Virus record (IMG/VR): IMGVR_UViG_3300014043_000004
Location: 38,612-102,611 of that record
Origin: a virus
Taxonomy: Duplodnaviria > Caudoviricetes
Length of the DNA stretch: 64,000 nucleotides
Direction: 5' to 3' (one strand)
The position numbers and the translations under genes were made by a program. Shown piece by piece: positions 1 through 64,000 of this stretch. The notes under the pieces are model-generated. The model was not told the DNA's origin. It searched no databases and saw only the letters and a list, made by a program, of their open reading frames with translations. Numbering within the stretch: the first letter of the stretch is position 1; every line of letters begins with the position of its first letter.

Positions 1-1
1 T

Positions 2-3000
2 AGCATTTACAAGGTTAGAAAGCTATTCTCCATATATATTCAAACAGTTCTGAATATACGCAACATACTCTTGTACTTGTTTTGGAGTAAGATCTACATC
101 TACAAATTCACCGTCTTCATTCTTTACACGCACTCTATACATTCTACGCTGATCTTCAAGATTGTTAAACGATACACCTGCATTTTTGTTCTTAAGCACC
201 TCTGGGTTCGTAAGAATGTCTTGCAGAATATTACCTTCTTTGATTTCAGCTTCGTCCGCAGAAGAATAATACATAAACGTGTTTGTATAGTTTCCTTTAT
301 CGTCTATTCCAAACAACGCTTTAGCAAACGTACCTATGATATCTTCATACTGAAGTCTTTCTTGATCTGTAACAGCATATGGAGAAAGCATATATTTTTT
401 CAGCTTCTCTTCCATGCCTCGTCTAGTTTCTGCTCTACCTTGATTAGCAAAATTATCAATCAAGAACGTATCTATAGCATCTCGCTGAGCTTTAGATTTA
501 GATACGTTAGGATCAGTCATAAACGTACCAGAAGCATCGTTGTATACCCTAGACAGTTCTTCCATTATAGGTTGTCCAGTAAAGAACAAAGCCCTTTCTC
601 CCATACCTGTACGAATTAATAGGTTTACAAGATTGTACGTAAAAGTATTAATGTTCAACCCTTCTATACTGTCTGGGTTTTTGGCAATATCCACATGAAC
701 GTTTATAAGACCTGAAAGCCAACTCATAATACGCTTTCCTTGTTTATCCAAAGATTTAGAAAGACTTAAACATCCAAGTTGTTCGAGTATGTTGGTATAG
801 TTTTCGTTCTTCCAAGAAGCAAATCTTACTTTATACAACATTGTAAGAATGTGATTATTGTTGTTCAAAGCAAACGGACCAATACCAAACTTACCAATCA
901 TGAACTTTATCTTCGTAGCTACCTAGAATGCAATATTGCCGAACATATACGCATAATATCTTTTCTTCGGTTTAGCTGCGTTTATGATATCTCGAACGTC
1001 TGTTACAAGTTTAGTATCTTTATCGATTGAATAAAGAGCAACATGGCTATTAGCATCAAACTTAACGCCTGTTTCTGTAGCCACACCGTAAGACTTTAGT
1101 ACTGTAATATAGTTGTATATAAGCTTATTTCTCCAATAGTCTACAGAACCCTCTTTAAAGTCCGTACTTACTACATCCTCTTCACCTTTCTTGCCATACT
1201 TAATATTATAACTAAGTCTTACAAGATAACGTTTATCAATATCGAAGTCAGAACCATCAATGCCGGTAATTTCCGCAGGAAGAATAATAGTGTCTCGTAC
1301 AACAGGAAGAACATCAACAAATCTTAAAGCTCCAATAGAAGATTGTGCCTGAGTAGGAATACGAGCGTTTATACAACATGCGTGTACATCATCCGTATTG
1401 CCGATAATCTTATGTTTCAACAACCATTCTCTAGACTTTTCAAAATTGTCTCTAATTCCTTCTGGAAGTATATCATAGAAGAAGTCTATAGATATTACGG
1501 CATCCATGCTACCGTCGTTATTGATAACCTGTAGTCGTTTACCACCATTTATTCCACGCTTTGCGAAGTCTACGGTTTTGTCGTCAAGGATTAACGGTTT
1601 GCCTTCAACACCCCAGTCAGGTCTCTGATAGAATGCGTTACCTTTCACATTGATGTCACAAGTCTCTTTGTTTATCTTGGATACCAAAATACTTTGTATC
1701 CAGTCAATAGAAGACATTGCTTCAAGCTCAACGTTGAAGTGTTTAACCATTCTTGTCTTAGTCTCTCCTGTTTCTGGGTCAGTATATTCCTCCTCTTCTT
1801 CTACAACCTGAATTCCGTCTATAAGATTTGCGTCAGCATCTCTACTATCAAGCTCTCTTTCAAGGAACGCAGAGAAGTTGTCAATATTAAAAGTACCGTC
1901 TTCATTAAAGACTTCTTTTCTTATTTCTGCTTCTCCAAGATCAGACAGAGCTTTAATGGCGTCCATGATGTCATTCAAAACCTAATAACCCCTTACAACC
2001 TCATATTCGTCTTTTCCAGTAACCGGATTTCTACCAATAAACCTCTTATACTTTTTGTTTGGTTTAAGGTTTGCAAGAGCGACTTTCGTCATCTGCGTAC
2101 CCATGGTAGTAGTATCCTTTTCGTGAGGTTCTGTGTTAAGCTGCCTTCTTATGAACGCATAATCTTGTTCGTATGTATGGAAGTGGAAGTTTTTAAACGA
2201 CTCTTCAGAATCAAACATCCCTGGATAGCACATCGAAGCTTCTTCACTACCGGTCTTTACACCACTGTGCATCATCAACATGTCTATTCCGTCCTCTTCC
2301 ATCTTTCTAAGCAAGTCTGCAGTAAAACCTGTAGCCATGTACTTAAACAACGGGAAGAGAGCAAACTTGTCGTAATAGTGAATAGGAATGTCTTCTGTCT
2401 GTGCATTTATTCTGTATCCGTAAGCACTATACTTCTAAGTACCAAGCAGAGCATCAATGATCACTTTATATGCATCTGAAGCGCGTAAAGGATTAATGTT
2501 TTTACCATCTTTCGTCTTACCTTCAAGATACATGAAAGCTTCTTGTACATTTGATGTAAATTTGCCGCGCATTCTCAAAAGAGTCTTTGCCATCTTCGGA
2601 GAAATAAATGCAGCACCATCTGCAGGCTTTGTGAAATCCAGAGCATCTAGAGCATTCTTGGCGCTTATACGAGCATGATCTAACGCAATACCAGCATTCT
2701 CTTCAAGCTCGTCCTCAATTTTCTTAGTAACAGCGTCAACATCTTTATCGTTCTACATGTCGTAGAGTTCGTCGTTCAGATTGTTTAAAGCTTCTTGTTT
2801 TTGCTCGTCTGTAAGATTTTCATCCTATTCTATTTGATCGGTCTTATAGTCCAAGTAAGCTTGTCTTAACGCTGCCTGATATGTAGTTCTTTCGAAATCT
2901 TTATATAACGCCGATTGTACTTGTGCTTCCTTAGGTTTATCTTCTATTTCTGCACATACATATTTACGTCTCACATCTGCCAAATCAAGCCTGTTTTTCT

Positions 3001-6000
3001 CACCGGTAGATCCAGCACCACCAAGTCGTTTAGACTGGTCTTTGTGTCTATCTGTGAGACAGTTCATGATTTTCTTAGATAACGAATCGAATATTTTTCC
3101 ATGATGCCACTCGAAGAACTACGGCTGTCCTATATACATACGTTCTACTTCTTCTTCAGAAATAACACCACGCATGTATATATCCCATATAGTCTGCATT
3201 ATGGCTAAAGATTCGCATCTCTTTTTACCAGCTTCATCTGTTTTCTTTATATCAAGCTTTTCGATATATCTATCTCTGAGAGTCTGAATCACATCGTCAT
3301 CCAAACCAACATTTGAATACTGTAACAAACGATTCTACACAACTCTTCTACCAGTTGGGTTTCCGTTGGCATCGAGAACGTCTTCTTTTAATCCGTTGTT
3401 CGCTACAATAAGTCCAGCACGCTCAAGCATTCTTACGTTTTCGTTGAATCCTTCCTCCAACGTAAGCATCATGATCTTTCTTCTCTCCTATATAGGAAGA
3501 TCAAAGAATTCTTCTTTAGCTCTTTGTAAACATTCTTCTGGAGTTTTGTCATAATCGTTTAAAAGGATAAGCTTCTTTTCGCCTTTTTCATCCATTTTTA
3601 CGATTTCAACAAGACCACTAAAACGTTTCTTATTTTCATTGAAAAATTCAATAAACGGGAACGGAGTCTTTCGATTTATCTCCCTTTCTACAGCTAACAT
3701 TTCGCACTCAGCATACTCCAACATTTGATCTATTTGTTCGTTAGAAACATTGTAGTCAAACATTACGTGTAAATCTTTTGATGCTGCATTTTGCCCAGGA
3801 ATTATACCAAGAGTTAAAAGTTGATTGCTTGGAACATTCTAAAGGTTTTTATAGTTTAACCCAGGAACTCGTACGCCAGTTAGGTAGAACCACGTAGACT
3901 TATCTGAAAGTGTCGGGAATATAATACCGCCGTCTTTCAATATAGCATATTTTGCAAGCCAGTCTTCTCTTTCCGTTATATCGCTATAAGATTTACCACC
4001 AGTTCTATCACCATCCATCATGATACCTCCGTGAGTATGTAGAACAAGGTTTATCTTTCCGTTGTTGAAAACGTGCTTTATAATGAGAGAACCTATTGGA
4101 ATAGCCGCATGTTTACCGGTCTTTACAAAGTTATATATGTAATTAGCCATGTCTCGCATAATACGGCTTTTCTTGAATTCTCGTTTATTTGCAGGCTGAC
4201 TTGTATCACATTCCGCATCGTTTATATCGAGAGTTATATCAGAAACAGTGTGTGACTGTGCCATAAGATAACGTTTTGTACCTTCCGGTCCATTTGTCAT
4301 CAACTCCTTAGTACTCTTGTTATAAGCAGATTCAGCTTCACCGAACCAACAAACTACCGAATTGTCAGTATACAAGTTTGCACCAGATGCCTATTGTCCT
4401 TCTTTCCTAAACTTACCTCTCTTTATTTCTTTTATCTCTTTTCTAGATTGTGAGAGGAGTTTTCCACCTTTTTCTGTAGCGTGCTTCTAAATATAATCTA
4501 TCTTATCTAAGAACGTCTTATAGCTAAGACCGTTTGGATTTGCTTCTCCAAAAAAGTCCAACAAACATCCAGACAATCTTCTGCTTCTTCCGTACTTTTG
4601 TTTGAGATAGTATTCAAAAGCGTCTCTACTGATATCAATACCCAACGTGTTCAAAGCAGAAACATACTCGCTAATCAGTCTTCTGACATCGTCTTGATTT
4701 GCTTTATCGTAGCTTCTTCCGTGTAAAGTTAAATCTTTAGTATTTTTTGTACTTCTAATTATCCTATACACTTTGTGTATTGTATCTACAGCATCATTTA
4801 ACAAAGCTTCTCCGTCTTTAGTATACTCGTATTCTCCAGATGGCGTCATCTTAAACACTCCGCTAAATCCGCTGACTAACTTCAAGAACCAGCTTCTCGG
4901 ATATACTCTGGCTGCGTAATCGTCACTAGTCTTTTGAACTTCTGTGTTGTACTGGTTATCCAAAAGCTCGCCTTCGTCATCCATACGCTGAGATATCTTT
5001 ACCCGTATGAAATCAAGTCTTTGACATGCTACAAAATTGAACAGCTAAGTGACAAACGACTCCATATCAGGATCAACTTGCGTTACAGCGCCTTCGATTC
5101 TGTTTCCAGTGTCTTCTCCGTCTTCTACCCAAGTATAATAATAACCATTCTCGTCTCTGTGTTGAGCATAGCTCTTGTCTGCTACAGGATTTCCGTTATA
5201 GAAGATTATGTTCTTACCCGACTTGCTTTTTAAAATTTCATTTTGCTTTGCACTATGGTATTTTATAGCTATTCTGTAGAATATAGGATCGTCTTCTGCT
5301 AACTGCTGTAATATTTCATCAAGCTCTTCGGCATTCTTTACACCATTGCATTCAGACAAGAGTCGCTGACTTACGGTCTTCATGCTCAAAAACGTCTTAA
5401 ACCCGAGGAGCGTCGATCTATTCTTAACCAACACAGGAGTTTCAACAACAGTTCCGTCTTTCTTGGTCTTCTTTGTAGTAGTACTTGGAACGATTCCAGC
5501 TTCCACATCTTCTTGGGTTGCGAAATGTTCGTCAGGTATACTACTTAGGAAGAAACGAATTGCTGCAGTAGCGTCATCGGTTCTAGAATGATCAAAGAAG
5601 TAATCACTGTGATCTGCAATATCAGTTCCGAGTGTACCTCCGCCTGGCTATTCTGGATCCGGACTACCGTCCTGATTTCCTATGGCATCAGCTTGTTGTT
5701 CATAAGTCTATAATTCAGAATCAATACCCATCTTAGCAAGACGTCTGTTTACTTTTTGTTCAACAACAGGCCATACTTTATCTGAGAACAGTTCTGCCAT
5801 CATCTTCTACTTTTGGTCGAGCTCGTCCTTTGTGAAAGATCCCTCGTAGTCGAGAATTGCCTGAATTTTAGCAATCTTCTTTCTCTTTGAATCTTTCTTA
5901 AAAGCATCCCACTCTTCGTCAGTCATATCTTCACCCAACTGCTCCATGTACTCACGTACAACTTCTTTTACCTCCGGAGTATTTCCAAACAATGTAAGAT

Positions 6001-9000
6001 ACATTCTCGCATCGTCTGCGTTCATTTCGTCGCCTTCGTTTGCATACTCTCCGGTAAGAACTCTAAACCAAGAAGAATGTTCAGTCTTTTCTCCCTTCTT
6101 ATACAACGTTTGTACAGATTTTAAGTCTGTCTTCAACTTAGAAGCATTTTGCGCAAGATCTCGAACATCATAACTAGTACATAATGCATATATAATACAG
6201 CTTACGGCGTCATCAAAGAAGTCTTTTCCACCTATTGACGGGAACTCTTTTAAATTTACTGATCGTTTTTCACCTTTTATTGAAGTACTTATCGTAAGAT
6301 TAGCTATACCTCCCAATTGGCTTACAAAATGAGCTACGTTTTTAGCGTTCGGTTTTACAAATCTGAACATACCACTGTTTGCGATCAAGAACAACAGCGC
6401 AATCTTTTTACTGCCAAGAGACCTAAGACCGTCTATCATTTGCTTCAATTGTCCAAATGTTTTTGACAAATCTTTGAACTAAACATGTTCTCGGTCTGTC
6501 ATAAAATATCTAAACATCTCTGCAAATGCTTCAGAAATGTCTTTATCTGTCAGATCTCTTCCAGTTTGCTCTTTAAATGTAGCATTGTGCTTGTTGTAAT
6601 ACTCGTCATATAAACGTTCTCTTATGAAATTCGGGAGTAATATCTCCATGATCCTATGGAAGGCTTCGTGATATTCGGTTCCCTCTGGCATTTTGTCATA
6701 AAGTTCGAACGCATCAGCAGCAGTCTGTCCAACAACAGCAGCTCCACTCTTTAATATATCGATGACATGAGGAGTCCACTTTACAGGAACAAAACCAACA
6801 AGTCTACGCATACGTTTTACAATCTCATCTTTTTCTTCATCAGAAAGATGCTTCTTACGTAACTTCGACCTGTCGACATGCATTTGTCCATAATCGGTAT
6901 CGTCGTCTTCGTCAGAGATAAGATTCATGAGCTCTTCGTCAGATATCGTATGCTTTCTCTTCTTAGATCCTTTTTTACGAACCACTGGAGTTTCTTCATC
7001 TTCATCGGGTTCCGGTTGTGGAGCAATCTCTTGTTCTACTGGAGCAGCAGCGTTTTCTTCTGCATTAGAAGTTCCAACTTGTACAGGTTTGTCATCTTCT
7101 GGTAATTCTTGTCCTTCTACACCCAATTCGTGGATACTTATGAGAGGATTTTCTATACCGACGGCGTTTACTTTAGCTATTCCATGTCTAATAGCCCATT
7201 CTATACCAGTAAGTCCTTTTTCGATATCTTCTTTATCTATAACAACTTCGTCTGTGATTCTTATACTTTGAATATCTTCGTTGCCTTCTTCAAAGAATAC
7301 AGATTTGGATAAATCAATAATAGACTATAAATTACCAAGTGGAGATTCGTCTGTTGTGTTGTTTAACCGAAAACGCATATTACCAAACTGGTTTATATGG
7401 AATTCTACATGGCTTAATATATTGTATAAACGTTGAACATCTTCTTCTTTATCTAACCGCAATATTACAGGATCTCTGTGTAACATTCCGTCTTCGCCTC
7501 TACGAGGCTCTTCGTCCATTGCAGTTATAGTTATAGCAAGATGGCCGTTTAACAAATTATTTTCGCCGTCTCTAGCATAATCAAAAACAAACTCGTGTCC
7601 AGCATATTCTGCAGCCTATCCAAATCTTGTAAACAACTTTATTACCTTCTGTCTTGTTAGGCCTGGTATTTGTATTTTCTTGGTACTTCCATCTTTGAGT
7701 ACTGCTGTTATCTTTGGCAAAGTGCTTAATTTGCCACCAGCAGCTACGTTTTTAAGAATTGCAACTAACGCTTTTGCAGTATCAGACGGACCTTTTTCGT
7801 CCACTAATTTAAATCCTTTCAGAGTAATAGGTACAATTCTTGGTTCTGCATCTTCGGGATCTTCATCGAATTTGAATTTATACAAAAACATCACAGTACC
7901 TGGTGGAATTGTATCAAAATCACTTCCTGGTTTTACCTACAATCTTTGTTTGGGGTGTTTCAGACCAGCGTCAGTATATTCCGGACTCCATAGTGGGTGA
8001 CGTTTTCCGTCAGTAATTTCAACGATGTTTCCATCTTCATCAACCACACCGATTATACTATTGTCTCCATCCAGCATTTTACCATATCTGGGATCATTTT
8101 TACTGAAGAATGCCGTATCTTCCAGATTAACATCTTTATCTGAATATACCAAGGTTCCGTTTGTACGTTCAACTTTAGTAGCAATTATAGTTTTTCCAGG
8201 GAACATTTGTTTTAACTGGAAGAATTGTTTTATGAGATTTCTACCCATAATGCTATACAAAGTTGAATTTAATCCTTGTGATTGATGGTTCCTTGCTTCT
8301 CCTACGGCTTCGTTTCCAAGACGAAGATTTATATCTTTAAATGTAAATCCTCTATACTTTATAGTAACTTTTAATACGGTAGATATACTGTCTGTTGGTT
8401 TGTCACTATGATCTGCGTTGTCTATAATAAATGTTGCGTTTTTAATAAAGTCGTTCTTTATTACAGACTCCATGTAGTGTGGAAGTTCCTTTACGTGTTT
8501 AGACCAAGAATACAAATTGTTAAATTGCCACCAAAATTCTCTAGCACTATCTACAACTTCTTCTAGTTTTTCATATACCCATTCTTTGCCAGTTTTGGTT
8601 GGCGGAGTTGGAGGAGTTTCTTCAACTTCATCTCGATTTGCTTCTTCTATTTCTTGATCCGCTTTTTCCGCCAGTCGTGAAATACCAGCGCGTCTAGATC
8701 TTGCGTTTTCTAAGAGCTGGTTTACATATACAGAATCTGCGAGCTTCTAATCGTCATTTAGTACTTCTTTCAACGACTCGATTGCGTCATAATAATCACT
8801 TAACGCAGAAGCTAGACCGTCTCGTGTTTCTTCTAAAACATCCGGGTCTGCTCCGTACTAGCTTACATCAGCAAGTACTTGATCGTACATAGAGATTTCT
8901 TCATTCACTTCGGCTTTTCTGTCAGAAACATTAGATTTTGACAAGAAGCTGTCAATTTCATCTAAATCTGACTCTAACTCTTTTACAGAAGTCAAATCTA

Positions 9001-12000
9001 CCGGATCGTATACGTGTACTTCATAGATGGATGTAACTTTATCATCTTCTGTTTCATATCCGACATAGAACGGAATTATCTCCAAAGATGCAACCTTTGC
9101 GCCAGGTATCTCTTGTTGTATGAGGTTTCTATAAGCTGCCAACTGTCTTGCGTACTGAGCAGCATATGTACGTTTTCCTTCTACCGCACCGTGATCTTTT
9201 GTAGCAAGTTGTGTTAAAAAGTCAGAAGATACTCTACGATTCGCTCCTTCTGGAATCTAGTCTTCGCTATCTACAGCAAGCCATCCTTTCTCTTCTACAA
9301 CATCGTCGTCACCAATAGTTGGTATAACTCCTTCGTATTGCAGATAAGTTTCGAATCTATTTGCATTCCTAGTTGTCTTAAAGTCAAGAACGTGAATACG
9401 ACCCTGTTGGTCTACTGCAATCATATCAGTAGCTCCAGCGAAACGTGTACCCATACCAGTCTGACCATGCCATACGAAATCATCTGTATATACAACCCAC
9501 TTAAGCTCATTAAATCTGTCTCTGAGTTTTTTCAGTTGAGATATTACAGAATTAAACGTAGACTGAGACATGTTGTATTCCGGTTTGTTTTCTACAACAC
9601 CTTTATTCTTAAAGAAGTCTCTAGCAATACTGTCTATATGAGTACCTACGATAAGTGCCGGGTTTGTAACGAATGACGACAGTATTGATGAAATTGCATC
9701 TACAACTCCGTCTTGCGTAAGAACACTTGTTGATGTATACGGACTTAGATCTATCTTATAGTATTTGTATTCATAAGAGTCTGCACCAAACGCATCTTCT
9801 AGTTTTTTATTATACTCATCCTATAATGTTTTTACTTCTTTTTTAAAGTCGGATTTGTCAGATTTTTCGTATAATGGAGCAAGTATTGATTTTATTCTAT
9901 TCTCTTCATCTATTTCGTCTTGAGTCCTGTCAAAAATAGGATCTAAAATACCATGCACACGTAAAAACCTAGTAATCCTGTTCCCTATCTTTAGGAAGTA
10001 ATCATGAGGAGATGGTTTTCTGTTACCAACAAGTTTTTCGTCTTTCTTAAGCTTATCTTCCAGTTTTGCTCTTACGCTCAACTGTTTTTCGTTTTCCTCA
10101 AACTCTGTAGACTCTTCTTCCGGTTCTTTATTAAGTAGCTCGTCTATTTCTTCCGCTGTCATTTTAGAAACTTCTCCAGTCTCTATGTCAATAACTTCAT
10201 AAGAATAAATACCACAACTGTTTTCTTCATCTATGCTTTCAAGTACAGACTTTGCAATCGTGTACTTTTTCCCAGACGTTGTAATGATCTCACCAGACGG
10301 ATATTTTCTTAATGAAATAGGACTGTTTATCTTTCCGACAACAGATCTGGCAGGATCGTTTGGAGATATTGTCTCAGTTCTTCCAGATGGGTATTCTACA
10401 GTAAGAGAACCGTCTTCTGCTTGACCTACAACAATCGCAGACGTCTTATCTCCGTTTTCGTTACTTACTTCAACGTATTCTCCAGGTTCATACGATATTA
10501 TAGGTTCTGGCTCTGGTTCTTGAGCCGGTTCTACAACAGGCTGTTCTTCAACCTCTTCCTCAGAAGCTTCTTCTTGTGGTTGTACGCCACCGTTGTTTAT
10601 ATTAGAATTAGCACGTCTACGTTTTTGCTGCTCTTCTATAGATTTCTCCTCTCTAGTCTTTGCCGTATCGTATTCTACTCTATCAAACGGCATCGAAGTT
10701 CTATCTATAGAGCCGTCCTTATGCCACCTGTGTTTTCTGTATTTTCCGTCCTCAAAACGCACAATATAGTATTCTCCGTCGTATCCTTGATAAAGATCTC
10801 CGTTTTGTACTGGTCTAGCTTGAGCTTTTTCGTATTCTTGTATACGATCTATATAGTCTGCTTCAAGAATTGCTTCGAGTTTTTCGTCAGATCTTGTCCT
10901 AGCATCCCATTTATCTAACACCCATTGAGGGTTTTGATGGAACTGTTTGTACTGTTGATCAGCTAACAAGAAGTCAAACTCCAGCAACTCTCTTTCTCTC
11001 AGCATGTCCGCATAGCTATCCAACAAGTCAGATGTAGACAAAGCGGACTCGTTGTACTCTATACCATTTTTCTAAGCTTCTCTTCTTGCAGCAGTTTCCA
11101 TAAGTTGACGCAGATACACACCTTCGTCAGACATATTTAAAGCAGCTCTAATATCATCTTCTGTTTCTACGTTTATTCCAGATTTTGCAAGAGTTTCTTT
11201 TATCTAGTTTAACCTAGCCTTACTTCTATTCAAGAATACGTCTTCTCTACCACTCAGTTTTTGAAGTTGCGTGTAATCTTCTACAAGTTTAAACAAAGAT
11301 AGAGCTTGTACAAGCAATTTTGCTCTATCGAACGTTGTGATTTTTGGCTTTAATATATCCTCGGCTCTTTGCTCTTGTTTTTGTTTCGCAGAAACAGTTT
11401 CTCCTGTAGGAAGTTGTTCGTCGTATTGTTCTTCAGAATATATTCCGTATTGAGGATTATCTTCGGCAATCGCACTCTCACCCAAAAGTTCTTGTTGTTC
11501 TTGATCTGCTTTTTGTAGTGCTTCAAACTTTTGAGCTCTACGTTTACTAGCAAAGTTCTCATAGGCAACAAGTTGTGCATATTTATCAGATCCTGGCTTT
11601 GCATTAGCTTTAGCTCCTATTGCACGCATCTATAAAGAATTACCAAGTTCGTATATATCTTCATAGTCCTGCTCTTGCTAGTCTATAAGTTCTGTTGGAA
11701 TATGATGCTTATCTTCACCTAACATTACTTCAGGATCAGCTTTTTGCATTGCGTCGTCATGAATACCAGCTATCTTTCTATAAGCCTCGAATTTCTTATG
11801 CATTTCTTCTTTCTGATCTTTAGAAAGGTATTTTGCATAAGATCGATTTTGTTCAAGTTCAGCAACATTACCTCTTCGTTCAGCATCAATGTTAGCTGCA
11901 ACAATAGAAGCCAGTTTATAGTCGGAAATGGTGTTATGCATCCGTACACCAACCTGTAAAGAATTTGGACCTATCAGCGTAAGCAGAGGAGTGGCATTCA

Positions 12001-14818
12001 TTTGAGAATAAACATCAGCTTCTCCTAGCATTTCTGGATCATCCTGATTTAACCAGATATATGCAGCTCTAGATCCAAGCAACATGTCATCAAATACACG
12101 TTGGAGTAAAGCTCTATTGTGTTGAACATCGTAGTCAAAATCGTCTCTAGCATTCAGTGCCTGTACACCTTCTTGACCCATCTCAGAAGCTGTGTCCAGT
12201 CCTACACGACCTGTAATATTACCGGCGCCTTTTCCTATCGCAGCAGCCTTTAACCATGCTCCTGGTATTCTTGTAGCAAATGCTCTAGCTTTCTAATATC
12301 CTCTTGCTATTTTATCTTCTACGCCAATCCACTTTAAACCTTTGTGAGTACCGTATAAAGAAGCTCCTCCAACAAGTGCGCCGGCAGCTGCTCCCAACAC
12401 AGATCCGTCACTTTCATAGTAACCACCTAATGCGCCAGCTGTGCTTCCAGCAACTACTCCAAGAGGTATCTTAGATGTTTTATCTGCAAATTTTATTACG
12501 CCGTTTTCTACAGCCCTTGTTATTTTGTTTTCTGCAAGCTTGACACCTAGATTATGCATCCCATCTTTAAATCCAGCAAATCTGGCAAAAGCATCTGGAT
12601 GATTGTTCATCATATATCTATTAAACCTTAGTTTATTAGACTGATGCATAATTTTAGTGGCTCTTGCTAAGTATTTAACAGTACTTAAATTTGCTATATC
12701 TACAATAGACCCTATTGCAGCATCTGCAGTATTTACAGGCTGATCGTTGTAGAATTGGTTATTTGCACCGATTATAGCGTCGGCATGCATCTTTGTTATT
12801 TTCGGATTCTTAGACTACCACACACCACTGAGAAAAGCGTCCATTATAAACTCTCTCTTTTTATCATCGCTAAGTTGATTCAGCAAATTTCTTGGTGTAG
12901 TACCTTCGTAATCCCTAAATAAATATTTTGCACTTACGTTTACAGGCTTAGAAAGCAATGCTTTCTCTCCCTCTTTTAAGAACTCTTCATAATTTCCAGC
13001 TGTATGCAGTAACGAAGAAAGTCTTTGAGCTACTCTATCAGAAGATTCTATGTTGTTTTCGTCAGATCCAGCAGATTTATCAGCTTCGAAAGATGCTCCG
13101 ATCGATCCAACTTGAATCAGCGCTGACGTACCACCAGTAGTTGCGGCGCCACCTATTATACCAACTGCTTTCGAACCGACGCTTATTATACTCTTCCACC
13201 AAGAAGAATTCGATCCACCTGCAACACCAGACCACCCGAATTGAGCCATTTTAACAGGATCTGACCAATCAAAATTACTCTTCTCTAGTAATCTTTCCTG
13301 TGCACTATAATACGGGTCTACGTTCGCTTTTAAGCCCAAAACATTATTACCAGTCTTCCAATCAACAATGTCCTGTGCGTCAGTTAACGCTTGTTCTTTC
13401 CACACTTCCTGCTTTTCTGCATTTTTTGCATTAAAGTCTGTGAGTTGTTTTTTTATACCAGAGGTAGCCTTTGTAATTTTTTCTAGCCATTTGTCATCTC
13501 GTACACGTTCTCCAAGCAGTTTTTGAAGATCGTCCAGTTTACCATCTAATCCGTATAAACCGTTTCTAACGCCACCGATATCATCATCTACAATCTTATC
13601 GACCATTCCTGCTATATATCCCGCTGTAGTTGGAGCCCAACTTGCAAGATTGTTTGCATTTTTCCACCATTCGTTGGTCTATAAGCGTTGTTGTATTTCT
13701 TTATTTTCGTCAAGAATCTGATAGTATATTTCTCGTCTCTGAGGATCGAGATTCCAAAATCCACCTACAGACTTTGCTATTTGATTGTATCGTTCAAGCT
13801 GAACTAAGTTGTTTGCATATCTCTCAATGTCGTTTACGTTTCTTATAGTATTATTTGAAAGATTTACAAACTCTTTAGATCTTTGAATCTGACCTGTGGA
13901 AACTTTCATCTGACTCTCGTTTGTTTTCAACATAAAATCAGACATGAAAGATTTTGAATGTTGTGACCCAACCCAATCTGCTATTTGTTTTCCAACATCC
14001 ATTGCAGCATACTCGTCGCCAGTTGGTCCAGCAATACCGTAACCTAAAGGCTTTGGTGTATTTTGAGACCAATCTCCATAATAGTTATCAGATTGTTGTA
14101 CAGCATTCAATTCTGCGAGCTCTTGCTATTCTTGTTTTGCAAGATTTTCGTTAATCTCATTTATCCTTTCGTAACCGTATTGTGGGTCAGTTAGCGTTCG
14201 ATATGTAATAATTTCGTTTACTTCGCTATTTGTAAGACCTTTATCTTTATTTACCGTACTAAACATGTTGTGCTCCCAGATTCGCCTATTATAACGCTCT
14301 GGGGCACTTTCTTTCTTGTTTAAATCGTCCGTTACGAACGCATTATACATGTTGACAGCAGCTTTCGCTTGTTTTGTCACAGGATCGTTTTGTATCGTCG
14401 GATTGGCAGCACCTCTCAGAGATTGTCTCACTGCCCAAGCTTGATACGCATCCTGGTCTAATATAGACGGAACAAACTGATCTTTAAATGCGTTTGGATC
14501 GCTAGTACGTTTTAAATAATCTTGTGCAGATTCCGTAGCATAAGACCTTCTTGGTGTAGCTATTTCTGGATTTGGCAGCTGTGTATTCTTCTCTTCTAAT
14601 ATACTAGAATCGTTTTCCTGAGTATCATTTTGCTAAACATTTTCTTCTGGCTGCTCATAAGATCTTTTTGCTTCTTCCTCAGCCTACGCCATCTTGTCTA
14701 AGATGTCCTATTTTGCATAGTATTCATCTAACCGTTCTTTAGCCTATTGTTGTATCTAAAGATCCTCCAGCCTTCTTCTGGCTTGCCATCCTGGTTGATA
14801 TTTTCTTTTTTTGCTCAT
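2..14818 (-). CDS. Giant virion-associated RNA polymerase polyprotein (>4,900 aa, 3' end outside window; TAG read-through)
   Basis: 23 minus-strand ORF fragments from 23..901 to 14126..14431 share one frame and each ends at TAG; ATG at 14818 is in that frame. Catalytic GSDFDIDK motif (DFDID 1235-1249), HEAFH zincin motif (6656-6670), PD-(D/E)xK-like GATDMIAVD...VLDFKT (~9375-9440). Confidence 0.93.
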
Positions 14819-14823
14819 AATGT

Positions 14824-16602
14824 TTATTTAGATGTTTTTTGCTAAGGTTGACCAAATCCTAATAATTCTGGCAACGTTACTGAAAAATCGTATCCTGTAC
14901 CGTTTGTATCTATTCCAGACATGTATACGTCACCTTGTACAGCATCCATAAGTCTCTAGTCTTGTGTATTCGTAACTGGAATACCACTAGTGTCGTTCAC
15001 CTTTCCTGTCTTTTTGTCTACAGTTCCGAGATATCCTGCACGAGGATCGTCTTGTATAGATTTAATGTGACTGTCAAAGTAGAAATCGCCTCCATTTCTA
15101 ACTACAGTTGTTTTGTAAGTCGGAGTTGCTCCGTTTTTAGCATCTAGCTGTACGCCATTTTGTTTACCAACGGTAATCTTTTGTATTCTGAAGTAGTTTT
15201 CATTAGTTGCATCTTTCATATATGCACCATAAACACCTCCGTTAAATGTAACATCAATATAGTCCGCATTTTCGAATAACTTCCTACTAGTAGAACGTTT
15301 AGGTCCTCTAAATCCTGTAGTATTTGAAGTAACTTCTCCTTTCGAATATATTCTATTGGCGTCACTTGGGTATATTCTTATTGTATTATTGTCGACCATA
15401 TTCCATCTTGGAACAGGTTTTCCGTCTACATATTTATAATTAGACCCAACCAAGAAAGAAACTAGCGCAGACGGATCATATTTAACACGTTCGTATCTAT
15501 CTACGAACTGATTTATACCAGAATAAGAACCGCTCTTACCGTTTGTATTCTTACTTACTTGTTTTCCGAATGCTATCTAAGCGTCTCTTTGTGTACTCAA
15601 TATGGCTTTTCCATCAGTACCCCAATCTTGTATAGGTTTCCCGGCAGCGTTTGCGGCAGTATTTCTACGTAAAACTTCCATAAAACTCCACTGCGGTGTA
15701 TTCTGTTGCTAACCGCCGCCTCCTCTAGAAGCTCTTGCCGCTCTCATCCTAGATGCATCTTCTTGTTGCATCTTCCAAAGCTCATTGATTTTTCGGTTTC
15801 TGTGAGTCTTTTCATTATTTGCAGCTACTATATTATTTTTAAACTGCTGCATTATTTGAGCATCTGTAGGATTTACAACTCCTTGTCTCAACAGATCGTT
15901 TTTAGCATTATTATAATGAAAACGTCCAAGATCACTATTCAACAAACCTCCTATAGTATCTGGCGTAAGAGACTGCATCATCTGTTCCGGAGTTATTCCA
16001 TACCAATCGTAATGATCTTTGTCCGTACCTATATATGAATCCTTAATGGCATCAAATATATGAGTAGTAAACTGATTAAGATCTTGATATTCTGCAGGAG
16101 CCGTTCTTGTCCACATACCATCTCTAGCTGTATCCCAGTCTTCCAAGGATCTACCTTTTAGGATCATTCTTTCAAACTCAGGGTTCCATAGACCTTTACT
16201 CTATAATGTAGCTTTGTTCTTAAGATATTCTTTTGCATCAGCGGCACTCTACTTAAGTTGATTAATCTTACCTACAGGCATACTGTTGATCCATCTAGAG
16301 ATAGCAGCTCTACCTTCAGCAGAACGAAGAGGATCTATTCCTTGCGCATACAGATTGTTTATAAGATCTCTAGTAGCACCGGTAACTTCCTGATCGTACC
16401 ATTCCATATCCTTCTATATAGGACTAAAGAAGTCCCCAAAGTTCTTATTGAATTCTTTGAGGTCTTCTCTTCCTTGCATATAGTCTTCTCTCATAGCATT
16501 AACGTAGTTGTTCTATGCTCTTAAGACCATATTTGCCATAGTCGGATCAAATATCTATCTACTCCCGTACTCAACGGGTTTTTCTAATCCTAATATAACC
16601 AT
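14824..16602 (-). CDS. Virion cargo/ejection protein (592 aa, TAG read-through)
   Basis: Fragments 14956..15453 and 15709..16167 are in frame; ATG 16602, TAA 14824; lies between cargo protein 1 and the RNAP as in crAss-like phages. Confidence 0.7.
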
Positions 16603-16604
16603 AA

Positions 16605-19145
16605 TTAAAATCCAAACATTCTTAAAAGTTGATCCATTCCTATATTATTACTCGGAGTAGCATTTTTCAATAACCGATTATGTCTTTGTTTCGCTTTTAT
16701 GTATTCCTTTGAAGCCGGACCTCCCTTTTTTCGAACAACCTCTTTGGGAAATAATCCGTTTGGAGTTTGGTACACTGTATCTCCTTTGTTTGTAATCATC
16801 TTCGTAGAATATTCGTCGCTACCGATACCAAACAGATTGTCCGGTTGGATTTCCTCATAAAATTGCCCCAAAGTTGATCCTCGTGATACAAATCCTCCTT
16901 TTCCGTCTTTGTATCCTATTGGAGCGTATTTTGTGTATTTTGGATTTCTTAATATTCCAGGCATACTTAGCGTTGGCGTATTAAAACTACCGTATGCATT
17001 CCACAATCCGTCCGGTCTATACATTCCCCAATTAAGGAACATCGGATGTGTATTCTCGACAGCTTCCTTTGCAGCTTTATCGTACGCCGCCTGTCTGTCA
17101 AGTCTATCTTGCATAGCATTAGCTAATGTAGCTTGAGCATTAACTTTATCGTTTTCAACCTGTTGATTATACAACTTAAGCATAGCGTTCTGATAGTCTT
17201 CAGATCTATTAAACTGTCTAACGCCCATAATATCACTAGCAAGATCGGCAAGTGCTGTAAGACCATTCTTTTCGTATTGAGCCATCCAACCTTCTTTAGC
17301 TGCATTCTGCTGTTGCTGCCACTGGAATCTACGAATGTTATCGTTGATTAATGCTTCTTGTTCTCTAGCACCATATTCAGCAAGTGCACTAGCATGCGCT
17401 GCACGATATTTGTTATCGGCATCTTGCTGTGCTATTCTAATCTTACCCAGAGAGTCAAGGTATCCCTGATAATTTGTATTTCTTAGTATAGCTTGTCCAC
17501 CAGCACCAAGTCCAGCCATTCTATTAGCCTGGAAGTTGGCTTGGTTGTAAGCCCTTCTTGCGTCTGTTAAATACTGTGTAGGATCAAATCTAAGTTGTGC
17601 TAATTCATTCAAAGCTTGTGCTCCTGCTGCGTTGTTTACGTATGTACTAGGAGCATGTGTATCAGCATATTTAGCTCTATTATACTAATTCCAGCTAGCG
17701 CCCATTGCTGCTAAATGAGGTATTGCAGACATTAAGTAATCTGTGCCTCTCCAGAATCCTGGCAACTTGCCGTTCTTATATTTCTTCATGTCGTTTTGAT
17801 TGTTTTCAGTCATCTATAAAGCTGATTGTTCTTTTTCTAATTCGTTTAGCTGCCAATTTTTAAGGTTCTCTGATGCATTGCTCTTCAATACTGCCTAAGC
17901 CTTCTTAGAAATACCATCTTTTTTCGTGTAGACTACATTTGAGTCTCCTGGTTTTACAGTTGAGTATACATTGTCTTTATTTCCTTTACCTGGTACAACA
18001 GCCCAGTTTGATGTTTCTTTATTTAGAACAGTCTCTCCGGGCATTAGTTTTGAAGTAGGAACTCCGAGGTTTATATTGTTTTTTGCGTTTACATCAAACA
18101 ACATTCTTGGGATGTTTATATTATCTCCTTTCTTAGAGTTCATTGGGCCATAAGCATTCTTACCTTCAGCAGCAGTTGCTACACCTTGTCTGTCGCTAAA
18201 CTCTGCAGCAACATCTTTAGACTTAGCTACAGCTTCTTGCTATCTATTATACATGGCTATGTTGTCATTAGCTAAAGATATTTGTCTACGAACTTCATCT
18301 TCATTGTCTCCCCAGCCAAACAAACTACCGAGACCACCTACAAGCAATCCTACCCCAGCACCAATAGCTGCACCCAAAGGACCACCAACACTACCTAATG
18401 CGCCAGTAGATGCCAATAAACCTCCAAGACTTGCACCAGTACCAATAGCATTCATGCCAAACCCGAGTTGTTTAGCTCTGGTATTTGCATTCTCATAAGC
18501 AATTTCTTGACCAGCATTCACGCCGTTGTAATTTGTATAAGAATTGCCCATGTCGGTAGTTATATGTTGTCTACCAACATTAGCCATCATATCGCCAGCA
18601 TTTCTATGGTCTCCGAATCCTGCAATTTGATTAGCCATTGTATAACCACCAATAGCGGTGCCAATTCCAGCCAAGGCTTTTCCTCCGATGTTTTGCATGA
18701 AATTTTTAAAACCTCCACCAGTACTACCAAGTAGGTTTGGATTTGTTGAAACGGCACCACCGTTACCCATGACTACTTGAGTTCCAGCTGGAGCTGAAGA
18801 CAATCCTTGTATTCCATAAGAACTCAATCCTGCTGCTGCACTGTTCATACTTGAAGCAACACTTGCTATTGTATTTGTAGCAGTTTGCGCTGTTTGGTTT
18901 GCAGCGTTATACATTTTTAAATTCTCTGTGATATACGGAGTCTGCTATGTAATGTATCCTAGTGCGTTTGGTAAAGCACTCTTACGTACCGCTTGTGTTT
19001 CTGGATCTAAGCTCATATTCTGCTCAGTATCAAATTTAACATTACCTATCCCGCGCGCCTGCTAGTAACCCAAGTCGATAGGTTTCATTGTACCTAATGC
19101 ATACTTAGGTAGTCTTTTGTATAAATGTCTTTTATTCTTTTTCAT
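16605..19145 (-). CDS. Cargo protein 1-like ejection protein with glycine-zipper membrane segment (846 aa, TAG read-through)
   Basis: Fragments 16605..17612, 17895..18143 and 18240..18914 are in one frame with only TAG between them; hydrophobic GASLGGLLASTGALGSVGGPLGAAIGAGVGLLVGG; directly downstream of the muzzle gene. Confidence 0.75.
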
Positions 19146-19146
19146 A

Positions 19147-22100
19147 TCAACTATAAGATTGTCTAAACTTTGTTATTACGTGAGATATTGTAGTGTATTG
19201 CGTAGGAGTATCGTAATTCATGTTTACTCGCATCCACTTACCTCTGAGCCTGTTACCCCAACCAGCATTGTCGCCAAATCTAGGTATGTTATACACTATA
19301 TTACCCTCTCTGTCTGTATAAGCTTTTATCGAATTATCTGTCTTATTTATATCAGTCTCAAACGACAATTCACCGCTTGCATCTTCAAAGAACGACGTAT
19401 GATCTTCTGGCATAGTAGCCACCCAGTCTTTCCGCTTTATAGAAGTGAGCTGTTGTGAATCAAATACTTTTGTAGTAGATGCTGACGGATTTACAACAAA
19501 ACTCAGCATCATTGGAGACATAAATTCTACAGAAGGTTTTAGGTGATTGTATTTAGTAATACTGCCTGAATTATAACCGTATATGTGATTTTGTACGGTA
19601 ATTATGTCTTCGTAACGTCTTGTATATATAGATGTAGCAATATTCAACTTAAGATTAAATATCATCTGATCTCCACCTTCCAGACACTTACATAATAATT
19701 CATTGTTCTACAGATCATAATCTACACGAGGTATTTCGGTACTCATCTTAGCATTTAAGATGTTCTGAACATTTAATCGTTCTCCGATATTTACACACTC
19801 GTTAGCAGATCCACCAACAACAGCTTTATTGTTTACATCTACCCAGTATACACCATTCTCAGCACTTGTAGCACAGAAGTCATACAACCGCATGCCATAC
19901 TTCGTACTTATGTAGTCATTACGTGATAGAATACCAGCTTGACCAAGCATGATAGTATTACCATTAGTATCGTTGATAAGTGAACGCTCGTTAACACTAA
20001 ATTTACCAAAGGCTGTGTCTTGCCAGTAGTACAATGTATTCTTATCTGTAAGGAGATTTGTTATCTCTCCGTACTTAGGATCTACATCAATGTATGCAGC
20101 TGGTTTAAATATTACAAAGTTGTCTACGTATTCGCCATTTGTCTTTGGTTCTGAATAGTATGTACGCTGCTTAAACTGATTATCTTCAGGCTTTTCTACA
20201 ACTAAGGTAAATACATCATTGGACTCATCGTTGGCAGAGTATATTTGATTATATTGATGTACAGGTCTGTCTTGTGTAGTAACGCCATCGATAGATCCTG
20301 GCTCCGTCATCAGGTTTGCACTATTAGTATTCAGCAGATTCATACCATAATCAAAGAACGTATTAACTTTTGATTCTAGTGGTACATAGTTGGTTATCTA
20401 CATTGACTGTAACGTATCGTATGACATAAAATCATACGTCTTATACATAGTAGACAACTCTTGTGGTGTTATATAAATGTCGCCGTCGAATACGGTCATC
20501 GTAGTATCCTCAGTTCCGTCGTTATGTATAACTTTATAGTTGTTTTTAGAACCTTCTAGTTTAAAAAAGTTTCCAAATCCGAAATACTGTATGAATTCGT
20601 CTGGCTCGTTTTTTATATCACTAATTTGGTGTTGTAGATTACATATTACTGTCTAGCATTGATTGTTCCTAGACTTTAATGCATTTTCATTTTCGTTTTC
20701 CACTGTCATCAGAAAACATGACGTACCAGGACCTATCCATCCTCTACGTTCTCCAAATCCAAGCTTTACGCCATCACTGTAGAAAGACGTATTTCTATTC
20801 CTAATTTCTTTCGGCGCTCCGCTAATAAATTGTGCAGCACCACCGGCTGTTGCATTTGCTTGAATGTCTTTTTGCCCAATCTTACAGTCGTACAAAGCGA
20901 AAGATATCCAATTGTTGAATGTAAATTGATCAATACTTGTTTCAAACTGTTTGTATTTTTTAATACCGCCAGCTGCGATTTCTGCATTATCTTCACTAGG
21001 GTCTAAGTTTGAAAACCCGTCCATCCATTGTGGCAGTTTTACATCTTTTATTGATTTTACGTTGTACTCTTCTCCACCGCCAAATTCTGTTATATGGTAC
21101 AGCGGGAATATCAACTTCTAACTCGTCTTCGAATCTGCGTCTTGTAATATAGACCACCTGTATATATGTCCGTTATTTACAAATCCTGGTAATCTGAATG
21201 CTTGTCGGCTAAGTTCTCCTGGTACAAGAAGAGAACCAAAACTCTGTTGAACAGATCCATCTCCACCAAGCTGATTTATGATAGAGTTGTTATATCCCAA
21301 AGAACTAGTGTCGTTAGATATACTGCAATAATACAACGGCGTCGCAACTAGAGTATTCTATTTTAGCACAGACATCACATCGTCTCTTCTAAAATCTATT
21401 TCAGATGAGAATATCTGGAATAAGTTTTTATTATCGAAAGAATTTGCAATAAAGTGATGATGTTGTGGGTATAGTACGTGCGTTTGATCAGAATCCCATT
21501 CACTGTTAGATGTCGTTCCGTTTTTAGCTCCGTAGTCTACTCGAAACATATCCCATGGCACCTGGTCATCATTATAAAAATACATTCCAGGACCTATAGA
21601 AGTATCATCAGACCACATAAAACCTGTAGGGTAATAAGGCGATTCTTTTTTAGCATCAGATGGAGCTGTAAAGCCCCAACTATCCAAAATATCTCCCATG
21701 TTACTTATTTCTACATTGTAAAGATCTTGTTTTATTGGTCTAGCCAAAGCAACTTGAAGCAGTGTTTTTTGGTATATTGATTTAGAAGATCTTCTTACGA
21801 TCTAACAACCTATTATGTCATCAACGTCTGGCTGAGGCAACGTTATCTTTACACCATATATGTTTGCAGTAAGTCTTTGATTTTCTATCTAGAACGTTGG
21901 CTTAGCGTTACTTATCTTTGGTACAGTAACACCAGGTGCTTCATTTTCTATCCGAATAGTAGTACCCTAGAACGTTGAAGGTGTCCAACCTGTTATCTCG
22001 TGGACATTTGTATGTCTTCCGTATTTATCATAGTATACAATCCCGTATACATAATCTTCTCCGCGTCTCAGTGAACGAAGCAAGCTGGATGTAAATATGT

Positions 22101-23337
22101 TGTTGTAAGAATTTTTTACGATTCCAGGATTTACATTTCTGTCTTGTAAATATTTTGTTACAGCTTCGTCTGAAAAATTGCTTTGATTGTGAGTAGGTAC
22201 CTTGTCCAACGTATTAGAGATAATAACCTTTGTCTACGTCGTCTCTATATTCTCTCCAGAATACGTCACGTTTTGTATTATAGTATCATCCTTTACGTTC
22301 GACGCAAACATGTATTGCTAATTCTGTTCAATTATCTTAGGTATGATAACCATACCAGACATTGCAGCAAACTCCTACATTGTAAGTTCTTGTAATGGCG
22401 TAGTACCTACGTCGTTAAAAGAAAACGATTCTTTTTCAGTATCTATGTCTCCGTCGTATATGAGCTCAACGTGAGCGTCTTCTCCTGGTACGACATAAGA
22501 CAGTCTGTATATCTGTAATCTATTATATGCTTTAAAATCTTTTACGTTTCTTATTTTCAACGTAAAACCTACAGAAGTTATAGTGTCTTGTGCGTTACCT
22601 GTTTCTTTAGATCTATTTGAATCTATAACCTAAATTTTATTTGTAAGCGGTGCAAGTTGTGTAGTAATACCAAATTTGTTGTAATACCTATATGTATACT
22701 GTACTTGAGAAGTCTTTAATGATCCGTCTACTACTGCATCTATGTATACAGGATGTGTAGGTAATATTCTGTTATTTATAAACTTATCTACTTCTTGTTG
22801 CCCATCATACGCCTTTGTGCCGTCCACTCTAATCTCTATTATTGGATATACACCAGTAGCTATATACAACTTGATTACACCCTCAAGTTCTTGATACATT
22901 ACTGTAGATACTGATTGTACATCTTCAAACTAGTCTTTTAGTTTTGACGGTATATCACAACTCCACCAGTCTTTAAATCCTTTTGTGTATACAGAATCTT
23001 TATTGTCAATGACAGCTTTATAAACATGCAGTGCGTTTTTTGTTTTGGTTATTACTACGGCAATATCATTTATGCTGTCAGATCCTAAAAACACACCTTC
23101 AATATCATCGCCTTCCGTAAACTAGCACACGTCACCTTTTGGTAGTGGAGACACTATACCTTCGTGTACGGACGAAAAATTATTACCGTTTATGTCTCCT
23201 TCAATGAAATCATTCTTTGTAATACGGATGTTTTTACCGTATACATACGACTGATTATCTACCTGATCGTATGTAGTATCGGAATTCATTCCTTTTACAA
23301 AAGCGTTTATCTGCGAATTGTTTTCATTAATAACCAT
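19147..23337 (-). CDS. Tail muzzle / stabilisation protein (1396 aa, TAG read-through)
   Basis: Nine in-frame fragments; N-terminal NAFVKGMNSD motif typical of crAss stabilisation proteins; TGA at 19147; size and synteny fit. Confidence 0.82.
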
Positions 23338-24190
23338 TGTAGTAATCGTCGTAAATTAATTCTCGTTTGTTTATATCTTTATAGAATCTGTCTCCAGACT
23401 CAAATTCAGGCATTAACCTGTTCCATTCGTTCTGTATAGCACGCATATCGTCCGCAGTAGGCATCATGGCTTCAGCGTAAGCTTGGTTTCTGTAGAAGTT
23501 CCACTACTGTTGTATATACGTATACATATTCTGTCCAGCGCTTACTCCTTTGCCTCCTAAAGTACCTTTCATCCACTTAGAGAACGAAAGTTTCATGACA
23601 ACATACCAATATATAGCTTCCTAGTATGAAGTAAGGTCTGGTATTAAAGGATATCCTCTTTCATCTACAGCTATTGCTTTATATGCAAGCTTAACGAACC
23701 CTTTGCTCTTGTTCGTAACCAACCAACCGGGCTTAATGAAGTACTCTGGCTTATTGTGACCGTTTATAACAGCCTTCTCAAAGAATCTCATGTTGTTCTC
23801 TGTATAAAACTATGACTGTGAAGTAATAGCCTTATAGCGCATTGGCTGATGTGGTTCTAATGGTTTATTATGTCTCTTATTAGGTTCCCTAAATATACTA
23901 GTAGTAACTGTCATTGGAACCCACGGTCCCTTTGGGGATTCTGAAAAAGCCACTCCGTCTAACACTACCAGGTCGTCCGGAAGCGGAACTTGATTGTCTT
24001 GTATTTGTAAGAGAGGGAACTCTTCAGTTCCACCCTCCTTTTTGATATACTGCATAGGAGCACCAATCTTGTCCACGGCTTCGAATATCCACTCTTTTAT
24101 ATCCGAGGTTCTCTATCTGACCTCTGTGGAATCTAAATCAGCCATGATCTTTGCAATGACTGATTCACACCTTGTATAATTGTATATCAT
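23327..24190 (-). CDS. Tail ring (tubular) protein 1 (287 aa, TAG read-through)
   Basis: MIYNYTRCESVIAKIMADLD... extends 23810..24076 to TAA 23327; immediately upstream of the muzzle gene. Confidence 0.72.
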
Positions 24191-24608
24191 TTATGTCTAA
24201 ATAATCGTGTTTGTTAAATATTAGTTGAGCTAATCTTCGTTTATTTTGTCTAACCAGACCTAACTAATACTTGTATCTGTCTGGGAACGTTCTCGGTATT
24301 TTAGACCAGTATAATCTAAACTTATATCCATCCGAGTGTTCATTTAAATGGTATATCTTTTTGTTATACTCTTTACTAGCTCTGTAGTCTACTGATAGGG
24401 ATGTCTGTGTAAGTGACTTAGGTCTATATTTACCTACCTAAATAAACCCTAGTCCATAAGGCATTTTAAAGCCCTCTGAGCGCTCTAGCACGTGTTCTAG
24501 GATTACTTTACACATCTCGTCTAATATCGTCCTGAAGAGGCTGTAATCCACCTCTATGGGCATTGTACGGTACATATCCCTAAAAGTATAGGATTTCTTA
24601 CTCTTCAT
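24165..24608 (-). CDS. IHF/HU-like basic protein conserved in crAss-like phages (147 aa, missing from ORF track)
   Basis: Manual translation MKSKKSYTFRDMY...FKMPYGLGFI(Q)VGKY...YHLNEHSDGYKFRLYWSK; only TAG interruptions; TGA 24165. Confidence 0.65.
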
Positions 24609-25350
24609 CGTCTTGTGGTCCGTGTGGTTTTACGCTAGCTAATGTAGCGTTGTTACTATCGTCACTAGGTCTGTTAAGCATAAACGGTAGTTCGTTCTTC
24701 ATTATACGCTCTTTGATTGGCGGTACAATCCATGCCGGATACAGTACGTCATCTTCTTCGTCGTTATTATCATCGTCCTCATCATCTATTTCATTCTCAT
24801 ATAACGCAAGAACGTAGATATAATTTAACTCGTCTCCGTCCACAAGTCCCTAAACATAAACATGACCGTCGTCTTTATAATACGCGGTCATATCTCCAAA
24901 TGTATACTTTCTATGATAGTGGTAATGGCGACGTATATGGTTCATATACTGTATATTCTCGCCATCTTGATCGTGTATTGCTAATATGCTACTTTCTGCA
25001 TTATTCAATACATCGAGCCCTGCTGCTTCTGACAGAGTCTACTTAGTCCTTTTAGTGTTCTCAGGCCAGTGTGGATCTTCTTCTAGATCTGTAGGTCTCT
25101 CAAGTTCCATAGGACCTGTTTCTTTTCTTTCTATAAACTCATCATCTATCAGTTCGTCCCAACTTATTCTACCAAGCCGAGCAAGTTCCTTTCTACGATC
25201 TTTTTCCTCTTTCCATATTATACGAGCATAGGCTTTTACCCAGGAATGAATCTAAGCTCTAGAAAGGTCCTCACTTTCGCTTATGTAGTTGTTTCTTACC
25301 AAGAGAAGTATATCATCTGTTATTTCTTTAAGTGAAATTTTCTTTATCAT
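24598..25350 (-). CDS. Tail ring protein 2 (250 aa, TAG read-through)
   Basis: MIKKISLKEITDDILLLVRNNYISESEDLSRA(Q)I... in frame with 24598..24843; ATGA overlap with upstream gene. Confidence 0.68.
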
Positions 25351-26012
25351 TTTTTATCAGTTGATTCAACAATTCTTACATCTTCACTCTTTAACAGATC
25401 GTTTGTATTTACTATTTCGTACTTATACTTAGTAACTTTCTTAAAGTCGAATGTAAACAAACGTTTTAAGAAGCTTTTCTTGTTCTTATACTCTCGTTTT
25501 GAGAATATATAGAGGTATTGGGTGTTCTTAAGATCTATTCCAACGCTTACAGTATCTTTACCTATCGTATAGTGTACAGTAGTTAAATCATTGTATTTAA
25601 TACTATCGTTGTATACTGTATCTTTAATAATCTTAGATAGATCCCCCTATACCCCCTTACTCTCTTTAACGAGTAAGACCTGCGTTTGAGTTGCAGCAGT
25701 ACTTATTTGTTTAGATTTAATCTTCAATTCTTTACGTACACTATCTATATTGTGCAGCAATTTATCGTTCTGCTGCTGTAGCTCTTCGATGTCCAGCCTT
25801 AAAACATTATTAGCCTACTAGGATCCGGCTAGCGAACCCTAATAGGCCTCAATGTTATTCTAAGCCATTTCCAGGCTTTCTGACAGCTTTTTATTCTGCT
25901 TGCTTAGAGTTATCCCCCAAGCTAACAAAAGCCCAACAGAGAGGCCTAAAACGGCCTTAAACAGGCTTTTACGATTTGCTACTATCCAGTTTATTATTGT
26001 TAGTATGCCCAT
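25347..26012 (-). CDS. Putative i-spanin (N-terminal TM helix + coiled coil; 221 aa, 5 TAG; missing from ORF track)
   Basis: MGILTIINWIVANRKSLFKAVLGLSVGLLLAWGITL...NKKLSESLEMA(Q)NNIEAY(Q); follows the holin; TGA 25347. Confidence 0.62.
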
Positions 26013-26487
26013 CGTTTATTTCAATTTCCATTCCTATGTGATCTTCACCTTTCTTCTTGAGGAATCTTCCTAATGCTCTCCATGGTCCTTTTGGGTCTAG
26101 AGTGTTCAAATTCTCTAATATAGACCACAATTCTGTAAGACCTATGATTATAGTAGCACCTCCAGTGAGTACAAACACACCTTCACTGCCAAGCACTGCA
26201 AATTCCAATAAACGAGCTAACGATATTATCGTAAACTCATCAAACAGTTTAGTTATTGTTCCCTTCCAATTTTTATGACTCTCTATCTTCTTTTTAAATC
26301 TACATGCTACTTTTATGCCATAAAACATATCTACAGCAGTAAACACAAAACAAGCAACAAGCAATAATGCAATTGGAGAATAAAACGCGGTTAAAAAGCT
26401 CCCTATAGCAATAGCGGCTTTGCCCCACCAGGTTCCAAATGAAAACCCGTTAAACATTCTTCCTATCGATTGTATTATTGGCAGCAT
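25969..26487 (-). CDS. Phage holin
   Basis: Three hydrophobic segments, ELWSILEN motif of holin family 4, basic C-terminal region. Confidence 0.8.
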   Translation of the reverse strand: MLPIIQSIGRMFNGFSFGTWWGKAAIAIGSFLTAFYSPIALLLVACFVFTAVDMFYGIKVACRFKKKIESHKNWKGTITKLFDEFTIISLARLLEFAVLGSEGVFVLTGGATIIIGLTELWSILENLNTLDPKGPWRALGRFLKKKGEDHIGMEIEINDGHTNNNKLDSSKS

Positions 26488-26489
26488 AG

Positions 26490-27365
26490 TTAGTCCCCCT
26501 CATACCAGCTTGTTATAGGACTTACGTCCACGTTAATAACTGAATTATCGTTTCTCCGTAGACGAACGTCGTTGTCGCTGTAATGACCAGATACAACGTA
26601 TACGTCCTGCAACTGATTTAAGTTGGAGTCGCTGTTTATTTCAATCTGAACCGGACTGTCTGTAGCATCTTTAGAATCTTTTACAATCTCGAATACGTTA
26701 TTATAGTTTACAGTAACTGTTCGAAGATTGTTGTTATACCCAGGATCAAAGACTTTTGCTACAATTACAAGCTGATATACACCTTCTGTAAGCTAAGCTT
26801 GTGCAGGGAAGTCTACAATCTTAACTCGGGGATCAGTAGTACTACTAACCGGAGCGAAATATCTTGTATAGTCTGTATCGTGTACAGGCAGACATTCGTT
26901 CCAGTTTGGATGTAAACCAAACCCTTGATATGGTGTATGAACGAATACTCTATTCCTAGCATAACCCATAGAGTGTATATTGTATGCAGTAGGTTCAAAT
27001 TCGTGAACAAATGGTTCAATAGGAAATCTGCCGATGAATCTATTTTTCTTTATAAAAGCTCGCTCAAGGTTTTCACGAAGAGTGGTGTTTATAAAAATGG
27101 CACGTATGGATTGAATGTTAGCGTATTCATTGCTAGCATAATCTGTAGCGCTTGCCCCTGTATATACATTCTGTGGTCTTACGTAGTTATGGTTACCGTC
27201 GTTATATACTTCTGAGAAGTTCAAATATTCATTCTCATCCATATCCTAGAACGCACCACCAACAGGCGTAACAGCACGAGCTTCTAATACAGGAGTATTT
27301 AGCTTAAGCTGAACTTTCAATCTGATGTCGTTGCCTTTTCTAATCTTCATCATTTCCATGTTCAT
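26490..27365 (-). CDS. Virion structural protein, possibly tail hub (TAG read-through; start could be 27350-27365)
   Basis: MKIRKGNDIRLKVQL... in frame with 26793..27242, TAA at 26490; position between auxiliary capsid and ring genes. Confidence 0.55.
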
Positions 27366-27404
27366 AAAAATAAAAAAGCCGAGATGGGCGTTGCCCACCC
27401 CGAC
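27366..27404 (-). terminator. Rho-independent terminator after auxiliary capsid gene
   Basis: GTCGGGGTGGGC-AAC-GCCCATCTCGGC followed by TTTTTTATTTTT on the minus strand. Confidence 0.8.
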
Positions 27405-27412
27405 TTAGTTAA

Positions 27413-28402
27413 TCATTCTACAGTCTTATCAACAATATCACCTGCGAGCAGGTCGAGATACTGCGTGATAGCAGAAGTAGCACCTGTGGTGTAGATCTCA
27501 ACAGACTGCTTTGTCTTGCGGAACAGATCGTCAGCAGTGCGATACATGTTCTCAAACTCGATAGTTACTGAGTTGTACGTGTTACTCAAAACCGTCTCCA
27601 TTGCTGGCTTGATGATAGGCCATGTGCCCTCACCACGGTTCAGAATTCCTTCGTAACCCATAGCCTGAGCTTCACGATCACGAACGAGCTTAGAGCTAGC
27701 TACGTCAGTCTTACCAGGAGTCTTGTCGATAGTAACACCTTTTGGGAAATGCTTGTTGAGAGACTCCCAACCTTCAGCAGCTGGATCAGTATAATAAACG
27801 TTTGCGTTGAAGCGAACCTTATTATACCAGTTGATTGAATCAACAGAGTCGTCATCGTCGTACTTCATTGCCGTAAGTATAACCTTGCTACCATTAACGG
27901 AAGCGACTACGCGAGCACGCTTAGCCTCTTTATTGATCATGTTGGCAATAGATGTAGCAATAGACGTTACCGTGTCACCAGCGGCGGTAACATACTCATA
28001 AGACTCAGTCCATTTGCGGAAACGAGTTGGCAGATCTTTGAAAGTCAAGCGAACGATGATGCGCTTTCCACCAAGAGCAAACAGGTTTACAAGATTTGCA
28101 TCGAGGTTGCTGAAATCGATCTCGATAACATCCTCAGTGTCACCAGCGTTGGTGTGAGCAGCCCAACCTTTAATGTCTGCAACATTGATAATATTAGACC
28201 ACTTAACTTCGGGATAAGAACCTTTATCGTTCTTAATGGTCTTACCGGTACCCATACCAATCTTAAAACGATTAGTAGATGCGCTAGCTACTGCGTTAGC
28301 ATCGATATCCCAGAAAATGAACTGACCCTTCTTAATAGAGTTGAGGGCTGTAGCAACAGTACCAACGTTGCTAACGAATACTGAATTTACGTATGTAATC
28401 AT
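27413..28402 (-). CDS. Auxiliary capsid protein (329 aa)
   Basis: Intact TAG-free ORF with codon usage like the MCP; size and position after ring genes match the crAss auxiliary capsid protein. Confidence 0.65.
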   Translation of the reverse strand: MITYVNSVFVSNVGTVATALNSIKKGQFIFWDIDANAVASASTNRFKIGMGTGKTIKNDKGSYPEVKWSNIINVADIKGWAAHTNAGDTEDVIEIDFSNLDANLVNLFALGGKRIIVRLTFKDLPTRFRKWTESYEYVTAAGDTVTSIATSIANMINKEAKRARVVASVNGSKVILTAMKYDDDDSVDSINWYNKVRFNANVYYTDPAAEGWESLNKHFPKGVTIDKTPGKTDVASSKLVRDREAQAMGYEGILNRGEGTWPIIKPAMETVLSNTYNSVTIEFENMYRTADDLFRKTKQSVEIYTTGATSAITQYLDLLAGDIVDKTVE

Positions 28403-28480
28403 ATTATTTAATTAATTTTTTCTACTCCCCCTATACACTAAGGCTAGACCTAACTAGCTGGGGTTTCCACGTTAAAATTA

Positions 28481-29170
28481 TTATTCTTGAGTTAGAACTT
28501 CATTAGTGATAGTCTTGTACCGAGGATCTGATTGATTCTCTACATACATTTGTGCGGCTATCTTAATTATTTCAACCCAAGTATAGTCTTCAAAGTCCTT
28601 ACAATCTTTATAAGGATCTTCGTTTGTTATTTCTTCTGGGACTTTTAAATATCCCAGCGTATAGTTCTTGATTTTGTACTTTTTATCTGTCAAAAGCCTA
28701 AATCCATCCTTTGTTCTTACACGCAAAGGTCTTGCTCGGTGATAACGATAATGAAAGTCTGTAAGCGAGTTGTTTACACGATACATGAAGTTATCAGCTG
28801 TACACTCAAATACGCACGTATCCATTTGATATTCATCGTTCAAATCCGATATGATAATATCTTCGTTTAACACAAACATCATGTCTGTAGGATACGTATA
28901 CTCGTATTCGTTGTATGACGGATGTTCTGTATTCGTAGAAACATCAAAATCTTTCTGTTCCTTCAACAGGTTTATCAGATCACGAGTACGCTTTTCATTC
29001 TGTTCGTACGATGTTCTCTTTGGAGCATTACCATTGAAACGGTCTTTTACAAACTTTACAACTGCTTGGTTGATCCAATACAAAGAGTCATCTGTAACAG
29101 GCTTACTTATAGACTTATCTAGCGCGTTTATCTCAAGCTCAAACGATGCTATTAAATCTATTGTCCTCAT
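28481..29170 (-). CDS. Tail ring protein (229 aa)
   Basis: YWINQAVVKFVK...SYEQNEKRTRDLINL...YLKVP pattern; third of three tandem paralogues. Confidence 0.72.
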   Translation of the reverse strand: MRTIDLIASFELEINALDKSISKPVTDDSLYWINQAVVKFVKDRFNGNAPKRTSYEQNEKRTRDLINLLKEQKDFDVSTNTEHPSYNEYEYTYPTDMMFVLNEDIIISDLNDEYQMDTCVFECTADNFMYRVNNSLTDFHYRYHRARPLRVRTKDGFRLLTDKKYKIKNYTLGYLKVPEEITNEDPYKDCKDFEDYTWVEIIKIAAQMYVENQSDPRYKTITNEVLTQE

Positions 29171-29976
29171 TGCTCATCATCTTGTTTACGTTGCTATTTA
29201 GCCTACTGTCTACGAGCTTCGTCCATCTGACGTTTTCTAGCTTCAGCGCCAGCTACATACTGTACGTATAAATCTACAGCTCCAGACACAAGGTCATCAA
29301 ATACATCCATTGGCAGTTCGCACGAAGTAGATGTCATAAGATCAAAACTCCTAGGTTCTGCGTAATACAGAACTTTAATGCCGAGCGGAGTAGTATATTG
29401 ATCGTATACTACAGTAAGTGTCGGTTTACCGCCGTTATACTTACTCAATACTGCAGCAGGATGCCTCAATATGCGTAAGGTATTATGAGGTGTTTCTACT
29501 AGCTTCCACACATCGTTTTGTGATACAAGTTCGTTTGGAAGAACTCTTATCGAACTGTTGTTCTGCTGTGGGTTACTCTTAAAGCTAAATGTATTGCTTA
29601 CCTTAGATACGCTGCGAACGTACATGTAAAACTGTTTTGATAACGGGTATGTTATAGATCTACCTACATCAGATATTGACACTCCGTTAGGATCTTCAAT
29701 ACTGCTTATATTCTGTACAACACCTTCGTCTGTAACTAAGATCTCTTCGTCTCGAAGCATTGCTTGTAATACAGCTTCTACATGAGCGGATATCTTTGTA
29801 CCAGAAGGGATTTGATCAAGACTCCTGTATATATCGTGTACATACTTATCTTGATACTGATTCAAGAACGAATATATCGTTTCTGTATCAAGCTTGTCGA
29901 ATTCCTTCTCCGGAATCATCGTTTGAACTCTGCGCTCAAACTCTATGCCTAATTGTCTTGTCTCTTCTATACTCAT
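29167..29976 (-). CDS. Tail ring protein (269 aa, TAG read-through)
   Basis: Extends past TAG 29203 (ARRQ*AK*QRKQDDEQ) to TGA overlapping the next ATG (ATGA). Confidence 0.7.
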
Positions 29977-30749
29977 GCTTCAAGTCCTCTCATGTTTAGT
30001 TTTGAATTCAGTCGTTGTGACTCTACATTCTCAAGTGCGAACGCAACAGCAAGGCTTATAAGTTCTTCTGCAACTGTGTCATTACATTCGAACTAATATT
30101 TTGAATTGTCACCTACACCAGGATCGAAATAGCTAACCCACCCTGTAGTTGGTACACTAAGATCCTTCACAAACGTATTAGGTTTCTTAATATACACAAC
30201 GTCGCTAGAACCGTTTTCGATTGTTGGCGGATTTAGCGGATCGTATACAAAATATATCTTTTGATTCTCTATATAGCACACTGGAGTTTTTATCCAAGGC
30301 ATGTTATAAGAAGTTGAAAAGAACTTTGTAGCTGTATTATGATCTACAAGGCGTACAGGAATGATCCTTTCCCTTACGTTGTCGTACGGATTAAACTTAT
30401 TGTCCTCCTTATCTTTATGACCAGCAGGACTACCTTCGTGTTTAAGGTATGATGTTATATAGTACAACATGTCTGTAGGTACATCACACTTGCAAACATT
30501 TGCGTTATCCTGTGTGAGAGCTTCACTCTCCCTCCTTACAAGAGGTTCCAAGTCAGCAATAGCCTTTGTATCAGCCTCAAACGTAGCTCTACGTAAGTTA
30601 TTTCCTGTAATCTTTTGTGCAATCAAAGCGTTATAGGCTTTATCAAGAACAGTAGCAACTTCATATTCTGTTAACGATGGATATGACGAAGTAACATTTG
30701 CCTTGTCATATTCTATCATGAATTTAGTGTATATGTCTTTATGCGTCAT
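29973..30749 (-). CDS. Tail ring protein (258 aa, TAG read-through)
   Basis: Extends past TAG 30093 into EELISLAVAFALENVESQRL, ends at TGA overlapping the next ATG. Confidence 0.75.
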
Positions 30750-30769
30750 ATCTCGTACTAGTGATTAGA

Positions 30770-31522
30770 TCACTTATTATTAGTTTCGTTAATAATAGAA
30801 AGCTTTAGATCCTGATTCTTCTTGTTGTCCAGATAAGCAATGGCGTCCTCAAGACTGTCTGCAAACATATCGCTTCCGTAGAAGTAATGTGTCTTATCCT
30901 TACGAATAACACCTTTAGCGATAGCCTCTTCGAGTATAAATTCAGTCTCCTTAGCTTTATTGTTGACCCACTTGTCGAAGAACTTCTTAGGCTGTTTATC
31001 AACCAGTCCGAACAAAGTAGACTCTACAAGCTCATTAGACATCTTATCTGCCTTTACACCAAATAGACGCAAGCACTTACGCATCTGCTCAAGAGAAAGG
31101 TTATCAAACTCTTTAATAGCTTCTCTACGCTGTTTATTAATCTTATTAGCTTCTACAGCCTCAGCCTCACGATTGATCAACAGATAATCTTTACCTGCAG
31201 TAAGCTTATCGAGTGATGTGGCAACGCGCTTATGACCACTCAAGAACTTAATAATCATAGCCTTGCGAGGAATAGAATCATCAAGAACAATTCCACGAGA
31301 ACCTACTTTTACGCAGAACGTAGTCCAGAAATCACTGTTCTTTGACAAGTGACCGTCTTCATAACCTAAAACCTTTTCGTAATATTTTTCATCTTCGGGC
31401 GTCAATCCCGTATATATCGACCCAGACCGTGTAAAATAAGGAGCAATGTAATCAAAACAATGCCTATATTTAGTCAACCCAGCCCAGGGATTCTTTTTCT
31501 TAATCTTTAATTCAACTACCAT
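30770..31522 (-). CDS. Conserved crAss virion-module protein following the MCP
   Basis: Intact 250-aa ORF directly downstream of the MCP. Confidence 0.65.
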   Translation of the reverse strand: MVVELKIKKKNPWAGLTKYRHCFDYIAPYFTRSGSIYTGLTPEDEKYYEKVLGYEDGHLSKNSDFWTTFCVKVGSRGIVLDDSIPRKAMIIKFLSGHKRVATSLDKLTAGKDYLLINREAEAVEANKINKQRREAIKEFDNLSLEQMRKCLRLFGVKADKMSNELVESTLFGLVDKQPKKFFDKWVNNKAKETEFILEEAIAKGVIRKDKTHYFYGSDMFADSLEDAIAYLDNKKNQDLKLSIINETNNK

Positions 31523-31541
31523 AATATAAAATTAGTATGTT

Positions 31542-31578
31542 GTGTATCGGCAGGGGGCCTAAGCCCCCGTCGAATACA
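31542..31578 (-). promoter_or_regulatory. GC-rich hairpin after MCP (attenuator or mRNA-stabilising stem)
   Basis: ACGGGGGC-TTAG-GCCCCCTG core with extended pairing; no strong U-tract. Confidence 0.5.
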
Positions 31579-31596
31579 TTTATCTTTTTAACAAAA

Positions 31597-33105
31597 TCAA
31601 ATACCGTCGTTGCTGATTTCTGTATCTTCAGCATCGCAGTACAAGATACCGCAAGACAATGGGTTGCGGAGCATGATGCCCATCTCACCGAGGAAGTGTA
31701 CCTGGTAACCATCACGGCTGTTAGAACGCAGCGTAGTGATGCTGTTAGCATAACCATTAGGAGCTACAGAACCACCAGTGAACCACTGTATAAACTCACG
31801 ACCCTTACGACATACCTTTACAATGTTAGCCTGACCGTCACGAGAACCGAGGTCAACAAACAGGAATGTATAAGACATCAGTGGTTTACCAGTCAGTGGG
31901 TGCAACTGACGGAAGATCTCCATGTTATCGAACAAAGCACAACGCTTCAAAGTCAGCTCGATATCGTTGGTCATCTTATAAGTAGTGAACTGTCCACCGA
32001 GGGTCAGGTTCTGACCACTACCGGTTACGAATACAGTATCGATCATATTGAAACTAGCTACCTTCTCTTTCAAGATGCGGTCGAACTCACGAATACCCAT
32101 CTCACCAGTCAAGGCAATGAACTTACGCTCGTTAGTACCAAGCATGTTGTAGCAGAGATCGAAGAGGAAGTCCTCAAGCAACTCAGCTGTCAGAGTTGTG
32201 TAGTAACGTACGTTAGACGGAGAAATCTGCTCAAACAGACCAGACATCTTAGGAACGTAACGACCGTTAGTACCTTTCAGGTTATAAGTACCGTCAGACT
32301 GACGATTACCTTTAGCGAAGAGCAACTCTTTCTCCTCACGTTTCTTCCACTCACGAAGAGCGATCCAGTACTGATAATCAGACCACAGATAAGAAGTTTT
32401 ACCAGACTCAGGATCTTTAAGAGCGATAGCCAATACAGTGCTGTAAGCATCACCGGTAATGTCGTAAGACAGACGGAGTGTCTGCAGCTGGTTACGCATC
32501 TTAAATGGAGTCTGATAGTTGATGATATCAGCCTCATCACTGTACTCCTCGTAAGCAGAACCCATACGGCTTACCTGACGACCAGGCAGCAGGAACTCAC
32601 CAGGAATATAAGCTGCGTTAGACTGATCAACTACATAACACTCGTATACCCATGCGCTACCATCCTGATAAGGAGTACCGCTTACACGTACCTGGAACTT
32701 ATAATCGTCGAATGACAGAATTGCACCGGGTCCGAACCACTTCTCCTCAAGAGCGAGGAAGATAGGCTGACCGTTCATACCAGGAGTTGCCTGAGCGTAG
32801 TTTGCAACAGTAATCTCCTGACCGTTGGCTTTAGCCCAACGAATGTTTACAGCATGCTCGCTGTCGATCATTACAGACCACTCAAACTCGCGGTTCTCAA
32901 TGACCATAGTTTTGCCAAGACCACCAGTAATCAGGTCAATAGCAGTTGATACGCCATCATCCTTAGTACCGAATACCAGTGAAAGCAAACCAGATACCTC
33001 GTGAGGTTTGGTCAGCAGGGCGTTAGAAATCATATTCTCATCCACCAGGTCGCTGAAACGACGTCCGCGATACAGCTGGAGGTTATTAAGTAAACTATTG
33101 TTCAT
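31597..33105 (-). CDS. Major capsid protein (502 aa)
   Basis: Size, position after scaffold, crAss MCP-like sequence (MRNQLQTLRLSYDITGDA; DGYQVHFLGEMGIMLRNPLSCG). Confidence 0.9.
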   Translation of the reverse strand: MNNSLLNNLQLYRGRRFSDLVDENMISNALLTKPHEVSGLLSLVFGTKDDGVSTAIDLITGGLGKTMVIENREFEWSVMIDSEHAVNIRWAKANGQEITVANYAQATPGMNGQPIFLALEEKWFGPGAILSFDDYKFQVRVSGTPYQDGSAWVYECYVVDQSNAAYIPGEFLLPGRQVSRMGSAYEEYSDEADIINYQTPFKMRNQLQTLRLSYDITGDAYSTVLAIALKDPESGKTSYLWSDYQYWIALREWKKREEKELLFAKGNRQSDGTYNLKGTNGRYVPKMSGLFEQISPSNVRYYTTLTAELLEDFLFDLCYNMLGTNERKFIALTGEMGIREFDRILKEKVASFNMIDTVFVTGSGQNLTLGGQFTTYKMTNDIELTLKRCALFDNMEIFRQLHPLTGKPLMSYTFLFVDLGSRDGQANIVKVCRKGREFIQWFTGGSVAPNGYANSITTLRSNSRDGYQVHFLGEMGIMLRNPLSCGILYCDAEDTEISNDGI

Positions 33106-33133
33106 ATATATTTAAATTGTTTAATTAATCTAA

Positions 33134-34300
33134 TCAGAACGCACCTGCAAGTAAGTCCGTAACTGATTTCTGTTTATCTTCGACATTATACTTTGAATGA
33201 TTTTTTTGCTAATGTCGTAACAAATTTCTAAGTTTATCAGCAGCGGATGACTCTCCTTTCTTCTCTGCTTTAGAGATCAAAGCGTCAGCTTTCATCGTAA
33301 AGTATGCGGATTCTATAAGGTTCTTTGATAGATTCTCATTGAAGTCTTTTTGATACTGTGATACACCGTTTTGATCTACTTTGAAAATGTAATCAAACAG
33401 TGCTTTACGATCTTCCTTAGGGATTGCGATACCTCGAATATCTGTAAGAGAGTTGATGTCCTTAGTTACAGATTCGAAGAATGCTCTAGACTGCTCTTCT
33501 TGCTGTCTAGCAAAAGCCTCTTGCTGTTTAGCAGCTTCTTCAACCTCCTGTTTTCTGATCTACTTTAATCTATCTAATGCATCCTCGGACTCTTCATAAA
33601 GCATGTCATTATCCTCATAGCGAGCAATCTTCTTATTAATCTGCTCGTCAGAATAATTACTGTGCTTGAGAAGTTCACGAATAACTGCTTTTTGGTTAAC
33701 TTCGTCTTCCATGTCGATATCGTCAAGCTGTAAACTATCAGACTGTCTTTGATAGAAGTCCTCAAACTTACCGCCATTCCTAACAAACTCATCGAGTTGC
33801 TGTATTCTATCATCAGCATACTCAGGTTTAGAGTTCTGTCTTACTGTATCTGCAAGATACTTTGTAAGTGCATCTACAGTCAGCGGCCTATCTTCCTCGT
33901 CGATATCAGCCATATTCCAACCGAGAGAGTCGCCGATTGCATCGAACAGAAGCCCCACTTGCTGAGCTTCGATGAGGTCTTCCTAAGAAGGCTCTGTATC
34001 GTCTTCTTTAGTCTCCTCTTCCTCTACTTCGGTTGTCGTTGTTTCTGTACCTTTTAGTACATCTTCAGGAATATCACTGTCGTCCTCGTGAGAGTCTTTA
34101 GTGTCATCCGTATCATTGCCGTCCTCAGTATTCACTGGCGGTTCTTTTTCATCTTCTTTCTCTTCTTCAAACGTAATTTTGGTATCGCCTTCCAACAAAG
34201 TGTTCATGTTTGTAACACCATCACCTTGCTCAGCGTTACTATAGATGCTACCAAGAACATCTTCAAACTCGCTTGGTATAGTATTCTTCTTTTTTGCCAT
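33134..34300 (-). CDS. Acidic capsid scaffolding-like protein (388 aa, TAG read-through)
   Basis: Fragments 33560..33958 and 33983..34300 are in frame; TGA 33134; D/E-rich N-terminus, coiled coil; upstream of the MCP. Confidence 0.7.
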
Positions 34301-34352
34301 ATTGCAATATAGTTATTAAAGTTTATTTTATTCAGACTTCATTGTCTGTATT

Positions 34353-34652
34353 TCAATAGTCCATGCCAAGCACGCTAGGACTTATTATATCTGATATTTG
34401 ATGAACAGCCCCTTCTACTTTTAAAGAATCTTTTACTTCGTTTCCATAAATTCTTATAAAATTGTCTGTGGATTTATCTGGATATTGATCAATCCAAAAC
34501 TATGTATCGGGGAATCGGTTTTCTATTTCTTTAAACACTCTTCCAAATTCTTGTACACTACCTTCAGTCTGTTCTGTAAGATCATAACTAAGTCTGTGTA
34601 CTTTATCATCGCTACATTTAATAGCGGTATGTATTATATATTTGTTATTCAT
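34353..34652 (-). CDS. Hypothetical protein (99 aa, 1 TAG; missing from ORF track)
   Basis: MNNKYIIHTAIKCSDDKVHRLSYDL...PDT(Q)FWIDQYPD...GMDY then TGA. Confidence 0.6.
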
Positions 34653-34666
34653 ATAAAATTATAATT

Positions 34667-35935
34667 TTATTTGTTGTGCAGTTCATTCTGCGTATTTGTA
34701 AATAAATGTCCAGCAATAGGATTGCCTATACCAGTCATTAAGTTGTCAATTCTAGGTAAATACGGAGAAGACATTACTTTTTGCGATGGCGTTTTCAACA
34801 AATATACTTCTCCGTTATAAAACCCATCGGCAACGTTGTTTTTCCAATTCTACAACATTTTATTGTAGTCTCCGGAGAATGACACGGAGCCATCGATACC
34901 AGGCATTCGTAAATTGCTATGGTTTCCGTATCTGCCAATTAATTGCTTATCTTTGTAATGTTTCCATACAGAATATGTCTTTGGTGCAGACAGCAAGTCT
35001 CTTCCAGAATATAAACCAGGCATACCTCTATTGGTTACATCTTCTATCACAGCGTCATATAAAGCTCTAGATCCGCCAGGGATTTTAGATTCCACATACC
35101 CTACTTCTGGCGTATTATCATATGTATGTACGTTTATTCTGCCTTTTTGTATACCTTTCCAATCGTAAAGGTCGTATCGTAATTGGTCTCCGGATGTATT
35201 TGTATTTTTTATAACGCGTTTAAATTGTTTTAAATGTTTCAACTCTTTTAATCCGCCAATTCCTAAAGAAAGCAAATCAAACTCCGGAGAAACTATTTCA
35301 AGTCCCGGCTCACCTTTCAAAGCCCACTGTTTATTCCAGTTATATGTATCTGTGTTACCTCCCCTACTCTTAGGGCGCGCAACAAAGTCCTAAAATGCAT
35401 CACTCATTTCATCGTCAGTGATACGTTCCCATCCATTGTTTTTTCCAGCTTGTATGTATTTATAATCATATCTACGTCTAGAACCTGGTTTACCTCCACC
35501 GTGTTTAGGTAATTTCTATCCCCACGCAGGAATATATCTTTCACCATCCCACCTACCTCCTAAAATGCCTTCTGGGTTATACTATGATTTTTTACCGCTG
35601 TATTTAGAATAAACGCTGAATGTTGGATGATATACTGTTTTAAATTCATCGGTCCAGTGATCAATCGCGTTTCCTTTTCCGCCAGGGTATTTATTATAAT
35701 AGCCGCGATAATCATATGTATTATCATTCAATATCCTTGTAAACTCTTCGTCTACAGACAATTCTGGAGAACCTTCTGACCTACGTTCCTTATTCCATTC
35801 GGCATTATTCTATTCTGCCACACGTTCCATGGTATCATAATACTAACGGTCAGAAATTTTACCAGCTTCATACACCTTCTCTCCGGCTTTCCATCTAGCA
35901 AATCTGTCCCTAAACTCTGTAGGATCTTTCTTCAT
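34667..35935 (-). CDS. Modular cargo-like protein (422 aa, TAG read-through)
   Basis: Manually checked open frame from MKKDPTEFRDRFARWKAGE to TAA 34667; includes 34850..35320. Confidence 0.7.
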
Positions 35936-36180
35936 AGTACGTATGTTTTAAACAACGTTTTTACCCCAAATCCTGCAGCAACACCGAGTACTGTAAGACC
36001 AAAGTCTATCCAATCCCATTTATTGCCGTACGATTTGTCTTTAAATTCTAAAGCGCCAGCTACACCGACGCCAGTATATGCAGCACAATAGACGTCTGTA
36101 GAACCTAGTCCTACTATAAAACCACCGATAAGGTGTTGATACCTGTGACTATCCTTAAGCCACTCTATAATTTTTACCAT
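35932..36180 (-). CDS. Small membrane protein
   Basis: 82 aa, hydrophobic, HLIGG...EFKDK...WDWIDF pattern. Confidence 0.65.
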   Translation of the reverse strand: MVKIIEWLKDSHRYQHLIGGFIVGLGSTDVYCAAYTGVGVAGALEFKDKSYGNKWDWIDFGLTVLGVAAGFGVKTLFKTYVL

Positions 36181-36340
36181 AGTTATAAGGATCTATTCTA
36201 TTACCTACTAAGTTAGCTATCACATTATGTATAAAATCGTTAGCTTCATCATGCTGTACTAAGTGAAGTATAGCTCTTAGAAGCTCATTATTCTATCTTG
36301 TAAGCTCTAAGAGCTCTTGTTCTTCACTTCTTGTCATCAT
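36155..36340 (-). CDS. Small hypothetical protein (1 TAG)
   Basis: MMTRSEEQELLELTR(Q)NNELLRAIL...; ATGA overlap with the portal stop. Confidence 0.55.
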
Positions 36341-38823
36341 TTGCCAGAACTTGTTTTATTCTTAAGAGCCGTTTTTGCCTTTAATTGCTCGCGTTCCATT
36401 GCGGCTTTATCTTTGGCTGCCTAAAGATCCATTTCATGTTTCATACGATCTTTCTCCAGCTCTATCTTCTTGTTCTCTATCTCGTTCTTATACTTAGCCT
36501 CTACGCGCTTTGTAAATGCGTCGGAATCAACTTTACGCTGTGCTGTAGCAGCTTTGGCCATTTCGAGCGGATCAGCAACGTTGTTATTGTTAATATCCTT
36601 CTCTTCAGTACCACGATAGGTAGATATCTCAGCTACTGCAATCTTAGTCTGATTATCAGCATCGATCTTATAGCGTTCAAGATCCATCTTAGCTTCCTCA
36701 AGCATAAGCTCTTGTTCGCGCTGCTCATTCTGCATTTGCTGAAGTTGAATAGCTTGTTGCTGTTCTGCTTGCTGCTGTTGCTGCTGAATCTGTTCTTGAC
36801 GAGTCTGCATGTCTAACAACTTCTGCTTGATAATGTTGAAGTTATCGTTCGTAAGAATCTCAGCTGCTTCTAACAAGCTAGCACCGTTCTGCATAGCAGG
36901 TTGTATAAGCTGTTGAAGTTTTTGTATATTCTCCAGATCTTTAGATGTATCTGTTACAAACACATCCATATCTTCGTAATAAAAATCGTTTGGAATGTCT
37001 ACATAAGCACGCTCCCCATTATCGAAGATATAGTTAAGCTTCTTCTTACCTGTCTGCTCCCAAGCACCTTTAGCTGTATTAAGCAGCATATTTAAAGCGT
37101 GACGTTTACATTGATTGTGCGCCCAGAACAAAGGCTCTGTGATGTGTGAAGATTGTACAACACTACGTTCTACATTACCTACAAGTTCGTGAGTACTAAT
37201 AGCACCCATACGCTGTTCTGTAATACCAGATATTGTACCAGCTAGCTGTTCTATCTTATCCATCAACTGAATATACTCAGCGATCACGTTCGACATAGTA
37301 AGATCTAGAGAAGTGATCTGATTAAACGTAGCAGGCTTTCCGCCTTCTCTACCTGGTACATTCCAACCTTCTTCATATGGATTAATAAAGTTTACACCTA
37401 CAGCAGACAGATAATGCATCCACCGCTCTGGAGTAATGTTCATAGACTTTGGAATCTGTGTGATATCCATGTTTACTACTTTTCCTTTATCCCTCGCAAT
37501 AGCCAATTCAAGACGATACCAAAGGACGATATACATATATTGAAGAGGTTTAAGTATAGACACCAAAGACCTAGGACGACTATTAGTGTTAGAATAGATA
37601 CATCCGCAGTATGGAAGCTTTTGAGCGTTAGGGTTATCAATGGAGACGTGCTGATATTCAAGAGGCTGGATGCCAAAATACAAATCAGAACCTGCCCGAT
37701 AACCTTCCCAGACCTCAATAATCCAATCTGGTTCTACAGAGATTTCAGTACCTATCTTTTTGTACGTCTCATCCACGATCTCAGTTTGGATTTCACCAGA
37801 TTCATCTTGATATGTGACATAATATATCTTTTTAAAAGACTTCCAACAGCAGTGATATACGTCAATACAATAACGACTCTTTTGGTCGTATATTGGATTA
37901 TCATATATGTGCATCTGTATACTGTTGAAATTGTCTACGATGTCTTTATCACCATGATCGTTTGTTGGTCTGCCAGTAAGCATTTCGTTAAGCTTGTTCA
38001 AATCTTTTTCTTCAAGCTTATCAAAATATCTATCGTATATCTCAGCTACCGGCAAGCGCATTCTTCTGCAGCACCAAGATCCGTCTTCTATAAATTCTAG
38101 ATCTGGGCTTTTGTCGTACGAGAAGAATAATGGATTTACCCTCTCCAGATAAGGCTCATCGTTCTGTACCCCCACATAGTAGATCTCGGTACCAGCGATA
38201 AGAGCATCTTTCCAACCTTTAATAAATTCATTGTCTATTGTAAGTTTTTCTCGTAAGTACACAAGAGTGTGGTATGCAGCGTTTTCAATTACATCTTTAT
38301 AATCTTTCTGCATATACTTAGCAATAGCTTCTGGTGGCATAACCTCACCACTCTCTAGCTGTTGCTAAAACTATTGTGCTTCTTCAGGACTCATTCTACC
38401 AGTAATGGCAGCCATTATATACTGCATTAACAGTTCTTTCTCTTTGTCCATGAGTTCTGAAGCAGCTTCTTGGGATGTCCTAACAACCTAAAAGTTCATC
38501 GGCCTCTTTGTCTCTTCACCTATAAGGAGGTCTACCTTAGGCCTAATTATATTGAAATCTTGTGGTGTTGCTGGAAATCCCTCTTCGACCTTAAACGGAT
38601 TTGTTATCCGCCTAAAATCTTTTTCGTCGAAGATACTATTATACAAATTATAATAGGTCTACATCTCCCCGAAATGTGTCTTGTTCATACCACCAGACAC
38701 TACGTTTCCCTCTCCAATTATGTAGTTTACACAATCGTGCTACCACTGTTCATTCTTTTTTGATAGCGGAAGCTTTTGTTGCGGGAATGTTGCGTTATAT
38801 AAATTATCTTCTACTCTAATCAT
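36337..38823 (-). CDS. Portal protein (828 aa, TAG read-through)
   Basis: 36421..38340 extended both ways through TAG; follows terminase; ISGITEQRMGAI...LVGNVERSV and Gln-rich coiled-coil C-terminus. Confidence 0.9.
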
Positions 38824-38825
38824 TG

Positions 38826-41800
38826 TTAAAAGCTAAATAACGGTGTATCATCGTGTACGTCGTTGTCAGCATCCCAATATTTCTAACTGAACAACGGCAA
38901 CTCGAAGAGTTCAACCTTTTTGTTTTCTTCTTTTGCAGCGGCCACCTTAACCTAGAACAACTCTTCTCTGTATATCATAACCATACACATGGCTATCACA
39001 CGGTCTACGTTTCTTACACCGTCATTTTCTATAAGTTCTTCTATAAGCGGTTCACTGTATATTCTTTCTAGATTAGGGTGTCCTGGTTCGTATTCTTCCA
39101 TTAGCCATTCGAGAATCAAACCTTCTCCGTATGCCCTAATCGCTTTTGTCATATGACAACCCTTACGACGCTATACTCTACTGTCTTTAAAGACTTCTGT
39201 TATAATCTTATCGGGTTGATCCGCCAGCAGGTAGTCGCAATGTTTGTTTGTGAAGTAAGGGTAAATACCCTTACGTTCATTCTCAAACAAAAGTCGTGCA
39301 TTATAAAATATTAATAGTTTACGCACGTTTTCATAATATTCTTCAGCAGTATCTGGTCTACCAGTATATTCAGCTACAATTACGTCGTTCCAGGCTTCTC
39401 CGGCTTTGACTCTCTTAAATATGAAAGTAGATCCTAAGGAATTGGTAAACGACTCATCGTGGTCATCAATTGTGTTATCGTAGAGCTTTTTATCTCTACT
39501 TCTACATGTCCCCATGTAGTTCAGCGTACATCATCACCTTTAGGTGTCAAGCACTCTTGGGAGGATTATATTTATTCACCTCCTACGCGTTACACTGTCT
39601 TCTAGCCTTTCGCAATCCAGAAGATTAGCACGGTGTTGTCTGTTCTAGATTTTCACCGTTTTTGCTCGATTTTAGACCCGCTGGTCTGTTAACGGGTCAC
39701 AGTTGTGAGTCAAGATGTTGCGACACATATAAGTATGTGTATCGCATTCGAAGTTATATACCGTACCGGTATACAAAGATTCTTCAATATTTTCTATTTT
39801 TATATACACCCTGTTCCCATCAAACTGTATTTTTGATTTTGACGAGTCTGTAGGAATAGACAGTTTTAATACTTTTTGCTTCCTACTTTCATATATTGTA
39901 GTAGATACCAGTTTTAAGTTATCGCATCTGGCAATGTTTATTCGGTAAGATAACAAAGAGTTTTTTGTAGGTTTTTGATGCACCACAATGCTATTCCTTA
40001 TTTGCAATCCGAATAAAATATCCTAGACGTCTTCCAGTAGCTCTAAGTTTACACTTGTAAAGTTAACCCTTACTTTTCCTCTATCGTAGAATACAGAACC
40101 GTCCGAATCCAAATAACCTTGCATAAATGCAAGTTTATAATCTTCATGTAAGTTCTTAAACCACTCGGGAATTCGTTTTTTATACGCAGTTTTGCCAAAC
40201 GTTTCATTTAGCCAAATTGCTAATTCTTTGTGAGTAAACCTACGCGTATTTTCTCTAGTTTTATGAACGTGAACAGTCTTTCTGCCGAACAGGTCTTGTA
40301 TTAAATCGTCGTAAAAAGATGCGAATTCATATTCATCTTTGCCTATTGACAAATATATATCGTATGAATTTTTGTTTATATTTACAAAACCGTCTCCTAT
40401 AAATAATCCGATAAAATAACAAAACTTTGCAAAACTAGTAGCAGTATGGAATTGTTTCCAGCCGGGAATTTGTCCGTTGGTTTTATAATATCTGTTTGGT
40501 ATATCCAACCAATCGGACTACTACACATCTTTCATTTTAACAAAACCTTTGTCTTTAATCCAAATAGGATGTTCTCCGGTAAATGTTGTTGTTCTATACG
40601 AGCCATATGGTTTTAGTTTATAAATTGGCTCATCACATTTTTCGTATCTCTATAAATTTCGTATGTCGACAAACTGTCCGTCTTTGTTCACTAATTTATC
40701 TCCTAAAGCCACGTCTTCAACGTTGACTAATCCACGCTAAGTCTAGACTTTTTCGCCAGGCGTAAGACAACCCCCAATGTATAGTCCAAATGGGGGATCG
40801 GGGATTGGGTATTCCCAGATAACTACTGATCCTCCTGGTTTGTCATCTTTCTTTAAATGATATGTTGTTATATCCCCAGATTTCTTTTCGACGGCTTGCA
40901 CTTTACCGTCACCGTCCCAACTAAGATCTACTATGTGTTTCATGTTTTTAATCTTCGTGTTGGTTCTAATTTTAGTAAGCTGATCCATTAGGAGTTTCCT
41001 GGGGAATATATTTTTACCTAATTCCAATACAGCTTCCTATGGTTTAAGTGGACGCTCTGATATAAATCTATCTATAGATGTCTATGTCGCGCCACCGTCT
41101 TTAATTTCATTACGCTATTTGATAAGTTCCTCTATTGCTTGTTCTTTAAGACTGTTGCCGTCTTTATCCATGAACAAGTTGCTCCATGATGGTACAAAGA
41201 ATCCACATTCCGTCTATTCTTGTCCGTCATCCCATATGTTCGGGAAACTAAGTACGTTAAACGCTTTTGGATTGTAGAATATATTCTTTAGACCATCGAA
41301 AGAACCACCTTCAGTACCACCAGTACCGAATAAACAAAGTAGACCAAAGGCGACACCGTCATCAGTTTCTACAGCAGGTTGTTCAATACGCCAAGCTGTC
41401 TCCAGATTTGGGAATTTACCACCCTCTTCAAACAGTACTAATTTACCACGAGTACCACGAAGACGTTCTGGATCATTCTTCAGCGTAATACCTGTAATGC
41501 TAGAAAGATAACCTTGTTCTGTTTGTTTACCGAATTCATCAGTTATCTTATAACCAGACACGCGCTCCATACGAGTAGAAGTTAGACGTTGTTTTGACCA
41601 AGCTGTATGTTTGTCTACGAAGTCCATAATCTACCAAGCTTTGGTAAGGAGCCCATCACCTACAAGGAACTTCTGTTCGGAAGCAACTGCGAAATTCTTA
41701 GACCCTGGTATGAGCTCGTAGTTTCTAACCAGCATTGACGCACCTTTAAAGCTGTATCCTCTTTGTCTACACTTAAGCGTAGCCATATGTTTTCCTTGGT

Positions 41801-42149
41801 TTTCTGCTTCTTCTATAGCGTTGAAATAATAATAATCATAGTCCCAGAAATCTGGAAAGTTAAGAACACGTTCACGTTTTTTACGAGTATTGCCGTACCT
41901 ATCTACGTATTCTTTTTCTTCCAACTTCATGATAGGACTGTAGTTTAAGTAAAAATAATGGTATCCTGTTATAGCATCCCCATCAGGAGCAACGTAACCA
42001 TTTAAGCATCTGTTTGTTTCCTGCTCCCAAAACTATATATAATCGGTAGTACCTCTGGGAGCGAGTGTATAACAACCGTGTTCCTAGAAGAACAATGCGC
42101 TCTATCTGAACTTTGAACTGTTGTATATCTTTTTGTTAAAGTCTACCAT
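38826..42149 (-). CDS. terL: Terminase large subunit, interrupted by an intein and a group I intron (exons 42149-39692 and 39466-38826; ~676 aa mature)
   Basis: Walker A-like KCRQRGYS, Walker B LVLFEEGG, GTGG coupling motif; nuclease motif GGCDPYDHD restored after splicing; C-terminal NVDRVIA. Confidence 0.93.
39467..39691 (-). mobile_element. Group I intron (225 nt, ORF-less) in terL
   Basis: Contains in-frame TAA/TGA; 5' exon ends in U, intron ends in G; P1 GACCCGU/GCGGGUC, P3 UCGAGCA/UGCUUGA, P4 ACGGUG/CACCGU, P7 GCGUA/UACGC, P8 CACC/GGUG, P9 CUACAUG/CAUGUAG; removal gives T+AT = Tyr (CDPYDHDES). Confidence 0.9.
39702..40769 (-). mobile_element. Intein with LAGLIDADG homing endonuclease (356 aa) in terL
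   Basis: Starts CLTPGEKV, block B TGEHPIW, FIGLFIGDG and FMQGYLDSDG motifs, ends VYNFECDTHTYMCRNILTHN followed by Cys+1. Confidence 0.93.
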
Positions 42150-42159
42150 ATTAAATCAA

Positions 42160-42720
42160 TTACTCTGCTGGGATATCAAAGTGCATCTTTTCTGGGTAAC
42201 CAGCAGAAATATCGTAATTAAAACAATCTTCTTTTGTGTTAAGATTATTAATCTCTACAAGATGCCTTTCTGTAACTGCGTAGCATTCCATAGCATAAAG
42301 CTCAATAGCAGCAATAAGGTTCTTGAAGATATTAATATCTGCTGTATATGGTGTATTATCAAACCACACAGTATATGTAGTCTTACCGGCTGCTTCTAAG
42401 ACAGACATGCTGTTTACAAGACCTACTCTCGTAGCTTTGTCCATCCAAGCTTTCTTACCGTTTACGTAGAAACAGTTTACTTCATCGGAAGCATCGTATT
42501 CTTTCTGGGCCTTTATTACAGTCTGTTTAATGTCCCAGTCTGAAGGGTTGCCTTTGATGGCACTGCACAAGCATTCACAGTCAGGAGCGTCTTCACGCTG
42601 GGACTCCTCCTCAGTTGGAATATAATCTCTTACCGAGAACATAACTCTCCAGTCCTCCCTAATGTTGTCTACACAATAGAGATTGTCGATTTCTGATTTT
42701 TTACATTTAATCCAATACAT
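42160..42720 (-). CDS. Tail-fibre-associated protein (DUF4376-like)
   Basis: YDASDEVNCFYVNG..WMDKATRVGL...IELYAMECYAVTERHL...YDISAGYPE pattern; follows fibre genes. Confidence 0.7.
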   Translation of the reverse strand: MYWIKCKKSEIDNLYCVDNIREDWRVMFSVRDYIPTEEESQREDAPDCECLCSAIKGNPSDWDIKQTVIKAQKEYDASDEVNCFYVNGKKAWMDKATRVGLVNSMSVLEAAGKTTYTVWFDNTPYTADINIFKNLIAAIELYAMECYAVTERHLVEINNLNTKEDCFNYDISAGYPEKMHFDIPAE

Positions 42721-42808
42721 ACTAGCTTATATTTTATCTTTCACCAAGAGGCGAAGAATAGCTCAAGTTACATGTTCCATAGGGTTTACCTATAACACAG
42801 TCAACAAA

Positions 42809-42951
42809 AGTAACTGAGAACTAATATTAGAATTGGTATTAGAAGGATCATTATTGACATTCAAGTAACTGAGACTGCTATTAGCATTGGAACTATTGTA
42901 GGACTGATTGGCTACATTGCTAGTAGTCTCATTGACATTGCCATTGGAAGT
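42809..42951 (-). repeat. DGR template repeat (TR)
   Basis: 143-nt ungapped match to 43120-43262; all 38 mismatches fall on sense-strand adenines of this copy; AAT-rich. Confidence 0.95.
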
Positions 42952-43091
42952 ATGTGCTTTCGCACACACTTCACATGACACCTACCAGCTAGCCTAAAAC
43001 GTCTCCAATAGCATAATCTCTTATCAAACACCTCTAACTCTCAATAACATTAGCTTGAGCTATCCTTTATCTCTCTATTAAAACTAATTAA

Positions 43092-46064
43092 TTAAATCTC
43101 TGTATAATTTCCTTTGTAGAGCAACCGAGAACCAACATAAGAACCGGCAGCAGAAGGACCACCAGGGACAACCAAGCAACCGAGACCGCCATAAGCATTG
43201 GAACCACCGCAGGACCGACGGGCCACATAGCCAGCAGCCTCATAGACATAGCCATCGGAAGCGAATCCTGTTGTATAATTGCTGTCTGAATGAACCTCAT
43301 TTGGAATCATGTCTCCGTATTGACCAAGAACCATCTTTCCGATACAGTTACTACTTGTAGTACCAGCCGTAGCAGATCTTACGGTAGTTCCGTCGATGTC
43401 CATAATCTTAATGTCGCCTGATGAGCTGGTCGTTTCAATGTTGTCAACCCACTCATACAGGTCGCCCCACCAGTTCTCAAGTCCCCAGAAGTTGATACTC
43501 GTAGAAGTACTGTTACTTGCACTAGAACCTCCATCTACACTAGCAGAAGTATCATTAATGCCTTTTGCATTACACATTCCTGTAGTCTTAGGATAGTTGC
43601 TAGAACCATAACCTACAACACTTTGATCGTCTGTAGTACCAAGCCAACCATAACCAAGCAGAGCCATTATACAGTGTGCTTCGTATGTCACAATCTGATA
43701 ACCGTTACCTCTTGCTCTTGCGTAAGTCTTAAAGTTTGCCTGACTTACATTGACTGTTGGTGTAACTCCGCTTCTACTATATACCATGTTGCTACTATTA
43801 TATGCTTCATAACAACCAATGAATGTATCACCTTCCCAGTGATTCCAACCAGTCTGTGCACCAGTACCAGCATCCATTGTAAAGCTTATCTGATATTTGT
43901 CTGTAGCAAGCATGTCTACTTTCCACCAGAACTCAGGCAGCTTCATGAATACATCATAGCTACTTGATACACTTGAACCATCAACAAACAGTGCTTTATT
44001 ACTTCTGCTAATCTCTTTTACCTACAGAGAACCGTTACTTAACCCTGTAGAACCATACAGCTTAGTATTACTGTGGATTCTATGGATAACGCTGTTTATA
44101 TCATCATTATCCTTTGCAGGAGTATCAATCTCTATCATACTCGCAGCAGCTGCTGAAGGGTTAGTTTGATTGATGATATAGCTTGTTACCGTAGCCATAG
44201 GAATGAGAGTAGCGTCCATGTTTACTGTAGCGTCTTTACTTACTGTAAGCGTTGATACACTTAGCGTATGTATAGAGCATGTAAGTGTGTATGTACCATT
44301 AGGTAATACTGCTTGTGCACTACCGTTACTGTCTGTAACTATGTTGGTTGATGTGCTACCACTTGTAAGTGTTATACCTATACCTTCTACAGATGATTCA
44401 TCTGTCGTAGTGATATTGAATGTAATTAGGTTGTTACGTACTGGACGAACCGTATATCCGCACCTGCGGCTGCCGCTGGCCTGAGGAGTCATACCCGAAC
44501 TGCTGAAACCCATACTATAGGCGTACCCAGCCGAAATTAACGATGCACTCAAGTAGATGCCGTTCGTGCCGCGGTACTGAAGTATCGTACTATCGTACTA
44601 ACCGCCGGCGGGGAAGAACGTGTAGATAGAATGGTCACTCTTCTTCATGAACTTCCGACCTGCCACGCCCGTACCGTTGTAGTCAGCCACCCACTCATAG
44701 TCGGTGTTGTCGTACAATTCCTTGAAGTCCTCTTTAGTAGGTAAGTTCCAAGGTGCTCCTAACCTAGCAAGTGCTATATCATGTACACTGTCTGTAGTAG
44801 GAATGTTTGCTGTTAAAGCCTTACCTGGAGTATTGTTATAATTAGCATCTGAGAAATTATATCCTTCTCCCTCATTATGACCATCTATGTTACCCCAAGA
44901 TATATAAGTACCCCAATCAGTCTCTTCACCAATAGAGTACTCGCCAGTAGTAGCATCTTTTATAATATTACCAGTAGCCCATTTAGTGCCACTTGGAAGA
45001 CCAAGATCGACATATCCTCCTGCAACTTCAAATACGATATCGACACTCTTAGATGTTGTGTCAACCCAGTCTTTAGTAATAGAGTCAGGTATTTTATATC
45101 CTTCAGGTACTTCTGACGTAACCTCAATCGTATAATTTACTCCATAAGGAATCTTCATAGACTCCCCATCAGACAGCGTACCAAGAGAAGTAGAACCGTT
45201 GTATATAGTTACTTCTTGTCCTGAGAGATCTGTATTGTTCTCATCATCTTCAGCTAATGCGAAGTTAACTGTAAGAACTTCTGTCTGATAGAGTACATCA
45301 ATATATTTTACTCCGGTTGTCACCTTACTTACAGTAGACGAATAACCAGAGATATTTGTTATTGTAACTTCCTATGAAACATCAATATCTGTACCGAACG
45401 GAACGATTATTGAAGAACTGTTAGCATACTGTGCGTTATTATATGTAACCTTAGCGTTTGCTATATCAGTCTTGTCTGACTGATTACTGTCTATAACAAC
45501 TCCCCACTGATCTGCTTTATACTCAATATTGCGAGTAACTGTAGCACCCAACCCTAAGTTCTCTATACTAGCAATACTGCTAGGAGCAAGGTACTTAGAC
45601 ATATTACTTGTACCTGCAGCAACACTTATAGAGTATGATTTAAGAGGAGCAAGACCAGTAAAGCTAAGCTGTTGTCCTGCAAACGTCTTAGATTCAACTG
45701 TTTCGCTATCTGTAGTATTAGTAAGCGTAACAATTGCACCGTTTAAATCCGTACTACTTACAAGACTAGGATCACCTGTATAAGCGGTTCTCACAAGAGT
45801 CTGCAAGTTAACATTAATGGTACCCCCAAAGTCAGCAGCTTCGCCAGCTGGTACTTTCCACGTACCATCCTTTGCAAGGAACGTACCGTCATCAGTACCT
45901 GTACCTAATGCAGATTTAACGTTTACAGAAGTTAGGATTTCCTCCTTAATAGTAGCTACATTTTTATTCTCAACATTGCTAAGTTCGGACAATCGAGTTC
46001 TTGCGGTAGTATCTTTAATATTTAATATAGTTCCACTAGGAATTCTAACTTTAGATATTTCCAT
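43092..46064 (-). CDS. DGR-targeted tail fibre / receptor-binding protein (990 aa, 3 TAG)
   Basis: Four fragments in one frame joined by TAG only; Ig-like segments, YVDLGLPSGTKWA...GYTVRPV domain, and C-terminal GLENWWGDLYEWVD...GSRL domain. Confidence 0.88.
43120..43262 (-). repeat. DGR variable repeat (VR) at 3' end of the receptor-binding protein gene
   Basis: Encodes ASDGYVYEAAGYVARRSCGG...YVGSRL, the C-terminus of a C-type-lectin-like domain; differs from TR only at TR adenines. Confidence 0.95.
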
Positions 46065-46132
46065 TCTCTTATATGTTTAAAATATGTGCTGGGGAGCATT
46101 ATACTCCCCTTCACACATTATAGTTAATAAAA

Positions 46133-47065
46133 TCAAGCAGCCGAAACGGTTACGTTTACTGGAGAACCAGTGAAGGTCTGAGCAGCAGCAGTAGCCGTAC
46201 CAAGAGCAGTGATTGCAGCAGCAGTGCTGAATGTAGCAGCAGAGCCAGCGTTGAAGGTATCAGCAGCCTTAGAAGGCAGAGTACCTGCAGAGAAGCTGTC
46301 AGCAGCCTTAGAACCGCCGTTGAACTTCGTTACGTCAACAACAGTAGGTGTACCACCGTTGAACGTGTCAGTACCGTATACAGCTGGGGTAAATGCACCC
46401 TGAGCAGTAACAGCACTAGACGTAGAAGCTGAACTCAGCGTCAAGGTCTCCTCGTTCTCAACATAGCTAGCAACAACACCTTCTGTAGCGAAGTTGCTAG
46501 ATGTAGCAGCACCCAGAGAACCTCCGTCGAAACCGCTGTGGCTATAGCTAGCAGCAGCACCAGGAGTTACGAAACCTTCGCCCAAAGAAGCTGCAGTGAA
46601 TGCACCCTCAGTGAATGAAGGCAGTGTGCCCTGGCTGAATGCGCCCTCAGTGAATGAAGGAGCTACAGCAGCAGAGTCTACGCCAGTTACAAAGTTAGCA
46701 GTGCTGTGCTCTGTGAAAGAAACAGCGCTAGGAGCGTTTGTACCAGCAGCAGTTACTGAGCCAGTAGCCTGATCAACATATGCCAACTCTCCGAGAGCAG
46801 ACAAATCACCGAACTCCTGCCAAATAGAACCATTGAAAATATACTCTTTAGAGCCATGATTAACAATGTTACCTTTCTTAGCCTGAACGGATTCGCCGCT
46901 GATGGTGATAGGATTTACGTTGCTACCATCGGCAAGCTCGGTAGAAGTTACTCCGAGATAGTCGGAATATGCCTGAAGTGCGCTGATCTGCTCACGTGCC
47001 TCGGCATCTTTAATGTACAGAGTATTACCACCCTGCACAATTTTTGATAAATACATTTTATCCAT
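46133..47065 (-). CDS. Ala/Thr/Gly-rich fibre or virion protein (310 aa)
   Basis: Intact ORF, internal repeats PSFTEGAF x2 and SKAADxFxAG x2; N-terminal YIKDAEAR module. Confidence 0.6.
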   Translation of the reverse strand: MDKMYLSKIVQGGNTLYIKDAEAREQISALQAYSDYLGVTSTELADGSNVNPITISGESVQAKKGNIVNHGSKEYIFNGSIWQEFGDLSALGELAYVDQATGSVTAAGTNAPSAVSFTEHSTANFVTGVDSAAVAPSFTEGAFSQGTLPSFTEGAFTAASLGEGFVTPGAAASYSHSGFDGGSLGAATSSNFATEGVVASYVENEETLTLSSASTSSAVTAQGAFTPAVYGTDTFNGGTPTVVDVTKFNGGSKAADSFSAGTLPSKAADTFNAGSAATFSTAAAITALGTATAAAQTFTGSPVNVTVSAA

Positions 47066-47086
47066 ATTACTATATTAAATATTTAA

Positions 47087-47401
47087 TTAATTTCCCTCAG
47101 AGTTATTCAACATCAACAACTCTTCGTCTTGCTTATAAGTAGATTCCAGTTTATCTGTAATTTCTTTAGACAAGTCTTCTATAAGAATTGTTCCGTTTTG
47201 AATATCTTCGGAAGTTATAGATCTTCCAATGCCAGTAGCCGAACCGTAGATGTCGATTACCGTTTTAACCAAGTCTACGATAGCGTTGGCATCCAATATG
47301 TCTCCGGATAAAAATCCGTTATATTTCTCACTGACAATCATGTTTGACGTACGTCTTATACCAAGATTGTCTTGTACTGATATGTTTGTTTTCCGTTTCA
47401 T
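47087..47401 (-). CDS. Hypothetical tail-associated protein (104 aa)
   Basis: Intact ORF within fibre cluster; SITSEDIQNGTILIEDL motif. Confidence 0.6.
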   Translation of the reverse strand: MKRKTNISVQDNLGIRRTSNMIVSEKYNGFLSGDILDANAIVDLVKTVIDIYGSATGIGRSITSEDIQNGTILIEDLSKEITDKLESTYKQDEELLMLNNSEGN

Positions 47402-47409
47402 GAATCGTA

Positions 47410-50400
47410 TTACATATTAAGTTTAGATTCAATAGCAGCCAGTCTTTGTTTTAACTGTTCGTTCTCTTCCTTAAGTCTTACGATTTCTTTTGCTGCTGTT
47501 ACTGCTGATGCAAGAGCTACTGAGCTGTAGTCCAATCCAAGGTATCCTTCAGCGTCTTCTACAACTGCATGTGGATATATCTTCTGCCAGTCCTGTGCAA
47601 TAGATCCAAGATGTGTGTGCTTGTCTTCGTCACTGTTCAGGTAGTAATCTACAACCCTAGCTTCTGCTATATCCTCTATAGATGCCTCTGGATTATCTAC
47701 AATCGTCTTCTTTCTCTCATCTGAGGTAACTGTCAAGGCAACACTAGAGTAAAAAGATCCTTGCGTGCTTACTGATACATTACTACTTCCTTGTATAGTA
47801 GTACTTCCGTTTCCAATGTTTACATATGCGCCGTTTCCTGTAAGTTCTATGCCTTGACCGCAACTAGCGGTAAATGTACCTGGACAAGATGCACTTATAC
47901 CACCGTTACTAGAAATATCAACGTTTGCCTGCTCACATTTAACAGCACTCAGTCCTGTGAAGTTATCACCATTTTGAGCACCGCCAAGTAATTTAGCAGC
48001 AGGAGCTTGTATAGTGAAGTCACCTTTAGAAGTAAGACCACTAGCAGAATCCAATACTACTTTAGTAGAATTGTCGTCATTTTGCAGAGTTATACTATCA
48101 TTCACGCTAATATTACCACTAGCGTCCCAACTAAAGTTTCCACCTGCCAAGAAACCAGAACCATCTATACCAATCTTGTTTGTAGTTACCGTTTGTGTTC
48201 CAGAAGATCCCTTTTTAGTAACAAATCCGTCCGAATTAAGTTCTGCAGTTGCACTATCTGACATACGTTTTGCATAAACTGAAGGAATAGTTTTGTCTAA
48301 CATTAAGTATGCAGAATTAGCTCCCGCAGATATAGTGTTTGTACCTATGCTCCATCCGCCAACATATCCTTCTGTAATAGTAGCTTTACCATTAAGCTCA
48401 ACGTTTCCAGAAGCATCCCAACTAAAGTTGCCTTTTGCCAAGAAACCAGAACCGTCGGAGTTTATACTATTTGCTACGACTGGATCCTGCACAACCCCTT
48501 TTCGGTCGGTTTCAGTACGAAATCCGTCAGGATCTATGATAGTCTTAAGCATATTCGAGCCGCTGGTTTTTGCAACCATTACTGTAGGGCTAGCGGATTC
48601 ACCGTCGTACCCTATCAATTTATCGTCACTTATGCTAAACGCACCGATAAGACCAGTTGTAGCTGTAATCTTACCAGACAAATCTGCATTAGTTGCTTTA
48701 AGAGTACCTGCAGTAGGATCTATAGAAATCTTATCTGTAACAGTACCGTCTGCATTAGTAAACGTTACTTTATCTGCTGCAAGTTTTATATTCTGTGCCC
48801 TTAAATCTAACTGATGATTCGCATCAATGTTGATCTTATCTGCGTTTATCTTTACAGCACTTCCACTGTTGTTGATAGTAGCAACAACTTCTGCTTTCTT
48901 TGTATAATCATTAAGCGTACTAGAAGCAACTAACCCAGCTGTAGCACTATTTAATGCTGCTGTATTTACAAGACCAGCTTCGCTGATAATTTCGTCTTTG
49001 TTATTTTTAATAGCAGATACAAGGGAACTTTCTGAAATGTATCCACCTTCCTCTAGACTTTCAACTCTTGTAGTCAGACCGGATACTGCACTAGCGGCAC
49101 CAGTCGCTGTATTTTCTGCGTTTGTTATTCTAGATCCGAGCGTAGTTTTCGCGTCATTCAAAGTTGCAGTATTTACAAGGCCTGATTCAGATAAAAGCTA
49201 TACAACTTCATCTTTATTAGCTGTAATGCCGGACAACACAGAACTCTCTGTTGCAGGAACACCGTTCTCTTCAAGATTCTTCACTCTAGAAGAAACTCCT
49301 GATAAAGCAGTAATTGTGCTATTTGTATTTGTCTCTGTAGTCTTAATTCTTGAGAAAAGATCGGCTACAGCACTATTTGTGCTATTCTCAGTAAGTAACC
49401 CAGAAATAGACTCAGAAACCTTACCGTTAAGATCCGTATTCTTTACGTATGAAGAAAGTTCTGATGAAGCTACCCAATCTCCGTTCTCCAACTGTTGAAC
49501 ATTTGTCTGCAATGCTGATATTGCTGAAGTATTGGCAGCAACATCTTCTGCAGATGCAAACACTTGAGATACTGATTTATTTGCGCTTGCTTCAGTGTAG
49601 AACCCACCTGACAACCACTTAAGTACAACTTGGTCTTGATTAGTAAGAGCGTATCTTGCTTTAAGTTCTGCGATTGAAGTGTTATCCTTAATACGAGCAT
49701 CTATAAGACTCTGTAAATATTTTATGGTGATATCTTCACCGTCACTACCGCTGCCAATAGATATAGCATCTACTTCAGCTTTGATTTCGTTGTATTTAGT
49801 TTCGAGATATGCCCAACCTTTATCAACACCGTTTGCTCCAAGTACACCTGTTTGTATAAGGTATGCCTTTAATTCTTCATTCCAACCAGCTTGCCATCCG
49901 TCAACAAACCCTTTGCCGTTGATGATGTCGTTTATCATCTGGTTGATTTCAGTACGGTTGTTGGTTATAACATTATCTAAATCGTTCTGAACTTTATTTA
50001 TATCAGAGTTTAATTGATCAAATGATCGGTCGAGGTCGTTTTCAACTCTTGAAACAACATCGTCTATTTGTTCTTGAGTTATGCTGCCTCCGGATCCAGG
50101 GTCGCCTTTATCTCCTTTATCGCCCTTGTCTCCTTTATCACCTTTATCACCTTTGTCTCCCTTGTCGCCTTTGTCTCCTTTGGCACCATCTGCACCGTCT
50201 GACCCATCAGAACCTTTGAATTTTGATATATTCTCGTTCACGTATGCATCAACAATAGCTTCCAATACTGATTTGTCACCAATACCAAACTCTAAGCCGC
50301 CTTTGTAAATAGTACCAGACGTTTCTGATGTTGGGACAAAGCATATTGTTCTGTCATCAATAAGACCGGCGTCTTTATTGGCATTATAGTCTGCCAAACT

Positions 50401-50430
50401 AGGAGCAAAATAAAATATAGTTTCTATCAT
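47410..50430 (-). CDS. Long tail fibre with collagen-like repeat and C-terminal S74 chaperone (1006 aa, 1 TAG)
   Basis: 47410..49161 and 49198..50430 are in frame; GDK repeats; TSDERKK autocleavage motif, GSIAQDW..YP, C-terminal coiled coil. Confidence 0.85.
50095..50215 (-). repeat. Collagen-like Gly-X-Y repeat (GDK x8)
   Basis: GSDGSDGADGAK(GDK)8GDPG with synonymous variation. Confidence 0.9.
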
Positions 50431-50435
50431 ATTAT

Positions 50436-50954
50436 TTATCTAACTGTTTCGTACAAACCTATAATACCGCCACCTTTTACCTTACCTGATTCCAGTTGTT
50501 CAGCTTTTGCTTGCTTCATAGCGATATCTAAGGATTTTACTATATTACCTACATCCTTTAATATCCTCGTAACCTTTATAGCAGTATCTATATCCATCAA
50601 ACCTTTTGAGTAATCGTTTAATGCTGCTATAAGTCCTTCTGCAGCAGTCTAAGACGCGGTCAACAATCGTGTACCTGGTGTTTCCTAAAACTCTAAAAAC
50701 CGTCTCGTAAGCTCTTTTACATCTTCAGAAGGAACGTAGTGTTCGTCTTTGAACACGTCCTTGGCTACAACAGAAGCACGTTCGTTTATAGGATATGCTT
50801 CATACGGAGTGTTCCATTTGTGTAGCCAGATTACGTATTCAATTTCTTTCAACGCTTGTTGTTTATCTTTAGCGTTGTTGTAGTGATCTTTAAAGGGAGG
50901 TATAGCTAGGTCTTCTGTACCTAGCCTAATCTTATCCCCTTGTATATCAAACAT
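50436..50954 (-). CDS. Conserved crAss protein, possible terminase small subunit (172 aa, TAG read-through)
   Basis: Extends past TAG 50685 to TAA 50436; helical, ends KVKGGGIIGLYETVR. Function is inferred only. Confidence 0.5.
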
Positions 50955-51342
50955 ACTATCTAATTATCTTTGAAAACATTTTATACATTCTTTGTACTAA
51001 ATACCCTATTAGATAAGCGGCTTCTTCACCATCTTCAGGTATGTCGTAATAAGAACATATATGAGACTGAACATGTTTAGCTTCATGTATGGCAGTATTC
51101 ACAAACTAACTTACATCAGAAGAAGGACCTACACAAACAATGCTCATCTTATAATCAGAGTTACTAAATGTAAATCCTGTGTTTTTTCTAGTTAGTACTT
51201 TTAAAGACCTCTTTACATCTGCATGAGAACAACCTAGTTGTTTTAACGCATCTTCAACTTCTACAAAGTCTTCCTTGTGTACACCATAATATACTAATAC
51301 GTTCCAGCCTTTATCGCCTAATTGTATATATTGTGCAATCAT
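50947..51342 (-). CDS. Small HExxH zincin-like protein (131 aa, TAG read-through)
   Basis: Read-through reveals NTAIHEAKH...EEAAYLIGY. Confidence 0.7.
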
Positions 51343-51839
51343 TGATTCTGTGTTCCGAGTCTGCTTTCAAGTCTAGTAAGAATATCCTCTATACGATCCA
51401 TACGACCAGAGATATTATCAATAGCTTCGTCCCTCTCTTGTTCTTTAGCATACACAGGATTCAACTCCTTAAGTATCTTTTCGCAAGCGGCGATGTTTGA
51501 TCTATGCTGATCTACATTAGCTATAATACTTTTACTATTAGATAACATTGCAGTTACTTCCTAGATCATACTATCTTTAGACTCACTTAACACGTAATCA
51601 CCATAGGAATGAATAATAGCCGTACTAGGTACACCTATGAACTCTTTCCTATCATTTCCTATTCGAACTGTAATATCAACTGCAGTTTGTAGGTTAGCCC
51701 CAAAACTAACAGCTGGGTTATAGTTCTAATACATTGGGTGTGGTGCGCTTACACGTTCCACATAACCCATAACGACTTTTGGTTCTTCGCTCTTATCTAA
51801 TACATAAAGAGCTGCATTCTAACGTAATCCTGAAAACAT
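51339..51839 (-). CDS. Hypothetical protein (166 aa, TAG read-through)
   Basis: MFSGLR(Q)NAALYVLDKS... in frame with 51339..51548. Confidence 0.7.
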
Positions 51840-51897
51840 AGTTATTAGTATTATGGTCGTGTGGGTGGGTTTTGCCCCACCCGTGACCAGTTAATTA

Positions 51898-52215
51898 TTA
51901 AGAGTACCTTCTAGCACGACGCATACGCATTGCTCTACGTCTGTTAGCACGCATTGCATTACGCATGTCCATCTTATCGTCTTCAAAGTTACGCATTGCA
52001 TAATGACGGTTGTATCCTGCTTTAAAACCAAGATCCATCCCCTCTTCTGTCTTATCTTCAAGCTCTTCTTCAGAACCCTCAAAACAATCATATAGCGTAT
52101 CCTCCAGCTCACACATCACCATCTTTTTCTGGTGACCGAGTTCATGTAACTCGTCCAACAATTCAAAAGCTTTATCCTGTGCAGCCTCACGCATTTCGAT
52201 TTCATATACCATCAT
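51898..52215 (-). CDS. Hypothetical protein (acidic N-terminus, Arg/Met-rich C-terminus)
   Basis: Intact 105-aa ORF in operon context. Confidence 0.65.
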   Translation of the reverse strand: MMVYEIEMREAAQDKAFELLDELHELGHQKKMVMCELEDTLYDCFEGSEEELEDKTEEGMDLGFKAGYNRHYAMRNFEDDKMDMRNAMRANRRRAMRMRRARRYS

Positions 52216-52240
52216 AATCTTTCGTGTTTAAAAGTTAATA

Positions 52241-52573
52241 TTAAGCAGCCAATACAGAGGTTATCTGCAGGATGCCATTGAATCGGTCATTGAATATCTT
52301 AATTACACCAGTGCCGGTTATATCAGCAGCGGTTACAGGAGTTCCATCAAAGAAAGTAAGCGCACGTGTAACACCATTCAGTGTAATATTTACAGGCAGT
52401 GTGTCTGTAGTACCGTCTGGAATAGCATTAGCTATGCGAACTGTAAGCTCCCCAACGGGTTGTATACGACGGAAACCCAATTCAAAGTTTACTGCCGTAT
52501 CGGTTACAGTTACGTTTGATGTGCTCAAATAAGGAACCCCGTATGTATTGGTTGTTATGTTAAAGCACCTCAT
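52241..52573 (-). CDS. Hypothetical beta-rich protein (110 aa)
   Basis: Intact ORF in operon context. Confidence 0.65.
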   Translation of the reverse strand: MRCFNITTNTYGVPYLSTSNVTVTDTAVNFELGFRRIQPVGELTVRIANAIPDGTTDTLPVNITLNGVTRALTFFDGTPVTAADITGTGVIKIFNDRFNGILQITSVLAA

Positions 52574-52586
52574 AGTCTACTTTCAA

Positions 52587-53489
52587 TTAAAATGAAACAT
52601 TATTACCCCAAAAACCGTTACCGAAACCGTTGTAAAAACCACCGTTTACATAAGGTGTGGTGTTAACAGCGGTCAGCTGAGGCCACTGTACAGGAACAGT
52701 GTTAGGTTGAGCTGATTTAATAGCGATAAGTTGATTTTCGATGTCGCTGAACTTACTATTGATGAACGCAGTCTGTCTGTCATTGCTGATATTAGAACGA
52801 AGCAGAGCGTTGTCAGCAGTAAGTGACGTAATCTTATCCTGAAGTTCACGTTTCTCAAGATCACAGAATTTGTCGTTAATCATAACACTCTGAGCATTGA
52901 TAGCCTCTGTGATATTACGAGCGTTACGTTCTGCCTGAGTAGTCAAAGTATTTGTTTGCTGACAAACAGCGAGCTAATCAGCTGCCTGATCGGCTGCCAT
53001 CTGACGCTGCAAAGCGTTAGTCTACTCAGAAATAGCTAAACGGTTCTCGCAGCAGCACTGACAGATCTGTGAAGCTATAGAGGCATTGCCTGCCTGGATA
53101 GCGTTCTGAATCTGCAGACCACTCATACCAACTTGTGTGCCTACAGAAGTGATAGCGTTGTTCAAAGTGAATATACCATTCTGAACAGTAGATACTTCTG
53201 TGTTGAGCAGGTTAGCGAGATTGCTGATTGCTGTACCGTTGCCCTGTATTGCATTCATAAGTAACTCACGACCGGTATCGTTACTGATCTGGTTGGACAA
53301 GAAGCCGTTACCTCCGAAGCCGTTATTACCGCCCCATCCGTTAACTCCCCAGATCAACCAGAGGAACAATATCCATATCCAGTTACCACCACCAAAACCA
53401 CCGTTGTTGTTAAGAGCCAACAGCAGATTTGGATCAATACCATTGTTTGAACCCATCTCTGGGAACATCATAATTTTTGAACTTTCCAT
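52587..53489 (-). CDS. Conserved gut-phage membrane protein (Gly/Asn-rich, CCC motif; 300 aa, TAG read-through)
   Basis: 52587..52946 and 53022..53489 are in frame; NGGFGGGNWIWILFLW and QICQCCCENRL motifs. Confidence 0.72.
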
Positions 53490-53555
53490 AAAATATAAAA
53501 TTAAATTAACATTAATAAACCCTGCGTCACAGTGCAGGTACCTGTTAACCTTAAT

Positions 53556-53598
53556 TGTGCGTAGGTCGGAATCGAACCAACGTAAACCATTCTACGCA
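53556..53598 (-). ncRNA. tRNA-like minihelix (acceptor stem + T-arm only)
   Basis: TGCGTAG-AATGGTTTAC-GTTGG-TTCGATT-CCGAC-CTACGCA-CA. Confidence 0.55.
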
Positions 53599-53624
53599 TC
53601 CTCGTTTAGACAGTCGAGGTTCTG

Positions 53625-54578
53625 TTATTCGTATATCCAATAAGAAGTATTTCCGTCAAACTCCGTCATGGATTCATATGTATCTTTTGATATGATCTAC
53701 ATCTTAGGTAACCCATTGATGTATTCTTCTATCTGTGCTGGTGTAATATCTATACCACTACCAGGAGTTGTTGGAGTAGTTGAACCTGGATCCCATGGCT
53801 CATCTGGCTCAACCTCGGGCCACTCTGTCGGGTTAAATTCCCCTTGTTCTGGAGTATAAATATCACGAACATTCAGTTTTGTATCAAGTACATTCTCAAT
53901 TATCGATATCTTGTTTAAGATGTCGGTTATCTTATTTGAGATGTTTACAACCCTGTTTGATACATTGGCTATCTGGTCTGAAGTATTCTGCTTATCGTTC
54001 CTATAGTTGTTGATATCTACCTTTGAGCCCAACTCCTTAGTTACTACACGATTCTCTACAGCGTTTGTAGAATTAGCATCAAGCTCTTTATCTATCAGGT
54101 AAAGGTTACCCTCTTCGTCCCACTTCCAACTATTACCGCTGTAATCTACAGTCCACTCTTGATCTGGCTCGTATACTTCATCCTTACGCACATATACATT
54201 ATTATATATGTCCTTAAGATAGTCCCTGATGTTTGTTTTCTTAATATACTGATTAAGTATGTCTGTTGTGAGATTAGGCATCTGATATTCGTTGCCTTTT
54301 ACCCACCCTGTAGACGAATGATAAATATAAACGTACCACTTACCGTCTTCATATACAATGGCTAAGTCTCCGTCTAATGCATTCTCTGGTAGCTTATCTA
54401 CAGATTCAAAGAAACCCTTTTGGTGGTTAGCTCCGTCTCCAAACACCTTGCCATGCGTACGTATTGTATGGTCTTCTATTACGAATACGATAGAGTCATC
54501 TTTGATCTTCTCGCCTTGATAAGCATCTTCATAAGCCTGCAGCGTCTTATATATAATCAGTTTGTTATTTATCTTCAT
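53625..54578 (-). CDS. Tail-fibre-like protein (317 aa, 1 TAG)
   Basis: Extends past TAG 53697 to TAA 53625; N-terminus resembles the 50430 fibre; LDANSTNAVENRVV motif. Confidence 0.65.
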
Positions 54579-54620
54579 ATTCTCTATTCGATAATTTAGC
54601 TAAATTAAAACGTGTATATA

Positions 54621-54655
54621 CGGTTAAAGGGGACTCTTATGAGTCCCCTGAACCG
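54621..54655. terminator. Strong hairpin after dUTPase (terminator-like)
   Basis: CGGTT..AGGGGACTC-TTAT-GAGTCCCCT..AACCG inverted repeat. Confidence 0.55.
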
Positions 54656-54712
54656 AAATGAAGCATTGCCAGACTGATGTACGCCGCTTCTCAGGCTTTT
54701 ATTACGTAATTA

Positions 54713-55276
54713 TTATGCCTGCTCAGAGCTGCTTTCTTGCTCCGCCGCTGCCTATGTTTGCAGTCCGTCAACCTGTGACTCCTCTGTGACGGGAGAGTCA
54801 ACGGATCCTGTTGGTGCGCTTTCTGTGTTTTCAATAGTTGCGTTTCCAGTACTACCATACCCCGCTTCACCTCTATCAGTTATGGAAAGTTCAGAAGCCT
54901 CTGTAAAGGTTACATCTAAGATAGGTAAGATAATTAGTTGCGCAAATCTTTCTTGTGGTTTGTATACCGAAGGTATAACACTAACCGTTGTTCTAAACTT
55001 ACCGGTAATTTCTCCTCTAAAATCAGAATCTATAATACCGCACGCATTACACATAGATAGTGTTTTCTTAGCAACGCTGCTTCGCATACACAACATACCA
55101 AAATATCCTTCTGGAATCTCTACAGCGATGCCTGTGTGATATACTAAGATTAATTCACCGGATTCGTTTATTTCTGTTGTAACATCGGTACAAGTTAAAT
55201 CAAACGCTGCAGATCCGACAGTAGATTTTACTGGAGTTACAGCTTTGTCCGATAGTCTTTTAAATTTAATTTCCAT
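54713..55276 (-). CDS. dut: dUTPase (trimeric; 187 aa, 1 TAG)
   Basis: Motifs AAFDL, HTGIAVEIP, RSS, GIIDSDFRGEI, RFAQL, RGEAGYGSTG. Confidence 0.95.
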
Positions 55277-55925
55277 TATTATAATGTTGAATTTTTCGTT
55301 TTAGTTCTTCCTTTGAATATGAGCACAGAAGAGTTTTTGTTTTCTTGATTTTGCCTCTCGCACAGTTGGCTATACTAGTGTCGCTAATCACGTATCCGAT
55401 AGATTTTAGTTCTTTACTAGCCTGTCTGGTACTTTTAAACTCATAAAAACTTCCTTTTTGCATGTCGAATATATAAACTTTTTTTGCCGTATTGTCTTCT
55501 AATTTAACAATGGGGTGCGCTTTTATATATTCGCTTTGCTTTTTTCTTTGTTCTTCTGTTCTCTTATACCCAAGAGTACCTCCATCTCCACCAATGGTGC
55601 TATTATATCCATTTTTATACGAATCATAAAATTGTATAAATATCTTTTCCGCAACGTTTAAATTATATTTTAAGTTTTTATTAAGAGGAAATGTTGCTAA
55701 TATGTATAATTCAAAATTATCAATTCCATACTTGTTTATAGCCTTATATAAAGTGTGAATGTTTGTTTTATTTCGTCTTATACAGGAGAGATGATACAAC
55801 AATCTTACGTTTAGATCTACAGCTTGTCCTATATATTTTTTATTGTTTATAGTGTTTCTAAACATATAAATACCAGGAACATGTCTGTACGATTTAAAAT
55901 CTTCTCTAGAATTTAATAAAACCAT
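55266..55925 (-). CDS. Free-standing GIY-YIG homing endonuclease
   Basis: GIYMFRNTINNKKYIGQ...R...EKIFI...GYN.TIGG plus NUMOD/HTH-like C-terminus; very AT-rich. Confidence 0.9.
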   Translation of the reverse strand: MVLLNSREDFKSYRHVPGIYMFRNTINNKKYIGQAVDLNVRLLYHLSCIRRNKTNIHTLYKAINKYGIDNFELYILATFPLNKNLKYNLNVAEKIFIQFYDSYKNGYNSTIGGDGGTLGYKRTEEQRKKQSEYIKAHPIVKLEDNTAKKVYIFDMQKGSFYEFKSTRQASKELKSIGYVISDTSIANCARGKIKKTKTLLCSYSKEELKRKIQHYNNGN

Positions 55926-55945
55926 CGTTTATATTAGTTTTTAAG

Positions 55946-56028
55946 GACAGATAGCGGGATTTGAACCCGCAGCATACGATTGGCTGTCTATAAGTGTCGC
56001 TGCTCTACCTGATTGAGCTATATCTGTC
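55946..56028 (-). tRNA. tRNA-like gene with aberrant enlarged anticodon loop (isotype undetermined)
   Basis: GACAGATA/TATCTGTC acceptor, TAGCTCAATCAGGTAGAGC D-arm, GCGGG-TTCAAAT-CCCGC T-arm; anticodon stem GCGA/TCGT closes ~17 nt. Confidence 0.6.
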
Positions 56029-56031
56029 TAT

Positions 56032-56109
56032 TGGTCCCGGCGGCCGGTTCTTTGCCAGCTCCTGCGCTTTTAGAGAGCACTATGCTAAAAAATCATACAC
56101 CACACCGAA
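56032..56109 (-). tRNA. Amber suppressor tRNA (anticodon CUA), presumably Gln-inserting
   Basis: TTCGGTG/CGCCGGG acceptor, GTGCT-CTCTAAA-AGCGC anticodon arm, GCTGG/CCGGC T-stem, encoded A-CCA end. Confidence 0.85.
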
Positions 56110-56112
56110 GGG

Positions 56113-56298
56113 GTGGCTCTTTTAACGACTGAGCCAGAAGATGTCGTGTCTAAACTGATTGGTTCGTGCGCCCTGCGGAGTCGCGATCTCCATGTTTCTT
56201 TAACAGGGCTGTAAGGTAATCGGAATTACCTGGGCTTACCAAGAAAGGTAAGCGATATACGTCCTGGGCGCTGTTCTAACGGGAAGCATCCCAGGAAC
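56113..56298 (-). ncRNA. Candidate structured non-coding RNA upstream of suppressor tRNA
   Basis: Five consecutive stems in a GC-rich ORF-free stretch. Confidence 0.45.
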
Positions 56299-56307
56299 TG
56301 TTATTTC

Positions 56308-56604
56308 TTATCGGGTAAATACACCTTTAATCTTCTTCCACATTCTCTTGTACCAAGGTTGTTTCTTTACTGTGCAACACCCTGAGCATACAAAACATGT
56401 GGCGTTTGCGAATGCCGGAATAGCAATATCCAACACTTTATTTACTGCATTTATGGCATACGCATCCAGTTGCTCTTCTGTAATGGTTTTTCCAGCACGA
56501 ACTTTTGCAGCTGTATATTCACTGTAGATATCGTTAACTGTCGTGTTTGTAACGCAGTTCATGATAACCTCTGGTGTTTTTGTTTTCTTTATTGTTTTCT
56601 TCAT
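56308..56604 (-). CDS. Hypothetical protein (98 aa)
   Basis: Intact ORF, C-terminal KQPWYKRMWKKIK amphipathic motif. Confidence 0.65.
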   Translation of the reverse strand: MKKTIKKTKTPEVIMNCVTNTTVNDIYSEYTAAKVRAGKTITEEQLDAYAINAVNKVLDIAIPAFANATCFVCSGCCTVKKQPWYKRMWKKIKGVFTR

Positions 56605-56615
56605 GATTGTATATT

Positions 56616-56999
56616 TTAGGCCTTTCTAAGGCAGTTTGTACATGCATCACAGGCTTCTCCACACTGAGTATCTGAAGCAGACTGCTTCTTAGCCCACTCT
56701 TCCTTCATTTTTTGCTCTGCTTTATGGTTTGCTTTAAAGTTTGCAATCCACTCTTTACTCTTAGCAACTACTACGCGATGGGGCCAATCTGTTCCGCAAG
56801 CATAGAAAGTAATGATGATATCGTCTTTCTTTACATCAAATTCTTTCTTAAACTCACCCTCTCCAAAAACCACATGCATTGGCTCGTTAGCCATATAAAT
56901 GCGACTGATGGACTCTCTTTCACTATCAATCTTATCTACACTATTGTCTTCAGTATTAACAATAATGTTCGAGTTAGATGTTAAATACAATGTTTTCAT
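56616..56999 (-). CDS. Hypothetical protein (127 aa, Cys-rich tail)
   Basis: Intact ORF; ATGA overlap with upstream gene. Confidence 0.65.
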   Translation of the reverse strand: MKTLYLTSNSNIIVNTEDNSVDKIDSERESISRIYMANEPMHVVFGEGEFKKEFDVKKDDIIITFYACGTDWPHRVVVAKSKEWIANFKANHKAEQKMKEEWAKKQSASDTQCGEACDACTNCLRKA

Positions 57000-57211
57000 T
57001 TTATAGTATATCTGTTTGTTTTGTTTTCTTTATATCTGCGCTTTAGCTTAAATTTAAACAGCTGGTTAAACAATATATCTTGTACATTGTCATCATCCTT
57101 CATAATTTCTACTGTTTGTAGAAACGGATGCTTACATATTACCGATATAAGATCTTTGTCAACGTTGGTTCGCTTTGATACCTCCTTGATTACTTCTTCA
57201 ATATCTATCAC
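56996..57211 (-). CDS. Small HU/IHF-like protein (71 aa)
   Basis: IEEVIKEVSKRTNVDK...ILFNQLFKFKLK resembles the HU N-terminal half. Confidence 0.5.
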   Translation of the reverse strand: MIDIEEVIKEVSKRTNVDKDLISVICKHPFLQTVEIMKDDDNVQDILFNQLFKFKLKRRYKENKTNRYTIK

Positions 57212-57627
57212 TTTTCTATGCCAAGTATATCGTATTGTCTAAGCAACCTGCTGTCTTTTAGAAGATCGAAGCGAATTCCTGCAGCTTCTCTGAAAACAAC
57301 AACATCACCTACGCTTATAGGACGCATTGTTGGGTGTTCTGGGTCTACAGGCTCCTGATAATACATTGGAAGTTTAACAACAACACCTTTGCGAAAATCA
57401 GAATCAACTTCTTTTACCTCTGTTTCAACACTGTCGAAGTCTTGTGCTTCAACTCCATTTTCATCTTTCTTTGGCGTACCAGTTGAAACAGGCTTACTAA
57501 ACTCTTTTGTTACTTTGATCGGGTCCAAGGGTTTTACAAGAAAGTAATCCAAAAACGAATATTTGATGTTTTTAGCTACGCTCTCTGCTAACTCTGACTG
57601 ATCAATTCTTTCCACTTCCTCGTTCAT
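57208..57627 (-). CDS. GroES-like co-chaperonin
   Basis: FLDYFLVKP...KGVVVKL...ISVGDVVVF...LLRQYDILG matches the Cpn10 pattern. Confidence 0.72.
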   Translation of the reverse strand: MNEEVERIDQSELAESVAKNIKYSFLDYFLVKPLDPIKVTKEFSKPVSTGTPKKDENGVEAQDFDSVETEVKEVDSDFRKGVVVKLPMYYQEPVDPEHPTMRPISVGDVVVFREAAGIRFDLLKDSRLLRQYDILGIEK

Positions 57628-58067
57628 TTCTTCAAACTTTTAAGATGCTCTAACAATGTTATCATGTTTGTCAACACTGTCTGTCTCTCAACTCTTACAC
57701 AAGCTGGAAGCTCTGCCATATCTTTTTCGATAGTCTTAAGCCCTGTTTTGTATTTTGCAAGAAGATTATCAATCTCGTCAAAAATATTTACAAAGTTTGT
57801 AGACTTTTCTGCTTCGCTTACTTCCTCGAGATAGCCCTCTTTTATCAAGGTTTTTGCATAATCTGGAGAAATGCTAAATTCAGAATTGTATGAAGATTTT
57901 ACAGAATCTACAGAATTTCCATCTGTGTTATAAAAATCCTCGTTGTGTACTGAAACATACATCTTAGAGTCTTCAGAGTACTCAAAGAGGTCTCCGAGTT
58001 CCATAACGAAGAATGGATCAATTACTCTTAATGTCTTTGCCATGTTTGTCATTTTTCTTAAATACAT
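57624..58067 (-). CDS. Hypothetical protein (true start may be 58043 or 58052)
   Basis: Intact ORF, first gene of the minus-strand late operon. Confidence 0.65.
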   Translation of the reverse strand: MYLRKMTNMAKTLRVIDPFFVMELGDLFEYSEDSKMYVSVHNEDFYNTDGNSVDSVKSSYNSEFSISPDYAKTLIKEGYLEEVSEAEKSTNFVNIFDEIDNLLAKYKTGLKTIEKDMAELPACVRVERQTVLTNMITLLEHLKSLKK

Positions 58068-58072
58068 CGGCG

Positions 58073-58154
58073 TAACGTAATAAAATATAAATCTGGTTGC
58101 ACTTCGATATAAAAAAATTAATAATTTGCAACTTTTATGTTGTTTTGTACGTTA
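58073..58154. promoter_or_regulatory. Divergent promoter pair TGCAAC-N15/16-TACGTTA
   Basis: Minus copy 58101-58073 and plus copy 58127-58154 at the strand switch. Confidence 0.6.
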
Positions 58155-58203
58155 AAATGACAAAATCCCCCTAGGAACCCCCTAATATAAATATTATATA
58201 TAC

Positions 58204-58623
58204 ATGAAGACTAGTAAGAATAGTAAGACAAATAAATCTATAATAGACGTATATCCAACTATATATGACGTAGATATAGTAGTAGCTAATAGATATACTA
58301 CTGTAGAACAACTAAATAAAACGTACTGTACTGCAAATCATGAGGATCTGACTGATATAGATGCTGTAGCTTATACAGAAGCTGTATATGACAGAAAGAC
58401 TGATAAAGCTTGTATAATCATAAGATATGTACACGATTCTAAGCACGCTAAAGACAAGAAGTTGGACTTAATTAATACAGCAGCTCATGAAGCTCTACAT
58501 GCTTGTATGGATATATACAGCAAGATCGGAGAAGACGTATATAAGAACGATTCTAACGAATTATTTGCCTACTTAATTGGCTGGATTACTGAGTGTATAT
58601 ACAAAACTTGGACAAAGAAATGA
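58204..58623 (+). CDS. Small HExxH zincin-like protein (139 aa)
   Basis: NTAAHEALH...NELFAYLIGW. Confidence 0.7.
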   Translation: MKTSKNSKTNKSIIDVYPTIYDVDIVVANRYTTVEQLNKTYCTANHEDLTDIDAVAYTEAVYDRKTDKACIIIRYVHDSKHAKDKKLDLINTAAHEALHACMDIYSKIGEDVYKNDSNELFAYLIGWITECIYKTWTKK

Positions 58624-59174
58624 ATAATATAGAACTGAATGCTATACTATACTATGCAGATTTCTTAAGTCTTAAAGATATAAGTTAGCCTGTTACAGAT
58701 AATTGTAAGTATTTCTTTATTCACGGAGCTCCTATAAATAGTTTGTTTATTATTGATTTGTAGCCTGTGTATGATGAAGAAAACAAGTACATATAGTAGG
58801 CAATGTAGGAATATCAACTCATACGAAATAAATTTGGAGAAGAAGGAGTAGAAAGTTTCATAGACGATGTATGTTGTATAAAAGCCTGCGGAATGGTAGA
58901 CGCTGAGCGAATGCTTAGGTGTATACATCAATACAGCACTAAAAAACAACGAAAAGAGGCGTTCGGGGTATACTATAAATGGAAAGAAGATTAGTTATAC
59001 ACTCATAAAACAATCAATGAAAAAGGAGAAGATGAGTAGACAGAATGCACAAAATACGTATACCACCATGAAAGAGGTATTGAGAGATCCAAGATATATA
59101 CAAGCAACAGAGTTAATGGCTAGACACGAGCACGAATGGGCAATTAGGTTTCCAAACTCTCCACAAAACAATGA
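58620..59174 (+). CDS. Hypothetical protein (184 aa, 9 TAG; missing from ORF track)
   Basis: ATGA overlap with upstream gene; MNNIELNAILYYADFLSL... open to TGA 59172 with only TAG interruptions. Confidence 0.7.
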
Positions 59175-59186
59175 AAATACATAAGT

Positions 59187-59621
59187 ATGGCAAAAATTAA
59201 CAATTTCGCAAATATATACGACAAAGACGGTAATCTTGTACGTAAAGTTAATGAGCAAACGGGTAAGCTAGACAGTTATACCCTCGAAGAAGTAGAAGAA
59301 CTTGTCGATAAATTAACCAAACAAGTACAAGAAAATCCAGAAAATATTGAGTATAAAACACAGCTGAATAATGCACAGGCTTTCTTGTTTGACATGTATA
59401 ACCACATGAGTAAAGAAGACTTGAGTAAGAGGTTGTCTGTACTACAGAATGCGATAGACAGCGCTAAAGATAAGGCCAATGAGGCTGATAAAGTAGCATT
59501 AGATCACGCAAATGAACAACTCGAAACCCTCAAAAATGCATATGAAACACCAGAGTCTGCTGAACAAGATGAATATGTAGATTTTGAGGAGGTTGTAGAT
59601 GAAACAAACGATAAAGCATAA
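59187..59621 (+). CDS. Hypothetical coiled-coil protein (144 aa)
   Basis: Intact ORF in operon. Confidence 0.65.
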   Translation: MAKINNFANIYDKDGNLVRKVNEQTGKLDSYTLEEVEELVDKLTKQVQENPENIEYKTQLNNAQAFLFDMYNHMSKEDLSKRLSVLQNAIDSAKDKANEADKVALDHANEQLETLKNAYETPESAEQDEYVDFEEVVDETNDKA

Positions 59622-60189
59622 TAAAATGAGACAAATTAAGAGAATATTCGTACATTGTACGGCAGGTAGTCAAAAAACAACGCTGAAGCAGCTTGAAAAC
59701 GAGTTTAAAGCTAAAGGTTGGAAGAGCCCAGGATACCACTACGTGGTATTTCCAGATGGAAAAATCGAACAAATGCTTGACGAATCTAAGGTTAGTAACG
59801 GTGTAAGAGGCTATAATAGTACTTCAATTAACGTATCTTACGTAGGTGGCGTAGACTCTAAATTAAAACCGATAGATAACCGCACAGATGCCCAAAAAGC
59901 AAGTCTCGTAACCCTATTGACAGAGCTTAAATCGCGCTACCCAGACGCCCATATAATGGGTCACAGAGATATATGGGGAAAAGACCCCAAAAAGTGGCAA
60001 AAATGGTGTCCTTGTTTCGATGCAGAAGCTGAATATGCAGAGATTGGAAAAGTTAAAGAAGAGCCTAAAGAGATACCTACACAGCTTGTAGAGCCTGTAG
60101 AGCAGAATATAACGCTTAAAGAAGATGGTAAAAAGTCGTTCTTTAAGACACTTATTACATTTCTTACATCATGGATGAAAAAGGCTTGA
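59599..60189 (+). CDS. Endolysin, N-acetylmuramoyl-L-alanine amidase (T7 lysozyme-like)
   Basis: IFVHCTA, GWKSPGYHY, GYNSTSI.VSYVGG, GHRD, KWCPCFD. Confidence 0.92.
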   Translation: MKQTIKHNKMRQIKRIFVHCTAGSQKTTLKQLENEFKAKGWKSPGYHYVVFPDGKIEQMLDESKVSNGVRGYNSTSINVSYVGGVDSKLKPIDNRTDAQKASLVTLLTELKSRYPDAHIMGHRDIWGKDPKKWQKWCPCFDAEAEYAEIGKVKEEPKEIPTQLVEPVEQNITLKEDGKKSFFKTLITFLTSWMKKA

Positions 60190-60374
60190 AATACTTCGTA
60201 TTTGCTAGTATTATATCTGCTGATAACGACCTATACACGGAAGAAGTCAAGCAAGATATAATACGCAGATACGATGCGTATAAAGACAAAGGGTTTGATA
60301 AGACAGATTGGGAGTACGTATTGGAACCGTTAGGTGAAGAAGCAGATAAGTACATACAATTATTGAAAGAATAA
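60171..60374 (+). CDS. Hypothetical protein (67 aa)
   Basis: Intact ORF tightly packed between neighbours. Confidence 0.55.
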   Translation: MDEKGLKYFVFASIISADNDLYTEEVKQDIIRRYDAYKDKGFDKTDWEYVLEPLGEEADKYIQLLKE

Positions 60375-60376
60375 GA

Positions 60377-61243
60377 ATGAAAAACAAGACGATAAAGCTA
60401 GTAACGTACAATGTTGACGGTCTCCCAGAGACGTTGGACTTAAAAGACCTCCCCTGGGTACTTAAACCAATTGCGTGGGTATACAAGCTGTTCAAAAAGA
60501 CAACAAAGATAACTGTAAACGATGGGAAGAACCATTCTGCCGAAATAGGGGATTATTTGTCTAAAACAGGTGCAGATTTAATAGCTATTCAAGAAGATTT
60601 TAATTATCATGACGAGCTTATGAACCATCTCCCTGACTATTATGCTGGCACACACGGAGGTAAAATAACACTTAAGAATCTCTTCTCTAATACAGAATGG
60701 TTGTCATACTTCCCATTCCCTAGATTTAAAGCTGACGGTCTTAATCTGTTAGTTAAAGATGACAGAGTAGAGATGTATGATGAAGATATAGTATGGTGGA
60801 AGAAGTCTGCAGGATACTTTAAGCATGCTAACGACAAACTGACCCATAAAGGATTTAGACGTTACTCAGTTGTAGTAGACGATGAGTACGATATAGATGT
60901 ATATGTAGTACACTTTGATGCAGACTTTTACAACCCAAAGACGTGCCCAGATGTATCTAAAGACATTGCCGCTAGAAAAGCCCAATATGACCAATTGATG
61001 TCGTATATACAAGCTCAAAATTCCAACAATCCTATCGTGATCATAGGAGATATGAACAACATTGATGAGTGGTCTATAGGGGAAGAAGCTGTATCTACTA
61101 ACGGAGAAGACATAGATAGAGTATTTATAATAAATAATGATAAATGCCCGTATAAACTGTCAGTTGAAGATGCATATAGGGACAAAGATGTACATCTATC
61201 TGATCATCGACCGTTTATAGTAACACTAAAGATAGAAGATTAA
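60377..61243 (+). CDS. Endonuclease/exonuclease/phosphatase (EEP) family protein, sphingomyelinase-like
   Basis: TYNV, IQEDF, IGDMN, IDRVF, SDHRP motifs. Confidence 0.85.
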   Translation: MKNKTIKLVTYNVDGLPETLDLKDLPWVLKPIAWVYKLFKKTTKITVNDGKNHSAEIGDYLSKTGADLIAIQEDFNYHDELMNHLPDYYAGTHGGKITLKNLFSNTEWLSYFPFPRFKADGLNLLVKDDRVEMYDEDIVWWKKSAGYFKHANDKLTHKGFRRYSVVVDDEYDIDVYVVHFDADFYNPKTCPDVSKDIAARKAQYDQLMSYIQAQNSNNPIVIIGDMNNIDEWSIGEEAVSTNGEDIDRVFIINNDKCPYKLSVEDAYRDKDVHLSDHRPFIVTLKIED

Positions 61244-61247
61244 TGAG

Positions 61248-61292
61248 ATCCGGAGAGCGAAAGTTCTTCGGATTTTTTTTTATTTTTTTTTT
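61248..61292 (+). terminator. Rho-independent terminator
   Basis: ATCCGGAGAGC-GAAA-GTTCTTCGGAT followed by a long T run. Confidence 0.88.
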
Positions 61293-61534
61293 GTTTTGTA
61301 CAATTTTTCTGCGAAAAATCTAAACATTTTCTTTCAGAAAACGGGGATTGTGAGTGTAGAAACGAGAAACTGTAATAAACTGACTCCCCGACTCGATCGA
61401 AAATCGAAAGTACCCCCTACCCAATCACCAACACTCAACGTAAGTAACAAAACAAAATACTTTAAAGTATCGCCTGAGGGAACCTCAGGTGCAAGTGTCA
61501 ATAGTGACCTTGCGACTCTTAAATTTGTACCGCT

Positions 61535-61777
61535 ATGGCTAAATACAAATTCAAGGTCTCACGATGGAATCGTGAAGACAAGAAGTTCGAAGACATAACT
61601 TCTGACCTCAAAGAGGCCAAGAACTTAGTATTCGACCTCAACGACGCGTCTGACGAGGCTAAAGCCATCCGTAAAACGGCTGGCCGCCTTGCCCTCGTTT
61701 ACTGCGCACGTGGTTACCACGTGACAGCCTACGAGGACATCGACCGCGAAGCGATCGACCTCGACGAGGACTGGTAA
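61535..61777 (+). CDS. Hypothetical protein (80 aa), probable early gene
   Basis: Intact ORF with GC3-richer codon usage. Confidence 0.65.
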   Translation: MAKYKFKVSRWNREDKKFEDITSDLKEAKNLVFDLNDASDEAKAIRKTAGRLALVYCARGYHVTAYEDIDREAIDLDEDW

Positions 61778-61864
61778 TAACCAGTCTCGTGAGTTTGTAT
61801 GCATGTTATGAGCAATAGGAGATTTAAGAGTCATGCTGTGATTATTCATTTTAAATCAATTAAT

Positions 61865-62296
61865 ATGACACAGAAAGCTTTGAAGTTTGTTGTCAGCGGG
61901 ATGCTGAACAACGAGCGTGAGATCACAGAGGAAAGAGTTGCATTCATTCTCAACATGTTACCTGAGCACATGCTTGATGGATTTACTGATGGATTCGTTA
62001 TGAACGCTAATGTAAATGATCCGTCTGCATTGCTAGAGTTTGTTAGGCAGCGCAATAAGGGGAAAACACTTACATCCTTGTTGCGAACCAACTTCTCGCC
62101 TGTAACTAAAGACAACATGCCAACGCTCACCGTAGAATGTGAGCGTGTTGTTTACAACAAGGAGGGCGGCAAAGATTGGGAAGCGAAAGACGCAAAAACT
62201 GATGAGTACTGCGTAAAACAGGTAAAAACCTACACAGAGTGCATTGGGCTGTTTAGCTACAGTATTATTCCAGGTGTTGAACTTGCAATTTTCTAA
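61865..62296 (+). CDS. Hypothetical protein
   Basis: ORF 61799..62296; ATG 61865 after an AT-rich leader is the likelier start. Confidence 0.6.
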   Translation: MTQKALKFVVSGMLNNEREITEERVAFILNMLPEHMLDGFTDGFVMNANVNDPSALLEFVRQRNKGKTLTSLLRTNFSPVTKDNMPTLTVECERVVYNKEGGKDWEAKDAKTDEYCVKQVKTYTECIGLFSYSIIPGVELAIF

Positions 62297-62518
62297 CTCT
62301 ATGAGGACTAATAACAGTCCTCTTACGTTGCGTAACAAAACAAAACGCTTTAACCAATCGGCGGCTTCGCCCAAATATCCAGTGTTTATTGGTATAGGGA
62401 TAGAGGCCTCTTCACCAATCTTGCTTTTGCAAGAGATTGTGCGTATCATAAGAATCGCACTGCTGTTAATATATAGCATTTTATCGATTATTGTTTAACC
62501 CTTTAATATATTAGAGCT

Positions 62519-63199
62519 ATGAACTTATTGATGAAAAATTTGTCTATTGAGACAGCAACTGGAGCACGTATTAGTGGTCAGACTAGTGGTAACAGGTATC
62601 TACGTTATGAATTGACCGATCCATTGGCACCAATGATTGGTTTCCCAGCACAGGTATCGTTCGAACCAGACGTCATTCAGACTTATGAGGCATTATTGCC
62701 AAAGAAGAAGGGTGGCGTGTTACCAGACAACGAGAACTGGACTGAAGACGAGATCGACATTCGCTATCGTTCATTCACCGATGCAGTAGAAGTCGAGTAC
62801 GATCTTGGCGGAGAGTACGTATCACTGTACACCAGCGACATCGTCGACAAGGATGGAGTCGTAATTCCTGGTAAAGAGAAAGGTAAGGTGATTCGTGATG
62901 CCAATGGCGTACCAAAGGTACGTACATCCGTCAACGTTCTATGCCGACAGACCTACATCATGGAGACTGTTTACGACGAGAACACATGGGAGCCAATCAT
63001 CAACCCGAAGACTGGTCTACCACGTCAACGTCCTGTTCGTGACGAGAATGGTAACTACAAGCGCACTTGGCTGGGTAAATTCTCACCATCAACAGTGGGC
63101 GAGTCCCGAAAGAGACTGATGATCCCATTGCGCGTAGCAGTATCAAGAGGTCTGATGACCGTAGAAGATGCCGCAGGTCCAACACCAGAAGACGAGTAA
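62519..63199 (+). CDS. Hypothetical protein (226 aa)
   Basis: Intact ORF followed by a terminator. Confidence 0.7.
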   Translation: MNLLMKNLSIETATGARISGQTSGNRYLRYELTDPLAPMIGFPAQVSFEPDVIQTYEALLPKKKGGVLPDNENWTEDEIDIRYRSFTDAVEVEYDLGGEYVSLYTSDIVDKDGVVIPGKEKGKVIRDANGVPKVRTSVNVLCRQTYIMETVYDENTWEPIINPKTGLPRQRPVRDENGNYKRTWLGKFSPSTVGESRKRLMIPLRVAVSRGLMTVEDAAGPTPEDE

Positions 63200-63214
63200 T
63201 CCAGTTGCTACAAC

Positions 63215-63245
63215 AAGGGGCACGCGAAAGCGTGCCTCCTTTTGT
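63215..63245 (+). terminator. Rho-independent terminator
   Basis: AAGGGGCACGC-GAAA-GCGTGCCTCCTTTTT. Confidence 0.8.
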
Positions 63246-63320
63246 TGTGCTCTTAGACATGCTGTATATAATAAGCGAATCTAATCCGCAATAGTGCGGA
63301 ACGATTATATTCCCTTCGAT

Positions 63321-63506
63321 ATGAGCAACAGTTTATCACGAGCAAAATCATCCTGTCTCGTAGGCGCATTATTATGCGCAATTGTGTTAACAGTCGTATG
63401 TGCTATCAGATTTGCATATACTGAGGACATTGTTTGTGTTGTGTATACAATAGTATTCGCATTTGCAACAACTATTCTCGGTATAGCAGTCTATCGCAAA
63501 TGGTGA
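63321..63506 (+). CDS. Small two-TM membrane protein
   Basis: Two hydrophobic segments, basic C-terminus. Confidence 0.45.
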   Translation: MSNSLSRAKSSCLVGALLCAIVLTVVCAIRFAYTEDIVCVVYTIVFAFATTILGIAVYRKW

Positions 63507-64000
63507 CTGTTAGAAAGAGTAGCACACATCAGTGAAAACCTGTATAAGTTGTGCCCGTGCTTTGAACACTAGAGCCTGAAGAGTAGGTGTTGGCAGCTGG
63601 AAATAGACAGCAAATTTAATGGCATCAATGCTCAAACCTCCACGTGGTGATGCTGGACGCAATAAACAGAGTAGTTATATACTTTTATCAATGTGCGACT
63701 AATTGGGCAAGCCTTAACACGGAGCTCTCATGTTGACCATGAGGTGTTGATGTGTTCGGGCATTTAAAAAACTCAATATAAAATATCCATTAAAGTGAGG
63801 GCTGCCAGCAGTGTGAAAGTCCATGGATTTCCAAGATGTTGAGGACGCCAGTTTCTTATCTTTTCAGTTCCATCAAGGCAATAATACCATATACCATATA
63901 AGGTATTACCGTTTGCGGATATTAGATAAGTTTTAGGCGTAAAACACATGTCTGCAGAAGCAGATTATTATCATAGTCAAATTCGTTGAAGTGTCTGTTT

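Follow-up and report, generated by a model that had tools for sequence, protein, structure and literature searches.

The 64,000-nt stretch analysed here (the window; bases 38612-102611 of the 102,611-bp virus record IMGVR_UViG_3300014043_000004) holds a diversity-generating retroelement (DGR) locus with a template repeat (TR), a variable repeat (VR) and a target gene for a predicted lectin-fold tail protein, in a closed phage genome without a gene for reverse transcriptase (RT). Nine near-identical sibling phages encode an RT between the TR and the next gene, at the site where the window lacks a precise segment. The locus is very probably a recently disabled DGR, that is, a remnant left by deletion of the RT gene, with a frozen VR.

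The TR/VR pair and its target gene

The record derives from run SRR948119 of project PRJNA214227, described as sheep-rumen microbiome. Among named phages, cr131_1, cr7_1, cr130_1 and a Bohxovirus (Crassvirales, Darmviridae) are the closest. In a megablast search against GenBank phages, terL and portal alone were matched (about 80%), and the TR region was unmatched. With TAG taken as a sense codon, the longest ORF grows from 647 to 5,827 aa and late genes are joined, a pattern typical for crAss-like phages with a recoded TAG.

The initial annotation described a 143-nt TR/VR pair with 38 mismatches, all at TR adenines, and realignment confirmed this description. The pair is a 142-nt direct repeat (42809-42950 and 43120-43261, minus strand), with the copies 311 nt apart and 37 mismatches between them, all of the TR-A to VR-N type (27 A>G, 6 A>T and 4 A>C); a further A>G at 42951/43262 extends the repeat to the full length. 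All 96 non-adenine positions are identical. Given the adenine-only mismatches and the low probability that all 37 would land on the 46 adenines (P = 6e-26, hypergeometric), the downstream copy is identified as the TR of a DGR and the upstream copy as the VR. The whole genome contains one of each, with no second TR or VR. The coordinates of the locus are given in Table 1.

Table 1. Features of the DGR locus and its surroundings (positions in the window)
Feature	Position	Strand	Remarks
DGR target, 990-aa tail/receptor-binding protein	43092..46064	minus	3 in-frame TAG; C-terminal C-type-lectin fold (predicted) with VR
VR	43120..43262	minus	38 of 47 TR adenines changed; 0 non-adenine mismatches
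Target-stop-to-TR spacer	42952..43091	minus	identical to four RT-encoding siblings except for one extra T; no avd
TR	42809..42951	minus	adenine-rich (47 A), non-coding; 142/142 identical to the TR of RT-encoding siblings L034, L038, L040, L041
Retained TR-RT spacer, 5' two-thirds (94 of 143 nt)	42715..42808	minus	from alignment to the 9 RT-encoding siblings
Deletion junction	42714..42715	minus	1,323 bp of the siblings missing; blastn and alignment against L034, same in the other eight
186-aa gene	42160..42720	minus	downstream of the scar; protein start MYW; weak DUF4376 match
terL, two reading frames	39672-42149 (with LAGLIDADG intein); 38826-39515 (C-terminal part)	minus	context, outside the DGR

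The homology between TR and VR stops abruptly, without a GC-rich IMH. The VR 3' flank, which is invariant in four siblings and almost so in the others, was examined for a hairpin or cruciform as in BPP-1, and its predicted DNA fold did not differ significantly from shuffled sequences (z +0.56). A 37-nt inverted repeat links the downstream flanks of VR and TR and is variable among the siblings.

A gap of 25 nt separates the end of the VR from the target-gene stop codon; the gene is open only with TAG read as Q. The encoded protein matches phrog_5302 ('tail protein') and phrog_14959. For an AF2 model of its last 352 aa (pLDDT 69.5, pTM 0.76), the best PDB matches are the DGR variable proteins TaqVP (5vf4; Foldseek E 3e-7, probability 1.0) and Mtd, followed by weak matches to TvpA (E 0.1) and FGE-type lectin folds; 5vf4 is also the sole PDB match at the sequence level, a non-significant one (E 0.7). 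The C-terminal domain is accordingly modelled with the fold of DGR variable proteins, and the VR lies at the 3' end of a gene for a predicted ligand-binding protein of C-type-lectin/FGE-like fold.

Downstream of the TR, the initially reported order, a DUF4376-like gene within 90 nt and then terL, holds true: the start of the 186-aa gene is 88 nt away, and terL and portal follow. The DUF4376 label itself corresponds only to a sub-threshold Pfam match (E 0.07; 14 bits, with the cut-off at 25). The terL intein is part of a 1,066-bp insert that is missing from siblings L034 and L038.

RT-less genome and RT-encoding siblings

No RT is encoded in the entire closed phage genome. A PF00078 search of the whole 102,611-bp record detected none. 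Eight [YF]xDD motifs were found in the six frames of the full record, with all stops read through and GxxxSQ scanned as well, none of them in an RT-like context. An HMM built from 17 related DGR RTs, which came from distantly related DGR loci, scored at best -0.1 bits when run with filters off against the six frames of the full record, and tblastn with the same 17 RTs against the full record returned nothing below E 0.5. Thus, the lack of an RT, originally claimed for the window, is borne out there and in the whole genome, including by a genome-wide HMM search, which had been proposed as a check. The same applies to the reported lack of an accessory gene: no ORF fits an avd/HRDC gene in the target-TR interval or in the interval between TR and RT (in the window, between TR and the 186-aa gene), either here or in the siblings. 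avd is missing from about 26% of DGRs (PMC5758913). Because no DGR-clade RT (GxxxSQ, YxDD) is encoded with the TR or elsewhere in the genome, the locus qualifies as a DGR remnant rather than as a complete DGR.

Although the record carries a linear flag, the independent assembly L045 runs from genome position 102610 into position 1 via a 9-nt overlap. As L045 reads through the ends of the record, the genome is a closed circle of about 102.6 kb, with no sequence missing. The RT-less genome (102,611 bp) and two RT-encoding siblings (101,152 and 102,267 bp) agree in size once the gain of the terL intein insert and the loss of the RT are counted.

The nine siblings (L034, L038, L040, L041, L050, L051, L052, L059 and L061) originate from no fewer than eight other runs or assemblies and are about 92-98% identical to the window in neighbouring genes. 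L034, an 11-kb contig that is 94-98% identical to the window in the flanking genes, was reached via the 186-aa neighbour, and the eight further siblings via exact-protein look-ups; a TR-pattern search of viral and metagenome contig sets recovered only L034 and L035, which represent a single sibling. The RT of L034 (418 aa, L034:633-1889) contains the motifs GNYTSQYF and RYCDD, matches PF00078 (E 2e-18) and has six in-frame TAG codons. In L038, the RT gene occupies L038:2733-3989. The layout is the same in all nine: target, VR, intergenic spacer, TR, 143-nt spacer, RT, 11-nt gap, 186-aa gene and terL; avd is found in none. Among reference prokaryotes (one genome per species), relatives of the sibling RT reach at most 48% identity and are mostly located on stray MAG contigs.

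The TRs of L038, L040 and L041 are exactly that of L034, and those of the other five siblings differ at 1-3 positions. In L050, L051 and L052, the VRs carry the same non-adenine changes as the TRs, which have 2-3 point changes each. There are zero non-adenine TR/VR mismatches in all siblings, with an A>G excess like that of the window. There are 4 differences between L038 and L040 over 6,409 nt and 20 between L034 and L038 over 6,461 nt; without exception, they fall on VR positions that correspond to TR adenines. That these siblings differ only at VR adenine sites indicates that their DGR was active recently.

Deletion junction and spacer remnant

Alignment to the siblings resolves the difference to the base pair. 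L034 1-583 matches window positions 43298-42715, and L034 from 1900 onward matches the window from 42721 downward; the missing segment, L034 584-1906, corresponds to 441 codons and comprises the last 50 nt of the TR-RT spacer, the RT gene, the 11-nt gap and codons 1 and 2 of the next gene. Imperfect TATG(T/A)AT repeats (...TAGTATGTAT and ...TTTATGAAT) bound this segment. The 186-aa gene has its new ATG-TAT from a small upstream ORF of the old spacer, in frame with codon 3, and the resulting MYW start of the protein is unique to the window lineage, with MNW in all siblings and in the ten full-length variants read from its protein cluster. The initial annotation had listed very recent RT loss as a live option, had suggested a comparison with relatives for an RT deletion, and had named a clear deletion scar as one sign of a dead remnant; the comparison revealed precisely such a scar at the RT site.

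The RT-less arrangement recurs in assemblies L036 and L037, which are 100% identical over 8.5 kb, so it is not an assembler artefact. This form was seen in one run only (SRR948119), and the second assembly is probably from the same sample; the exact junction was not found in the viral contig collection. In direction, the change would be a loss rather than a gain of the RT, given that the adenine-only VR pattern requires an RT and that all relatives have one.

The TR/VR block and the spacer next to the scar have fared differently in the window lineage. From VR end to TR end (311 nt), there is no window-specific substitution and one inserted T, where about 4-5 substitutions would be expected at the window-specific background of about 1.5% (with a hypervariable block in the target gene excluded). 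Within these 311 nt, the target-stop-to-TR spacer contains a small GC hairpin, capped by a GAAA loop, immediately 5' to the TR. Beside the scar, six window-specific transitions fall within 30 nt (42726, 42727, 42728, 42732, 42752 and 42755), and the 186-aa gene has five more window-specific changes among its first 120 nt. In all nine siblings, the TR-RT spacer is invariant over its 3' 90 nt. Five of the six transitions are inside this invariant stretch, one at an otherwise invariant G, and the sixth is three bases 5' of it.

The retained part of the TR-RT spacer contains a conserved hairpin (42742-42753). Relatives with RTs about 60% identical keep this hairpin, CACC-UCUU-GGUG, with two compensatory pairs, as well as the tract that follows it, AAAGATAAAGTATGGACTAGTA. 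Compared with shuffled sequences, the spacer RNA folds with z -2.9 and -2.5 in siblings, into a closed multi-hairpin structure, as against -0.9 in the window, which lacks the 3' half of the folded domain. RNAalifold supports only the 4-bp core hairpin across the whole spacer; the long closing stem of the single-sequence folds lacks covariation support, and distant relatives do not align there. The hairpin and the adjoining single-stranded tract are a candidate RNA element for RT recognition or priming in these avd-less DGRs.

The excess of substitutions beside the scar would not be expected from drift alone. Four of the six transitions are G>A changes just upstream of the new ATG of the 186-aa gene, and the substitutions may reflect a re-tuned translation start of this gene, a recombination patch or lost constraint. 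We infer that selection on the spacer remnant has been relaxed or redirected.

Fate of the DGR and relation to known systems

Under the preferred interpretation, an RT-deletion remnant, the ancestor would have had a canonical avd-less phage DGR (target gene with VR, TR, structured spacer and RT), autonomous like those of the siblings. It would have transcribed the TR together with the 143-nt structured spacer; the 418-aa TAG-containing RT would have copied this RNA with adenine-specific errors, and the cDNA would have replaced the VR, which encodes the tip of the lectin-fold tail protein. Such mutagenic homing would account for the 38 differences confined to adenines and for the complete identity at all other positions. 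The deletion, between the imperfect repeats and in one lineage, would then have taken the RT together with one-third of the spacer, at its 3' end, joining the upstream ATG-TAT to the 186-aa gene with the frame kept. The perfect non-adenine TR/VR identity indicates that the last homing was recent on the scale of lineage divergence. The phage is still viable, as a complete circular genome was assembled. With no RT of its own, it cannot rewrite the VR alone, so the receptor-binding tip would be frozen and the TR a relic; we infer that the DGR is inactive at present.

The unchanged TR/VR block speaks against a remnant. It implies that the deletion is very recent or that the TR is still under constraint, and the latter would fit use in trans. 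The unchanged TR also sits uneasily with the six scar-side substitutions, which suggest elapsed time, adaptation or a recombination patch. Both observations would follow if the locus were a recipient-only DGR, for which an RT-encoding sibling supplies the identical TR RNA and the RT upon co-infection, with the cDNA homing into the VR: the TR/VR block would then remain undecayed next to a substituted scar. The TR, the VR-TR spacer (bar the extra T) and the VR 3' flank are indeed identical to those of four RT-encoding siblings, without non-adenine mismatches or lineage-specific substitutions in the 311 nt, and BPP-1 deleted for avd-TR-brt was diversified by a donor in trans (PMC3240598; PMC5758913). 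However, the spacer motif has decayed in the window lineage, so its own TR RNA seems unmaintained, and among the RT-encoding contigs for which the sample was seen, a part of the RT cluster, none comes from SRR948119. We therefore consider diversification by a sibling unlikely. If it did take place, the phage would be a free rider that is spared the cost of an RT gene and whose tail tip is diversified anew during co-infection with RT-encoding siblings.

The reading originally favoured, a non-autonomous DGR for which an RT borrowed from the host or from an unrelated co-resident element copies the TR RNA of the locus itself, was not supported. The TR is intact, and DGRs can act on remote targets (PMC5758913). 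However, one-third of the TR RNA, the RT-proximal part, is deleted, and the remnant is mutated in and beside conserved positions. In BPP-1, the cognate RT reportedly primes in the part of the RNA that adjoins the RT gene. The 1,323-bp scar shows in addition that the locus would have been autonomous until recently. The damaged spacer, together with the finding that nothing above 48% identity to the sibling RT occurs among the reference prokaryotes, makes such borrowing very improbable. Finally, the linear flag of the record and the sense TAG codons in late genes, which hide ORFs from standard gene callers, could point to an RT that is present but hidden (another code, a split gene or a missing contig end) or to a deletion that is an assembly artefact, but this is scarcely credible: the six-frame searches with all stops read through came out empty, the genome closes on itself in another assembly, which rules out a hidden RT, and its size fits the siblings. 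The same junction appears in at least two, probably three, assemblies, and an imperfect repeat of 7 nt is too short to collapse an assembly graph built with k=127.

Both complete and fragmentary DGR cassettes occur in crAss-like phages, with RT genes deleted or fragmented in some (PMC11054128, PMC12386605). RT-less DGR fragments in this group are therefore already known, and what is added here is the scar, the closed genome, the sibling controls and the spacer motif. The known crAss-like DGRs (crAssphage LMMB, PMC7290462; Epsilon, PMC11054128; Zeta, PMC12386605) share with this locus a tail-fibre/receptor-binding target with a C-terminal lectin fold and VR. In these DGRs, target and RT flank the TR; most, including most of those in Zeta, are without avd, and some RTs have amber codons. 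The present case differs in that the phage is close to cr131_1, cr7_1, cr130_1 and the Bohxovirus (Darmviridae) and comes from a sheep-rumen project, in that near-identical, recently diversifying RT-encoding siblings allow the loss to be mapped to the base pair, and in that the TR/VR pair is perfect, not decayed.

The DGR of Bordetella phage BPP-1 consists of mtd-VR, avd, TR, Sp and brt. The adenine-specific flow from TR to VR is common to both systems, as is a lectin-fold receptor-binding target (predicted here, with Mtd among the top structural matches), and the TR-RT spacer of the siblings is likewise about 140 nt long. A BPP-1 phage that lacks the TR-RT region can be diversified in trans. 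Unlike BPP-1, the window has neither avd nor an RT, and 3' of the VR it shows no GC-rich IMH and no significant hairpin or cruciform. TaqVP (5vf4) of Thermus aquaticus is the best structural match to the C-terminal domain of the target, yet it shares only about 14% identity with it, is a protein of a bacterium rather than of a phage tail, and has no counterpart to the 640-aa N-terminal fibre portion of the target.

RT-less DGR cassettes are often seen as mysteries or as a sign of trans-acting RTs, and the near-identical siblings settle the question for one case. This case is a natural RT knockout, defined at base-pair resolution within a complete phage genome, alongside siblings in which all differences over 6.4 kb were apparently written by the DGR. 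The RT-encoding and RT-less genotypes offer a ready comparison for the worth of a DGR to a rumen crAss-like phage, and the same pair is suited to asking whether a co-infecting relative diversifies a phage that has lost its RT.

Genome ends and tRNA complement

Both ends of the phage genome record carry GTGTCTGTT, and the end-to-end junction is spanned by a different assembly, so that the genome, despite its 'linear' record, forms a closed and complete circle measuring about 102.6 kb. TAG is a sense codon in the late genes, yet no suppressor tRNA bearing the anticodon CTA was found by ARAGORN in the whole genome (G000:C1). The only tRNAs called there were tRNA-Glu, Met, Arg and Thr, none of them within window positions 1-64000; ARAGORN also called a permuted tmRNA with the tag GDVNIVDYTGLKEAA.

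Polymorphism in terL and the target gene

Presence of the LAGLIDADG intein in terL varies among the window and its siblings: the insert of 1,066 bp is present in the window and absent from the RT-encoding siblings L034 and L038, in both of which the N-terminal terL ORF is 469 aa long. In a third such sibling, L050, the terL ORF comprises 1,044 aa, including a LAGLIDADG domain. The split of terL into two frames was observed in every genome covering that part, with a gap between the frames of about 156 nt in the window (39515 to 39672).

In the tail-protein gene targeted by the DGR, the window departs from its siblings by 30-45% over a block of 600 nt, against an identity of about 95% elsewhere. 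This block probably reflects the swap of a domain close to the CarboxypepD_reg-like region, and the swap is probably separate from the DGR-written tip of the tail protein.

Elements flanking the template repeat

The TR is abutted on its 5' side by a small GC hairpin whose loop is GAAA (GUGCGAAAGCAC). This hairpin shows no variation in any sibling and possibly belongs to the DGR RNA. In the RT-encoding siblings, an upstream ORF of 26 codons (MYQYEKSKLMMNVEASADYETILKSI) overlaps the start codon of the RT; in the deletion variant, the ATG-TAT of this ORF now starts the 186-aa gene.

Within the TR-to-RT spacer of the avd-less crAss-like DGRs compared here, a hairpin, CACC/UGCC-UCUU-GGUG/GGCA, is conserved, with two compensatory pairs, and a conserved single-stranded tract comes after it. 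The hairpin and tract together are a candidate for an RT recognition or priming element.

Coordinates of the features described in the text
Feature	Location	Strand
Terminal GTGTCTGTT	window 63990-64000; genome 1-10	
Permuted tmRNA	genome 7120-7429	
LAGLIDADG intein	window 39701-40767, inside terL 39672-42149	minus
Divergent block	window 44400-45000, middle of target gene	minus
GC hairpin, GAAA loop	window 42953-42966	minus
26-codon upstream ORF	L034:578-658	
TR-to-RT spacer with hairpin	L034:490-632; equivalents in L038, L050, L052, L006, L009, L016, L019, L026
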